In this document: piece after piece, positions 1 through 64,000 of the stretch | Layout of the letters: each line of letters starts with the position of its first letter | Position numbering within the stretch: the first letter of the stretch is position 1 | Source: an uncultured Gemmatimonadota bacterium | GTDB lineage: Bacteria; JAAXHH01 | Length of the DNA stretch: 64,000 nucleotides | Direction of reading: 5' to 3' | NCBI GenBank assembly: GCA_951812955.1 | Contig: OX638340.1 | Span: 2,528,001 to 2,592,000, forward strand | Position numbers and translations under genes: made by a program | Notes under the pieces: generated by a model | Database searches by the model: none | What the model saw: the letters and a program-made list of their open reading frames with translations, nothing else | What the model was told of the DNA's origin: nothing

Positions 1-1
1 C

Positions 2-688
2 GCGCCGATCTTCGCCGAGACGATCAGGGCCATACGCCGCAGGTGCCCGGGCGTGGGCGTGGAAGTGCTCATCCCGGATTTCAAGGGATCGGAAGAAGCG
101 CTTCAGACCGTGCTCGACGCCCGTCCCGACCTGCTCAACCACAACCTGGAGACGGTGCCGGAGCTCTACCGGACGGTGCGGCCCCAGGCGCGGTACGACC
201 AGTCGCTCGAGTTGCTCGAGCGCGCGAAGGCCCGCGGCGCGAAGACCAAGACGGGCATCATGGTGGGCCTCGGCGAAACCGACGACGCCGTCCATGCCCT
301 CATGCGCGACGTGGCCGCGGTGCGCTGCGACATCCTGACGGTGGGGCAGTACCTGCAGCCGACGAAGAAGCATCTGCCGGTGCACAGGCACTACCACCCG
401 GACGAGTTCGCGCGTTTCAAGGAAGCTGGCGAGGCGTACGGCATTCCCCACGTGGAGTCCGGCCCCCTGGTCCGCAGTTCCTACCACGCGGCCGACCAGG
501 CGGACAGCGTCGGCGGCGCGGCCCCGGGCGGTGGAAACGGCGCGCATCCTACAAGCGGAAACGGCGGGCATAAAACGAACGAAATCGATGCGGCCCCGGG
601 CGGCGCGCACCCTGAAAACGGCAACGGATTGTTGTCTATCGAGCCGTTCGGAACCTCGCCCGGTGAGGACCTTACGACGCGGCCCTGA
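2..688 (+). CDS. lipA: lipoyl synthase (radical SAM), 5'-partial, with ~60-aa Gly/Asn-rich C-terminal extension
   Basis: The frame is open from the window start ([12 protein letters not shown]...). The translation matches the LipA C-terminal half ([38 protein letters not shown]). Stop TGA at 686-688. Confidence 0.85.
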
Positions 689-728
689 GCCGTATTTGGT
701 CAACAGGAATAAAAATAATAGAAACCTG

Positions 729-757
729 TTGACTTCGAGTACCCCGCTGTGTATCTT
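729..757 (+). promoter_or_regulatory. putative sigma70-type rRNA promoter (TTGACT-17 nt-TATCTT) preceded by an AT-rich UP-like element
   Basis: ttgact at 729-734 and tatctt at 752-757 with a 17-nt spacer. A-rich tract 709-727. About 130 nt upstream of 16S. Confidence 0.4.
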
Positions 758-889
758 GCGCGGGTTGCAGTAAGATTTAGCTCTTTGAAAACATGGCAGC
801 GTGCATGTCCTTAAGTCGTCTGACAAGGACTCTCCGGATTCATTCGGGGAGTTCACACAGATGTAAAATGTTAAGATCGAACTTTTCTT

Positions 890-2452
<1,563 letters not shown>

Positions 2453-2536
2453 AGTTATTGAAACTCGAGGTCGACTTGTCCGGCGCACGATGTGCACGCT
2501 GTCATGTTTTTAAAGTTGGGGGGCCTGTAGTACTGG

Positions 2537-2613
<77 letters not shown>

Positions 2614-2623
2614 TTGAAAGCCG

Positions 2624-2696
2624 GGGGATATAGCTCAGCTGGGAGAGCGCCGGCTTTGCAAGCCGGAGGTCACCGGTTCGATCCCGGTTATCTCCA
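2624..2696 (+). tRNA. tRNA-Ala: tRNA-Ala (anticodon TGC) in 16S-23S spacer
   Basis: ggggatatagctcagctgggagagcgc...ctttgcaag...ggttcgatcc...tatctcca. Has the G3:U70 identity pair. No encoded CCA. Confidence 0.95.
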
Positions 2697-2800
2697 CTGG
2701 GCACAGCAGACGAGTACAGGTGCCCGCTCTTTGACAATTACATAGGAATGACGGGAACGGCGTTGTAACATCGGAGCACTCAAGCACAGTAGCATTTTTT

Positions 2801-5866
<3,066 letters not shown>

Positions 5867-5921
5867 AATGCTCCAATTTATGTCGTCGTTCTCTCATTCC
5901 ATGTAATTGCCAACCCATTTC

Positions 5922-6040
5922 TTCCGGTGGCGATAGCGGAGGGGAAACACCTCTTCCCATTCCGAACAGAGTAGTTAAGCCCTCTTGCGCCGATGGTACT
6001 GCTTGGGTGACCTTGTGGGAGAGTAGGACGCTGCCGGGGG
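5922..6040 (+). rRNA. rrf: 5S ribosomal RNA
   Basis: tccggtggcgatagcggaggggaaacacc...ccgaacagagtagttaagcc...gcgccgatggtactg...gggagagtaggacgctgccggg. Confidence 0.9.
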
Positions 6041-6048
6041 ATGCATTG

Positions 6049-6082
6049 AAGGCGCTCGATTCATTTCGAGCGCCTTTTTTGT
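6049..6082 (+). terminator. rho-independent terminator after 5S, possibly bidirectional for the convergent ABC ATPase gene
   Basis: Stem ggcgctcga / tcgagcgcc with a 6-nt loop, followed by tttttt gttt. Confidence 0.6.
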
Positions 6083-6147
6083 TTGGGGCTAATGAAAGCT
6101 TTAGATCGCTAGCGTAGTCTGGTTGTCTGGCCAGGTCCGGTCGTCGT

Positions 6148-6822
6148 TTACGCGGCGGTGTTTACAATGCGTCCGTCGAAGAGGCGGATGATCCGGTGGG
6201 CGTGATCGGCCAGAACCTGGTCGTGGGTCACCATGATGATGGTCGTGCCCGCCTCGTTGAGGCCGTTTAGCAGTTCCATGACCTCCGAGCCGTTGGCAGA
6301 ATCCAGGTTACCCGTCGGCTCATCCGCCAGGATCAGCTTGGGATTGCCGATGACCGCCCGCGCCACGGCTACGCGCTGTTGCTGGCCGCCGGAAAGCTGC
6401 TGCGGGAAGTGATTACGCCGGTGGGGGATCTGCATGTGGTCCATCGCCGCATCCACCCGTTCCTTGCGCTCCTGCTTGGACGTGCCCAGGTAGATCAGCG
6501 GAAGCTCGATGTTCTCGTAGACGGTCAGTTCGTCGATCAGGTTGAAGCTCTGGAACACGAAGCCGATGTTGTTCTTGCGCAGATTGGCTCTTTGCCGCTC
6601 GGAGTGGCCGGACACTTCCTGGTCCAGGAAATGGTATTCCCCGCCCGTAGGGTTGTCGAGAAGGCCGAGGATGTTGAGCAAGGTGGACTTGCCGCAACCC
6701 GACGGCCCCATGACCGCCACGAACTCGCCCTGGTCCACGGCCATGCTCACGTCGTTCAACGCCGTCGTCTCCACCTCTTCGGTCGCATAGAGTTTCTGCA
6801 AGTTGCTGGTCGCTATCATCAC
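6148..6822 (-). CDS. ABC transporter ATP-binding protein, MacB/LolD family (copy A)
   Basis: Walker A GPSGCGKST, Q-loop, signature LSGGQQQRVAVARA, Walker B ILADEPTGNLD, H-loop VTHD. About 95% aa and ~92% nt identical to 13626-14297. Confidence 0.9.
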   Translation of the reverse strand: MMIATSNLQKLYATEEVETTALNDVSMAVDQGEFVAVMGPSGCGKSTLLNILGLLDNPTGGEYHFLDQEVSGHSERQRANLRKNNIGFVFQSFNLIDELTVYENIELPLIYLGTSKQERKERVDAAMDHMQIPHRRNHFPQQLSGGQQQRVAVARAVIGNPKLILADEPTGNLDSANGSEVMELLNGLNEAGTTIIMVTHDQVLADHAHRIIRLFDGRIVNTAA

Positions 6823-7014
6823 ACACCCCTTTTGCAGTTTATCGGTATGCGTCGCACCTTAATCATTCGACTTGTGTGCGATGCGCATTGTTTCGTCGCG
6901 ATGTTGTGCATGCTTGTAAATGCTCTGCTTCACTAAGTGTTCGAGTGAGGGCGAAGGCGATTCGTGGAAGGCGGTGCTCCAGGATCAACGCTCTCAATAC
7001 TGAAGTGAAGAAGT

Positions 7015-7521
7015 TCAATCCGTACTATCCGGCAAATTCACTCCAAATTCCTTGATAAACCGCTCAAAGAAACCGGCCGACCTGTATTCCAACAGCACGT
7101 TTACAGGTTCTCCATCCATGCCCGATATGCCGAGCGGCTTTTCTCCCAAGAAAAATTCCAACCCAAGACTATCCACTTCCGGGTAACCGGATGACCGAAT
7201 AATCCACGCCGTGTCGACGACACCAGTTGCGTTCGAATGGACTCGAAGCAATACTTCTCCTTCGTTGATGAACTCGGGCGGAAGCGCTACGGTTAATGGC
7301 ATTAATGGTATTTCCCCATTTGAGCTCTCATCCTTGGAACGGAGAGTGTCTGATTGTCCTGTGCTATCCTGTTCCAGGTCGGTCATCGTCGTATCTATTA
7401 CAGTTTCGCCTTCCCGGTTCACATCGTCCTTTCCTTCACATGCCGTGTGACTCAGGATGAGGAAAAGCGACACCAGCGCGCATAGACTGATCACAGTCTT
7501 TTTTACCATTTGTTGAGTCAT
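7015..7521 (-). CDS. secreted/anchored TonB C-terminal-domain protein (copy A)
   Basis: Start chosen at MTQQMVKK (ATG ends at 7521), with GGAGGA 7 nt upstream on the minus strand. N-terminal signal/anchor. C-terminal region PPEF..GEVLLRVHSNATGVVDTAWIIRSSGYPEVDSLGLEFF resembles the TonB_C fold. Paralog of 19516-19932. Confidence 0.55.
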   Translation of the reverse strand: MTQQMVKKTVISLCALVSLFLILSHTACEGKDDVNREGETVIDTTMTDLEQDSTGQSDTLRSKDESSNGEIPLMPLTVALPPEFINEGEVLLRVHSNATGVVDTAWIIRSSGYPEVDSLGLEFFLGEKPLGISGMDGEPVNVLLEYRSAGFFERFIKEFGVNLPDSTD

Positions 7522-7651
7522 CGACCTTGATCCTCCAGATTGCGACGTTTCCAGTCTATCGGTGGAATACCGGTTGTCCCGCTCAGAATCCATGGTCTTC
7601 GACGTATTTGGCATCAGACCGTAGCCCGGCACCGGCCGGCGTCTATATCGT

Positions 7652-8540
7652 CTACCGGCCCGTCACTTCGATTCGATTCCGGATGCCACGCGTGTAAGTC
7701 AGATGCCCGCGTCGGTCAATCCAGATCCCTTCGACGTGAGGCAAATCATCCAGTAACCGCTTTGAATTCTCGACTCCCATGACGTACGTCGCAGTCGCCA
7801 GGGCGTCCGCCGTCATGGCGTCCGGGGCGATGACCGTGGCGCTGAGCACGTGGTTCGATGAAACCCCCAGCCGTGGATTGAGAATGTGAGCGATACGAGG
7901 GCCCTGGTGCAGTCTATAGTTCTCATAGTCTCCTGCCTTCGCAATGGCCTCGTCTTCGAGTTCGACCATGGCGCATAGTGCATCCATCCGAGCGGTATGG
8001 TGAACGTATCCCGATGCGCCACAGGCGAGTAAGCTCGAGCCATCACAGGGCAAAGATGTCTCCTCCGGCCGAAACCAGGCCACATCGGACCCGGTGGTCC
8101 CGCAACGCCCCGACCGCCCGATCCACCATCTTGCCGATCTCCCTGATCCCGCCATCGGCTTCGAGGGCGACGAGCAATCGAACGTTGTTGCACACGGGAC
8201 AACGAAGATCCTCCTGTACCTCGTAAACGTACCCTACAGGATCGCCCTGTTCACCGAAAATCACGTAGCGGTCATATTCCCGAAAGTCCTCGTGCTTCCG
8301 GGATTCGGCCATGTGGAACGTAACCGAAACAAACTCCGAAACTGTCGGTTCATCGAGCGGTGGAAACAGGTTGGACATGCCGGCTAGCTCGTTTGACATC
8401 CTGTAAAGCGACGGGTCGGATCCGACTACATCGGTTCCGCCGGATCCCATGAGATAGATGAGATTCACGGCCACGACTACGGTGCCTGCTCCGGCGATCA
8501 ACACCACCGCCATTCGACTACGTTTCAAAAACTGCGCCAT
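7652..8540 (-). pseudogene. decayed fusion remnant: N-terminal part of FMN_bind-domain protein joined in frame to the C-terminal ~43% of ApbE, plus a frameshift
   Basis: ORF 8043-8540 aligns to the FMN_bind paralog (18779-19378) up to ...LLVALEADGGIREIG. It then continues directly as ApbE-like KMVDRAVGALRDHRVRCGLVSAGGD, matching ApbE residues ~170-195 of 17708-18709. The ITGATxSS flavinylation motif and the ApbE N-terminal half are missing. ORF 7652-8155 continues the ApbE C-terminus in another frame (frameshift near 8043-8070). Confidence 0.6.
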
Positions 8541-8582
8541 AGGTAAGTCACCCGAATGGACGTCTGAAGAACGTCGGAAACG

Positions 8583-11027
8583 CTACTCGTACCTCAACGC
8601 TTCAACAGGATTCGACCGCGCCGCTTTGAGGACGTGTAGGCCGACCGTGGAGGCCGCTACGGCAAGAATGGCCAGGCCCACCAGGACAAAGAGCGCCGGG
8701 TTGGGCGCAATGCGATAGGCGAAGTCACGCAGCCAACTTTCCATGACGAGGTAGGCGATCGGCCAGGCGATGACGCTCCCCGCAATGGCCATGATCACGA
8801 ACTCTTTCGACAGAAGCTGTACAAGTTGCGCCCTGGTCGCCCCCAAAATCTTGCGAACGCCGATTTCCTTCGTTCGCTGGTGCACGGTGAGGGAGACCAG
8901 GTTGAATAGCCCCAGGAAGGTCAGCACAATGGCAAGCAACGCGCATATTCCGAGGAGCGTGCCAAGGCGTTCTTCAGCCAAATACAGCTGGTCTATATCG
9001 TCTTCGAGAAAGGAATAGACGAGCGGGATTTCCGGGTAATGGGATCTCCAGACGCTATTGAGGTCCTCGAGCGCGGAGGCCGTACTCCCAGGTTGCAGTC
9101 GAACGCTCATGTGTTCGCCAAAGGAACTGCTTAAGAATACCATGGGCTCGACGGGCTGGTAAAGAGAACGAAAGTGGGTGTCTTGAATCACGCCGACGGC
9201 TCTGCCGCGCTGGACGTACTGCGGTAAGACGATTTCGATCGTCTTGTCCAGGGCCACTTCAGCGGAACTCCATCCCAGATGCCGGACGGCCGTTTCATTC
9301 AGGACTACCTCGAATACGGCGAACGGATTGAACATCCTCATATCTCTTGGCTTCAGATTCGAGCCCAGCACCAGGCTTATGTCCAGGGTCTCGAAAAAGT
9401 CGTGCTCCACGTTCACTATGCGGATAGACGAGGATACCGGCATATCGCTGTCGTCCCCGCGTCGAACCATGGTTTCCCCGATCATGCCCCTCCCCGGCGC
9501 GAGCCCGGGAACGTAATCCGACAGGGAGACGCCCTCGATGTACGGTGACCGCAGCAACTCGTTCTGGAATCCATCGGAGGATCTAGGATTAAACTGTTGG
9601 GAGCCTTCAGAAGAGCTTGATTCAATGGCCTCCACGAAGAATCCCGATATGAGGGGAACGACTATCACATTGGATTTTTCGAAGCCCGGAGGTTCGTTCA
9701 TCATGAACCGCAACTGGCTGTAGACCACACCCGTGCCGATGATCAGGATGGCGGAAAGGGCGAACTGGACCGTGATAAGAATACGCTTCACAAAGGGATA
9801 GTCGATCGCCTGGCTCAACCGGCGGCTAAGTGCGTCCATCGGCCGGTATCCAGACAGAACCATGGCCGGAAAACTCCCCGAGAATGCCCCCACGAGGACT
9901 GAAATGGCGATCAGACCAAGCCATATGTCGAGGTGTTGTATAAAACCCATGGACAGTGCCTTCCCAGTCACGGCGTTGAAGGCTGGAAGCGAAAGCCGGG
10001 CAAGCAGAACCGCCAGGACGAGTACCAGGCCTGAGATCATTACGGACCCGCTCAGATACTGCACGACAATACGTGAACGGTTCGCGCCGTACACTTTCAT
10101 TAGGCCCACTTCCTTCGCGCGGGCTGTCGACTGAACCATAGACAGATTGATGAAGTTGATGCAGGCGATCAGCAGCAGGAAAACGGCCCCCGTCATGAGG
10201 GTGTAGAGATAGGCCACACTGCTGTTCGCCTCGAGTTCGTTGAGTAGATTGGAACGCAGGTGAATCGCGGTCAGCGGTTGAAGGGAAAACCGGTAGTCCC
10301 GGATGCTCTCCCGGTTCACGGGCTTGATCTCGGTGTCGAAGTAAGCCTGGAACTTGGACGTCAGTTCCGGCACCAGGCTCTGATCGTGCAAACGCAGGTA
10401 CGTATAGTAGGTTGCGCTCCACCAGTTGTCCATGAACTGCAATTCCGTTCCGAAAGACAGGAACATGTCCGCGGTGAAATGCGTATGGCCCGGGAAGTCC
10501 TCCATGACGCCCGTGATGGTAAAGCTGTACGTGTTGTCCAGGCGCATCACCTCGCCCATGGGGTCCACTTCGCCGAAGTACTTCCTTGCCATCGATTCCG
10601 AGATGACCGCTTTGTTCTGCCCCTCCAATGCGGTGGCGGGATTCCCCTTGAGCAGGGGGATGGTGAAAACGTCGAATAGCGAAGGCTCGGTCCAGTAGAC
10701 CCGGTCTTCGTAGAACTCCCGGTCACCGAACCGTATAAGCCAAATGGCCCGAGTCGCCCGCATGCGGACAGCGCTTGCTACTTCCGGAAAGTTCTGTTTC
10801 AGCGTGGAAGCCGCTGCGCCCGGCGTGCGCGCGTTGTTGCCATTGATCAGCCGATAGACCTGCGGAGCGTACCTGTGGTGTGTATCGTAGGTCCATTCGT
10901 CCTTTATGTACAATAGCGTGAGTACGCACGCGGCCATGGCGATGGCCAGCCCCGTGACGTTGATGGTCGTATGGGATCTTTGCTTGAGCAGGGCTCTGAC
11001 GGCTATTCTGAGGTGGTGGGTGAACAT
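8583..11027 (-). CDS. ABC transporter permease, double FtsX-domain MacB-like (~814 aa, copy A)
   Basis: Start MFTHHLRIAVRALLKQ aligns with paralog start MELPHHLKISTRALLKQ. Two FtsX-like TM bundles with large periplasmic domains. Lies 13 nt downstream of the TPR gene. About 65% aa identity to 14447-16864. Confidence 0.85.
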   Translation of the reverse strand: MFTHHLRIAVRALLKQRSHTTINVTGLAIAMAACVLTLLYIKDEWTYDTHHRYAPQVYRLINGNNARTPGAAASTLKQNFPEVASAVRMRATRAIWLIRFGDREFYEDRVYWTEPSLFDVFTIPLLKGNPATALEGQNKAVISESMARKYFGEVDPMGEVMRLDNTYSFTITGVMEDFPGHTHFTADMFLSFGTELQFMDNWWSATYYTYLRLHDQSLVPELTSKFQAYFDTEIKPVNRESIRDYRFSLQPLTAIHLRSNLLNELEANSSVAYLYTLMTGAVFLLLIACINFINLSMVQSTARAKEVGLMKVYGANRSRIVVQYLSGSVMISGLVLVLAVLLARLSLPAFNAVTGKALSMGFIQHLDIWLGLIAISVLVGAFSGSFPAMVLSGYRPMDALSRRLSQAIDYPFVKRILITVQFALSAILIIGTGVVYSQLRFMMNEPPGFEKSNVIVVPLISGFFVEAIESSSSEGSQQFNPRSSDGFQNELLRSPYIEGVSLSDYVPGLAPGRGMIGETMVRRGDDSDMPVSSSIRIVNVEHDFFETLDISLVLGSNLKPRDMRMFNPFAVFEVVLNETAVRHLGWSSAEVALDKTIEIVLPQYVQRGRAVGVIQDTHFRSLYQPVEPMVFLSSSFGEHMSVRLQPGSTASALEDLNSVWRSHYPEIPLVYSFLEDDIDQLYLAEERLGTLLGICALLAIVLTFLGLFNLVSLTVHQRTKEIGVRKILGATRAQLVQLLSKEFVIMAIAGSVIAWPIAYLVMESWLRDFAYRIAPNPALFVLVGLAILAVAASTVGLHVLKAARSNPVEALRYE

Positions 11028-11040
11028 GATCGGGTGCTCC

Positions 11041-13503
11041 CTACGGTTCCAGGACAAGAAAGTTGACCGACTTGAAGACGCGCTGATCAGCGTGCCGGTC
11101 CGTCAGCGTCACGGTCAGCACATACTCCCCGGCTTCGAGATCCGTGGTGTCCATCGCGGTGTATTCAGCCTCTTCCGCTGAACTCCCCTCGCCTTCGAAG
11201 AAGGACATCACAGTCTGCATGTCGTCCGGCCTTCTGGCCCTGCGGTTCCTCAGTGCGGGCATGCCCAGGGGCGTGATTTCGTAAAGTGTCTCGTAGGAAG
11301 TGCGTCCGGCGTTGCCTAAATCCAGGTTGTACAATTCGTAGTAAACGTAAACGGGGTTTCCCCGAATGTAGAGCCGTCCCGGATTGGGCGTGATATTCAA
11401 CCCCTTGCGCACAAAGGGGCCCTGTACGCCTGACGGCGTGATGAGGGTGGCCAGCTTGAGATCGCTGATGAGCAGGTCGCGGCCGCGGTAGTCGGACAGC
11501 GTGACTGGCTTGCGATACACTCCGACCCGGCTCGTTGTCTCGTCCCGCACCTGGACTGCCAGCGTGAAACTACCCGACGGCGCGACAACGCTTTCAGGCA
11601 GGGTATACACCGGAACTTTCACGTTGCTTTCAGCCATCATACGCTTCGGCCTGTCGAAGGGACCGAAACCGAACTCGTGGGTGAACTGGGGGCTCATGGT
11701 CGAATCACGCAGGGTGACCAGGTGCGCGAGCCGGGTGCTGTTACCCCTGCCGTCCGAGACATCGCCGAACTGCCACACGGGGATGCTGTAGGACAGGTCC
11801 AGTTCCGTCGCGCCGTTGTCAGCCCTGTAGCTTACGGCGTCGAAGGCATATTCGAGTGGTTCTCCCCCGAAGTCGTGCAGGAATTCCTCGGGACTGCGCT
11901 TGATCAGGTTCTCGGCAACTCGTTGAGGATGATGGGTATCGTTTCGACGCATCAACTCGAAACCCGTGATGTCACCAAACGAATCCCCACCTTCATAGAT
12001 TGTCTGAAGTGGATAATCGAATTTCCCACCGCCCATCTGGTCCACGAAAAACAGTTCAAGATTATGCTGTACGTAAACCCAGCTTTCGACCTTGTACGAT
12101 TCTCCGACCAGACGTTTGAGTAACTCGAATGGATTGCTCTCCGACGAGCTCCCCCAGAGATCCACCGATCCCAAATCGAATCCCTGGAGCTGCATGATCT
12201 CCTCATCCAACAACGCCACCGGATCTCCCCTGCCCACCCGCAACACGTAGCCGGACTGCATATTCCGCACGCGTATTGCGTCCACGGCAGGAATCGCCGA
12301 CGGCTTGAAAACGGAAAAGGTGTTCCCATGCCTGCGCAGCAAGAAGTTGCTACGGTCATCCGGCGTACCGTATCGAACGTGAATCTCCCCGCGGCGGTCA
12401 AAGGGATACTGGCCCTCTGAGAAATGATTGCGGGCGTACAGTACGCGCCGGTAGTGTTCCACCAGGCGCTCGTTTTCGACGGTGGCCGGATTGGAATCCC
12501 GTGCGTTCCAGAAGGTCTGCCACAGCGCGTCGCGTTCCGGTCCTTCCACAGCCTCCCAGGTCTTCAATTCATCGGGAGGCGCGACATGTCGCAGGTCCCG
12601 GTACACCGCCTGCTCATCGGGATCGAGACCCGATATATAGGTCTCCAGGGCTTCCTGCAATCGATCGAACCCCCGTTCAGTCGAACCCGAAAGCATGCTG
12701 AACTGAAGCTGCAGGGTCCTGACCTCGTCCGCGACGGCATCTCCTGATTCTTCGACCAACTGTCCCAGGAGTTCAGCACCTATTTCGAACGCTTCGGCAC
12801 GAAGACACACATTGGTAAACCGCTCGAAGGCCCGACGGTGTTTGGGGTTTACCCGGTACTGGTTGAAATAGGCGGCTATCGCTTTTTCGTAGTCCGGCAA
12901 CGGGGGACTTTCATAACATCGTCCCAGTTGATAGTAGGCGTCCTCATGGGATGGATTCAGCTCTACGACCTTGAGGAAATACGTCCTGCCATCCCGGTCG
13001 CTGCCCACGATGGTATCTACTTTTTTATCATTCATGAAGGACATGCCCAGGTAGTACTGGGCGTCCGCGTTGTCCGGATCCAGGCGGATCGCGGTACGCA
13101 ACGCGTTGCGGGCATCCAGCTTTCTGTTTTGCAACTTCAGGTAGGTCTTCCCCAATCCGATGTGACCAGGCGCCCATTTTTTGTCCTGCCGCACTGCGCT
13201 CCTGAACGAACTCAACGCCTCACGGTAGTCGCCCAATTCATACCGCGCCATTCCGAGCCAGTAGTGGGCGGGCGCCGAATCCCCGTCAGCCTTGACGGCC
13301 ATTAGGAAGTACGGCAGCGCTTCCGCGTATCGTCCCTGTTGGTAAAGTGATTTGCCTTTTTCGTGGGCTGGCAGATCAATATCGGATACGGCCGATTGCG
13401 GCGGGGAAGTCCAGGTCTGGGAATGGCCGGGTAAACTCAGTGCAAGCGCGGCGATTGTAAGAAGCAGGCGGACGTACACGTAGTGCCTCTTTGGACGAAT
13501 CAA
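11041..13503 (-). CDS. secreted TPR-repeat protein with C-terminal GWxTD-like domain
   Basis: N-terminal signal peptide. Several TPR motifs (AHYWLGMARYELGDYREAL, AQYYLGMSF, AYYQLGRCY). The central segment RRGEIHVRYGTPDDRSNF resembles the GWxTD family. Abuts the permease gene. Confidence 0.6.
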   Translation of the reverse strand: MIRPKRHYVYVRLLLTIAALALSLPGHSQTWTSPPQSAVSDIDLPAHEKGKSLYQQGRYAEALPYFLMAVKADGDSAPAHYWLGMARYELGDYREALSSFRSAVRQDKKWAPGHIGLGKTYLKLQNRKLDARNALRTAIRLDPDNADAQYYLGMSFMNDKKVDTIVGSDRDGRTYFLKVVELNPSHEDAYYQLGRCYESPPLPDYEKAIAAYFNQYRVNPKHRRAFERFTNVCLRAEAFEIGAELLGQLVEESGDAVADEVRTLQLQFSMLSGSTERGFDRLQEALETYISGLDPDEQAVYRDLRHVAPPDELKTWEAVEGPERDALWQTFWNARDSNPATVENERLVEHYRRVLYARNHFSEGQYPFDRRGEIHVRYGTPDDRSNFLLRRHGNTFSVFKPSAIPAVDAIRVRNMQSGYVLRVGRGDPVALLDEEIMQLQGFDLGSVDLWGSSSESNPFELLKRLVGESYKVESWVYVQHNLELFFVDQMGGGKFDYPLQTIYEGGDSFGDITGFELMRRNDTHHPQRVAENLIKRSPEEFLHDFGGEPLEYAFDAVSYRADNGATELDLSYSIPVWQFGDVSDGRGNSTRLAHLVTLRDSTMSPQFTHEFGFGPFDRPKRMMAESNVKVPVYTLPESVVAPSGSFTLAVQVRDETTSRVGVYRKPVTLSDYRGRDLLISDLKLATLITPSGVQGPFVRKGLNITPNPGRLYIRGNPVYVYYELYNLDLGNAGRTSYETLYEITPLGMPALRNRRARRPDDMQTVMSFFEGEGSSAEEAEYTAMDTTDLEAGEYVLTVTLTDRHADQRVFKSVNFLVLEP

Positions 13504-13625
13504 GAAGTGGCATTGACGATTCGCGTTACCGAATCAAGGGGAGTTGCTTTCAAGGTATCCAATAGACCAGGAATCAACAACCGTCTATGCGACGCAGTTC
13601 CACAAGGTATCCCCATAGGTCGCGC

Positions 13626-14297
13626 TTACGCGGCCTCCGTCACGATCCGTCCGTCGAAGAGCCTGATGGTCCGGTGGGCGTGGTCGGCCAGCGCCTGGTC
13701 GTGGGTCACCATGATGATGGTCGTGCCCGCCTCGTTGAGGCCGTTGAGCAGTTCCATCACCTCGGCGCCGTTGGCCGAGTCCAGGTTACCCGTCGGCTCG
13801 TCCGCCAGGATCAGCCTGGGGTTGCCGATGACCGCCCGCGCCACGGCCACGCGCTGCTGCTGGCCGCCGGATAGCTGCTGCGGGAAGTGGTTCCGGCGGT
13901 GGGGGATCTGCATGTGCTCCATCGCCGCGTCCACCCGTTCCTTGCGCTCCTGCTTCGACGTGCCCAGGTAGATCAGCGGCAGTTCGATGTTCTCGTACAC
14001 GGTCAGCTCATCGATCAGGTTGAAGCTCTGGAAGACGAAGCCTATGTTGGCCTTGCGCAGGTTGGCGCGCTGCCGCTCGGAGTGGCCGGACACTTCCTGG
14101 TCCAGGAAATGGTACTCCCCGCCCGATGGATTGTCGAGGAGACCGAGGATGTTGAGCAGGGTGGACTTGCCGCAGCCCGAGGGTCCCATGACCGCCACGA
14201 ACTCGCCTTCGTCCACGGCCATGGTCACATCGTTCAGCGCCGTCGTCTCTACCTCTTCGGTCGCGTAGAGTTTCTTGAGATGTTCTGTCCTGATCAT
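13626..14297 (-). CDS. ABC transporter ATP-binding protein, MacB/LolD family (copy B)
   Basis: Start MIRTEHLKKLYATEEV (ATG ends at 14297) chosen by alignment with copy A. Same Walker A/B and signature motifs as copy A. Confidence 0.9.
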   Translation of the reverse strand: MIRTEHLKKLYATEEVETTALNDVTMAVDEGEFVAVMGPSGCGKSTLLNILGLLDNPSGGEYHFLDQEVSGHSERQRANLRKANIGFVFQSFNLIDELTVYENIELPLIYLGTSKQERKERVDAAMEHMQIPHRRNHFPQQLSGGQQQRVAVARAVIGNPRLILADEPTGNLDSANGAEVMELLNGLNEAGTTIIMVTHDQALADHAHRTIRLFDGRIVTEAA

Positions 14298-14446
14298 GGT
14301 GCGCTCCCGTAGTGTGGTAATACTCCGTATCCACGCATGCCATTTCGGAATCGTTCCTAATATCAAAGTAGCAAATGAAGAGGGTTGCAATTCCAGGTCG
14401 GAGAGATTAACTCCATAGATTGTGCGACTACGTTCATGCTGGAGAA

Positions 14447-16864
14447 TCACTCATACCTGAGCGCATCTACCGGGTTCAACGGTGCTTCTTTTGTAACATG
14501 GAAGGCAATCGTAGCGATGATTACTAACAGAATCCCCATGCTTACCAAGATGTAGAGGCTAAGGGGTGGAGAAACTCGATATGCGAAATCTTGTAACCAA
14601 ACGGCAGTAACCAAGTACGCCAACGGCCACGCTACCAGATTGGCGATCGCTGCCATAACTACAAACTGTCTAGACAGCAACTGAGTCAATTTCATAACTG
14701 TAGCACCCAGGGTCTTGCGTATGCCTAATTCCTTCGTTCTCTGTTTTGTGGTCAGGGAGACCAGGTTGAAAAGTCCCAGGAATGTCAAGATAGTAGCTAA
14801 GATGGTACAGACACCTATAAGCGAACCTAGACGTTTCTCCGGTACGTAAAGTCGATCAATATCGTCCTCCAAGAGGGAATAGATAAATGGAATTTCAGGA
14901 AAATAAGACTGCCAGGTAAGATCTAGGTAACTTAACGCAGATTCCATTTTCCCATCCTGAAAGCGCACCATCATGTGTTCGCCATTACCGTTCGTGAAAA
15001 CCATCGGTTCAACAGGCTGATAAGACGACCGGAAGTGGGCATCCGCAACGACACCTACAACCCTGCCTCGTTGGGTGATCTGAGGGTATACGATATCTAT
15101 CGTCTGGTCTACTGCTGACACTGGAGAAGTCCAACCTAGGTGGCGTACTGCCGTTTCGTTGAGAACAAGCTCGATTACGGGCAAAGGCCCAAAAGTCGAA
15201 TATGTAGCAAGACTCCTGTGCCTCAAAAAGCGTCCGTGTACCAGCTGTAAACCCAGTGTGTTTATGTAATCGTGCTCAACGCCCACAAATCGTACGGATC
15301 TGGAATTCCTCAGACTGTTTCCTGCCCGAGTTCGAACCATCCCATCACCCATTGTACCACGGGCAGGTTCAAGTGCCGGCACATAAGTTGAGAATGAAAC
15401 GCTGAGTACATCTGGCGATCTCAACATATCGTTTTTGAATCCGCTAGGTGGAACTAGTATTCCGCCTGGGAAGAAGCCTGTTATCAGGGGTACATTGACT
15501 ACATTTGATTCGTCAAAACCCTGGGGTTTGGTCAACATGTATTGAATCTGGATGTAGACCACGCAGGTGCTGATAATCAGAATAGTGGAGAGAGAAAACT
15601 GGATGATGATGAGCATCCGTTTCACCAGTGGAAAGTCCACTGAATGGCTGATTCTGTTTCCAAGAGAAAAGAGAGGGTGTACTCCTGACATAACCAAAGC
15701 CGGAAATCCTCCTGAAACGACTCCAACGATTATCGCAACGACAACTATCCCAAGCCAGATTCCAAAGTCTTCAGTAACGCCAAAAGAAAGCGTTTTACCT
15801 GTCAGCCAATTAAATGATGGCAGTGCAAGATAGGTCAAAATGAGAGCTAAAAACAAAACCAACATCACCATGGTTAAGGATGCAATCATATGCTGCCTGA
15901 TAATCTGAATTCGATCAGCACCGAAAATCTTAATCAAACCCACTTCCTTCATCTGATCAGCCGAATGAACCATAGACAGATTGACAAAATTGATTGAAGC
16001 GATGAGCAACAAGAAGATCGCACCTGAAATGAGCGCAAAGATGTAACTCACACTGCTATTCACCTCGAGTTCATTCAAAAGGCGGGAACGAAGGTGAATC
16101 TCCGTTAGTGGTTGAAGTATGAAACTATACTCCCGGATCCACGCGCTGTTGCTAGGTTTTACCGTTGATTCAAAATACCGCTGAAACTTGTCTTCGAGAA
16201 TTGAAGCCTGGTTACCTTCGTTCAACCGGACGTAGGTGTAATAGTCGGGACGCGACCAGTTGTCAATGTAGGATAGTTCATTGCCGAAACTCAGGAAGAA
16301 CCCAGCCTCGAAATGGGAGTTGACCGGGAAATCCTCCATTATCGCGGTAACGGTAAAATCCCATGTGTTGTCGGCTTGCAACACCTTACCGATGGGATCT
16401 TCCTCGCCAAAGTACTTTCTGGCGACTGACTCTGATATAACGACCTTGCCTATGCCATCCAACGCGTTGGTTTTGTTCCCCTTTACAAGTGGTATGGTAA
16501 AGACATCAAACAAGGAGGCTTCGGTCCAGTATACCTTATCTTCGTAAAAAGCACGATCACCGTACTGCATTAGCCAGATGGCCCTGGCCGCCCTTAAACG
16601 AACAGTACTTACAACTTCAGGAAAGTTCAGCTCAAGGGAACCTGAGGCGGCACCTGGAGTTCGGGCATTGGTGCCGTCAATCAATCGGAAGATCTCGTTG
16701 GCGTGTTCGTGGTGAGAATCGTATTTCAGTTCTTCCTGGATATACATCAGGGTTAAAATACACATAGCCATCCCGACAGTTATTCCGCTGATGTTTAATA
16801 TGGTATTGGATTTCTGCTTTAATAGTGCACGGGTGGAGATTTTCAGGTGGTGGGGTAGTTCCAT
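14447..16864 (-). CDS. ABC transporter permease, double FtsX-domain MacB-like (805 aa, copy B); low-GC
   Basis: Collinear with 8583-11027 over its whole length. About 47% GC, against ~62% for the flanks. Confidence 0.85.
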   Translation of the reverse strand: MELPHHLKISTRALLKQKSNTILNISGITVGMAMCILTLMYIQEELKYDSHHEHANEIFRLIDGTNARTPGAASGSLELNFPEVVSTVRLRAARAIWLMQYGDRAFYEDKVYWTEASLFDVFTIPLVKGNKTNALDGIGKVVISESVARKYFGEEDPIGKVLQADNTWDFTVTAIMEDFPVNSHFEAGFFLSFGNELSYIDNWSRPDYYTYVRLNEGNQASILEDKFQRYFESTVKPSNSAWIREYSFILQPLTEIHLRSRLLNELEVNSSVSYIFALISGAIFLLLIASINFVNLSMVHSADQMKEVGLIKIFGADRIQIIRQHMIASLTMVMLVLFLALILTYLALPSFNWLTGKTLSFGVTEDFGIWLGIVVVAIIVGVVSGGFPALVMSGVHPLFSLGNRISHSVDFPLVKRMLIIIQFSLSTILIISTCVVYIQIQYMLTKPQGFDESNVVNVPLITGFFPGGILVPPSGFKNDMLRSPDVLSVSFSTYVPALEPARGTMGDGMVRTRAGNSLRNSRSVRFVGVEHDYINTLGLQLVHGRFLRHRSLATYSTFGPLPVIELVLNETAVRHLGWTSPVSAVDQTIDIVYPQITQRGRVVGVVADAHFRSSYQPVEPMVFTNGNGEHMMVRFQDGKMESALSYLDLTWQSYFPEIPFIYSLLEDDIDRLYVPEKRLGSLIGVCTILATILTFLGLFNLVSLTTKQRTKELGIRKTLGATVMKLTQLLSRQFVVMAAIANLVAWPLAYLVTAVWLQDFAYRVSPPLSLYILVSMGILLVIIATIAFHVTKEAPLNPVDALRYE

Positions 16865-17226
16865 AACTGGCCTACAGATACTTAGTAAATGGTTCTAAGA
16901 GGGTTGTGATTAACGTCGAAGGGGCAGTTGAAAGTCTATAACTGCCTGTACGTTTAAACTCGTCCTCCGGTTTGATCAGCCCCAGACGTTCGCCGAGTGT
17001 TTTGGACTCGTCCACCACTGGCATTCAGCGAGGAGAGCATTTCCGTTGTCGGTGCGTGGAGCGTCGTTTGTTTTTTAACCTTGATGAATTCAATACCCAG
17101 ACGAAGTCGGTCAATCAACTCTTCCAACTGCTTGATTTGAATAGGCTAATAGAGGAAGTCACGGCGAAGGCTTCACTGGCAATATCGCGACTTTGATTCA
17201 GGTAGTTAATGTTGTCGTACGCATCT

Positions 17227-17400
17227 TAGTCTCCATGTGCGCTGTCAGGTTGGGTCTGTGACGGATTTTGTGTTACTGACTTTATCATGTTAAGGGCACT
17301 TTGTCTTCGTACATGATGATGAACTTGCTGGTGGCGGCCGTCCAGTTGGCGATGGGCCGTGTCTACCTTCGGGCCAGGTAGAGCAGTTTCCTGGCTACCC
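17227..17400 (-). mobile_element. IS256/mutator-family transposase C-terminal remnant (degraded, interrupted by stops)
   Basis: Minus-strand translation gives GVARKLLYLARR*TRPIANWTAATSKFIIMYEDKVPLN. This matches the conserved C-terminal LYLA.R....PI.NW..A.NqF.I.FedR block of IS256-family transposases. No intact ORF. Confidence 0.35.
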
Positions 17401-17707
17401 CGTCGGTGGGGAAGGCGCCGCCGCGCTATGGTCACCCCCAGTCTGCATGAGCACGTTCACCGCCCGTTACAATTCTGCTTCACATTGCATGGCGGCCAGC
17501 AATAGACTGGCAAAAGACGGTCAAAGGACAGGCGTAAACTTGTCGCTCTGAGTGCTATCCTTTACATAAACCTCTTCGACTCAGTCGTCTTCCACGGCTT
17601 CTTTATTCAGTCGACGTTTTCATCAAGCCCTTTAGATCCTCGTCGGTCTGTCTTGAAGCTACCGTGTATTTAACACCGCTCCCTTGTCATGAAGTACGAC
17701 CCACTCG

Positions 17708-18709
17708 TTAATTGACAATCTGCAATCTATTCTGGATCCCTCTTGTAAAAATAAACTGTCCATGCTGATCAATCCAGATCCCCTCGACGTATGGCATATC
17801 GTTCAGCAATCTCTGAGAACTTTCGATACCCATAACATAAGTCGCTGTGGCAAGCGCATCCGCTATCATTGCGTCGGGAGCGATAATCGTGGCGCTATGC
17901 ACGTGATCCGTCGAAGTCCCAAGTCGAGGATTGAGTATGTGTGTAATACGGCGACCTTGATTGATTTTGTAGTTTTCATAACCACCCGACGTCGCAACCG
18001 CCTCATCTTCGATTTCGACTGTGGCGCACAATGTATTGGGATGGTATGGAGACCGGATACCAATACGCCAAAGACGTTCAGGTTCTGGCCTTCCCATGGC
18101 AAGAACATCCCCACCTGCAGATATCAACCCGCATCTAATGTGGCGGTTTCGTAATACGTGAGCCATTCGATCCAATCCGTAACCTTTTGCTATTCCGCCA
18201 AAGTCTACCCCATAACCAGACGAAGCAATTCGTACTTTCTGTTCTTGCACTTGCAACTGATTAAAGTCTACCAGTTCGAGCATTTGCCGTAAGCTTCGAC
18301 TTGACGGATCACAATTATAAAATCCCCAGTGGTACATAATCGGTAGAATTGTCACATCGAAGGCACCATCTGTAATCTCGCCGATTCGTCTTGCTGTAGT
18401 CGCGACCTTGATAAAGTGGGGTGTTACGCCATGCCAAAGCCCATACATGTTGTTTACATGCGTAAGTTCACTGGTATTACGATAGAGGCTTAGCAGGCTG
18501 TCAATTTGAGCTAAAGCATCGAAGGCATCATAAATTGATTCTTTACTGTACTCGCATTCCTTGATTACAAGTTCTACTTTCGTCCCCATATGAATCTGAT
18601 GACGACGAACAAGCCTTTGCTTGTCTGACAATCCTGCGCCAAAATTGTATGGCACAAGTAACATTGCCGATGAAAGGCCGACCGATTTTATGAAATTGCG
18701 TCGCTTCAT
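17708..18709 (-). CDS. apbE: FAD:protein FMN transferase (ApbE family) with twin-arginine signal
   Basis: N-terminus MKRRNFIKSVGLSSAMLL has a Tat motif RRxFxK. ApbE-like blocks are present throughout (GIAKGYGLD, RCGLISAGGD, ADALATA). Low GC. Confidence 0.8.
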   Translation of the reverse strand: MKRRNFIKSVGLSSAMLLVPYNFGAGLSDKQRLVRRHQIHMGTKVELVIKECEYSKESIYDAFDALAQIDSLLSLYRNTSELTHVNNMYGLWHGVTPHFIKVATTARRIGEITDGAFDVTILPIMYHWGFYNCDPSSRSLRQMLELVDFNQLQVQEQKVRIASSGYGVDFGGIAKGYGLDRMAHVLRNRHIRCGLISAGGDVLAMGRPEPERLWRIGIRSPYHPNTLCATVEIEDEAVATSGGYENYKINQGRRITHILNPRLGTSTDHVHSATIIAPDAMIADALATATYVMGIESSQRLLNDMPYVEGIWIDQHGQFIFTRGIQNRLQIVN

Positions 18710-18778
18710 AGGGGCTATGCTATGATGGAATCTAGGACCATCTTTGTTTTCAAAAACAAGGCTACGTACAGAAAGCCC

Positions 18779-19378
18779 CTAACCTCGATGGATATGCCTA
18801 AGTCTATTGAGAGCATCAACAATATGAATCGAGCTTTTGGTAGCACCTGTGATTCCGTCGATATTTTCGCCTAATACGTAGAAATGTAGGTTCGGTTTCG
18901 ACTTAAATTGCCTCAGAAACCTCGTTTCATCCTCAACAGATAGTGGTTCACCGGAGAGTTCAAGGGGTTCAAGCACTCTGATATCATGGAGCCGACCCAA
19001 GTCATCGAGTGCGACGAGCATTCGGACGTTATTGCAAACAGGACATTTGAGATCCTCCTGTATTTCGTAGACGTAGCCAACAGTGTCGATTCGTTCGTCA
19101 AACACCACATATCGATCGTAACCTCTGAATTTCTCGTGTTTGCTAGAATAGCTTTCAGAGAAAGCGGATATAGTGAATTCCCTTAAGATACGATCGTCAA
19201 GTGGTGGGAATATGTCGGATGAAGTAATCGAACCACTTCCCGATCCCAAGTTCGACACGTGTGAGTAAATCACATCGTCATCACATGAATGTCCGGATAA
19301 GTAGACTATATTGACCACAGCAATTACTACTCCGGTTATAAGAAACATGGTTCTTTGAATGAGTTTGAAATTTCGCAT
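18779..19378 (-). CDS. membrane-anchored FMN-binding (FMN_bind) domain protein, predicted flavinylation substrate
   Basis: Start MRNFKLIQRTMFLITGVV (ATG ends at 19378) chosen by alignment to the copy-A paralog. N-terminal TM helix. C-terminal FMN_bind domain with flavinylation motif DGITGATKSS. CxxC (CPVCNN) within the domain. Confidence 0.7.
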   Translation of the reverse strand: MRNFKLIQRTMFLITGVVIAVVNIVYLSGHSCDDDVIYSHVSNLGSGSGSITSSDIFPPLDDRILREFTISAFSESYSSKHEKFRGYDRYVVFDERIDTVGYVYEIQEDLKCPVCNNVRMLVALDDLGRLHDIRVLEPLELSGEPLSVEDETRFLRQFKSKPNLHFYVLGENIDGITGATKSSIHIVDALNRLRHIHRG

Positions 19379-19515
19379 ACTACAACCGAACTCCATCTTC
19401 GTTTGAGCAGAAGAGGCCGAAGTTTGACTGGTTGTTCCTTGGGAGCCACGACATAGATTTGGGATTTCACTGACTGAACAGAATGTTGAGTTGAGGGGAG
19501 GCCGAGCCAATACAC

Positions 19516-19932
19516 TTATCTAAGGCGGAAGCTCATTGGAAAGTAGAATTGCGCAGATATAGGCTTTCCTTCCTTAGTCGCTGGCTTGAAAATCATCATT
19601 CGTGCTTGCGACAGTGCAAGACTATCTAGTTCTGGATGGGTCGACGATTCTATGATCGAAACAGATTCCACCGTGCCATCTGCCTTAGATCTTAAGAGAA
19701 GTACAACATCGCCTTCATTGCTGTACTTATCCTGTGGCGTGGGTCTAAACAATAGTCGTGGAGACGTATCCCAATCACCCACTTTAGCTATAACTTCAGT
19801 GTCAACTTGGGTTTCTTCCACCGGCACACTATCGTTCTCTACATTTCTGTCGTTACTGCAGGAGATGACTAACGAAAAGAGTACAATCTGGGACAGGCTG
19901 AATCGAAGCATTTGTGGAGCCCTTTCTGTCAT
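19516..19932 (-). CDS. TonB C-terminal-domain lipoprotein (copy B)
   Basis: Lipoprotein-type signal (..LFSLVISC, probable start at internal Met 19911). C-terminal segment GDVVLLLRSKADGTVESVSIIESSTHPELDSLALSQARMMIFKP is TonB_C-like. Paralog of 7015-7521. Confidence 0.6.
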   Translation of the reverse strand: MTERAPQMLRFSLSQIVLFSLVISCSNDRNVENDSVPVEETQVDTEVIAKVGDWDTSPRLLFRPTPQDKYSNEGDVVLLLRSKADGTVESVSIIESSTHPELDSLALSQARMMIFKPATKEGKPISAQFYFPMSFRLR

Positions 19933-20022
19933 ATGAGGTCGATTTCTGAACGCGAGGTAAATTCTGATTCATGTTCTAACTTTCAATGTGATTCAAAATC
20001 ACCAGTATAAGTTAAAACCTGA

Positions 20023-21735
20023 TCAATCGGGGCTATTGACCCGAGAAGTAAATCGAAAATTGTATTTAAATATCGTATTTTGGGGGACGATGAGTCGTGT
20101 TCCCATAGTGGGCATTAAACGAAACCTGCCTACAGACTCTAAGGCGATACTATCCAGTGCCGGATGTGCTGATGGTGTCTTTGTCCAAATCGAATCTACG
20201 ATACCATTTGAGTCGAAAAGTACGTTCACTGCAATTTCCATTTCGTCAAGATGACCGTACTCAAGAGGGAATGCACGACTCGTAGCCGTACCGAGGTGCA
20301 AGATTAGAGGTTCTTCATACGATGGCACAACATAGTCGTCAATGATCCCGTCGGTCACTAGTCGAATGTATTGGTCATATCCTTCCAAGGATCGCCAGGA
20401 ATCATCTTTTGTGAATCTGGCGATACTCTGTGCAAAAGATGTAAAAGGGAGGTCACCGATACGGCGAGGATGGGACATCATGTTGACGGATTGATTGTTG
20501 GCGTACGATCTGATAAAAAGACTCGATTCATCTATCGGCATGGAAGACACGTTATCGAAGTATCGTGTGAAAGTTGACCGGTCCGACCCGTTGGAATCAT
20601 GGGCTTCGGTGGACGGCATGTTAGTGAAGTATTGAGAGATATCAAATCGGTCTGACCCGCTGGATGCCTGCACTTCGCGATAGGTAGTTGTAGTCAGATA
20701 GTACTCCACATTTGAAACGTAGAATACGGAAATGGTCGCATCATGAGACCGGACGTAGTCTGATATACCACGCAAGGCTGTTTCACCGGCGAAATCACCT
20801 ACGACTGGAACGATCAAGTTCCTCCCGTGCAACTTCTTGACGACGTCAAATGCACTATCATCAGCAAGGAAGTTGGCTTGCTCCCCACTTATCGTTTCTG
20901 CAAGAATCAACTCCCGCAGACTCGGGAAATTAAAGGTTGCATCCCCCGGTGTTCCCAGATCGTACTGGATGTCTAACTGGCTCCTGAAGAAAGCCTGATA
21001 GACTCGTTCGACAGCTTTCATATCTTCCATCGAGTCTATGCCATACGAATGTAAATGGGACTTGATGACCCGGAGATTTCGCTCGTAGAGTTTTACATCG
21101 GGATCTATTCCGTCGAAATATGCGATCAGCGTTGCAACAGATGATTCACTTCGAGACCAGGGCCGGACCGGTCCTCCCTTAAATATCTCGGCCAGGTAGG
21201 AGAGATTCCGGTTCAATGGTTTGCTGAGCAGCCTAGACAGGAATTCAGCACTGTCGCTGGACTGAGCGAAGAGGGACTTGTAGATCAGGTGCAACAGCAT
21301 GTTATCGCGACGAATGTCAACCACGAAAGCCATGTGCGGCCTGGTCTCGGCGATGTAGGTAAAATTCTGTTCGGGGCCGACACCCACATAAACGCCACCG
21401 GAAACGTGCCGTTCGCGTAGTACGGCAAATGGATGCAGGTAAGAAGATTCGTTTGAGGTGAAATTGGTTGAATGAAAGGAGCCACCCGTCTCCGACAGTT
21501 CTCTAATCAGGTTCGAGAAGGCTGGCGTGGACAGTGAGTCCGGGAGGGCACCTGCTCTTGGATATGGCTTTACAGTCCTCTTGTTAGACCAATCAGAAGG
21601 ATTGTAACACTGGACTGCAAACAACATCACGACAACACCTGCCGTTATCCATGTTGTTGTTTTCCATATAACCATATCCGAGGATTTCCAAGCAGCTAAA
21701 GATTGACCTAAGTATTGTGAAAGTCTCTCAGCCAC
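20023..21735 (-). CDS. hypothetical membrane-anchored protein (570 aa) with C-terminal TonB_C-like domain
   Basis: N-terminal TM helix (WITAGVVVMLFAV). Large domain with a glycine-rich GVYVGVGPEQNFTYIA ... AFVVDIRRDNM segment. C-terminal ~80 aa (NGIVDSIWTKTPSAHPALDSIALESVGRFRLMP) resembles the TonB_C fold. Low GC. Confidence 0.5.
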   Translation of the reverse strand: MAERLSQYLGQSLAAWKSSDMVIWKTTTWITAGVVVMLFAVQCYNPSDWSNKRTVKPYPRAGALPDSLSTPAFSNLIRELSETGGSFHSTNFTSNESSYLHPFAVLRERHVSGGVYVGVGPEQNFTYIAETRPHMAFVVDIRRDNMLLHLIYKSLFAQSSDSAEFLSRLLSKPLNRNLSYLAEIFKGGPVRPWSRSESSVATLIAYFDGIDPDVKLYERNLRVIKSHLHSYGIDSMEDMKAVERVYQAFFRSQLDIQYDLGTPGDATFNFPSLRELILAETISGEQANFLADDSAFDVVKKLHGRNLIVPVVGDFAGETALRGISDYVRSHDATISVFYVSNVEYYLTTTTYREVQASSGSDRFDISQYFTNMPSTEAHDSNGSDRSTFTRYFDNVSSMPIDESSLFIRSYANNQSVNMMSHPRRIGDLPFTSFAQSIARFTKDDSWRSLEGYDQYIRLVTDGIIDDYVVPSYEEPLILHLGTATSRAFPLEYGHLDEMEIAVNVLFDSNGIVDSIWTKTPSAHPALDSIALESVGRFRLMPTMGTRLIVPQNTIFKYNFRFTSRVNSPD

Positions 21736-21771
21736 TTCTTTTGACTAAGAGACTCTCACGCCGGATCAGCC

Positions 21772-23055
21772 CTAACAACTTCTACCACCATTACAGTAAC
21801 AACCTACATAGCCCCACACATATGCATCCCCACAGTCATCATAATAACTACAATATACGCGATGGGCCAGGACCGCATAGGCAAAGGAGAAGGGCAACGC
21901 GCACTGCAACCCCACGTGGACGATTCGATCGAGCATCCAGACTATCACGGGTAGGGCTGGACCGGATGCCGGAACCAGACCCCAAGAGGACAGGAGCGTG
22001 CCGGGTTTCGTGATTGTCCACATCGGCGCGAGGATGAGGGCCAGGATGAATCCGGCCTCGATAATCTGGAGGCGTATGCGCTGTTGCTGGCTCGCCACGA
22101 AACGCTGGGCAATCAGTAGGCATCCTGTTAAGATAACAACGAGGAGAGGAAACATTGGAACGGGAATGGGCTCAACTATGCGGACGACGAACTGCGCAAT
22201 CTCATTATTCCAACCATGGGTGATGCTCAGTAAGTAGATCGAATGTAAGACTATCCACACAAAGAGAGGCGTCAGGATGAACAATGCTTTTTTTCGTAAC
22301 CATTCTCCAAAGACAGACGAACTTGGAAAAACAGTTAATATCTGAAAGATAAGAACAGTTTCCAGGATTGTTGCTAATACGACGATGTATATACTGAGCG
22401 ATAGTAACCAAACCGGCCATCCTGCGATCATGGGATGAAAGGCAGGAGACGATGTGAGCGCCGTAGCGAGGAAGAGCAACGCGCATCGAAAGGCGATGAC
22501 GTTTAGATGACTGCGGAATCCCATCCAAGTACCAAAACCTAACAGCACGATCGGGAAGATCAGAAAGGGTCCTCTTTGGAACCAGGTCATCTCCGCGACA
22601 CCCATCACAATCTCCTGCTGATCAACCTGTAGGGTGTAAGGTACCTCTTCGATCTCCTCAAGTGTCATGATACCGGTATGTATCCGATCTTCGCGAAGCC
22701 AGACGATTTCGATACGTTCTCCGGGTTGACTTTGCAAACGTGCCTGGAAATAGGCTTCTGGTCGTGATCTCAGGTCGATTCCATTTACCGATATGATCCG
22801 GTCGCCCGACTGTATTCCTGCCAGGTCGGCCGGACTTCCGTTCTCGATCTGTACTGCGATGATACCTTCGTCTTGGCGAATCCGGACGAGATGAAACCAC
22901 GTACCTTCCTGTAGATTGCTAACGGCGCTCTTCGTCAACCCCGGCGTTTGTATCATCTCGCTACCAAAAAATTGAATGCCGGGCGACCAGTGTTCGATCT
23001 GCGTGAATCGAACAAGTGTCCACGCCACCAGACCCAATTGCATGCATAGCAGCAA
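21772..23055 (-). CDS. PDZ-domain polytopic membrane protein with Cys-rich C-terminal tail
   Basis: N-terminal TM followed by a PDZ domain (GSPADLAGIQSGDRIISVNGIDL). About 8 predicted TM helices. Tail CSYYDDCGDAYVWGYVGCYCNGGRSC. Low GC. Confidence 0.5.
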   Translation of the reverse strand: MLLCMQLGLVAWTLVRFTQIEHWSPGIQFFGSEMIQTPGLTKSAVSNLQEGTWFHLVRIRQDEGIIAVQIENGSPADLAGIQSGDRIISVNGIDLRSRPEAYFQARLQSQPGERIEIVWLREDRIHTGIMTLEEIEEVPYTLQVDQQEIVMGVAEMTWFQRGPFLIFPIVLLGFGTWMGFRSHLNVIAFRCALLFLATALTSSPAFHPMIAGWPVWLLSLSIYIVVLATILETVLIFQILTVFPSSSVFGEWLRKKALFILTPLFVWIVLHSIYLLSITHGWNNEIAQFVVRIVEPIPVPMFPLLVVILTGCLLIAQRFVASQQQRIRLQIIEAGFILALILAPMWTITKPGTLLSSWGLVPASGPALPVIVWMLDRIVHVGLQCALPFSFAYAVLAHRVYCSYYDDCGDAYVWGYVGCYCNGGRSC

Positions 23056-23620
23056 GGCAAGTGTACAAACTATGAGATATCGATAGTTGAAAAACTTCAG
23101 TTGAGATCACCCCTGAGACTATGGACTGGATTCCGCAATACATGTTGCGTTGTGCCGACAATCGCCGTAAAGAGTTCAATTATAGACTATTCAGAGAAGA
23201 CGTGTCGGCAGCTTTGAAGAAATGTTACGAAACAGTAAGTGTCAAGAAAGTGCTGGTCACTGGTATTAGTCGTTACAAGGACCAGAACGAGGTCTTGTAG
23301 AAAATACTGGTCTAAACTAACACGGAATAGGAAAGGGAAGGTATTGCGAAACTATTGCTTGCGTTGTAGAACCGGCCATTCAACTCTGTGTGGTCGATTC
23401 AACCTGGCGGACCGCAGGTCGATTGGATTGTTCTTAAGGCTTTTTCAACTCGATTGTGTATCGTAGCCACGAGTTTTTAGCCGAAACAAAGCGACGCCCT
23501 TAAAACTTGACACCAGAAGCTGGATCGCAACATATTAGAGTTTTCCCGGTGAGTTGCCTTGTTTGAACTTTAAATGACTCGTAGAACGGAAGAGAGCGGT
23601 CCTGAAGAGGAGGAGTGTTC

Positions 23621-25696
23621 GTGAAGGAATATCGCATCGAAAACATCAGAAACATATGCCTCGCGGGCCACGGGGGGAGCGGCAAGACCTCCCTGGCGGA
23701 AGCCATGCTCTTCAACGCCGGCGCCACGAACCGCCTGGGCAGCGTGGACGATGGCAACACGGTTTCCGACTACCGCGAGGAAGAGATCGAGCACCGCATT
23801 TCGATGAACCTCACACCCCTTCACTTCGAGTGGAACGAACAGAACCTCCACGTGATCGACACCCCGGGATATTCCGATTTCACCAGCGAGGTGCACTGCG
23901 CGATGCGCGTCTCGGACAACGTGGCTATCGTGGTCAAGGCCATCGAAGGCATCGAGGTGGAGACCGAACGCGCCTGGGAATATACAGAACAGTACGGCCT
24001 GCCCCGCATGGTGGTGGTCAACCTGCTGGATAAGGAACACGCCGACTTCTACGACGTGCTGGGCCGCATCCAGGAACGGTTCGGCACGCAGGCCGTCCCC
24101 CTGCAAATCCCCATCGGCGAAGGCGAAGGCTTCGCGGGCGTTGTCGACCTGGTCGCCATGGAGGCGGTGACCTCTGAAGACGGCAAGGACAGCCGCGGCG
24201 AAATCCCCGGCGATCTCGCTGACCTGGCGGAGGAGTACCGTGAAAAGCTCATGGAGGCGGTGGCGGAATCCGACGATGGGCTGCTCGAGGTTTACTTCGA
24301 AGAAGGCGCATTGTCCGATGAGCAGCTCCTGGAAGGACTGCGAAAGGGTGTGCGGGAAGGCGCCATTTACCCCGTCATGGCGACATCGGCTACGCGGAAT
24401 ATCGGGGTCTCCGGCGTGATGGACGCGGTGGGAGCGTACCTGGCCTGCCCTGCGGACCGGCCGCCGGTTACGGTCACCCCTTCGGGAGGAGACGAAGAAA
24501 TCGCCCTGGATTCCGATCCATCCGGGCCCCTGGCGGCCCTTGTTTTCAAGACGGTTTCCGAAGCCCATATCGGAGAACTCACCTATTTCCGAGTGTATTC
24601 CGGCGAGATCAAGCACGGCGGCGACGTCTACAACTCGTCCAAGAACACGGCGGAGCGGTTCGGTCAGATCTACCAGACGAACGGCCACGAGCGGCATGAA
24701 CTGAACGTCATCCGCGCCGGCGAGATCGGGGCGACGGTCAAGCTGAAGGATACCCACACCGGCGACTCGCTCAGTACGAGACAGAAAACCTTCGACCTGG
24801 AGTGGGTGAACTTCTCCGAGCCCGTGGCGAACGTGGCCGTCCTGCCAAAGAGCAAGGAAGACGAGGAGAAGATCAGCACCGGCCTCTCCCGGCTGCACGA
24901 GGAAGATCCCTCCTTTACCTTCCAGTTCAACAGCGAGATCAAGCAGCTGATCCTGGCCGGGGCCGGCGAAATGCACCTGGACCTCATCGTCGAGCGGCTC
25001 AGCCGCCGTTTCGGCGTGGAAGTCGAGATGGTGCAGCCGCGCATTCCCTACCGCGAAGCAATCAAGGGCAAGTCCGAGGCCCAGGGCCGGTTCAAACGGC
25101 AGAGCGGAGGTCGCGGACAGTTCGGCGACGTCTGGCTGCGCGTGGAACCCAGGCATCGCGGCGACGGTTACGAATTCGACAACGGCATCGTCGGCGGAGC
25201 CGTCCCCAGCCGCTTCATTCCGGCGGTGGACAAGGGCATCCAGGAGGCCATGGTGGAGGGCGTGATGGCCAAGTATCCCGTGGTCGATCTGAAGGCCACG
25301 TTGTACGATGGCTCCTTCCACACGGTCGATTCATCCGAAATGGCCTTCAAGGTCGCCGCGTCCATGGGATTCAAGAAGGCCTTCATGGAAGCCCGGCCCG
25401 TCCTGCTCGAACCGATCTACGAAGTGGACGTGGTCGTCCCGGAAGACTATATGGGCGACGTCATGGGAGATCTTTCCAGCCGGCGCGGACGCATCCTGGG
25501 CATGTCGCCGCGGGGGAGCAACCAGGTGGTGCGGGCCGAAGTGCCCCTGGCCGAACTGTACAGGTACTCGACCGTGTTGCGATCGATAACGCACGGGCGC
25601 GGCAGCCACGCACGGAAATTCGTCCGCTACGAGGAAATACCGAAGGAAATCGAGAACAAGGTCATCGAAGAGGCCAAGACCCAGGAAGAGGACTGA
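23621..25696 (+). CDS. elongation factor G paralog (EF-G2-like translational GTPase)
   Basis: GTG start with GGAGGAG 6 nt upstream. G domain with divergent P-loop AGHGGSGKTS, DTPGYSDF, NLLD. EF-G domains II-V are conserved to the C-terminus. Not adjacent to rpsL/rpsG/tuf. Confidence 0.8.
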   Translation: MKEYRIENIRNICLAGHGGSGKTSLAEAMLFNAGATNRLGSVDDGNTVSDYREEEIEHRISMNLTPLHFEWNEQNLHVIDTPGYSDFTSEVHCAMRVSDNVAIVVKAIEGIEVETERAWEYTEQYGLPRMVVVNLLDKEHADFYDVLGRIQERFGTQAVPLQIPIGEGEGFAGVVDLVAMEAVTSEDGKDSRGEIPGDLADLAEEYREKLMEAVAESDDGLLEVYFEEGALSDEQLLEGLRKGVREGAIYPVMATSATRNIGVSGVMDAVGAYLACPADRPPVTVTPSGGDEEIALDSDPSGPLAALVFKTVSEAHIGELTYFRVYSGEIKHGGDVYNSSKNTAERFGQIYQTNGHERHELNVIRAGEIGATVKLKDTHTGDSLSTRQKTFDLEWVNFSEPVANVAVLPKSKEDEEKISTGLSRLHEEDPSFTFQFNSEIKQLILAGAGEMHLDLIVERLSRRFGVEVEMVQPRIPYREAIKGKSEAQGRFKRQSGGRGQFGDVWLRVEPRHRGDGYEFDNGIVGGAVPSRFIPAVDKGIQEAMVEGVMAKYPVVDLKATLYDGSFHTVDSSEMAFKVAASMGFKKAFMEARPVLLEPIYEVDVVVPEDYMGDVMGDLSSRRGRILGMSPRGSNQVVRAEVPLAELYRYSTVLRSITHGRGSHARKFVRYEEIPKEIENKVIEEAKTQEED

Positions 25697-25802
25697 CCGC
25701 CGGGCGTCGGTACGGAGTAATATAATAGGTAAGGCGGGCCGTTCGGGCCGGCCGGAGTGACCGAGGCGGGCTGTTCGGGTCGCCACAGGGAAGCATGGAT
25801 AC

Positions 25803-26783
25803 ATGGAACCCTTACTGAAAGTTGAGAACCTTTCGACCCACTTCTTGACCCGCAACGGCGCGGTGCGGGCCGTGGACGACGTCAGTTTCGACGTGGCGGA
25901 AGGGGAAACGGTGGGCATCGTGGGGGAGAGCGGATGCGGCAAGAGCGCCACCGTGCTGTCCATCATGCGGCTCATCCCGAGTCCTCCGGGCCGCATCGTC
26001 AACGGCAACATCCTGTTCAGGCCGGGGGCCGACGAACCAGCGGTCGACCTGCGCAACATTTCGGAACGCGAAATGCAGAAAATCCGGGGCAATATCGTCT
26101 CCATGGTGTTCCAGGATCCGATGACGTCCCTCAACCCGGTGCTGACCATAGGATGGCAGCTGCGGGAACCCCTCCAGCTGCATCTCGGCCTCGACAAGAA
26201 AGAGGCCACGGACCGCAGCATCGAACTGCTGCAGATGGTCAACATCCCGAGCCCGGAACAGCGCCTCAACGACTACCCCCACCAGTTCAGCGGGGGCATG
26301 AGGCAGCGCGTGATGATCGCCATGGCCATCGCGTGCAACCCGAAACTGCTTATCGCGGACGAGCCGACCACGGCGCTGGACGTCACCATCCAGGCGCAGA
26401 TCCTGGAGCTGATGATGAAGCTGCAGGAAGAACTGAACATGTCCGTCGTCATCATCACCCACGACCTCGGGGTCGTGGGCGAGGTGTGCGACCGGGTGAT
26501 CGTCATGTACGCCGGCCGGATCATCGAATCGGGCCCGGTGGATACGCTGCTCGACGATCCCAAGCATCCCTACACGCACGGACTGCTCCAGTCCGTTCCC
26601 AAGCTCGGCGCCACGGTGAAGGAGCGCATGGAACCCATCGACGGGCTGCCGCCGAACCTGATCAACCTGCCTGCCGGCTGCCGGTTTGCGCCGCGGTGCC
26701 CCAGCCGATTCGATCTGTGCGGCGACGATCCGGATTTGAAGGACGTGGCGCAGGGACACGACTGCGCCTGCTGGCTGTACTGA
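25803..26783 (+). CDS. ABC transporter ATP-binding protein, oligopeptide/dipeptide type (OppD/DppD-like)
   Basis: Walker A GESGCGKS, signature [14 protein letters not shown], Walker [14 protein letters not shown]-terminal oligopeptide-ABC extension. Confidence 0.85.
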
Positions 26784-26843
26784 CTCAGGCCGCACTAATG
26801 CCGGCTATACTGACTCAGACCGCATGCAATCCTGGAGGACGCG

Positions 26844-27812
26844 TTGAACGAGCCCCTGCTGCAACTGGATAACCTGGTCAAGCACTTCGAGCTGGAAGAA
26901 GGCCTGGGCCGCACGCAAGAAGGCGGCACCGTGCGGGCGCTGGACGGCGTTTCCTTCTCCATCGACCGGGGCGAAACTTTCGGACTGGTGGGAGAAAGCG
27001 GCTGCGGAAAATCCACCCTGGGCCTGACCTTGCTGCAGCTCTACCGGCCCACGGCGGGAAAAGTCCTCTTCGAAAGCAACGACCTGGCGGCCATGTCCGA
27101 AAACGAACTGAAGCCCGTCCGCAAGCGTCTGCAGATGATCTTCCAGGACCCCTACGCCTCCCTGGACCCGCGCATGACGGTGGGGAATATCGTGCAGGAA
27201 CCCCTCGACATCCATCGCGTGGGCAACCGGGAAGAACGGAAGGCGAGACTCGTCAGCCTGCTCGATATGGTCGGACTGAGCGAAGCCTACGTGGACCGCT
27301 ATCCCCATGAGTTCAGCGGTGGCCAGCGGCAACGCATCGGAATCGCCCGGGCGATCGCGCTGAACCCGAGCCTCATTATCTGCGACGAGCCCGTATCCGC
27401 ACTGGACGTGTCTATACAGGTCCAGATCCTGAACCTGCTCCAGGACTTGCAGACCGAGCTGAACCTGACCTACTTGTTCATCGCCCACAACCTGGCCGTC
27501 GTCGCCCACATCAGCGATCGCATCGGGGTCATGTACCTCGGCAAGCTCATCGAGTCGGGACGGACCTCCGATGTGACGGACAACGCCCAGCACCCCTATA
27601 CGCAGAGCCTGCTGTCCGCCGTGCCGGAAATCAGCAAACGTCGCCAGAAGCAGCGCATCCAACTGACAGGAGACGTTCCCAGTCCGGTCAACCCGCCTTC
27701 GGGCTGCCGTTTTCATCCCCGCTGCCCCATCGCGAAGGCCGATTGCGCCGAGCACGAACCGGAACTCAAACAGAATGACAGCGGCCACTGGGTGGCCTGT
27801 CATTACGCCTGA
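26844..27812 (+). CDS. ABC transporter ATP-binding protein, oligopeptide/dipeptide type (OppF/DppF-like)
   Basis: Walker [10 protein letters not shown], signature FSGGQRQRIGIARA, Walker B LIICDEPVSALD. Confidence 0.85.
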   Translation: MNEPLLQLDNLVKHFELEEGLGRTQEGGTVRALDGVSFSIDRGETFGLVGESGCGKSTLGLTLLQLYRPTAGKVLFESNDLAAMSENELKPVRKRLQMIFQDPYASLDPRMTVGNIVQEPLDIHRVGNREERKARLVSLLDMVGLSEAYVDRYPHEFSGGQRQRIGIARAIALNPSLIICDEPVSALDVSIQVQILNLLQDLQTELNLTYLFIAHNLAVVAHISDRIGVMYLGKLIESGRTSDVTDNAQHPYTQSLLSAVPEISKRRQKQRIQLTGDVPSPVNPPSGCRFHPRCPIAKADCAEHEPELKQNDSGHWVACHYA

Positions 27813-27841
27813 AGCGCCACGCCTGACCCATTAATCCGAAC

Positions 27842-28936
27842 ATGTCTTCTTCCCTTTCCGGCGAGTCGAACCGAATGCGTTACGATGTCATTACATTCGG
27901 CGAGACCATGATCCGGTATTCGCCGGTGGACGGCCAGATGCTGGAACAGGCCGATTACCTGCGGGCCGATCCGGCGGGCACGGAATCCAACATGGCCGTG
28001 GCCCTGGCCAGGATGGGCGCCGACGTGGCCTGGGTCTCCGCCCTCCCGGATCATCCCGCGGGGCGGTGGATCGCCTCCCGCCTGGCCCTTCACGGCGTGG
28101 ACACGTCCCACGTGGCGTGGTCGGATGGGCGGGCCGATCGGAACGGGCAGACTAGCGGGGCAGGGCAGACTGGCGGGGCCGGGCAGGCCTTAGGACCCAT
28201 GGATTCCACGCGGCCCGAGCGGGCCATGCGGACCGGCGTATTCTTTCTCGAACCCGGCACACCGCCGAGAGGCAGCCGGGTCGTCTACGACCGAGCCGGT
28301 TCCGCCGCAACCAGAATGACGAGCGAGATGGTGGAACGGGCGCTGCGGTCCGGCGCCCGAATCGTGCATACGTCCGGCATCACGGCTTCCCTGGGCCCGG
28401 CGTGCCTCGAAACCGTCACCCGGATCCTGGAAAAACGGTCGGAGGGCGGATACCGGACGTCCTTCGACATCAACTACCGGGCCAAGCTGTGGTCGCCCGA
28501 GCAGGCACGCGAGGTCCTGGACACCTTGCTGGCCCAGGTCGACATCCTGGTGTCGACGTCCGACGACGCAGCGTTGATCTTCGGGCTGGACGGCGCGCCG
28601 GAGGCAACCATCGACGCCTTCCACGCGCGGTTCGGGAACGAAATTATCGTGCTGACGCTGGCCGAGGGCGGGGCCGTAGGCTGGTCCGCGGAGACCGGCT
28701 TTCTCTACACGAAGCCCTACGTGGTGGAACCGGTCGACCGGCTTGGCGCCGGGGATGCCTTCGATGCCGGTCTGCTGTACGGCCTGCTGCGGAAAGATCT
28801 CCCGACCGGGCTTTCCTACGGCACCGCGCTGTCCGCGCTGTCCTTTTCGGAACGGGGCGACGTGACGTGGGCTACGCTGGAGGAAGTGAAGGGGATGGCC
28901 CGTCCGGTCGGTCGCACGCGGTCCGCTGGATCATGA
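27842..28936 (+). CDS. PfkB-family sugar kinase (2-keto-3-deoxygluconate kinase-like) with a repeat-encoded low-complexity insertion
   Basis: N-terminal motif after MRYDVITFGETM. C-terminal PfkB signature LGAGDAFDAGLLYGL. An 18-bp tandem repeat at ~28145-28180 encodes GQTSGAGQTGGAGQ. The start may be the internal Met at ~27875. Confidence 0.75.
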   Translation: MSSSLSGESNRMRYDVITFGETMIRYSPVDGQMLEQADYLRADPAGTESNMAVALARMGADVAWVSALPDHPAGRWIASRLALHGVDTSHVAWSDGRADRNGQTSGAGQTGGAGQALGPMDSTRPERAMRTGVFFLEPGTPPRGSRVVYDRAGSAATRMTSEMVERALRSGARIVHTSGITASLGPACLETVTRILEKRSEGGYRTSFDINYRAKLWSPEQAREVLDTLLAQVDILVSTSDDAALIFGLDGAPEATIDAFHARFGNEIIVLTLAEGGAVGWSAETGFLYTKPYVVEPVDRLGAGDAFDAGLLYGLLRKDLPTGLSYGTALSALSFSERGDVTWATLEEVKGMARPVGRTRSAGS

Positions 28937-30120
28937 AGACGAAAGCAACTCCCAACACGCCCATCCGGAAGCCGGTCATGACGACCGTGGGTATACTGAG
29001 CCGCCGCGCACCCAATGAAGCAGGCCGCCCCTTCGGTCCACCCACGGGGTTTTTCGTGGAGTGCTGCCAGGCCGCTGCGAAGCTCGACCTGCGCGCGGTG
29101 GTATTCGACGCGTTGGACGTGGATCCCGGGAAAGGCACGATAAAGCCGGCCACGGTCGTGGACGGCAGGTGGGTCGAATGCGGCCTTGAACCTTTTCCGA
29201 CGGTCATATACGACCGCGCGCCCGTGGTCGATCCGGCCGGTTCAGCCGCGGCGGAGCCGGTGCGGAGTCTGTTCGACCGGGCCGGTATCTCTTTCGTGAA
29301 TCCCCTCCCGTTCATCCGCCTGGCCGCCGACAAGCTGGAAACGTACCGGCGCATGTCGGACGGCGGTCTCCCCGTGGCGCATACCGCCCCGCTCGATGAG
29401 CAGTCTCTGCGGACTTTTCTGTCCCGCTACGATCATGTGTACGTCAAGCCGAGGGCGGGGTCCCAGGGAACGGGCGTCATCGAAGTCGTACGGACCGGGG
29501 ATGGGTGCCATGTCATACGGACGCTGGCCGCTACCTACGAGTTACGAGGCGCGCAACCGGCGAGGGACCGGATCATGGACCTGGCCGGCCACGGCCCAAC
29601 AGGAGCTCTCGACTGCCTGGTGCAGCAGGGGATATCGGCCGAACCCCCGGGCGAAAGGCGCTTCCCTCGGTTCGACCTGCGGTTGCTGATGCAGAAGAAC
29701 GGCCATGCACGGTGTATACTGACCGGCCTGGTTGCCCGTATCAGCCAGACAAGCGGTCCTACGACCAACCTGAGCAACGGCGCCCGCTCAGAAGAGGCGG
29801 AACCCCTGCTCGACGCGCTTTATGGCCGGTCTATGCGTAAGGAGGTCCTGCGCCGCGCCGCGAAGGCGTCTCACGCGACGTGCGGGTTGATGGAGTCGGA
29901 GCTGGGACCCATCGGGGAAGTGGGACTCGATATCGTGCCGGACGCCGCCGGCATGCCCTGGATTATCGAAGTCAACGCCCGCCCCGGCAGGAACGTGTTC
30001 AAGCGCATTGCCGACAGCGCGGACGTTTCTGCACCGGCGCGCCGGCGTTTCGGCGCGATACGGCGCAGCGCCGTGTCCCGCCCCTTCGAGTATGCGAAGA
30101 CCCTGGCCAGCACGGGATGA
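28933..30120 (+). CDS. ATP-grasp domain protein, YheC/YheD-like
   Basis: ATG overlaps the kinase stop (ATGA). Motifs HVYVKPRAGSQGTGV and GEVGLDIVPDAAGMPWIIEVNARPG are typical of ATP-grasp ligases. The long ORF 28402-30120 upstream of 28933 is read-through in another frame of the kinase. Confidence 0.65.
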   Translation: MKTKATPNTPIRKPVMTTVGILSRRAPNEAGRPFGPPTGFFVECCQAAAKLDLRAVVFDALDVDPGKGTIKPATVVDGRWVECGLEPFPTVIYDRAPVVDPAGSAAAEPVRSLFDRAGISFVNPLPFIRLAADKLETYRRMSDGGLPVAHTAPLDEQSLRTFLSRYDHVYVKPRAGSQGTGVIEVVRTGDGCHVIRTLAATYELRGAQPARDRIMDLAGHGPTGALDCLVQQGISAEPPGERRFPRFDLRLLMQKNGHARCILTGLVARISQTSGPTTNLSNGARSEEAEPLLDALYGRSMRKEVLRRAAKASHATCGLMESELGPIGEVGLDIVPDAAGMPWIIEVNARPGRNVFKRIADSADVSAPARRRFGAIRRSAVSRPFEYAKTLASTG

Positions 30121-30124
30121 GCGT

Positions 30125-31468
30125 ATGACCTTCAAAGAGGCGCTGGACTATCTCTACGACTTCGTGGATTTCGAAAAGATGCCGGGCGCCGCGCCTGAAC
30201 GCATGGACCTGGCGGGCATCACTTCGCTGACGGAAGCCCTGGGCCATCCCGAAATGCATTGGAAATCGGTACACGTGGCGGGGACCAAGGGGAAGGGATC
30301 CACCGCCGTCATGATCGCGTCCATCGTCCGCGAGAGCGGTCACCGCGTCGGTCTGTACACGTCTCCGCACCTGGTGTCGCTGCGCGAACGCATCCAGGTC
30401 GACGGCGAGCCGATCTCCGAGCGCGAATTCGCCGATCTCACGGAACGAACGCGTCCTGTGATCGAAGGGATCAGGCTGCGGCCGGAAGGGATGGGCTCGT
30501 TTTTTGATATACTCACGGCCATGGCCTTTGTGTATTTTAAGGAACGAAGCGTAGACTTGGCGGTGGTCGAATGCGGTCTCGGCGGACGACTTGACTCGAC
30601 CAACGTGATCCAGCCGATGGTCTGTGCGATTACGCCCGTCGGGCTGGACCACACGGACCGCCTCGGAGAGACGATCGCGGAGATCGCCCGCGAAAAAGCA
30701 GGAATCGTAAAAGAAAGCGCCTGTACCGTTACCGCCGTCCAGTCGCGGCAGGCGTCGAAGGTGATCCGGGAGGCCTGCCGGCTTCGGTCGAGTCCCATGG
30801 TGGAAGCGGGCGTCGACGTGCGGTACGCGCTCCGGGAAGAATCGGTGGGGCGGCAGGTGGTCGATATCGAGACCGCCGGCGGGGTGTATGAAGGGGTAAC
30901 GCTCCCGTTGTCCGGGGCGTTCCAGGCCGGTAACGCGGCCGTGGCGGTGGGCGTGGCGGAGGCGCTGGCGAAGCAGGGCATGGAAGTAACGCGACAAGCC
31001 GTGCGCCGCGGCCTCTCGAAGGTGCGGTTGCCGGGACGCATGGAGGTATTCCAGCGCCGGCCGTGGCTGGTACTGGACGTGGCCCACAACGTGCTGGCGG
31101 CGGAGAACCTGACGGCCAGCCTGCGCCGGCTGTTCCCGGCCCGACGCGTAATCGTCGTGTTGTCCGCGCACCGCGACAAGGCGGTCGGGGCGCTTTGCGA
31201 GGTCATTGCGCGTTACGCCGACGAAATCCTCGTTCCCGAGCGGCGGGTACTTAGAAACAGGCAGGCCGATCCCGGGGAAGTGGCCGATGCCTGCACAGGT
31301 CTTGGAACGCCGTCACGGACGGCGACGTCGGTGGCGGACGCCATCGCGGAGGCGAGGACCCTGGCGCAACCGGACGACCTGATCCTAGTGACAGGGTGTT
31401 TCGCGCTGGTGGGAGAAGCCATCGAGATACTGCGCGGGATGGAGCCGGAAGAAACGCGCAGCCGTTGA
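30125..31468 (+). CDS. folC: dihydrofolate synthase / folylpolyglutamate synthase (Mur ligase family)
   Basis: VAGTKGKGST P-loop, Mur-ligase middle and C-terminal domains. Start 4 nt after the ATP-grasp stop. Confidence 0.85.
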   Translation: MTFKEALDYLYDFVDFEKMPGAAPERMDLAGITSLTEALGHPEMHWKSVHVAGTKGKGSTAVMIASIVRESGHRVGLYTSPHLVSLRERIQVDGEPISEREFADLTERTRPVIEGIRLRPEGMGSFFDILTAMAFVYFKERSVDLAVVECGLGGRLDSTNVIQPMVCAITPVGLDHTDRLGETIAEIAREKAGIVKESACTVTAVQSRQASKVIREACRLRSSPMVEAGVDVRYALREESVGRQVVDIETAGGVYEGVTLPLSGAFQAGNAAVAVGVAEALAKQGMEVTRQAVRRGLSKVRLPGRMEVFQRRPWLVLDVAHNVLAAENLTASLRRLFPARRVIVVLSAHRDKAVGALCEVIARYADEILVPERRVLRNRQADPGEVADACTGLGTPSRTATSVADAIAEARTLAQPDDLILVTGCFALVGEAIEILRGMEPEETRSR

Positions 31469-31522
31469 AGAGATTCATACTTGAAGGCGGTTGAAGAGAA
31501 CCATACCGGAAGGCGGTAGTGA

Positions 31523-33061
31523 ATGAGCGAAAGAAACCAGACATCGGGAATCGATCCGTTGCGTACGGTCCTGGCGACCGCCCTGTGCGTCCTTTACCTT
31601 TACGCTCTCGGGACCACCGCGGCCGCGCCGCAGTCGTCCACCGCGGCGTCACAGCAGTCGTCCACCGCGGGATCACAGCAGCCGGCTGAATCGGCCGCCG
31701 GGACGGTCCAGCCGCCCGCGCCCGCCCAGGAAGACGCGGCCCCGGACACCTCCCTGACGCTCGAACAACGGCAGCAGGCGGCGGTACAGCAGTTTCTTAC
31801 CAACGTCGCCCTCGCGAAGAACAACCTGGGCGCCGTTTATTACGCGCAGGGACAGTTCGACAGCGCACAGGTACATCTCGAACACGCCCTGGAGGTCGCT
31901 CCGGGCTTCGCCGCCGCTTACCTCACACTGGGGTTGATCCACCACGCCAGGGGGGACATGGCCGCGGCGCTGGAGGCGTTCAAGAAGACCGTAGAGGGCG
32001 ATACACTAAGCATCGCGCGGATGAGTATCGTTCCATCCGATACCGTCTATGCCTGGGCCAGCAGCCAGTACGCGAATATGATGGAGGGGACGCCGAATCT
32101 GGCCGCCGCCCATACCGCCATGGCGATCGTGTACAACCAGGGCGGGTACCTCGACGAAGCGGTCCACCATTACCGGCAGGCTATTGAGGACGATTCCTCC
32201 TACGTCGACGCCTATACCAATCTCGGCAAGGTCTATTCAGATACCGAAGAATACGAAATGGCGGCCGATGCCTACGAGAAGGTGCTCACCCTGTCTCCCC
32301 CAGAGGACCAGTTGCCCAGGATCCATCTCAATCTTGGCGTCTCATACATGGGCATGGACCGCGTCGACGACGCGATCAGGGAATGGAAACGGGCCGTCGA
32401 TCTTCAGCCGGACTACGTGGACGCCTACATGAACCTGGGAACCGCATTCCAGAATAAGAATCTGCCGGACAGCACGCGCGTCGTCTGGGAAAGAGCCCTG
32501 GAGGTCGGCGGGCAGTCGGTCGTGCCTCGTATCGCATTGGGCCGCCTGGCGTTCGCCGAGGACCGCCTGTCAGATGCCCTGAGCTACTACGGGCAAGTAC
32601 TCGAGCTGGGCGCGAGAGATCCCCGCATTTTCGTGGAAATCGCCATGGTACATGAACGGAGTGAAGACTTCGACCAGGCGATTGTCCAATACGAACAGGC
32701 GCTCGCCCTGGCGCCGGACAACGCTCAGCTGAAAGCCGCGTTGAACCGTGTCAGGCGGATCGTGGAGGAACGGACGACGGCCATCGAGTCAAACAAGATC
32801 CGCGTTCGCCAGATCGTCGTCGCCACGCAGGCGGAAGCGCAGGCGGCGATGAATCGGTTGCAGGCAGGCGCCGATTTCGTCGAACTGGCCCGGGAATTAT
32901 CCATCGATTCGAGCAGGGACAGCGGGGGTGACCTCGGGTTCTTCGGCCCGGGAGAGATGATCCCGGAATTCGAGCAGGCCGCGATGGAGCTGAAGGTCGG
33001 TGAGTTAAGCGGGGTCGTTCAAACGCCCATGGGTTTTCACATCATCAGGCGAATCGAGTAG
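31523..33061 (+). CDS. secreted TPR-repeat protein with C-terminal PpiC/parvulin peptidyl-prolyl isomerase domain
   Basis: Signal peptide. Repeat-encoded QSSTAASQQSSTAGSQQ segment. Several TPRs (AAAYLTLGLIHHARGDMAAAL, AYTNLGKVY, AYMNLGTAF). C-terminus FFGPGEMIPEFEQAAMELKVGELSGVVQTPMGFHIIRR is parvulin-like. Confidence 0.75.
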   Translation: MSERNQTSGIDPLRTVLATALCVLYLYALGTTAAAPQSSTAASQQSSTAGSQQPAESAAGTVQPPAPAQEDAAPDTSLTLEQRQQAAVQQFLTNVALAKNNLGAVYYAQGQFDSAQVHLEHALEVAPGFAAAYLTLGLIHHARGDMAAALEAFKKTVEGDTLSIARMSIVPSDTVYAWASSQYANMMEGTPNLAAAHTAMAIVYNQGGYLDEAVHHYRQAIEDDSSYVDAYTNLGKVYSDTEEYEMAADAYEKVLTLSPPEDQLPRIHLNLGVSYMGMDRVDDAIREWKRAVDLQPDYVDAYMNLGTAFQNKNLPDSTRVVWERALEVGGQSVVPRIALGRLAFAEDRLSDALSYYGQVLELGARDPRIFVEIAMVHERSEDFDQAIVQYEQALALAPDNAQLKAALNRVRRIVEERTTAIESNKIRVRQIVVATQAEAQAAMNRLQAGADFVELARELSIDSSRDSGGDLGFFGPGEMIPEFEQAAMELKVGELSGVVQTPMGFHIIRRIE

Positions 33062-33110
33062 CGCGCCGCCGCGGGCAGCCGGTCGCGTCCACGGCATTGA
33101 AGGGAAACAG

Positions 33111-34055
33111 ATGGACAAGGAATCCGCTGAAACGAAACAGGTCGTCGTCATCGGCGGGGGGCCGGCGGGTTACACGGCGGCCCTGTATGCGGCCCGGGCG
33201 AACCTTTCCCCCGTCGTATTGACGGGCAGCACGGTCGGCGGACAGTTGTCGCTTACCAGCGAGATCGAGAACTTCCCGGGATTCCCCGAAAGCCTGGGAG
33301 GCATGGATCTCATGGACCGCATGAGGGAACAGGCCGAGCGTTTCGGCGCCGAGATGAAGTACGAGGAAGTCGTCTCGGTGGATTTTGAACCGGGAGCCCA
33401 CCGGATACGCACGGACCGGAGCGAATACACGGCGAAAACCGCGGTGATCAGTACCGGTTCGTCGCCCAGACTGCTCAACGTGCCTGGCGAGGATACCTTC
33501 TTCGGCCGGGGCGTTTCCACCTGCGCGACCTGCGACGGCGCCTTCTACCGGGACCGGAAGGTCGCCGTGGTGGGCGGAGGCGACAGCGCCATGGAGGAGG
33601 GACTCTTCCTGACGCGGTTCGCAAGCCAGGTCTGGATCATTCACCGCCGCAACGAACTGAGAGCGAGCCGGATCATGCAGGAACGGGCCCTGGAACATCC
33701 AAAGATAGCGTTCCAGTGGGGATCCGTGGTCGACGAGGTGCTGGGTGATGAAACCGCGGGCGTGACCGGGGTGCGCGTGCAGGAACTGGAAACGGACCGG
33801 GTACGGGTGCTGGACGCCGAGGGCCTCTTCATCGCTATCGGGCATACGCCCAATACCGGACTCTTCAGAGACAAGATCGACCTGGACGAACAGGGCTACA
33901 TCCTGACCGACAGGAGGCAGCGCACCAGCGTGCCCGGCGTGTTCGCGGGCGGGGACGTGCAGGACCACGTCTATCGCCAGGCGATTACGGCGGCGGGAAC
34001 GGGATGCGCCGCCGCCATGGAGGCGGAGAAGTATATCGCGGGGAACGGGGGCTAG
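33111..34055 (+). CDS. trxB: thioredoxin-disulfide reductase
   Basis: FAD site GGGPAGYTAALYAAR, redox-active CATC, NADPH site VVGGGDSAMEE. Confidence 0.9.
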   Translation: MDKESAETKQVVVIGGGPAGYTAALYAARANLSPVVLTGSTVGGQLSLTSEIENFPGFPESLGGMDLMDRMREQAERFGAEMKYEEVVSVDFEPGAHRIRTDRSEYTAKTAVISTGSSPRLLNVPGEDTFFGRGVSTCATCDGAFYRDRKVAVVGGGDSAMEEGLFLTRFASQVWIIHRRNELRASRIMQERALEHPKIAFQWGSVVDEVLGDETAGVTGVRVQELETDRVRVLDAEGLFIAIGHTPNTGLFRDKIDLDEQGYILTDRRQRTSVPGVFAGGDVQDHVYRQAITAAGTGCAAAMEAEKYIAGNGG

Positions 34056-34061
34056 GCCGCC

Positions 34062-34186
34062 GGGTCAGGGCGTTCGATCAGGTCGTTCGGGTCAGGGCGT
34101 TCGATCAGGTCGTTCGGGTCAGGGCGTTCGATCAGGGCGTGCGGGCGTCGTTCAGGGCGTTCGTTCAGGCCGTTCGGGCGTCGTGC
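34062..34186. repeat. 27-bp tandem repeat (2 perfect + ~2-3 degenerate copies) between convergent trxB and cysE
   Basis: gggtcagggcgttcgatcaggtcgttc x2 perfect (34062-34115), then degenerate copies that overlap the 3' end of cysE. Confidence 0.8.
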
Positions 34187-35085
34187 TTTACCACGTCCAG
34201 CTTCGGGTTTCCGATGGTAACCTTGGAATGGGGCGGCACCGGTTCCGTCAGCCAGACGTTGGCACCGATCACGGAATCGTGTCCTATGGTCGTTCCGCCA
34301 CCCAGGATCGTCGCACCCGAATAAATGACCACGTCGTCTTCAATGGTGGGGTGGCGCTTGCCGCCCTTAACGAGACGTCCGCCCTCATCCTTCCTGAAAC
34401 TCAGCGCGCCCAGCGTTACGCCCTGGTATAACTTGACGTTGGCGCCGATCAGCGCGGTCTCCCCGATGACAACGCCCGTGCCGTGGTCGATGAAGAAGCG
34501 GGTGCCGATGGTCGCGCCGGGGTGGATGTCGATACCGGTGCGGCTGTGGGCGTGTTCGGACATGATCCGCGGGATGAGCGGCGTATTCCTCAGATAAAGT
34601 TCATGGGCGAGCCGGTATGTGGCGATGGCTGCCATGCACGGGTAGCTGAGTATGATCTCGTCATGACTTTTGGCCGCGGGATCCCCGTCGTAGGCCGCTT
34701 CCACGTCGCCCATGAGCAGCTTTCGGATCCCGGGAATCGTCTCCAGGAGTTCGAGGGTGATCCCGTCGGCGATTTCCTGGCAGGCCGCCGGATCCTCCTC
34801 CCGGCACGGGGCGTCGTGCATCAGGCTTCGGGCGATTTCCTCCCGCAGCCTGATATAGATGGCGTCCACCAGCCCGTCGACGAAAAAGGCCACGTTCTTC
34901 GTCATGAGCGGTTCGTTCCCGAAATACCCCGGGAAACAAAGGACCAGCAGGTCCCTCAGGATGCCGTAAATCCGTTCCCGCGAAGGCAGGTTATTTCCAT
35001 CTTTGCGGTTCAGGCCACCGACCGAGTCGTAGGATCGTACGATCTGGGATGCCAGCGCGCCGAGCTGGCTGCGCGTCTCCGACAT
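34165..35085 (-). CDS. cysE: serine O-acetyltransferase
   Basis: SATase N-terminal helical domain plus hexapeptide-repeat LbH domain (GIDIHPGATIG..FIDHGTGVVIGETALIG). Probable start at MSETRSQL. Confidence 0.85.
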   Translation of the reverse strand: MSETRSQLGALASQIVRSYDSVGGLNRKDGNNLPSRERIYGILRDLLVLCFPGYFGNEPLMTKNVAFFVDGLVDAIYIRLREEIARSLMHDAPCREEDPAACQEIADGITLELLETIPGIRKLLMGDVEAAYDGDPAAKSHDEIILSYPCMAAIATYRLAHELYLRNTPLIPRIMSEHAHSRTGIDIHPGATIGTRFFIDHGTGVVIGETALIGANVKLYQGVTLGALSFRKDEGGRLVKGGKRHPTIEDDVVIYSGATILGGGTTIGHDSVIGANVWLTEPVPPHSKVTIGNPKLDVVKHDARTA

Positions 35086-35405
35086 GGTGAGATTGCAGAT
35101 CGGCACCACCTTCTCACCCGAAGTCTCATCGCGCCTGGAACGTTTCATGATGCTCCGCATCGGTTTTCAGATACCGGTTTCCGCACAGGTCAGAATCGGT
35201 GCCGGGCTTCTCTTCCCGGCCCTTTCGCCGCTGTCTGAATTTCGAGGAACCATCGCGGTAAGTCAAGCGATTTCTTTTGTTAACGGCTGTGCCATGATCG
35301 TTCGGCAGACGCTACAAAGCAGTTGCCTGAGGAAGCGGTACGGCCTTATATTGCAGTAATTTCGCGTCGCGTTTCGATCCCCGGTACACCAGGCAGCGGT
35401 CCCCT

Positions 35406-37364
35406 ATGGATATCAAACGAACGCTCGTCGTTCTTTCCCTCTTTCCATGCCTGCTTGCAACCGGCTTGCCGGTCGCGGGCCAGTCTGCCGGCGGGTACAT
35501 GGCTATCACCGAGGTGCAACCGGGCATGCGCGGATACGGCCTCACAGTTTTTCAGGATGCCCGGATCGATACCTTCGAGATCGAAGTGCTGGGCGTCATG
35601 AAGAACATTTTCTACGCGAAACACGATATCATCATGGTTGGAGTTTCGGGTCCCTACGTCGACGATGCGGGTGTAATCGCGGGGATGAGCGGCAGCCCCG
35701 TGTACATAGACGGAAAGCTCGTCGGCGCGTTGGCGTACCGCTTCGGGACGTTTCCGATGAAACCCATCGGCGGCGTCACGCCAATCGGCCATATGCTGGC
35801 CATACGCGATGCCCTGGAGACCGAACCGGCGCGGGACCGCAGTGCGCCCGGAGGAAACCTGGGAGGGCAGGGCGAGTTCCGGGGTGAAACCGGACCGGGT
35901 GAACTGGGTGGAACGGGCGGACCGGACGGTCCGGACGAAGCATCCGCGGATCCGGTATTCCCCGGTTCGCTTTGGCCGGGTGAAGACGGCATCGAAACGG
36001 AGTACTCCGGGCAGCCGGGTATCCCTTCTGGTCCGTCCAACCTCAAACCCATCGCCGTGCCGATGGTGTTTTCGGGTTTCCATCCCATGACGGTCAGTCT
36101 GTTCGAAAACGACCTGCGCCGTCGCGGACTCGTACCCCTGGCCGGGGGCGCTTCCAGCGGGACGTCCGGCACGGTTCCAGCCGGCGACGACTCGGTTACG
36201 GAACAGGCCGGTCCGGCGTCCAGCGGTGGGAGATCCTCCCTGGAACCCGGCGCCGCCGTGAGCGCGCAGCTCATACGGGGCGATTACAATCTTTCGGGTA
36301 CCGGTACGGTCACCTGGCGCGATGAAGACGCCATACTTGCCTTCGGGCATCCCTTTCTGTGGACGGGCGCCCTGAACATACCGATGAACCGGGCCGATAT
36401 CATTACGGTCATTCCGGACCAGATCGGATCCACGAAAATCAGCAGCGTGGCGGATGAAGTCGGTTCGGTCCTGTGGGACCACACAAACGGGATTTACGGC
36501 CAACTTGGCGATACGGCGCGCATGATACCGGTGGAACTCTCCTACGACGATGCCACCGGCACGCCCCGTACCTACCTGTTCGACGTGATGATGGCGAACG
36601 GCTGGACGCCTCTGCTGGTAAACATGGCGGTGGCGAATACGATTATCGCGAACGGCAGGGCGGCCGGCGAGCGAACGATAACACTCGGCGGACGGATCGA
36701 GCTGCGGGGCCATCCGGATGTCGTCTTCGAAGACCAGTTTTCCGGACAGGGGTCCCTCTCGGCATTGGCCAGAGATGTGAACGGCGTGCTCGACTTCGTG
36801 CTCGACAACCGCTTCGTGACCCCGATGATCGAGTCACTGAGTATCGAGATACAATCGTCGAACGAGCGCAGGACGGCCGTCATCGAAGACGTCTGGTTCG
36901 GATCGGAAACCGTGAAGCCGGGCGACACGCTGGAGGTCAGGGTATTCCTTCGGCCCTACCGAGGCGACCGCGTGGTCAAGCGGCTCGACGTGACGATCCC
37001 CAAGACCATATCCAACGGACCGGTACAGGTACTTGTCGGTTCCTCCCAGGCCGTTCTCCGCCACGACCTGAATGCCGTTCCCCAGCGGTACAGGCCCACG
37101 GACGGTCCCCGGCTGATTGAACTGCTCAACAACCGCCGTACCGGAAACCGGGTATATCTGAAGATGTTCCAGGGCGGCGCGGGGGGCATGGTGAAGGGCA
37201 GGGAGATGCCCGGACTGCCTCCATCGGTCCTCGCCGTCATGAATTCAGAGCGGACGAAGGGCAGTTTCCTGCCGATCCGCGAGAAGGTGGTCGCCGAGGA
37301 AACGGTCCGAACGGACTATGTCATCGCCGGGCAGAACTGGAGCCGGCTGACCGCAAAGCGATAG
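35406..37364 (+). CDS. secreted SpoIVB-like peptidase S55 domain protein
   Basis: Signal peptide. GMSGSPVYIDGKLVGALAYRFG matches the S55 catalytic-serine block. Gly/Pro-rich linker. Long C-terminal domain. Confidence 0.65.
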   Translation: MDIKRTLVVLSLFPCLLATGLPVAGQSAGGYMAITEVQPGMRGYGLTVFQDARIDTFEIEVLGVMKNIFYAKHDIIMVGVSGPYVDDAGVIAGMSGSPVYIDGKLVGALAYRFGTFPMKPIGGVTPIGHMLAIRDALETEPARDRSAPGGNLGGQGEFRGETGPGELGGTGGPDGPDEASADPVFPGSLWPGEDGIETEYSGQPGIPSGPSNLKPIAVPMVFSGFHPMTVSLFENDLRRRGLVPLAGGASSGTSGTVPAGDDSVTEQAGPASSGGRSSLEPGAAVSAQLIRGDYNLSGTGTVTWRDEDAILAFGHPFLWTGALNIPMNRADIITVIPDQIGSTKISSVADEVGSVLWDHTNGIYGQLGDTARMIPVELSYDDATGTPRTYLFDVMMANGWTPLLVNMAVANTIIANGRAAGERTITLGGRIELRGHPDVVFEDQFSGQGSLSALARDVNGVLDFVLDNRFVTPMIESLSIEIQSSNERRTAVIEDVWFGSETVKPGDTLEVRVFLRPYRGDRVVKRLDVTIPKTISNGPVQVLVGSSQAVLRHDLNAVPQRYRPTDGPRLIELLNNRRTGNRVYLKMFQGGAGGMVKGREMPGLPPSVLAVMNSERTKGSFLPIREKVVAEETVRTDYVIAGQNWSRLTAKR

Positions 37365-37373
37365 GAGCGACTC

Positions 37374-39674
37374 TTGAACCAGGTCACGGGATGGCGCGTA
37401 CCACTCTTGGCTTCGGTCCTTCTGATGGCCGCGTTCGGCGCCCTCGCGTCGACGCCGGTAATCTGGAAACAGGCCGGACACGGGGACTTTCTCAGAGGAG
37501 AAACCCGCGGCGTTTCCATAACCGGAAAGGGCCGCCTGACCCTGTCACCGGTCCTGGATCCCGTTTTCGAGAGCGACGAACCGCTGATATGGAGTATCGC
37601 GACCGATTCCAGCGGTAATATCTACGCGGGTACGGGAAATGACGGCAGGCTGTACCGTGTGGATTCCTCGGGCCAGACCGAAGTGTTTTTCGACGCGGAA
37701 GAGCTTGAAATCCGCAGTGTCGCGATTGATGGCGACGACAGGATCTACGCAGCCACCTTCCCCGACGGCCGGATCTACCGGATCGACCCGGACGGGACCC
37801 ATACAGTGTTTTTCGATCCAGCGCGCGATGGCGGCTCGGACGACGGGAATGGCGGCTCGGACGACGGGAATGGCGGCTCGGACGACGGGAATGGCGGCTC
37901 GGACGACGGGACGGGCTACATCTGGTCGCTGGCGCTGGACGGGGAGGGCGGGCTTTACGCGGGAACGGGTGATCAGGGAAGGATATATCGTATCGACGAG
38001 CATGGCGACGCACACCTGCTGGCCGAGCTGGAGGAGGCCCATGTCATGGCCCTGGCCGTGGATGGATCGGGCCGACTGATCGCCGGCACCGAGCCGGGCG
38101 GAAGAGTCTACCGCATGGAATGGACCACGCCCGACGGCCCCCTTTCCCTTTCGGTCCTCCACGATTCTCCCTACGGCGAAATCAACGCCCTTCAGGTTGA
38201 CGCGGAGGGCGCCGTGTTCGCCTGCGCGCTGAGTGGACCGCGCCGGGGCGGCCGGGGCGGGGGAGCGATGTCTCCGCCATCCCGGAGCACTCCCGACGAG
38301 CCTGGCGGCGAATCCGCACGCAACACGGTCGAAGTGACGGCATCGGCGGATGGCGCGGACCGGCCGACAGTCCGCAGTTTCGCCGCGGGGGGCAGTGTGG
38401 TCTTACGGATAGATCCGGATGGACGGGTGGAAGAATGGTGGCGATCCCAGGCGGACGTATGCCTGTCTCTGGCGGTTCGAGGAGAAAAAGAACTGCTCAT
38501 TGGCACCGGGCAGCGCGGCCGGCTGTACAGCGTCCGGGAACGGGGCCGGGGCACGCTGCTGAACGAATTGCGGGATTCGCAGATCACGGCGCTGATGCCT
38601 GTCGCAACGGACGGGGTTTTGGTGGCGACGAGTAATCGCGGCAACCTGTACCGTCTGCTTTCCCGGCCCGTGCGCGAGGGCGAATACGAATCCGATGTCC
38701 GGGATACCCGGGGCATCGCGCGGTGGGGCCGTATACGATGGGAAAACGAGCAGCCCGCGGGGACGACGGTCCGCCTGTATGCGCGGTCGGGCAATACGGA
38801 TGCTCCCGACCAGACCTGGAGCGAATGGACCGGTCCCTACACCGACCCGGAAGGAGAAGCCCTGGCATGCCCGCCCGCCCGCTATCTGCAGTGGAAGGCG
38901 GTGCTGAACACGCGGAACGAGCAAACCCCCTCGGTCTCTTCCGTTTCGGCCTCGTACCTGACGCGAAACAATCCGCCCAGGGTGCACTCGGTCACGGTAT
39001 ACGAGCCGGGCGTCCAATTGCGGGACGCCGCGCCAGGTTCAGGCTTACAGACCGATCTTCCCCCGGGCATCGCAGCGCAGGTCGGTGGCCGTGGCAACGG
39101 CCGCGGCCAGAACGCATCGGCCGGCTCCCCCACCTACCGGAAGGGCATGCGGGCCATCGCGGTCCAGGCGAGCGATCCTGACGGGGACGGACTGTCCTTC
39201 GAAATCTATTTCCGGGGCGCGGCTGAAGAAACCTGGAAACTCCTGGAGTCGGAACGGCGCACCCCTTCCTATTCCTGGGATTCCGAGACTTTCCCGGATG
39301 GAGAATACGTCATACGCGTCGTGGTCAGCGACGCGTCGTCGAACCCGCCTGACCAGGCACTGGAGTCGGATCACCTCACCGAACCTTTTCTGGTGGACAA
39401 TACCGGTCCGCTGGTAACCCGGATCAACATATCAGACGGACTGTTGTCCTTTCTTGTCCAGGATAACGCCAGTCCCCTTTTTCGCGTGGAATACGCCATA
39501 GACGGGCGCGATTGGCGGGTGGTTCACCCCGTGGACGGCGTTACGGATTCGAAGACGGAGTCATTCGAGATCACCCTGGACGGACTGGAACCCGGCGAAC
39601 ACACCCTCGCCGTTCGCGCCAGGGACACATCAAATAACACGGGTACGGGGAAACGGGTCGTCAGGATCCCCTGA
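37374..39674 (+). CDS. secreted beta-propeller repeat protein with C-terminal Ig/Fn-like region; contains a perfect 21-bp in-frame tandem repeat
   Basis: Signal peptide. Repeated GxxG(R/L)(I/L)YR(I/V)D blades. GGSDDGN x4 encoded by 21-bp repeats at 37830-37913. Confidence 0.6.
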   Translation: MNQVTGWRVPLLASVLLMAAFGALASTPVIWKQAGHGDFLRGETRGVSITGKGRLTLSPVLDPVFESDEPLIWSIATDSSGNIYAGTGNDGRLYRVDSSGQTEVFFDAEELEIRSVAIDGDDRIYAATFPDGRIYRIDPDGTHTVFFDPARDGGSDDGNGGSDDGNGGSDDGNGGSDDGTGYIWSLALDGEGGLYAGTGDQGRIYRIDEHGDAHLLAELEEAHVMALAVDGSGRLIAGTEPGGRVYRMEWTTPDGPLSLSVLHDSPYGEINALQVDAEGAVFACALSGPRRGGRGGGAMSPPSRSTPDEPGGESARNTVEVTASADGADRPTVRSFAAGGSVVLRIDPDGRVEEWWRSQADVCLSLAVRGEKELLIGTGQRGRLYSVRERGRGTLLNELRDSQITALMPVATDGVLVATSNRGNLYRLLSRPVREGEYESDVRDTRGIARWGRIRWENEQPAGTTVRLYARSGNTDAPDQTWSEWTGPYTDPEGEALACPPARYLQWKAVLNTRNEQTPSVSSVSASYLTRNNPPRVHSVTVYEPGVQLRDAAPGSGLQTDLPPGIAAQVGGRGNGRGQNASAGSPTYRKGMRAIAVQASDPDGDGLSFEIYFRGAAEETWKLLESERRTPSYSWDSETFPDGEYVIRVVVSDASSNPPDQALESDHLTEPFLVDNTGPLVTRINISDGLLSFLVQDNASPLFRVEYAIDGRDWRVVHPVDGVTDSKTESFEITLDGLEPGEHTLAVRARDTSNNTGTGKRVVRIP

Positions 39675-39683
39675 GGAGGCAAG

Positions 39684-40433
39684 GTGTCCGGGCATTCCAA
39701 GTGGAGCACGATCAAGCGGAAGAAGGAACAGAAAGACGCCGCTCGCGGGAAGATCTTCACCCGCGTCATCAAGGAGATCACCATCGCCGCGCGGCAGGGC
39801 GGCGGTTCGGTGAACGTCAACCCTCGGCTCAGGACGGCCATACTGGCCGCCAAGACGGAAAACGTGCCGCAGGCCAACATCGACCGGGCCATCGCGCGAG
39901 GCACGGGCGAACTGGACGGCGTTCATTACGAGGAACTGGTCTACGAGGGATACGGGCCATCGGGCGTTGCGTTGATGGTGGAAGCGGTGACGGACAACAA
40001 GAACCGCACCACCTCCGAGATGCGCCATGCCTTCACTAAGAACGGCGGCAACATGGGGGAGGCGGGCTGCGTGGCCTGGATGTTCGACCAGAAGGGCACG
40101 ATCGTCGTGGACAAGAATGGGGTCGACGAGGACGAGGTCATGATGATCGCCCTCGAAGCCGGCGCGGAAGACATCCTGGACGAAGGAGATACCCTGGACG
40201 TATACACCGCCGTTTCCGATTACGAATCGGTGCGGGCCCAGCTCGAGGAAAACGGGTTCGCCCCCCTGCGGGCTGAAATAGGCCGCATTCCGCAGTCGAC
40301 CGTGGCGGTCGAGGGCAAGGACGCGGAGCAGCTTCTCCGGTTGATGGAGGTTCTCGAGGACCACGACGACGTCCAGCACGTCTACGCTAATTTCGACGTG
40401 GACGACGGGATGCTGGAGAAGATGAACGGGTAG
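39684..40433 (+). CDS. yebC: YebC/PmpR family DNA-binding transcriptional regulator
   Basis: MSGHSKWSTIKRKK... Canonical YebC N-terminus and full-length conservation. Confidence 0.9.
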   Translation: MSGHSKWSTIKRKKEQKDAARGKIFTRVIKEITIAARQGGGSVNVNPRLRTAILAAKTENVPQANIDRAIARGTGELDGVHYEELVYEGYGPSGVALMVEAVTDNKNRTTSEMRHAFTKNGGNMGEAGCVAWMFDQKGTIVVDKNGVDEDEVMMIALEAGAEDILDEGDTLDVYTAVSDYESVRAQLEENGFAPLRAEIGRIPQSTVAVEGKDAEQLLRLMEVLEDHDDVQHVYANFDVDDGMLEKMNG

Positions 40434-40442
40434 CGGGTATAC

Positions 40443-40961
40443 ATGATCATCCTCGGAATCGACCCGGGCAGCGTAATTACGGGATACGGCGTGATCGACA
40501 CCCGGGGCAGGAACACTCGGCTATTGGACTGCGGCGTGGTGCGGACGGGGTCGCGCAAGGCCCTTCCGGATCGGCTGAAGTTAATCTACGACGGCCTGTG
40601 CGAAGTAATCGACCGAAACCACCCGGAACTGGTGGCCGTCGAGTCCACCTTCGGCGGGCGGTTTCCCAAAGCGGCCCTCGTACTGGGACACGCCCGGGGG
40701 GTCGCCCTCCTGGCCGCGGCGAACCGGGGACTGCAGGTCTGGGAATACGCCCCGCGCGATGTGAAAATGGCCATTACCCGCGCGGGTGGCGCGTCGAAAC
40801 AGCAGGTTCAGTACCTGGTGCGCGCCATGCTGAACCTCGACCGGGACCCCGACCGAAAGCCCATGCCGGAAGACGCGTCGGACGCGCTGGCGGTCGCTAT
40901 CTGTCACTTTCACAGGATAACCGGAGGGATCCAGGCGGTTGATCGCATTCGTCGAAGGTGA
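40443..40961 (+). CDS. ruvC: crossover junction endodeoxyribonuclease RuvC
   Basis: ILGIDPGSVITGYGV catalytic N-terminus. RNase H-like fold signature. Confidence 0.9.
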   Translation: MIILGIDPGSVITGYGVIDTRGRNTRLLDCGVVRTGSRKALPDRLKLIYDGLCEVIDRNHPELVAVESTFGGRFPKAALVLGHARGVALLAAANRGLQVWEYAPRDVKMAITRAGGASKQQVQYLVRAMLNLDRDPDRKPMPEDASDALAVAICHFHRITGGIQAVDRIRRR

Positions 40962-41547
40962 ATTGGTCGACAAGCAACCCGACGGCATCACGGTGTCCGT
41001 CGGCGGGATCGGCCTTTACATGGACGTCCCCCTCTCCACGGTCCAGGCCCTCGGTGCCCAGGGTTCGCGCGTGCGCGTGGAAACGGTGCTCCACAGCCGG
41101 GAGGACGGCATGCAGCTCTATGGTTTCGCAACCGTGGACGAGAAGCGCCTCTTCGAAGTGCTGATCACGCTGCCTGGCATAGGGCCCGGCGTGGCCCTGA
41201 ACATCCTGTCCGGCGCGACGGTCGCCGAGTTTACCGCCGCGATCATTAACGAAGACGTGGGCAAGCTGGTCTCACTGCCGAAGATCGGCCGGAAGACCGC
41301 GCAGCGGTTAATCATGGAGCTACGCGACAAGCTCGCCTCCATGGATACCGGCAAGGGGGAAGCGCTGCCCGTGGCGCCTTCGGGAGAGGCCCCCGAAGTG
41401 GACGATGCGATCATGGGCCTGGTGGCATTGGGCTACGACCAGCCTGAAGCCCGTAAGCAGGTCATCCGGGTGATGTCCGATAGCGCGGAAACCCCTGCGG
41501 CGGAGGAGATCATTCGATTGGTGCTGCGGAACCAGGGAGGGCGGTAG
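40939..41547 (+). CDS. ruvA: Holliday junction branch migration protein RuvA
   Basis: MIAFVEGELV..., HhH motifs LPGIG / LPKIG. Overlaps the ruvC 3' end. Confidence 0.9.
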   Translation: MIAFVEGELVDKQPDGITVSVGGIGLYMDVPLSTVQALGAQGSRVRVETVLHSREDGMQLYGFATVDEKRLFEVLITLPGIGPGVALNILSGATVAEFTAAIINEDVGKLVSLPKIGRKTAQRLIMELRDKLASMDTGKGEALPVAPSGEAPEVDDAIMGLVALGYDQPEARKQVIRVMSDSAETPAAEEIIRLVLRNQGGR

Positions 41548-42582
41548 ATGGACGAACGGGACTACCCGTTGTCCGACCCGGACCGGTTCGACGAGGATAA
41601 CGAGTTCGACCGCGTGCTGCGGCCGGGCCGTTTCGATGAATTCCCCGGCCAGGAAAAGGCCAAGGCGGAGCTGCAGCTGTATATCGAGGCAGCGAAGACC
41701 CGCGGAGAGAACCACATCGACCACGTGTTGCTCCACGGACCGCCCGGATTGGGCAAGACTACGCTGGCCACCATTCTCGCCAACGAAATGGGCGTGGAGA
41801 TCCGTCAGACCGCCGGGCCCGTGCTGGACAAACCGGCCGACCTGGCGGGCCTGTTGACCAACCTGCAGCCGGGAGACGTGTTCTTCATCGACGAGATCCA
41901 CCGCCTGAACCACGTGGTGGAGGAACACATGTACGCCGCCATGGAGGACTTCAAGATCGACATCCTGGTCGACCGGGGGCCGAGCGCCCGTTCGCTCTCC
42001 CTTAACCTGGATCACTTCACGCTGGTAGGCGCGACGACGCGCACGGGCCTGCTTACGGCGCCGCTCCTGGCGCGTTTCGGCATCCCCATCCGCCTCGATT
42101 TCTACACGCCGGAAGAACTCTTCCTGATCGTAACGCGGGCGGCCGAAATCATTGGCGTGGAGACCGATAAAGGCGGGGCGATGGAGATCGCCCGGCGGTC
42201 ACGGGGTACGCCCCGAATCGCCAACCGGTACCTGAAGCGGGTGCGGGACTACGCCCAGGTCAAGCGCGACGGCCGTATTACCGGGGAGACCGCGACGGCC
42301 GCGTTCGACATGCTGGGCGTGGATCACATGGGTCTGGACGACATGAACCGCCTGATCCTCACGGCCATCATCGAGAAGTACGAGGGCGGTCCCGTGGGCC
42401 TGAACACGCTGGCCGTGGCCGTAGGTGAGGAGAGCGGGACGCTCGAGGAAGTATACGAGCCATATCTCATCGTCCAGGGCCTGATCAAGCGCACGCCCCG
42501 GGGCAGGGTGGCCACCGAGCTGGCATACGGGCACCTGGGATTCGACGCGAACAAGAGGCCGCGGCCCGGACTGTTCGACTGA
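41548..42582 (+). CDS. ruvB: Holliday junction branch migration DNA helicase RuvB
   Basis: LRP..FDEF.GQE, Walker [12 protein letters not shown], Walker [10 protein letters not shown], sensor regions. Confidence 0.95.
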
Positions 42583-42709
42583 CGGCCTGCAGGCTTGCTA
42601 CCGGCGCGGCCGGCGGTCCCCTTAGCCAGCGCGGTCGGCGCAGCGCTTCAGTTTCGTCGCCCGCTCGGCACGGCGGACCCTGAATCCCACTCGGCCGGCG
42701 CGAAAGATC

Positions 42710-43921
42710 TTGCGAGCATCCGTGAATCTAGCCGCATACGATTTTAACCTGCCGGAAGACCTGATCGCCCAGCATCCGGCCGAACACCGCGACGCGTCCC
42801 GATTGATGGTGGTGCACAGGCGCGGCGGTATGATCGAACACCGAGCATTCCGGGACATTGTAGAATACCTGGCCCCGGCCGACGCGCTGGTGCTCAACCG
42901 GACGAAAGTGATGCCGGCGAGGCTGCTGGGGACGCGGCCGGAGACCGGCGGAAAGGTCGAAGTCGTGCTGGTCCGCCAGGTCCGCGAGTCCGCGCCCGCC
43001 CTCTGGGAAGCCCTGCTGAAGCCCGGCGCCCGGCTCGCGAGAGGGACGCGCTTGGATCTGGAGGGCGGCGTACTTACTGCCACGGTGGAGGACGACCCCG
43101 GTCCGGACATACGCCATGTTCGATTCGGCGGGAACGAGGACGTTACGCGGGTCATAGAGCAGGTTGGCCGCACGCCGCTGCCCCCCTACATACGCCGTTC
43201 GCCGGACGCGACCGACAGGGATCGGTACCAGACGGTCTACGCGGAGGAATACGGCGCCGTGGCCGCTCCCACGGCCGGGCTGCACTTCACGGCCCCCCTG
43301 CTGGACCGCATCCGGTCGCGGGGAACGGCCGTGGTGCCGATCCTGCTCCACGTCGGGCCGGGTACGTTCCAGCCGATCCGCTCTGCCGCCGTGGAAGACC
43401 ACGAAATGGACGCGGAATACTACCGTATGGAGGCGCACGAAGCGGAAGCGATCCTGAAAAAGCGTGGCGAGGGCCGCGTGGTCGCCGTGGGAACCACGGT
43501 CGTGCGCGCCCTGGAAACGATCGCGGCCGGGTCCTCCGCCGTCGACGCAGGATCCGGGCCCGATAGAGCATCCGCGGACGCAGGATCAGGGCCCGATAGA
43601 GCATCCGCGGCCGGTGGCGCGTCCGAAGGCGGAGGTGGGTTCGGCCCAGGCGGTCCACGCGATCCAGGCGGTCCAGGCGACCCAGGCGGACATGGACTCG
43701 TTCCGCGCCGGTACGAGGGGCGCACCCGGTGTTTCATCTATCCCCCCTACAATTTCCGGCTGGTCGACGCGCTGCTGACTAATTTCCATCTGCCGAAGTC
43801 GACGCTCCTCTTGCTGGTCAGCGCCTTCGCCGGAAGGGAACGGATCCTTTCCGCTTACGAGGAGGCGGTCAGGGAGAAATACCGGTTCTACAGCTATGGC
43901 GACGCCATGCTGATCGTATGA
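42710..43921 (+). CDS. queA: S-adenosylmethionine:tRNA ribosyltransferase-isomerase, with a repeat-encoded low-complexity insertion
   Basis: YDFNLPEDLIAQHP, VLNRTKV, TPLPPYI blocks. A 33-bp tandem repeat at 43545-43610 encodes DAGSGPDRASA x2 within a ~55-aa Gly/Pro-rich insertion. Confidence 0.85.
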   Translation: MRASVNLAAYDFNLPEDLIAQHPAEHRDASRLMVVHRRGGMIEHRAFRDIVEYLAPADALVLNRTKVMPARLLGTRPETGGKVEVVLVRQVRESAPALWEALLKPGARLARGTRLDLEGGVLTATVEDDPGPDIRHVRFGGNEDVTRVIEQVGRTPLPPYIRRSPDATDRDRYQTVYAEEYGAVAAPTAGLHFTAPLLDRIRSRGTAVVPILLHVGPGTFQPIRSAAVEDHEMDAEYYRMEAHEAEAILKKRGEGRVVAVGTTVVRALETIAAGSSAVDAGSGPDRASADAGSGPDRASAAGGASEGGGGFGPGGPRDPGGPGDPGGHGLVPRRYEGRTRCFIYPPYNFRLVDALLTNFHLPKSTLLLLVSAFAGRERILSAYEEAVREKYRFYSYGDAMLIV

Positions 43922-44661
43922 GGAGGACAAAGGCCGTGAAATCCGCTATGGGCATCATCCCCGCGGCCGGTCTCGGCCAGCGTATGCGGTCGGATGAGGA
44001 GAAACCATACATCACGATCGGCGGAAGGTCGATCCTGGCCCACACCCTTTCGGCCTTCGAGGCGTGTCAGGCCGTGGAGGGTTACGTGCTGGTGGTAGAG
44101 CCGTCGCGCGTGCAATTCTGCAAGGCGCAGCTGACCGGGCCGTTCGGGCCGTCCGAGCCGTCCGGTCCGGGTGTTGCATATCCGAAGCTTGCCAAAGTGG
44201 TCGCCGGTGGAAGCACGCGCCAGGAGTCTGTATACCGCGGCCTGATGGCCCTGGACGACGAGACCGGGTACGTGCTGGTCCATGACGCGGCGCGCCCCTG
44301 CGTCGAGCCCGGCGCGCTCGAAGCTTCCGTCCTCGGTTGCGCCAGGCACGGCGCCGTGATCGCGGCCACCCCGTCGACGGATACGATGAAGATCATCCGC
44401 GACGGCGTGGTCGAGGCGACACCGGACCGATCGACGATCTGGCGGGCGCAGACGCCCCAGACGTTCGCGTACGGGATGCTCCGGACGGCACACGAACGGG
44501 CGCGGGAACAGGGATACGTCGGGACCGACGACGCCGAACTGGTGGAACGGGCCGGTTACGTGGTTCGGGTCCTGGAAGGCGCCCCAGACAACATCAAGGT
44601 GACCACGGCCGAGGACCTGGAAACCGCGGAGCGCATCTTGCGGCGGCAGGGGCGGATCTGA
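43918..44661 (+). CDS. ispD: 2-C-methyl-D-erythritol 4-phosphate cytidylyltransferase
   Basis: IIPAAGLGQRM, VAGGSTRQESV, VLVHDAARP motifs. Start overlaps the queA stop. Confidence 0.85.
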   Translation: MRRTKAVKSAMGIIPAAGLGQRMRSDEEKPYITIGGRSILAHTLSAFEACQAVEGYVLVVEPSRVQFCKAQLTGPFGPSEPSGPGVAYPKLAKVVAGGSTRQESVYRGLMALDDETGYVLVHDAARPCVEPGALEASVLGCARHGAVIAATPSTDTMKIIRDGVVEATPDRSTIWRAQTPQTFAYGMLRTAHERAREQGYVGTDDAELVERAGYVVRVLEGAPDNIKVTTAEDLETAERILRRQGRI

Positions 44662-44702
44662 CAGCGGATTAACCTGAGATTACATCATGAGGCTTTCTTG
44701 CC

Positions 44703-45194
44703 ATGGATGACATACGCGTAGGAACCGGCTACGACGTGCACGCCTTCGCGGACGACAGGCCCTGTGTACTGGGCGGCGTGACCGTTCCCCACGAACGCGG
44801 GCTGCAGGGCCACTCGGACGCGGACGTGCTTTCGCACGCCATCGGCGACGCCCTCCTGGGCGCAGCCGCGCTGGGCGATATCGGGATTCACTTCCCCGAT
44901 AACGAGTCCCGTTACCGTGGGATTTCCAGTCTCGTCCTGCTCCAACGGATTGTTGACGCACTGGGCGAATCCGGTTATACTGTATCGAATGTGGACGCCA
45001 CCGTCGTCGCGGAACGTCCGAAACTGTCGCCATTCGTGCCGCTGATGCGCCGCCGGATCGGCAAAGCCCTCGGACTGCCGGAAGACCGCGTGTCGATCAA
45101 GGCCACAACTTCAGAAAGACTCGGATTCACGGGACGGGAAGAAGGCATCGCGGCCCATGCCGTGGTATTGATCCGTTCCGATGGCGGCGGGTGA
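44703..45194 (+). CDS. ispF: 2-C-methyl-D-erythritol 2,4-cyclodiphosphate synthase
   Basis: RVGTGYDVHAF, GHSDADVLSHAIGDALLGA motifs. Confidence 0.9.
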   Translation: MDDIRVGTGYDVHAFADDRPCVLGGVTVPHERGLQGHSDADVLSHAIGDALLGAAALGDIGIHFPDNESRYRGISSLVLLQRIVDALGESGYTVSNVDATVVAERPKLSPFVPLMRRRIGKALGLPEDRVSIKATTSERLGFTGREEGIAAHAVVLIRSDGGG

Positions 45195-45249
45195 GTTACG
45201 TTCCCGCGCGCGCACCGATTCTGCTTATGCGCGTCGTAGTGGGGTATTT

Positions 45250-46053
45250 ATGGGCAAGGTCATTTCGATCGCGAATCAGAAGGGCGGGGTGGGCAAGACG
45301 ACCACGTCCGTCAACCTGTCGGCCTGCCTTGGCGTCGCTGAGAAGAAGACGCTGCTGATCGACCTGGATCCGCAGTCGAACGCCACGTCGGGACTCGGCC
45401 TGCAGGACCGCACGCTGGACGTGACGATATACGAAGTCCTGCTGGACGAACGCAACATCGAGGAAGCCGTTCAGCAGACCGAGATCCCCGCGCTTCACGC
45501 AGTTCCGGCCCATCGGCGGCTGGTGGGCGCCGAAATCGAACTGGTATCGGCCATCGCCCGGGAACGGAAACTGGAAGAGGCAATCAAGCCCATACGCGAC
45601 GAGTACGATTACATCCTGATCGACTGCCCGCCTTCCCTGAGCCTGCTCACCCTGAACGCCCTCACGGCGGCCGACTCGGTGTTGATTCCCATACAGTGCG
45701 AGTATTATGCCCTCGAGGGACTCGGGCAACTGCTCAGTTCGATCCGGAAGATCCAGAAGCATCTGAACCGCAGCCTGAAGATTGAAGGCATCCTCCTGAC
45801 GATGTACGACAAGCGGCTCAATCTCACGAGACAGATCGAGGTGGAAGCCAAACAGTATTTCGCGGACAAAGTCTATCAGACTACCATCCCGAGAAACGTT
45901 CGTCTGAGCGAAGCGCCGAGCTTCGGCAGTCCGATCATACTGTATGATATTCTCTCGTCGGGAGCGGAAAGCTATATGAATCTAGCCAGAGAGGTAATTG
46001 CCAATGGCAGCCAGGAAAGTGCTGGGACGGGGGCTCGAAGCGCTGATTCCTGA
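45250..46053 (+). CDS. parA: chromosome partitioning ATPase ParA/Soj
   Basis: Deviant Walker A IANQKGGVGKTTTSVNL. Start at MGKVISI. Confidence 0.9.
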   Translation: MGKVISIANQKGGVGKTTTSVNLSACLGVAEKKTLLIDLDPQSNATSGLGLQDRTLDVTIYEVLLDERNIEEAVQQTEIPALHAVPAHRRLVGAEIELVSAIARERKLEEAIKPIRDEYDYILIDCPPSLSLLTLNALTAADSVLIPIQCEYYALEGLGQLLSSIRKIQKHLNRSLKIEGILLTMYDKRLNLTRQIEVEAKQYFADKVYQTTIPRNVRLSEAPSFGSPIILYDILSSGAESYMNLAREVIANGSQESAGTGARSADS

Positions 46054-46864
46054 TCTTCCGGAAGATCAGGAAGACCGGCAAAGCGTGCTCCAGGTGCCGA
46101 TAGACCGGATTTCGGCCAATCCCTACCAACCACGGCAGTCGTTCGACCAGGCCAGGCTCGATGAACTGGCCCGGTCCATCCTCGAAAAGGGCGTTATTCA
46201 GCCGATCGCCGTCCGAAGGAAAAACGAAAAGGATGAATACGAACTGATCGCCGGGGAGCGAAGGCTCCGGGCCGCCCGTCAAACAGGCTACCAGACCATA
46301 CCGGCCATCGTCATGGCGGTTTCATCCCCCGAAGAAATGATGGAACTGTCGCTGATCGAGAACATCCAGCGGGACGATCTGAATCCGATCCACGAAGCCC
46401 GTGCATACCTTCGGTTGCAGGAAGAATGCCACCTCACGCAGGAAGAGGTCGCAACCCGCGTGGGAAAAAACAGGACGACGGTAGCCAACACGCTCCGGCT
46501 GTTGAAACTGCCGGCCGAAGTCCAGAAGTGCCTCCTGGCAGATGAGATCACCATGGGCCACGCGCGAGCGCTGCTCGGACTCGAAAACCGCGCGGAACAG
46601 GCCGATTTGTCCAAACAGATCGTAAAGAAGGGCCTGTCGGTGCGCAAAGTGGAAGAACTCGTGAAGAAACGCTACCAGGAGAAGCGGGAAAGCGCGCCGG
46701 CACACAAGCCTCACGACCTCTCGGCCGCCGAGACCATCATGCAGCGCATACTGGGAACGAAGGTGAACATCAACCGCAGGCAGCACAAGGGGAAGATCGA
46801 AATCGAGTTCTATTCCACCGATGACCTGAACCGCATCCTCGAACTGCTGAAAGTCCGGCTGTGA
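46004..46864 (+). CDS. parB: chromosome partitioning protein ParB/Spo0J
   Basis: GRGLEALIP box, ParB box II GERRLRAA, HTH TQEEVATRVGKNRTTVAN. Confidence 0.9.
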   Translation: MAARKVLGRGLEALIPDLPEDQEDRQSVLQVPIDRISANPYQPRQSFDQARLDELARSILEKGVIQPIAVRRKNEKDEYELIAGERRLRAARQTGYQTIPAIVMAVSSPEEMMELSLIENIQRDDLNPIHEARAYLRLQEECHLTQEEVATRVGKNRTTVANTLRLLKLPAEVQKCLLADEITMGHARALLGLENRAEQADLSKQIVKKGLSVRKVEELVKKRYQEKRESAPAHKPHDLSAAETIMQRILGTKVNINRRQHKGKIEIEFYSTDDLNRILELLKVRL

Positions 46865-46985
46865 AGCCCGCCGAACCCCGTACACGTCCCTCGCCCGTCC
46901 AACCCCCGTTATTTTAACCGATATCCTTTGACATTTCGGCCCGGCGGCCTATATTTATGCCGTCGCGCCGATTCCGTCACGAGAC

Positions 46986-47891
46986 GTGACGGAACAAGGA
47001 CGGATGTACGAATCCGGGGTGGTATCGGTCATGCCCAGAATGCACTGGATGTCACTGGTTTTCGTCTCTGACCGATCGGGCCGGGCGCACGAGTTGCGCA
47101 TGCCGAGGTTCCTGTTTGTCGCACTCGTCTCGATGTTGGGACTCGGCTTGCTCGCGCCGGTGGTTGCCCTGGTCCTCCCGGCGGGTATAGCCGAGGTTTC
47201 TTTCGGCCAAACCTGGAAAACACAGATAAAGTCGGTAGAGGAAAAGTCCATGGAGCTGACCCGGCAACTGGAGGAACTGAAGGACACCGCCAGGTCGATA
47301 CGCAGGCTGGCGGGCGTCGAGCGGTTCGATTCCGAATCCCCGGTACGCGTGGACGATGAAAACGGCCTCCTGTCCGCCAACCGGGACGGGTTGCCTTTTC
47401 TGACGGACGACGGCCTTCCGGCGAGGGTGGAAGCCGCCGCCGGGGAAAGCGCGGCGCTGTTACGATACGTGCCGTCCATATGGCCGGTCGCCGGCTGGGT
47501 GACGCGGGAGTACGAACATGGGGACGATCCCATCACCGGGACTCATTTCGGCCTGGACGTCGCCGCCCGTGAAAGCGCGCCGGTCAGGTCCGCCGCCGAT
47601 GGGACCGTGACCTTCGCGGACTGGGATCAGAACCTGGGCTGGCTGGTCGAGATAGACCACGGATACGATATGTCGACGCGTTACGGTCACAACGCCATGC
47701 TGCGGGTCGACCGCGGACAGACGGTCCGTCGCGGGCAGATCGTCGCCCTGGTCGGGAATACGGGCCGCAGCACGGCGCCGCATCTGCATTACGAGGTCTG
47801 GAAAGACGGCGTCCCCGTCGATCCTCGCGGCTACCTGCCCGAGGTCATCCACTGGGATGATCTGCTGTTGAGCCTGCGAACGCAGCGCTGA
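46986..47891 (+). CDS. M23 family metallopeptidase (LytM/EnvC-like) with coiled-coil N-terminal region
   Basis: HxxxD ...GTHFGLDVAA..., HLH in GRSTAPHLHYEV. M23 catalytic motifs. Confidence 0.85.
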   Translation: MTEQGRMYESGVVSVMPRMHWMSLVFVSDRSGRAHELRMPRFLFVALVSMLGLGLLAPVVALVLPAGIAEVSFGQTWKTQIKSVEEKSMELTRQLEELKDTARSIRRLAGVERFDSESPVRVDDENGLLSANRDGLPFLTDDGLPARVEAAAGESAALLRYVPSIWPVAGWVTREYEHGDDPITGTHFGLDVAARESAPVRSAADGTVTFADWDQNLGWLVEIDHGYDMSTRYGHNAMLRVDRGQTVRRGQIVALVGNTGRSTAPHLHYEVWKDGVPVDPRGYLPEVIHWDDLLLSLRTQR

Positions 47892-47892
47892 C

Positions 47893-48300
47893 ATGTTCGG
47901 ATCATCAGGTGCAGGACGTTTTCGGGAGCTCGGTATGACGATCATCGCCAAGGGCACTGAACTGAACGGATCGGTGGACGTTGAAGGCAATATCCGGGTA
48001 GACGGCACCGTGAACGGCGATGTCAAAGCCACCGACGGTGTAGAGGTCGGAAAGTCCGGCCGGATCGTAGGGTCGTCCATTGAGTCCAAGACGGCGGTCA
48101 TTCATGGTTACGTGGAGAGTCAGCTTATTGTATCGCAACACGTACTCCTGGGCGGCAAATCCATTCTGGTCGGTGACTTGAAGACCAAGTCCCTCGTCAT
48201 CGAAGAAGGGGCTGTCTTCCACGGGAATTCGTCCATGTCCGAAGAATACGCCGGAACGGACCGTGTGATGGGCGGAGACGACCGTACGGATGGGGCTTAA
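47893..48300 (+). CDS. bactofilin family cytoskeletal protein
   Basis: DUF583-like beta-helical repeats (IEGNIRVDGTVNGDVKA.., GKSGRIVGSSIESKTAVIHGYVES). Possible start at internal Met 47935. Confidence 0.75.
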   Translation: MFGSSGAGRFRELGMTIIAKGTELNGSVDVEGNIRVDGTVNGDVKATDGVEVGKSGRIVGSSIESKTAVIHGYVESQLIVSQHVLLGGKSILVGDLKTKSLVIEEGAVFHGNSSMSEEYAGTDRVMGGDDRTDGA

Positions 48301-48339
48301 AACCCGAACGAGCGTTGATTGAGCGTTGACTGATGGTAT

Positions 48340-48609
48340 ATGGCACGGGATACGCAGGGCAAATGGCAGTACATGAGGGAAGCCGGAGAGCTTGCCGTAA
48401 TCGGCCTGACCCTGGTTTTCGCCACGGCGATAGGATACTTTCTGGGTCACCAAGTCGAACTGGCCTGGCCTGAGTGGAATCCCTGGGGCGGCGTCGTCGG
48501 CGCCATGCTCGGCGTCGTGGCCGGGTTCCTGGAAATGGCGAGGACGCTGAAACGTCTGAACAGAAAGCTGGAAGCGGCGGAGCGGGAGAGCAATGGCACA
48601 AAGCACTGA
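48340..48609 (+). CDS. AtpZ/AtpI-family small membrane protein preceding the ATP synthase operon
   Basis: Two TM helices. The position and size are typical of AtpZ. Confidence 0.5.
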   Translation: MARDTQGKWQYMREAGELAVIGLTLVFATAIGYFLGHQVELAWPEWNPWGGVVGAMLGVVAGFLEMARTLKRLNRKLEAAERESNGTKH

Positions 48610-49126
48610 GCGTGACGGCGAAACATTGATCGGCGGCATGTCGACGGCCGGAACGGCGACGGACGCGGAATCTCCGTCCGGAAACAACGATGAACCGTTG
48701 CGGCGGTTCCTGCCCCGAGTCTACCGGATAAGCGCCGTGCTGACCGTGGTCGGCACCATCGCGTCGCGCGTAGCGGGCGCGGACCTGCTTGCCGTCAATT
48801 TCTTCACCGGATCGTTTATCGGACTGTTGCTGCTGTATGTCACGGCCTGGCTGGTCCGCCGTTACATGACGCCCGTCGCGCACATCAAGCGGAACCGCAA
48901 CCGGTTGTTCCTGCTTCTGATGGCCAAGCTGCCGCTGCTGGGAATCGTGTTGTATTTCGTGACTTCGGGGGACTGGTTCCACCCGATCGGGTTTTTGATG
49001 GGTGTGTCCTTGACGCCATTCACGCTGACCCTGTGCGGATTGATCCTGCTCACGAGGCAGGGCTCGGGGGATGGGCGGCCCGACTGGACCGCCGTACTGG
49101 ACAAGACGAAGCGGTCGTACCGGTAA
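48593..49126 (+). CDS. ATP synthase protein I-like membrane protein
   Basis: Four predicted TM helices. Located directly upstream of atpB. Confidence 0.45.
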   Translation: MAQSTERDGETLIGGMSTAGTATDAESPSGNNDEPLRRFLPRVYRISAVLTVVGTIASRVAGADLLAVNFFTGSFIGLLLLYVTAWLVRRYMTPVAHIKRNRNRLFLLLMAKLPLLGIVLYFVTSGDWFHPIGFLMGVSLTPFTLTLCGLILLTRQGSGDGRPDWTAVLDKTKRSYR

Positions 49127-49138
49127 GGAGGTTTTCCT

Positions 49139-49951
49139 TTGACTACTCCGTGGTCGAGTGTCCTCTCTCTGAAGATGGCGTCGGAGGGAGGAAGCGGTGA
49201 AGCGCACTACTCGATACTACATGGGTTGTTTCTATTGCTGGGCCCGCTGGCCGAATGGATTCCCAGGCCGGTCAGGCAGCCGGATCTCCTGCTGAACACC
49301 CTGCTCGTCTTCGTAATCGTCCTCGTTCTCGTAACCATCGCGGTAAGAACGCTCAAGCGTATTCCCGAAGGCTCGATCCAGGCCCTTTTCGAAATGGCCG
49401 TCGAAGGGCTGACCGATTTCTTCCTCAATATCGTAGGGGAGCGCGGCAGGAAGTACATTCCCTTTTTCGCCTCCTTTTTCATCTACATCTGGTTCATGAA
49501 CATGCTGGGCGTCATACCCGGCATGCAGTCGCCCACCGCCGATCTGAACACCACGCTCGGATTCGCCCTCATCTCCGTCGTCGCGGCCCATCTCATCGGC
49601 CTGCGCGAGATAGGGATCAAGGCCTATCTCTGGCATTTCTGGGGTGAGCCCAGGTGGATGGGCGTGCTCATGTGCCCGCTCCATATAATCGGCGAGTTCG
49701 CCAAGGTCGTCTCGCTTTCGATACGGCTTTTCGGGAATGTGTTCGGGGAGGAAATGATCCTCCTCGTGCTGGCCGGCCTGTCCCCGGTGCTGCTTTTAGG
49801 CGCCCTGGAAGTGCCCTTCGTGCCGCTGCAGGTCCCGATGTTGATGTTCGCGGTGTTTTCCGGGACGATTCAGGCGATGATCTTCTCGGTGCTCAGCGCC
49901 GTGTACGTAGCCCAGTTCCTGGATCATGGTCACGGGGAAGAAGACCACTGA
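49139..49951 (+). CDS. atpB: F0F1 ATP synthase subunit a
   Basis: Conserved SLSIRLFGNVFGEE block with the essential Arg. 5-6 TM helices. Confidence 0.9.
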   Translation: MTTPWSSVLSLKMASEGGSGEAHYSILHGLFLLLGPLAEWIPRPVRQPDLLLNTLLVFVIVLVLVTIAVRTLKRIPEGSIQALFEMAVEGLTDFFLNIVGERGRKYIPFFASFFIYIWFMNMLGVIPGMQSPTADLNTTLGFALISVVAAHLIGLREIGIKAYLWHFWGEPRWMGVLMCPLHIIGEFAKVVSLSIRLFGNVFGEEMILLVLAGLSPVLLLGALEVPFVPLQVPMLMFAVFSGTIQAMIFSVLSAVYVAQFLDHGHGEEDH

Positions 49952-49975
49952 CGTGCTGTAGGTGCGTATGCTGTG

Positions 49976-50019
49976 TAACGAGTTCAGAATGTTTCAAAAC
50001 GAGTTCAGAATGTTTCAAT
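49976..50019. repeat. perfect 21-bp direct repeat (aacgagttcagaatgtttcaa x2, 2-nt spacer) in the AT-rich atpB-atpE spacer
   Basis: Seen directly at 49976-49996 and 49999-50019. About 60 nt upstream of the atpE start. Confidence 0.85.
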
Positions 50020-50073
50020 ATGACGTTATGATGCTGCTGTAATTCGTTCTCCATTCCGAAAGGAGTTTGCTTC

Positions 50074-50346
50074 ATGCTGTACTATATGGGTTTGGGACTA
50101 GGCGTGGCCCTTGCTGTTTCCGTCGCCGCCATCGGCGCCGGCGTTGGACAGGGTATCGCCACCGGTCTGGCCTGCCAGGGCATTTCCCGTCAGCCCGAAG
50201 CCGCCGGCCGCATTCAGCTGGTGATGATCATCGGCCTGGCGTTCATGGAATCGCTGGCTATCTACGGCCTGCTGGTTTTCTTCATGCTCCAGGGCCGGTT
50301 GCCTTCATTCGAGCAGGTCATGCAACTGACTCAGGTCGGACAGTAG
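50074..50346 (+). CDS. atpE: F0F1 ATP synthase subunit c
   Basis: Hairpin with GxGxGxG helix 1, loop RQPEA, and ion-binding Glu in [11 protein letters not shown]. Confidence 0.9.
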
Positions 50347-50421
50347 GATGCAAACGGACTGCATGGCTTGCGGCGCGCGTCCATCCGGCGCGTGTTGCCG
50401 GCGTTCGAAGGAGCATAGCGC

Positions 50422-50931
50422 GTGTTAGATATCTTGCACGATCTTGGCATTGACCTGAGCACCCTGATCATCCAGATGATCGGGTTCGCCATCCTGTTCT
50501 TCGTCCTGAAGAAGTACGTTTTCGGCATGATCGCCCAGGCCATCGAGGACAGGAAACGGGATATCCGCGACCGCATGGCCGGACTGGACGCGGACCGGGC
50601 GGAACTGGACCGTCTCCACGATGAAGCCAGGCGGCGGCTCGAGGAAATAGAGGCCGAGGCCCGTGAGAAGGTGCAGGCCGCGGTCGACCAGGCCAACGCG
50701 GAGCGCGGCCGGATCCTCGAGCTGACCCAGCAGGACACGGAACGCGAACTGGAGAAGGCGCGCAACACCATCCGGCGCGAGAAGGAACACGCGGTGGCCG
50801 AACTGCGCGCGCAGGTGGGCGACCTGGCGGTGGAGATCGCGGGCAAAGTCCTGAACAGCACACTGGACGCGGCGGAACATCGTAAGGTCGTGGACGAATT
50901 CATCGCACAGATACCCTCTGCGAAGGAATAG
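50422..50931 (+). CDS. atpF: F0F1 ATP synthase subunit b
   Basis: Single N-terminal TM followed by a long charged coiled coil. Confidence 0.85.
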   Translation: MLDILHDLGIDLSTLIIQMIGFAILFFVLKKYVFGMIAQAIEDRKRDIRDRMAGLDADRAELDRLHDEARRRLEEIEAEAREKVQAAVDQANAERGRILELTQQDTERELEKARNTIRREKEHAVAELRAQVGDLAVEIAGKVLNSTLDAAEHRKVVDEFIAQIPSAKE

Positions 50932-50940
50932 CGGGGAACC

Positions 50941-51480
50941 ATGGCCAGTATGAAAGACATCGCACACAGGTATGCCGGGGCGTGGCTGGAAGCCGCGGCG
51001 GAAAGGGAATTGCTGGAACCGGTCCGCGGCGAAATCGCGGCGTTCGAGCAGCTGTGCCGGGATTCCGAACCCTTTGTGGAATTCATCACGGACAAGGTCA
51101 TACCGGCTGACGTAAAGCAGCGCATTCTGGGCGAATTGTTCGAAGGCAAAGTCCAGGACATCACCCTCAATTTCCTATACCTGCTGGCTACCAGGCGGCG
51201 GGCACGCCTCATGCCGGAGATCCTGGAATCGTGTCGGGAGATCCTGGATGAGTGGGACGGAATCGTAAACGCGGACGTCTCGAGCGCGGTATCGCTTTCA
51301 GAGACGCAGGAGAGCGGCCTGAGGTCGAGCCTTGAAGCGCTTACGGGCAAGCGGATACGGATGAAGACTGGCGTGAACCCGGAACTGATCGGCGGTTTCG
51401 TGGTCCGCGTGGGCGACCAGGTCTTTGACAGCAGCCTGGCCACCCAGCTCCAGCGGGTTCGCCAGTCGCTTGCTTCATAA
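50941..51480 (+). CDS. atpH: F0F1 ATP synthase subunit delta
   Basis: OSCP/delta family conservation. Operon position. Confidence 0.85.
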   Translation: MASMKDIAHRYAGAWLEAAAERELLEPVRGEIAAFEQLCRDSEPFVEFITDKVIPADVKQRILGELFEGKVQDITLNFLYLLATRRRARLMPEILESCREILDEWDGIVNADVSSAVSLSETQESGLRSSLEALTGKRIRMKTGVNPELIGGFVVRVGDQVFDSSLATQLQRVRQSLAS

Positions 51481-51489
51481 TGAGCATCG

Positions 51490-53034
51490 ATGGAGAAGAC
51501 AATGGCGTTTGATGAAATAGCAATTCGTGCGGACGAGGTCTCCGAACTCCTGAAGCAGCAGGTCCTGGACTTCAAGAGAGAGGTCGACATCTACGAAACG
51601 GGTACCGTGCTCCAGGTGGGCGACGGGATCGCCCGGGTGCAGGGCCTTTCCAACGTGATGGCGAACGAGCTCGTCGAGTTTCCCAATGACGTGGTGGGCA
51701 TGGTGCTCAACCTGGAAGAAGACAACGTCGGATGCATTCTCTTCGGGGACGACCAGTTGATCAAGGAAGGCGATCAGGTCAAACGGACGCAGCGGATCGT
51801 CGAGTGCGCCGTGGGCGACGGCATGCTGGGCCGCGTGGTGGACTCCCTGGGCCGGCCTATCGACGGCAAGGGGTCCGTCATCGGAACGGAGTCGCGCCCG
51901 ATTGAGACGAAGGCGCCCGGCGTGGTGCAGCGACAGCCCGTAAATGAACCCATGTATACCGGTCTCAAGGTGATCGACAGCATGTTCCCCATCGGAAGGG
52001 GACAGCGCGAGCTGATCATCGGCGACCGGCAGACCGGTAAGACGGCCGTGGCCCTGGACGCGATCATCAACCAGAAGGGCCAGGACGTGGCCTGCATCTA
52101 CGTGGCCATCGGACAGAAGGGTTCGACGATCGCCAAGACGGTCGCGATTTTGGAAGAACACGGCGCCATGGAATACACCACGGTGGTCGTGGCCGCGGCC
52201 AGCGCGCCGGCGCCCATGCAGTTCCTGGCCCCTTACGGCGGGGCGACTATGGGTGAATTCTACCGCGACAATGGCAAGCACGCCCTGGTCATCTACGACG
52301 ACCTGACCAAGCACGCGGTGGCCTACCGTCAGTTGTCGCTGAACCTGCGGCGTCCGCCCGGCCGCGAGGCCTACCCCGGGGACGTGTTCTACCTGCATTC
52401 CCGGCTCCTGGAACGTGCAGCCAAGATGAGCGACGAATACGGCGCCGGCTCGCTGACCGCGCTGCCTGTCATCGAAACCCAGTTCGGCGACGTGTCTACG
52501 TACATCCCGACCAACGTGATATCCATCACCGACGGCCAGATCTACCTGGAGTCCAACCTGTTCTTCGCGGGACAGCGGCCGGCCGTCAACGTGGGCCTGT
52601 CGGTATCCCGCGTGGGTGGCGCCGCGCAGATCAAGGCGATGAAGTCGCGCCAGGTGGCCGGTCTGCTCAGAACGTCGCTCGCCCGCTACCGGGAGCTGGA
52701 AGCCTTTGCCCGGTTCGGCACTTCGGGCCTGGACCAGACCACGCAGCGGGAACTTCACTTGGGCGAAAGGCTGGTCGAACTGATCAAGCAGCCGCAGTAC
52801 CGGCCCATGGCGGTCGAAGAGCAGATCATTTCGCTGTATGTGGGCGTCAACGGCATGTTGAACGACCTGTCCGTGGACCAGGTGCAGCCCTTCGTGGCGG
52901 CCTTTCTCCAACACATGGAGACACATCATTCGGACGTGGGCCGTGAAATCAGGGAAACCGAACAGTTGTCCGAGGATGCGGAACAGCATATCCGGGACGC
53001 GGCCAAGGAATTCAGCAAGACGTTCAACGGTTAG
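51490..53034 (+). CDS. atpA: F0F1 ATP synthase subunit alpha
   Basis: P-loop GDRQTGKT. Full-length alpha conservation. Confidence 0.95.
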
Positions 53035-53044
53035 AAAGGGTACC

Positions 53045-55334
<2,290 letters not shown>

Positions 55335-55337
55335 ATC

Positions 55338-55739
55338 ATGGCGGGCGAATTTCCTTTAGTCATCGTTACGCCTTCCTGCATGGCCTATGAAGGCGAAGTG
55401 CGCAACGTGCTGGCGCCGGGCACCGATGGATACTTCGAGGTGCTGATCGGCCATGTGCCCATGCTCACCTCACTGCGGCCCGGAATCCTCTCCATCCGGA
55501 ACGAAGACGGCCGTACCAGGTACGCCGTGTCCGGCGGATTCGTCGAAGTGCTGCGGTCCCAGGTTACCATCCTGGCCGAAACCATCGAAGCGGAAGGCGA
55601 CATCGACGTGGAGCGTGCGCAACGGGCCGAGAAACGGGCGCGCCAGCGCCTGGAATCGGATGAAGACGGCGTCGACGTCGAACGGGCCATGTCCTCGCTG
55701 GACCGGGCGCTCAACCGCATCAAGGCGAGCCAGCAGTAG
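55338..55739 (+). CDS. atpC: F0F1 ATP synthase subunit epsilon
   Basis: Epsilon beta-sandwich plus C-terminal helical hairpin. Operon position. Confidence 0.85.
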   Translation: MAGEFPLVIVTPSCMAYEGEVRNVLAPGTDGYFEVLIGHVPMLTSLRPGILSIRNEDGRTRYAVSGGFVEVLRSQVTILAETIEAEGDIDVERAQRAEKRARQRLESDEDGVDVERAMSSLDRALNRIKASQQ

Positions 55740-55745
55740 GACTCT

Positions 55746-55850
55746 CTGCGGCGAGTCCCTCTGCCGCGAGCTCCTATTCGGCGTGTCCCACTGTCGTGAG
55801 TCCCACTGCGGCGAGTCCCTCTACTGCGGGTTCCTCTGTCTCGAGTCCCT
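55746..55850. repeat. degenerate 15-bp tandem repeat (~7 copies, consensus ctgcggcgagtccct) immediately after atpC
   Basis: Seven consecutive 15-mers from 55746, two of them identical (55746-55760 and 55806-55820). Lies between the atpC stop and the methyltransferase start. Confidence 0.8.
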
Positions 55851-55874
55851 TCGCTGCACCAGGCTTAACTTCTC

Positions 55875-56870
55875 ATGAATCCCAAAGGCAGCGGTGTCGA
55901 ACTTGACCTGATTCCAGTCGCATGCGCAATGTGCGGAAGCGCGGAGACCGAACCGCGTCCTGTGTTCGAGGGATACGACTACGAGTACCGGTCCTGCGAA
56001 AACAGGTTCAGGTTCGTCGCGTGCTCGGATTGCGGACACGTGTATCTGTCGCCGAGGGTTCGGCTGGAGGACATCGATCGCATCTATCCGAGCAACTACA
56101 CGCTTCGCATCACGGAAACCGAGTACCCCACCTTTGCTCCGTTCAGGTGGCTGAAGCTTAACATACTCGACCGGGGATGGAACAGGAAAGTGATCTCGAA
56201 TCTCCGGCCCGGTGCCCGGGTGCTCGATATCGGCGCGGGATTCGGAGGGAATCTGACCTTCCTGGCAGAACTGGCGCCTTTTCCGCTCAAACTCTTCGCC
56301 AATGACTTGAAATTCGAGCCTGAAGCCCGGTCATACCTTTCCGATCGCGGCGTAACCCTAATCGAAGGCCCTGTCGAAGACGTCGCATGCGGAGAACGGT
56401 TCGATGCCATCATCTGCCAACAGGTTATCGAACACGTACCCGATCCCGGACGGATGATCCAATGGATTTCGGATCATCTCGCGCCGGGAGGCGTCGTATA
56501 TCTCGAAACGCCCGATCTGAGCGGGCTTTCCCGTTACTTCTTCAAGAACCACTGGCTTGCCTTAAGTATCCCTCGACACTTCCATATGTTCTCTCGAAAG
56601 GCGTTTGCGGCCTGCGTCGGTAAAGTCGACCTGGAGATCGAGTTCCACGGTGCCATCGTCGAAGCGAGTCATTGGCCTGCAAGCCTCCGGATCAAACTGG
56701 GCATGGATCCGCACGCACCCCGCTCGGCCGGTTTCATGTACAGCCTGATCAGCTACGAAAACTTTCTTATCAAGTCGATTAGCTGCATGATCGATCTGTC
56801 GGCCATCCTGCTGGGAATGTCCACGGTGAGCCAGGCGTTGATTGCGCGGAAACCGGACGCTTCAGCTTAA
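55875..56870 (+). CDS. class I SAM-dependent methyltransferase with N-terminal Cys4 zinc-ribbon
   Basis: CAMCGS...CSDCGH zinc ribbon. Motif I VLDIGAGFGGNL. Typical of MTases in glycan clusters. Confidence 0.7.
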   Translation: MNPKGSGVELDLIPVACAMCGSAETEPRPVFEGYDYEYRSCENRFRFVACSDCGHVYLSPRVRLEDIDRIYPSNYTLRITETEYPTFAPFRWLKLNILDRGWNRKVISNLRPGARVLDIGAGFGGNLTFLAELAPFPLKLFANDLKFEPEARSYLSDRGVTLIEGPVEDVACGERFDAIICQQVIEHVPDPGRMIQWISDHLAPGGVVYLETPDLSGLSRYFFKNHWLALSIPRHFHMFSRKAFAACVGKVDLEIEFHGAIVEASHWPASLRIKLGMDPHAPRSAGFMYSLISYENFLIKSISCMIDLSAILLGMSTVSQALIARKPDASA

Positions 56871-56926
56871 TTTCTACTACGGCCGACGATCGCGAATGAC
56901 TGTATGAATCGATAGGCCGGATTGGC

Positions 56927-57712
56927 CTATCGGTCCTTCCGCAGGAATCCAAGTTCTTGCACCGCCCGCCGAAACCCGTCCTTCAAGACCGGCTCATCGC
57001 CGCCAACGAGAAGCAGACGCACACCTTCTTCTATCTGGCGGCGAACGTTCTCCTCGTCATCTGGTGAGCCGAGCAGGGGGTGTCCCACGGGCTTTCCCGT
57101 TCGCTGGCCGGCTTCCCGCACGCGGCGGAGCGCGTCGAGGTACTTTGGATGGTCGAACCGGAATGGAACTCCGAGGGAAATACACAGGTCCACCGGACCC
57201 ACGATACAGCCATCCACCCCCTCCACGGCCATGATGTCGTCGATGCGCTCGACGGCTTCGGCCGACTCGATTATCGGGAGATAGACCACGACGTCATCGA
57301 TCCCGGCGGTGTATTCCTCTTCAAACAACCCGTATCCCGCGGCTCGGTGCGGTCCCCACCCCCGCGTGCCCCGCGGAGGATAGCGGCAGGCGTCCGCCCC
57401 CAGCTTCGCCTCTTCCGGGGTGTTCACGAAGGGGACGACAATTCCCACTGCGCCCATGTCGAGGTATAATTTGATCAGGTCGGGATCGGTACGGGTAATC
57501 CGAACTATCGGCGCGGCTGGCGTACAGCCCGCCGCCTGGATCTGGGCCTGCACGGTAACCGGCGTTTGCGGCGCGTGCTCCGTGTCGATCAGGATCCAGT
57601 CGAAACCGGCCAGTCCGGCCAGTTCCGCGATGGCGGGGGATCCGAATCGAAGCTGTATGCCGAAGGCGGGCTTGCCTTCGGCCATCAGGTTCTTGAGGTG
57701 GCTGTGAATCAT
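56927..57712 (-). CDS. HpcH/HpaI family aldolase (class II, divalent-metal dependent)
   Basis: GFDWILIDTEHAP, GIVVPFVNTPEEA, IESAEAV, DGCIVGPVDL blocks, as in HpcH/HpaI/citrate-lyase beta family. Confidence 0.75.
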   Translation of the reverse strand: MIHSHLKNLMAEGKPAFGIQLRFGSPAIAELAGLAGFDWILIDTEHAPQTPVTVQAQIQAAGCTPAAPIVRITRTDPDLIKLYLDMGAVGIVVPFVNTPEEAKLGADACRYPPRGTRGWGPHRAAGYGLFEEEYTAGIDDVVVYLPIIESAEAVERIDDIMAVEGVDGCIVGPVDLCISLGVPFRFDHPKYLDALRRVREAGQRTGKPVGHPLLGSPDDEENVRRQIEEGVRLLLVGGDEPVLKDGFRRAVQELGFLRKDR

Positions 57713-57725
57713 GGATCGTCTGCGG

Positions 57726-58520
57726 TCATGTCCTGGTCACGTCCTGGTAGAATCCCAGCTCGAAGAGGCGGTCGAGCCATCGCTGCCGTTTTGGCCTGCC
57801 ATCGGGATTGGCAAGCCAGTACGGATCGACCAGGGGATCGCCGGGTCGGTTGTACTTGGCTGTGGCCTTGCCGTTGTTCGCCCCCTGCTCGCGCGTGGTC
57901 TCGACTTCCTCCGGCGTCCTCGGATTGTTGTAGTACACGCAAGTGCACATGCGCCGGTCGCTGGATCCTCCGTAACTCGCATGCCACAACCGGAGGTCGA
58001 ATCCCACTACGTCGCCCGGTTCCGATACGCAGACATGTGACGGCACTTCCGCGACGGACAGGCCCAGACCGGGCATCACCTTTCTCAGTTCGCCATGGTA
58101 AGGATTTTGGTGCGAACCCGGGATGACGCGCAGCGCGCCGGTCTCCGGTCCCACGGGTTGGAGGTAGAAGGCGAACTTGATGCCGTACTGGTGGATACTG
58201 TGTGTATCCGGATGCCATCCCGTGTTGCCGACGTAACGGTTGGCGTCGGTCGCGATCCCCAGCGCATCTTCGCCGTAGAGCTGTTCGGCGACACCACATA
58301 ACCGGGGATCTTCCATGAGACTCGCGAAGAAGGGCGTGGATTTCCCCATCATCGTGACCCAGTGCCGGACCGAGCCGTCGAAAGGCAGGTGACGGTAAGC
58401 CATTTCCAGCCCGTGGTCGAACTCCCCGTTGATCTGGTCCAGTTCGTCCGGCGTGAAGACCTGGCGCAAGACGACAAAACCAAATGTCTTATAGTGTTGA
58501 TATTGTTGTTCGGTCAACAT
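57726..58520 (-). CDS. phytanoyl-CoA dioxygenase (PhyH) family Fe(II)/2-oxoglutarate oxygenase
   Basis: HxD in GWHPDTHS, distal His in LRLWHAS. PhyH-like N-terminus YKTFGFVVL. Confidence 0.7.
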   Translation of the reverse strand: MLTEQQYQHYKTFGFVVLRQVFTPDELDQINGEFDHGLEMAYRHLPFDGSVRHWVTMMGKSTPFFASLMEDPRLCGVAEQLYGEDALGIATDANRYVGNTGWHPDTHSIHQYGIKFAFYLQPVGPETGALRVIPGSHQNPYHGELRKVMPGLGLSVAEVPSHVCVSEPGDVVGFDLRLWHASYGGSSDRRMCTCVYYNNPRTPEEVETTREQGANNGKATAKYNRPGDPLVDPYWLANPDGRPKRQRWLDRLFELGFYQDVTRT

Positions 58521-58554
58521 GCCGGGCTCCCCTCCATCTCCAGGTTGAAGCGTG

Positions 58555-59271
58555 TCATATGCGGCGCAGCAGGCGCTGCAGGCGCAGCCACCAGACGATC
58601 CATACCGCCTCGTTGATCACGCCCTGGGAGAGTTTCGATGTGCCTGATCGCCGGTCTACGAAGATAATGGGGATTTCACGCAGGCGATATCCCTTTCGCC
58701 AGCACCGGAAATTCATCTCGATCTGGAAGGCGTATCCGTCGGACCGGACTTCATCCAGCTCGATGTGTTCCAATACTTCGCGGCGGAAGCACTTGTATCC
58801 GCTGGTGGTGTCCCGGATCGTCATCCCCGTGACCAGTCGAGTGTAAATGTTGGCGAAGTAGCTGAGCAGTAACCGGGACATGGGCCAGTTTACCACGTTG
58901 ATGCCGCTGATGTACCGGGATCCGATCACCACGTCGCAGGACGCGATCTCTTCGATGAACCGCGGAACCATGGCGGGATCGTGGGAAAAGTCCGCGTCCA
59001 TCTCGAATACGCAGTCCACGTCCTGTTGGATAGCGTACCTGAAACCCGCAACGTAAGCCGATCCGAGTCCGAGTTTGCCGGGTCGATGCAGGACGCTGAT
59101 CCGTTCATTCTCCGCGGCAAGTTCATCGGCCAGTTTCCCCGTCCCGTCCGGCGAGTTGTCATCCACCACGAGCACGCGGATATCCGGACTCAATGCCATT
59201 AACTCGGGCAAAAGCCGGCGGATGTTCTCGAGCTCGTTGTAGGTGGGGACGATGATCAGGGTTTTCATCAT
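58555..59271 (-). CDS. polyprenol-phosphate glycosyltransferase, GT2 (DPM1/GtrB/CsbB-like)
   Basis: IIVPTYNE, VVDDNSPDGT, DADFSHDP, SGYKCFRREVL blocks. C-terminal membrane segment. Confidence 0.85.
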   Translation of the reverse strand: MMKTLIIVPTYNELENIRRLLPELMALSPDIRVLVVDDNSPDGTGKLADELAAENERISVLHRPGKLGLGSAYVAGFRYAIQQDVDCVFEMDADFSHDPAMVPRFIEEIASCDVVIGSRYISGINVVNWPMSRLLLSYFANIYTRLVTGMTIRDTTSGYKCFRREVLEHIELDEVRSDGYAFQIEMNFRCWRKGYRLREIPIIFVDRRSGTSKLSQGVINEAVWIVWWLRLQRLLRRI

Positions 59272-59286
59272 TTTACGGTTCCGGTG

Positions 59287-61746
59287 TCAGGCCCGGGCCT
59301 TCAGGCGTTTTCTGATGTGCATCGCACCCGCTGAAATCAACCCGGCGAGGATCAGTGCGCTGGCGATCCGGCTTATCAGGAGGCCCGTGGCGAAGGAAGC
59401 GGGGGCGAAAGTCATCACCACGTCATGACGGCCTTCGGGTACGGCCACGGAGCGAAGGACGTAGTTGGTCTTGTGTATTTCCGCCGGCTGGCCGTCAATC
59501 TCGGCGCTCCATCCTGCCGGATAATAGATCTCGCTGAGCACCAGCAAACAAGATGAGGCCGCATCCACTGCCATCTCGATACGGTGCGGTGAGTGCAGGG
59601 TGATCTCCACGGACGAGTCGCCCGCCGGACCGAGCCGTTCCTGGAGAGGTTCTTCCACGATTGCGTATTTGCCGGGATTGAACCCCGGGTCGCTCAGCGC
59701 TTCGAAGATGGCGTCCTTCCCGGCAATGACGCGCACACTGTCCACCAGGAAGGCCCGCGGCAGCGCGTCGTCGTTCCGATACAGGTATCCACCGTCGGTT
59801 TCGGCCACGGGTGCGAGCGCGGCTTCAGGGAGCGGCTGTCGAGACACCAGGTAACGGGTATTCAGCATGTTCAGAACCGGAAAGGAACTGAGTCCCACCT
59901 GGTCCATGAGTTCCTGGTAGATGCCCAACTTGGCGGCGTGGTAGCCGCCAATACTGGATATCCCGAAGTATCCGTATTCATTCGAAGAGAACTCGGAGAG
60001 CGGCAGGATGCGGTACAGGCTTGTGTCGTCTTCCAGGGCTTTCACAATTTCGTTGTCTCGGGCGGTGTAATAGGCTTCGATCCGCGCGGGATCATCTTGG
60101 GGGTTCACGATCCGCGAGGCCACGAGCGATAGATCGATGGAGACGAGTATGCATACGCCCGCGGCAAACAGTGACGGGCTCATCTTTCGGGTGGCGAAAA
60201 GCAGCGCCGCAGCCGCGCAGAGGAACAATGCCATGGTCCACAGATCGCCCATGAACAGGTCGAATCGCATGGCGTTGAGCCTGGCATGGTAGTCCACGTT
60301 GTCCAGGAGGGCCGCGCGCGAACCATGGGCCGCATCCGCCTGCGAATAGACGCCCGTCATGAAGGACTGGAAGGAGGACTCGAATACGGTCAGTACCAGG
60401 ACCAGCAGGAGGACTCCGCCGGCTACGCAGCACAGTTTTTTCGCGAAGCTCCCCAGGCTGTCCCGGCCGGCACGTATCCGTTCGATCACCGCGTGCACGC
60501 CGTATCCCGCCAGCAGGGCTGCCGCGAACTGCAGGATCACCAGGATCATGACCGGCGCGCGGAACTTGCCGAAGAAGGGGACGAAGTGGAGCATGACGTA
60601 GGACAGGGGAGGCAGGTGCCGTCCGAAGGAGACCAGAAGGGCCAGCACGGCCGCCAGGACGAGAAACAGGGTCATGCGCGAACTTCGCAGCAAGAAGCCC
60701 GCCAGGGCCAGGACAACGACGACGACGCCCAGGTAGTTCGGGAAATCCGTGAAGGGCATTTCTCCCCAGTAGAAGAGACCGCCGAACCCGGCGAAGGAAG
60801 GGATGATGAAGGTCAGTACTTCGATGGGAGGGAACGACCAGCTCGTGGCGAAGGGGACGTTGACGCCGCTACCGCCGACTGAGAGGCCCCGAGCGGAATA
60901 CTGCGCGTATTCCTGCATGGGAAAGACCAGCACCGCCGCGACGGCGACGGCCAGGACGATACCGCCCACAAAGAGACCGGATTTTCGCAGTATCTCGCGT
61001 GCAGGAGTCCTGTCCCTCCATTCATTGATTACGGCGTATGCGGCGTACAGGCCGATCAGCATGGCCGTGTAGAAGGCGATCTGGGGATGAAAGGAACACA
61101 ACTGCGAGCCGAACGCGCCTCCGAGCAATACCATGTCGAACACCCCGCCGCGATCAAATACGCGGTAGGCTGCCAGGAAGACGAGGGGGACATGCATGAA
61201 GCAGATGAACCGGTTCGCGTGTTCCGTGGCCATCATGTGGGTGGAAAACACGAAGGCCGCCGCCGCGACGAAAGACGCGGGCCTGGAGAGCGACAAGGTT
61301 CGCGCCAGAAGAAACATGGAAACCGCGCCGAGGAGCAGGTGGAAGAAGAAACGGCCGTGCAGCGCGCTGACGAGCCGGTCCGGCAGGACGGCATTGACCA
61401 GGGCTTCGTAGCTGTATTGTAGATGGTGGTACGTGCCGCTGGCCTGGAAGGGCATGCCGCCGAAGATGTGGGGGTACCAGAGGGGCGTTTCGCCGGATCC
61501 GCTTTTAAAGTCCTGCGCGAAGCGGTCGAAGGGAATGGCCTGGCCAATGAAATCGGGCCTGATGTCCATCTTCCCGTCGATGATATAGCCGCGGTACACG
61601 AATACGGCCAGCACCGCGATGATCAGGCAGAACAGGGCGTCCTGGACCAACGGATGCAGGCTTCGGTCCGCGCGCTCCCGACGGCTATCGTCCCGTCCGC
61701 GGATTCGGCGCTGTTCAGATCGTGGTGGGTTTCGCTGCTTCGCCAT
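59287..61746 (-). CDS. YfhO-like polytopic membrane glycosyltransferase (GT-C fold candidate)
   Basis: ~819 aa. More than 12 N-terminal TM helices followed by a large C-terminal extracytoplasmic domain. YfhO-like architecture. Adjacent to the GT2 polyprenol-P glycosyltransferase. Confidence 0.6.
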   Translation of the reverse strand: MAKQRNPPRSEQRRIRGRDDSRRERADRSLHPLVQDALFCLIIAVLAVFVYRGYIIDGKMDIRPDFIGQAIPFDRFAQDFKSGSGETPLWYPHIFGGMPFQASGTYHHLQYSYEALVNAVLPDRLVSALHGRFFFHLLLGAVSMFLLARTLSLSRPASFVAAAAFVFSTHMMATEHANRFICFMHVPLVFLAAYRVFDRGGVFDMVLLGGAFGSQLCSFHPQIAFYTAMLIGLYAAYAVINEWRDRTPAREILRKSGLFVGGIVLAVAVAAVLVFPMQEYAQYSARGLSVGGSGVNVPFATSWSFPPIEVLTFIIPSFAGFGGLFYWGEMPFTDFPNYLGVVVVVLALAGFLLRSSRMTLFLVLAAVLALLVSFGRHLPPLSYVMLHFVPFFGKFRAPVMILVILQFAAALLAGYGVHAVIERIRAGRDSLGSFAKKLCCVAGGVLLLVLVLTVFESSFQSFMTGVYSQADAAHGSRAALLDNVDYHARLNAMRFDLFMGDLWTMALFLCAAAALLFATRKMSPSLFAAGVCILVSIDLSLVASRIVNPQDDPARIEAYYTARDNEIVKALEDDTSLYRILPLSEFSSNEYGYFGISSIGGYHAAKLGIYQELMDQVGLSSFPVLNMLNTRYLVSRQPLPEAALAPVAETDGGYLYRNDDALPRAFLVDSVRVIAGKDAIFEALSDPGFNPGKYAIVEEPLQERLGPAGDSSVEITLHSPHRIEMAVDAASSCLLVLSEIYYPAGWSAEIDGQPAEIHKTNYVLRSVAVPEGRHDVVMTFAPASFATGLLISRIASALILAGLISAGAMHIRKRLKARA

Positions 61747-61878
61747 GAATATCCTTTAGCGGACTGTTTCTGCGCTTCGCAATGAATACCCTATAACGGC
61801 CTGTTGCTGCGATATGAATGGCGGGAACATCCGATTAAATCAATCGATTAAAGCAAACGGTAAATTCTGCTGGTTAAA

Positions 61879-62802
61879 TCAACGAGTATTCGAGGTGATC
61901 GGGGTAGCGAAGCCTTCCCAAATCCCTCGATGGAGCGCGCCCAGGTGGCCCCACCTGCGACGGATGACCAAGATAGCCGCCGACCGAAGATAACGATACA
62001 GAAAAAGGTAAGGCAGGAACGCGAACAGAAACTGCGGAAGCGGCACGTGTTTTCTCGCAAACAGAATCCTGCTGCGTATCATGTGACGCATATAGAATGG
62101 ACTGTTGAAACCGGCCGTCCGTGACCCCTTGTGGTGGACAACGGCCTTTGGCTCCAAAAGCAATCTATATCCGGCTTCCCGCACCTTCATTCCCCAGTCG
62201 AAGTCGTCGAAATAGCAAAAATAATCTTCGTCCATCAGTCCGACCTTCTCCAGGACAGCGCGCTTGACGAGGAGTGCAGTTCCCGTGATGTACGGCATCT
62301 CGGTCGAGGAATCGAACTGCCCCCTGTCCTCTTCCCCGTGACCCAGAAGAAACCCCTGCGCCAGCCACGGGATGGTGCGTGTACCTGCCGAGTCGAGCAC
62401 GCGTTCCTCTCCATACTTGTAGATCTTCGGTCCGGCCATGCCTATATCGCTGGAGCGTTCCGCCGCTCGAACAAGGTTGGCCAATACGTCTGGCTCCACG
62501 ACGGTGTCGTTGTTCAGCAGGAACACGTAATCGGCGTCTTTTGAAAGGGCATGGCGCATGCCCTGGTTGCTACCACGGACGAATCCCCTGTTTTCGGCGT
62601 TACGAATCAGCGTCAAAGGGAGGTTTTCACGCCCCCACCGCTCGATGGCATCAGGCGAGCCGTCTGTCGATCCATTGTCCACAACAATGACCGAAAAGGA
62701 CGGGTAGTCTATACGCGCCAGTGATTCGAGGCACTCCAGCGTATCCGCTTCCCGGTTCCAGTTGAGTATGACGATGGCGACGTGGGGAAGTGATAGACTC
62801 AT
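61879..62802 (-). CDS. GT2 family glycosyltransferase
   Basis: VAIVILNWNREADTLECLESL, VVDNGSTDGS, NRGFVRGSNQG, DxD-like region. Confidence 0.8.
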   Translation of the reverse strand: MSLSLPHVAIVILNWNREADTLECLESLARIDYPSFSVIVVDNGSTDGSPDAIERWGRENLPLTLIRNAENRGFVRGSNQGMRHALSKDADYVFLLNNDTVVEPDVLANLVRAAERSSDIGMAGPKIYKYGEERVLDSAGTRTIPWLAQGFLLGHGEEDRGQFDSSTEMPYITGTALLVKRAVLEKVGLMDEDYFCYFDDFDWGMKVREAGYRLLLEPKAVVHHKGSRTAGFNSPFYMRHMIRSRILFARKHVPLPQFLFAFLPYLFLYRYLRSAAILVIRRRWGHLGALHRGIWEGFATPITSNTR

Positions 62803-62811
62803 AATCCAGGT

Positions 62812-64000
62812 TCAATCCGATGATTGGTGCGGAATGCCCAACTTCCTAATCCAGCCGCGAACGTATTCCTTCTCCGGCTGATCCAGCAACCGGAACGCGT
62901 ACCAGAGGTAGAGCGCCATACCCAGAATCACCAGGGCGACGCTGACCTCGATCCGATCGAAGGTCCACCTGGCCGCGCCGAAGGAGGCTGCTGAAAGGAC
63001 GATCAGGAGAATGTAGGGTTTCCAGGGGAAAAGCCGTCCTACGGTCGTGTCGAGCAGCCGGGCGTACCGGCCCAGATAGTAGATCCATCCGGCGGCGGTT
63101 CCGCACAGGGTGGCGAGTGCCGCGCCCCAGAGGCCGAAGGCCTTGATGAAGACCAGGTTGCCCGCGACGTTGACGATCAGCATGGCGGTCGCTGCCTGGA
63201 CGATGATCGCGTTGCGGTTCAGGGCCCTCGCGAGGACGTCCGGACTGTTGAAGCGGAGCAGGAGGAGCAGCGCGTAGATGCCCAGGACCCGGTGGCCCTC
63301 GAAGTAGGCGTCGGGCAGGATGATGCGGTACAGCACGTCGGAGAAGAGAAAGACGAAGATCCCCGCCGGTATGATGGCGATCATGCCGCAGGTCGAGCAC
63401 TTGTGCCACAGGGCCGCCATGGACGGATGGTCGCCGCCTTCGGCGTACCCCACGTAGGTGGAAAAGAGCACCGACCCGAACACGCTCATCAGGATGCCGG
63501 CGATGGGCAGTTCGATGGCCGATACGCTGTAGATCGCGAAGCTGGATGCGCCCAGGAAGGCGCTGATCATGATCTTGTCCAGGCTCCCGTTGACGAACGG
63601 AATGAACCCGGCGATACCCAGTCCCAGGGCGTAACGGTACTGGCCCTTGTTGTCGATACTCCGCACCCGGAAGGACAGCAGCTTCCTGTTGAGCAGGACG
63701 AGTCCGTAGAGTAGGGACTGAAAGGCCTCCAGGAGCACGATCAGGACGATGAGTTCGAAAACGGCCGTAATCAGCCCCGAAAACAGCGCGCCGGCGATGG
63801 CCGCGATGCGCAGCAGGTACTGAAACACGCGAAGACCGCTGGCCGCGGCGGTGTGTTCAGTCCCCACCAGGGCGTTGTGTGCGGCCATGTTTACGAATAA
63901 AAACAGGGCGATCAGGAGATAGGCGCCGATCTCCCGTAGATAGGGTCCCAGTTCCGTGTGAACGAGCAGGTAGGGCTTGATGAGAAGATGGAACAGCAGG
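62812..64000 (-). CDS. Wzx/PST-family polysaccharide flippase, 5'-partial (N-terminus beyond window end)
   Basis: The minus-strand frame has no stop between the ATG at 63888 and position 64000. Multi-TM protein with PST-family character. Confidence 0.65.
   Translation of the reverse strand, partial: LLFHLLIKPYLLVHTELGPYLREIGAYLLIALFLFVNMAAHNALVGTEHTAAASGLRVFQYLLRIAAIAGALFSGLITAVFELIVLIVLLEAFQSLLYGLVLLNRKLLSFRVRSIDNKGQYRYALGLGIAGFIPFVNGSLDKIMISAFLGASSFAIYSVSAIELPIAGILMSVFGSVLFSTYVGYAEGGDHPSMAALWHKCSTCGMIAIIPAGIFVFLFSDVLYRIILPDAYFEGHRVLGIYALLLLLRFNSPDVLARALNRNAIIVQAATAMLIVNVAGNLVFIKAFGLWGAALATLCGTAAGWIYYLGRYARLLDTTVGRLFPWKPYILLIVLSAASFGAARWTFDRIEVSVALVILGMALYLWYAFRLLDQPEKEYVRGWIRKLGIPHQSSD

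Follow-up and report, generated by a model that had tools for sequence, protein, structure and literature searches.

This study revealed that, of two adjacent ORFs in the DNA of an uncultured Gemmatimonadota bacterium, one encodes a secreted-type DUF7790 protein, while the other bears the marks of a deletion. We consider it likely (probability roughly 0.8) that positions 20023 to 23055 of the analyzed 64,000-nt stretch, hereafter called the window, hold one intact DUF7790 gene and one deletion scar, with the mechanism proposed below. The sequence data show the family memberships, the folds, the synteny, the breakpoint and which genes are missing, whereas the periplasmic location, the docking through TonB_C, the tie to the peptide and the remnant's loss of function are inferred. 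The deposited 423-427-aa "PDZ protein" is, on the sequence evidence, a deletion chimera and is unfit to seed a new family. For DUF7790, a large secreted family with a solved but unexplained structure, the locus provides the first contextual clues: a Rosetta-stone fusion to a putative docking domain of the TonB_C type, and a recurrent position with a Cys-rich peptide gene on one side and a MacB/ApbE/FMN_bind cassette on the other. Current knowledge is not overturned by these findings.

Genomic setting

A preliminary description of the locus had placed two ORFs at 20023-21735 and 21772-23055, in the orientation of cassette B and with its low GC content, and our ORF check agrees with it in each respect. 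Both are on the minus strand, as are the TonB_C, FMN_bind, ApbE, MacB and ABC ATPase genes. Island genes have GC3 values of 0.43-0.56, versus approximately 0.64-0.86 for most long ORFs outside the rRNA operon. Signs of cassette decay are also seen nearby, where an MFP pseudogene occupies 16953-17601, and cassette A contains an FMN_bind::ApbE deletion, a second deletion chimera. The features of the interval are given in Table 1.

Table 1. Features of the interval and of the neighboring lipoprotein gene
Feature	Position	Strand	Remarks
TonB_C lipoprotein (neighbor)	19516..19932	-	Pfam TonB_C 42 bits, cut-off 24.6
DUF7790-TonB_C protein	20023..21675	-	550 aa from probable start ATG 21675; mechanical ORF up to GTG 21735
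C-terminal TonB_C-like domain	20041..20298	-	in DUF7790 protein
DUF7790 core	20341..21543	-	methyltransferase-like Rossmann fold with helical insertions; invariant GVGxEQN, DIRR, GDFAG, YxSNVE
N-terminal signal/anchor segment MVIWKTTTWITAGVVVMLFAVQC	21607..21675	-	from hydropathy; ends in clade-conserved Cys
18-bp RNA stem-loop	21717..21759	-	between peptide-gene stop and DUF7790 start; contains GTG 21735
3' remnant of Cys-rich peptide gene	21772..21854	-	last 26 codons and stop; now tail of 427-aa ORF
Truncated PDZ-polytopic sensor histidine kinase	21855..23055	-	5' 401 codons; lacks GAF-like region, HisKA_3 and HATPase_c
Polytopic membrane block	21868..22572	-	residues 162-396; about 8 hydrophobic segments (Kyte-Doolittle scan)
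PDZ domain	22681..22911	-	residues 49-125; PDZ_6, PDZ and PDZ_2 models

The DUF7790 protein

The 550-aa form of the DUF7790 protein is 100% identical to the database protein P0001. It matches Pfam DUF7790 (PF25046) with 106.4 bits (cut-off 23, E 2.2e-30). The protein had been described as island-specific, which proved incorrect: 3454 homologues matched it, PF25046 was present in 120 out of 120 of those among the matches listed, and at least 591 genome loci, mostly from Acidobacteriota, were confirmed. The equivalog model NF047518 (LIC_10091 family lipoprotein) gave 53.1 bits, far from its cut-off of 350, and the window protein is a distant relative rather than an orthologue.

With regard to the fold, the protein resembles PDB entry 6ULO, a solved member of the family: the fold is the same (AF2 model, pLDDT 79), a profile search matches 6ULO with an E value of 2.6e-20, and the motifs VYVGVGxEQN and SNxEEY are common to both. 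A Rossmann-type seven-strand methyltransferase core is present in the DUF7790 domain. The motif GGVYVGVGPEQNFTYIA...AFVVDIRRDNM lies in the best-conserved part of the family, where G98, V99, G100, E102, Q103, N104, D120, I121, R122 and R123 are invariant among 52 homologues. The motif I signature GxGxG is absent, the loop reading GVGPEQN, and none of the Methyltransf_* Pfam models matched the protein at E <= 0.1. The fold of the core is of the Rossmann type found in class-I methyltransferases, but diverged, with an invariant set of polar residues of its own. The glycine-rich segment of the preliminary description is present; a use of SAM is doubtful, given that the family is secreted, with signal-like N-termini in 106 of 114 members.

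Within the clade, the N-terminal hydrophobic stretch always closes with x-[QRH]-C (FAVQC, ADRC, AVHC). Compared with the lipobox [LVI][ASTVI][GAS]C, the Cys following the hydrophobic segment is kept, but the residue at -1 is Q, R or H, which makes a canonical lipobox doubtful. These N-termini suggest that the protein is extracytoplasmic and tethered at its N-terminus.

The DUF7790 protein of this clade has in addition gained a C-terminal TonB_C-type domain, which duplicates the fold of the adjacent lipoprotein. Although this tail is below the thresholds of both models (Pfam, 16 bits vs 24.6; TIGR01352, 17.7 bits vs 27.1), it shows the fold of the TonB C-terminal domain and is homologous to the domain of the genuine TonB_C lipoprotein next door, which bears out the earlier proposal of a second TonB_C-like module beside the lipoprotein gene. 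The long form with the tail (516-553 aa) was found only in the 11 closest clusters among the matches listed.

A truncated sensor kinase joined to a peptide remnant

The layout reported for the second ORF, namely one TM segment, a PDZ domain, about eight further TM segments and a Cys-rich tail, was recovered in full. A hydrophobic segment precedes the PDZ domain, which was detected by PDZ_6 (45.4 bits vs 27, E 6.5e-12), PDZ (31.8 vs 23.2, E 1.9e-7) and PDZ_2 (29.6 vs 27, E 8.9e-7), and which is predicted to be extracytoplasmic, between this segment and the polytopic block. The AF2 model of the block is helical, at low confidence.

Residues 1-401 are collinear with the 873-aa P0139 (81% identity over that part alone) and with the 890-aa P0142 (60% identity). 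P0139 comprises PDZ, GAF (weak), HisKA_3 and HATPase_c domains, the last two being shared by the orthologues P0142 and P0143. Relatives covering the PDZ and polytopic module are 857-1045 aa long, and nine of the ten tested possess a kinase or SpoIIE output. In the window ORF, PDZ is the sole Pfam domain found and HisKA_3 and HATPase_c are absent; a window-wide tblastn search gave no match for the kinase core, the response regulators, the CxxC gene or the 177-aa gene. The first 401 codons are free of stops and frameshifts, and the homologues part from the ORF right after ...AYAVLAHRV (residue 401).

The 26 residues that follow belong to another gene. At 24 positions they agree with the C-terminus of the 82-aa P0131, which has a gene of its own, and at 14 positions with an 85-aa ORF of the related locus L007 (tblastn), including all Cys and the terminal NGGxSC-stop; an HMM of the peptide family matches the remnant with an E value of 1.2e-6. 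The intact peptide is small and signal-peptide-bearing; its leader is conserved (...LNLxAxxDWxVPxIGI...) and it ends in CxCNGGxSC. P0131 matched no family in Pfam, NCBIfam or PADLOC and no RiPP or bacteriocin family, and no known RiPP enzyme was found in the peptide loci.

The junction reads ...CAT CGC GTA|TAT TGT AGT..., with a GTA microhomology and imperfect similarity on its flanks, and it joins kinase codon 401 in frame to codon 57 of the 82-aa peptide gene. Downwards from 21854, the window shares 98.2-99.8% identity with four independent contigs (L088-L091) that come from other samples; above this position they are unrelated to it, and they carry an intact P0131. Judging from these alignments, the 427-aa ORF is a chimera in which an in-frame deletion of approximately 5 kb joined the front of the kinase to the end of the peptide gene. 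What was lost comprises the core of the kinase, two response regulators of the NarL/LuxR type, a gene of 177-179 aa that matches no family, the CxxC (thioredoxin-like) gene and the 5' end of the peptide gene, encoding its signal and leader region. As a result, the cassette of this genome is devoid of its dedicated two-component regulator and of the peptide.

The 427-aa ORF, annotated as protein P0121 in the source assembly, could instead be a genuine stand-alone PDZ-polytopic envelope sensor with a functional Cys-rich tail, for example for metal or redox sensing. The ORF is indeed uninterrupted, its PDZ domain is real and the fusion is in frame, but we regard this reading as highly implausible: no second protein of such architecture was found, all homologues diverging at residue 401, the tail is nearly that of P0131, and the relatives covering the module are far longer and carry output domains. 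The sensor proposed in the preliminary description is hence real as an input module, as the kinase homologues indicate, but its Cys-rich tail architecture is not native. It had also been proposed as a regulatory component; given that this copy has no output domain and that its genome contains no cognate response regulators, the PDZ remnant cannot fill that role. It is most likely non-functional, although the truncated PDZ-membrane protein may still play some residual part.

We also considered that the junction at 21854/21855 might be a metagenome mis-join between the cassette strain and another locus, in which case the chimera would exist in no cell. The four contigs, which match up to exactly 21854 (98-99.8% identity) and then differ, are compatible with such an error, as is the gentle shift in composition across the junction. 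Moreover, the sequences upstream of 21854 are variable: L089 has an IS (DDE_Tnp_1) there, L091 an ISL3-like transposase, and such strain heterogeneity can confuse assemblers. Nevertheless, a mis-join is quite unlikely, since an in-frame join at a short microhomology is what illegitimate recombination is expected to leave, and the assembly, a contig of 3.8 Mb, is of chromosome scale. In addition, an 81%-identical relative, L094, has its cassette at the same EF-G-adjacent site. There, EF-G directly abuts DUF7790 and homology begins at window position 21801, which represents a nested, larger deletion. This nested deletion at the same chromosomal site indicates that the PDZ kinase and the cassette belong together at the locus, as they do in L001 and L007.

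In this lineage, the low-GC cassettes belong to the portion of the genome that undergoes rearrangement and decay, as is evident from three different upstream truncations at >98% identity, the MFP pseudogene and the cassette A chimera.

Gene neighborhoods in relatives

The gene order in relatives shows what the locus may have contained. L001 comprises a PDZ-HK gene, two response regulators, a gene of 179 aa that matches no family, a TonB_C-like 288-aa protein, the CxxC gene, the peptide, DUF7790, TonB_C, TPR and MacB. In L007, the PDZ-HK gene is followed by two response regulators, a gene of 177 aa, likewise matching no family, the CxxC gene, the peptide, DUF7790-long, TonB_C, MacB, FMN_bind, ApbE and MFP, whereas L009 presents the CxxC gene, two peptide genes, DUF7790, TonB_C, MacB, FMN_bind, ApbE, MFP and an ATPase. 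A shorter order, with a 144-240-aa lipoprotein, DUF7790-long and MacB, is found in L003, L004 and L006. In this lineage, DUF7790 and the TonB_C lipoprotein are conserved partners: the adjoining gene is assigned by Pfam TonB_C in L001 and L007 and by a phmmer match to the window lipoprotein in L009, while the upstream lipoprotein of L003, L004 and L006 is TonB_C-like by inspection only and has no Pfam match.

The peptide gene directly precedes DUF7790 in every intact locus, at a distance of 10-233 bp in L009, L088, L007 and L001. This link comes from four divergent loci only, and a metagenome scan found no further ones. The stem-loop between the two genes has an MFE of -28.2 kcal/mol (z -6.9), and none of 200 shuffled sequences folded as well. 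It is kept in L094 and L007, with three pairs maintained through changes on both sides, and is absent from L001 and L009.

Both genes had been suggested as possible regulatory or accessory components of the cassette. Within this lineage, synteny of both with the ApbE/FMN_bind/MacB cassette is seen in the independent relatives L001, L007 and L009, and DUF7790 lies beside TonB_C and MacB genes, in some cases also with FMN_bind and ApbE. Outside this lineage, however, DUF7790 has no conserved neighbors: of 80 loci, 7 had MacB at a distance of up to 1.5 kb, and among the 70-76 flanking genes each Pfam family occurred four times at most. Its association with the cassette may thus be a habit of this lineage, with no functional need behind it.

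Proposed mechanism

We propose that the DUF7790 protein would act as an enzyme or ligand-binding module facing the periplasm. Its TonB_C domain may dock it to a partner from the cassette, which could be the TonB_C lipoprotein, the MacB-type ABC pump, the flavinylated FMN_bind protein or ApbE. The likeliest substrate or partner would be the small Cys-rich secreted peptide encoded by the preceding gene.

More speculatively, the ancestral locus of this uncultured lineage could have been a periplasmic system of a new type for peptide maturation and autoinduction, of which the window would hold a recently inactivated copy. A disulfide-rich peptide would be handled by the DUF7790 enzyme, itself docked through TonB_C modules to a pump of the MacB type as well as to a redox pair (flavinylated/thioredoxin-like), and the PDZ domain of the kinase would sense the free C-terminus of the peptide. 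We hold this extended scheme to be improbable in its entirety.

DUF7790 might also be an active SAM-dependent methyltransferase of the Cys-rich peptide or of another exported product, the cassette being a RiPP- or bacteriocin-like locus for biosynthesis, export and immunity under two-component control. The methyltransferase-like fold, with its Gly-rich loop and the acidic end of strand 2, the proximity of the peptide gene and the conserved hairpin after it would be in keeping with this; such hairpins occur in many precursor-peptide operons. The ABC ATPase and the permease also resemble darobactin and lactococcin-972 export models, below cut-offs. Yet the family is secreted, and a periplasmic supply of SAM is not known. 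The loop also departs from GxGxG, most DUF7790 genes have no peptide or transporter neighbor, and the peptide matched no RiPP or bacteriocin family. A methyltransferase of this kind is accordingly rather unlikely, and we retain the docked periplasmic module as the preferred reading.

Comparison with known systems

The closest known relatives form the LIC_10091 (LipL40) family of Leptospira interrogans, represented by 6ULO, which belongs to the same Pfam family, shares its motifs and, like the window protein, is secreted or lipid-anchored. LipL40 has been described only as a putative lipoprotein (PMC2889836, PMC2935396). The identity to the window protein is only 21%, and the NF047518 score is 53 vs 350; the window protein also differs by approximately 100 extra C-terminal residues (TonB_C-like) and by its setting in a transporter/flavinylation cassette.

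Class I SAM methyltransferases (METTL18, 4RFQ; INMT, 2A14; PNMT, 6WS1) are 5-12% identical to the DUF7790 protein. In contrast to these, it has the GVGPEQN loop instead of GxGxG and no methyltransferase Pfam match, and its family bears signal peptides and is extracytoplasmic, where SAM is unexpected.

The tail, in turn, resembles the TonB C-terminal domain (PF03544) through the adjacent lipoprotein. Unlike in TonB, visual inspection of the translation and of the model showed neither a proline-rich spacer nor an ExbBD-coupled N-terminal anchor, the region from anchor to tail being the folded DUF7790 domain. As the tail is attached to an enzyme-like domain, it is more likely to be a docking module than an energy transducer.

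The PDZ and polytopic module is shared with HisKA_3 kinases (NarX/LiaS/UhpB-class) with a periplasmic PDZ domain and with PDZ-polytopic-GAF-SpoIIE phosphatases. Compared with the kinases, the window copy has lost the last membrane helices along with the GAF-like region, HisKA_3 and HATPase_c, and closes with 26 residues of foreign origin; the window also lacks the cognate NarL-type regulators.

Finally, the cassettes can be compared with flavinylation clusters (DUF4266, P19), among which P19 clusters occur with FMN-binding or thioredoxin-like genes (PMC8238504, Meheust et al. 2021). By analogy with P19/Fet-type iron systems and with DsbD/DUF3570/DUF4266 flavinylation clusters, the cassette might be an extracytoplasmic redox relay, made up of the flavinylated FMN_bind protein, ApbE, the CxxC thioredoxin-like protein and the small Cys-rich protein, and coupled to a MacB-type ABC machine with DUF7790-TonB_C as its substrate-handling partner. 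This remains doubtful: no homologue of P19, Ftr1, DsbD, DUF3570 or DUF4266 was detected, a MacB-type pump, TonB_C modules and DUF7790 being present instead, FtsX/MacB or efflux-linked clusters are not reported in that study (0 occurrences), and assigning DUF7790 a part in such a relay is purely conjectural. On the other hand, FMN_bind has a TGAT flavinylation-type motif (as defined in PMC8238504), ApbE scores 242 bits, and the intact loci contain a CxxC gene, judged thioredoxin-like on inspection, together with a small secreted Cys-rich protein whose C-terminal CxC...C is conserved. Thioredoxin-like proteins occur in the published clusters alongside a CXC protein that is small and secreted, and the cassettes of the relatives likewise combine ApbE, an FMN_bind substrate and a CxxC protein with a small secreted Cys-rich protein bearing a conserved C-terminal Cys motif.

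Results

Both open reading frames of the preliminary description, the DUF7790-TonB_C gene (ORF 1) and the 427-aa PDZ-polytopic ORF (ORF 2), are present and lie on the minus strand, where they head a co-oriented gene run (see the table). Their shared orientation and low GC with cassette B, the downstream TonB_C/FMN_bind/ApbE/MacB/ATPase run of the same island, are borne out by the ORF map, by GC (44-50% over ~14450-23500 against 53-67% across most of the window) and by GC3 (0.43-0.56 for the island genes against ~0.64-0.86 in most long ORFs outside the rRNA operon). As the homologous cassettes show the same GC drop in every relative examined, low GC belongs to these cassettes generally and not just to the window copy. 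A repeat search found no flanking repeats around the island, a promoter and terminator scan gave background level only, and PADLOC returned no defence-system match. The complete rRNA operon directly adjoins cassette A, the second such cassette, at lower window coordinates.

Coordinates of the features discussed (window positions, or contig positions where a relative's locus is named)
Feature	Locus	Position	Strand	Remarks
rRNA operon	window	890-6039	+	16S, tRNA-Ile, tRNA-Ala, 23S, 5S
MacB-type ABC ATPase copy	window	6151-6819	-	
FMN_bind/ApbE chimera	window	7661-8540	-	cassette A
TPR protein	window	11041-13503	-	co-oriented run
ABC ATPase	window	13626-14450	-	co-oriented run
MacB-type ABC ATPase copy	window	13629-14297	-	
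MacB/FtsX permease	window	14447-16864	-	co-oriented run
Gap between ApbE and MacB/FtsX permease	window			840 bp
MFP fragments in this gap	window	16953-17601	-	HlyD-type, two reading frames
ApbE	window	17708-18709	-	co-oriented run
FMN_bind	window	18779-19510	-	co-oriented run
TonB_C lipoprotein	window	19516-19932	-	co-oriented run
ORF 1	window	20023-21735	-	570 aa, GTG start
Stem-loop, 18 bp	window	21717-21759	-	between peptide-remnant stop and DUF7790 start
Stem-loop	L094	9869-9911		
Stem-loop	L007	6710-6754		
ORF 2	window	21772-23055	-	427 aa, TTG start
Cys-rich peptide gene	L088	986-1234		
Cys-rich peptide gene	L007	6432-6689		
Cys-rich peptide gene	L001	16693-16935		uncalled
Cys-rich peptide genes	L009	9626-9871, 10287-10535		
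Kinase core	L001, L007			~5-kb interval
Two NarL/LuxR-type response regulators	L001, L007			~5-kb interval
177-179-aa gene	L001, L007			~5-kb interval; no family matches
Membrane-anchored CxxC gene	L001, L007			~5-kb interval; thioredoxin-like by eye, unmatched in Pfam and NCBIfam
288-aa TonB_C-like protein	L001	15051-15917		~5-kb interval, L001 only; Pfam match just above threshold
735-aa protein	L003	15483-17690		weak TonB_C match at its end (Pfam, E 0.0018, below threshold)
240-aa lipoprotein	L006	9223-9945		two TonB_C-like repeats by eye
IS element (DDE_Tnp_1)	L089	1967-2911		directly upstream of N-terminally truncated CxxC gene
ISL3-like transposase	L091	1-912	-	directly upstream of peptide gene

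ORF 2 is a deletion scar

ORF 2 had been described as a PDZ-polytopic protein with a Cys-rich tail. The PDZ domain (Pfam) and about eight more hydrophobic segments (hydropathy) are genuine, but the tail is not a native part of the protein. All relatives cease to resemble ORF 2 past ...AYAVLAHRV, and the intact orthologue P0139 (873 aa) matches residues 1-401 only, at 81% identity, before continuing into two more membrane helices, a GAF-like region, HisKA_3 and HATPase_c. In an exhaustive HMMER scan, proteins with the PDZ and polytopic module spanned 857-1045 aa. An output domain was present in nine of the ten module-bearing relatives tested, with HisKA_3 and HATPase_c in the closest and GAF and SpoIIE in the more distant ones. 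An AlphaFold2 model of the 427-aa ORF, built on an 8-sequence alignment, reached a pLDDT of 51, too low for a fold search.

The remaining 26 residues, CSYYDDCGDAYVWGYVGCYCNGGRSC followed by the stop, have their match at the C-terminal end of a different, small gene. In the divergent locus L007 its counterpart, an 85-aa ORF, directly precedes DUF7790; 14 of 26 positions are identical, among them all Cys and the NGGxSC-stop end. In the metagenome contigs L088-L093, whose DUF7790 allele is 100% identical to that of the window, the source gene of the tail is intact and encodes P0131 (82 aa). The peptides of this family, of ~82 aa, bear a signal-type leader (...LNLxAxxDWxVPxIGIxxAxA) followed by 6-8 Cys, often with a CxCNGGxSC end, and their C-terminus is conserved. 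Each peptide gene found lies directly upstream of DUF7790, at a distance of 10-233 bp in four divergent loci, and L009 carries two in tandem. The family has no match in Pfam, NCBIfam or PADLOC; a protein word search for further homologues gave two clusters and a metagenome scan an already known contig only, the 7-sequence alignment being too divergent for use as a query.

Four of the L088-L093 contigs, which derive from different samples, match the window at 98.2-99.8% identity from 21854 down, the longest of them to position 13033. Above 21854 they show no similarity to the compared 13-24 kb stretch, despite 1.0-4.0 kb more sequence. The junction (...GCC CAT CGC GTA/TAT TGT AGT TAT...) is in frame and lies at a GTA microhomology, inside a patch of imperfect similarity between both parental sequences. 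Kinase and peptide gene are ~5 kb apart in L001 and L007, where the locus is intact; neither the kinase core nor the regulators, the 177-179-aa, 288-aa and CxxC genes of this interval are detectable anywhere in the window. The 427-aa ORF is a deletion scar and represents no protein family.

In L094, an 81%-identical relative, EF-G directly adjoins DUF7790 and homology begins at window position 21801, which marks a nested deletion of greater extent at the same site of the chromosome. Insertion sequences lie upstream of the islands of L089 and L091, which are more than 99% identical to that of the window; together with the window, these contigs show that a single population harbours three distinct truncations on the upstream side. 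The arrangements in L094, L089 and L091 identify the region upstream of DUF7790 as a rearrangement hot spot.

ORF 1 is a DUF7790 protein with a TonB_C-like tail

Residues 93-351 of ORF 1 constitute a DUF7790 domain (PF25046; 106 bits, cut-off 23), and the match to the NCBIfam LIC_10091 family is weak (53 bits against 350). DUF7790 is a large family, with 3454 matches at E <= 1e-3 and at least 591 confirmed loci in reference genomes; the loci listed are mostly from Acidobacteriota/Blastocatellia, with some from Gemmatimonadota and Latescibacterota. From sequence, the DUF7790 profile found 6ULO, the crystal structure of a Leptospira family member (E 2.6e-20), with the motifs VYVGVGxEQN and SNxEEY common to both. 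A 52-sequence alignment revealed many invariant polar residues (N71, N75, E76, Y79, G98-V-G100, E102-Q-N104, D120-I-R-R123, H129, K133, D218, G293-x-F-x-G297, Y319-x-S-N-V-E324, R389, H402).

The glycine-rich motif, earlier read as a Rossmann-like nucleotide- or SAM-binding loop, sits among these invariant residues. That reading holds at the level of the fold; the use of SAM is doubtful, since 106 of 114 members carry a signal-like hydrophobic N-terminus, which in the clade of the window protein closes with a conserved Cys (FAVQC). SAM is not expected in the periplasm, and these N-termini indicate that the ORF 1 protein most likely faces it.

The TonB_C-like nature of the C-terminus is supported by homology (28% over 54 aa, E 3e-5) to the lipoprotein of the next gene downstream; the Pfam match (residues 501-562) is sub-threshold, and tblastn with the relatives' lipoproteins also picks up the tail. 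Among the matches listed, the tail is confined to the 11 closest clusters (516-553 aa), other members being ~400 aa long. The fusion in one clade, with a separate TonB_C gene still adjacent, is a Rosetta-stone hint of joint action. A TonB energy transducer was set aside by eye, as the translation has no Pro-rich spacer and a folded domain precedes the tail. TonB_C-like modules turn up repeatedly in other cassette proteins of relatives.

The stem-loop 5' of DUF7790 is stable (MFE -28.2 kcal/mol, z -6.9) and is kept in L094 and L007, three base pairs being preserved via changes on both sides among these two loci and the window. The peptide genes of L001 and L009 are not followed by a similar hairpin. 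The stem-loop has no U-tract, which makes it unlike a canonical terminator, and we infer a role as intercistronic stabiliser or attenuator. The GTG (21735) of the mechanical ORF 1 call falls inside this conserved hairpin, so the likely start is ATG 21675, giving the 550-aa database protein P0001.

Linkage of DUF7790 to the cassette

A TonB_C lipoprotein gene follows DUF7790 in the window, L001, L007 and L009. In the divergent loci L003, L004 and L006, a 144-240-aa lipoprotein gene, TonB_C-like by eye and with no Pfam match, precedes it. An 800-aa MacB-type permease adjoins or lies near DUF7790 in all seven; FMN_bind, ApbE and an HlyD-type adaptor are nearby in L007 and L009, as is the ABC ATPase in L009. 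The link of DUF7790 to the cassette is therefore well supported within this unclassified, uncultured lineage, but does not extend outside it. Across 80 genome loci surveyed there, a MacB-like gene lay within 1.5 kb of DUF7790 in seven and homologues of the window TonB_C, FMN_bind and ApbE were almost never beside it, which rules out a general association; no Pfam family recurred in more than four of 70-76 flanking genes.

The two ATPase copies have a host-like GC3 (0.81-0.84), and their protein identity to the L009 ATPase is 97% and 94%, other L009 cassette genes reaching ~50-63%; this ATPase is either far better conserved than its partners or homogenised. The HlyD-type membrane-fusion protein (MFP) fragments correspond to residues 105-158, 224-278 and 277-297 of a 444-aa relative and constitute a pseudogene, present in the near-identical contigs too. 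Cassette A contains a second deletion chimera, joining FMN_bind 1-131 to ApbE ~178-339 with a frame change; the join removes the flavinylation site as well as the N-terminal half of ApbE.

Discussion

With sensor, regulators and peptide lost and the MFP (adaptor) gene a pseudogene, the window copy of the cassette is partly decayed. The DUF7790-TonB_C protein is most likely tethered to the membrane and faces the periplasm, as an enzyme or binding module that would dock to a cassette partner by its TonB_C domain, and the small Cys-rich secreted peptide would be its best candidate substrate or partner. The PDZ kinase was probably the dedicated sensor of the cassette. PDZ domains typically bind free C-termini, which, together with the conserved C-terminus of the peptide, suggests a possible autoinduction loop of kinase and peptide.

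Our reading of cassette function is contextual, drawn from gene content. The cassette may be a locus for peptide maturation, export and immunity, or it may be a flavin/thiol redox relay, analogous to the clusters of PMC8238504. The membrane-anchored FMN_bind protein carries a TGAT that fits the flavinylation motif [S/T]GA[S/T], consistent with a substrate of the adjacent ApbE. A link between ApbE and MacB was not found in the flavinylation papers searched, and the surrounding cassette appears undescribed so far.

We found no literature on DUF7790 or 6ULO. Leptospira LIC10091 (LipL40) is described merely as a putative lipoprotein, serving as a control or plasminogen-binding candidate (PMC2889836, PMC2935396). 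ORF 1 belongs to a known, uncharacterised family and represents a variant of its domain architecture. ORF 2 represents a known kind of sensor kinase, the HisKA_3 type, in truncated form and with a foreign tail.
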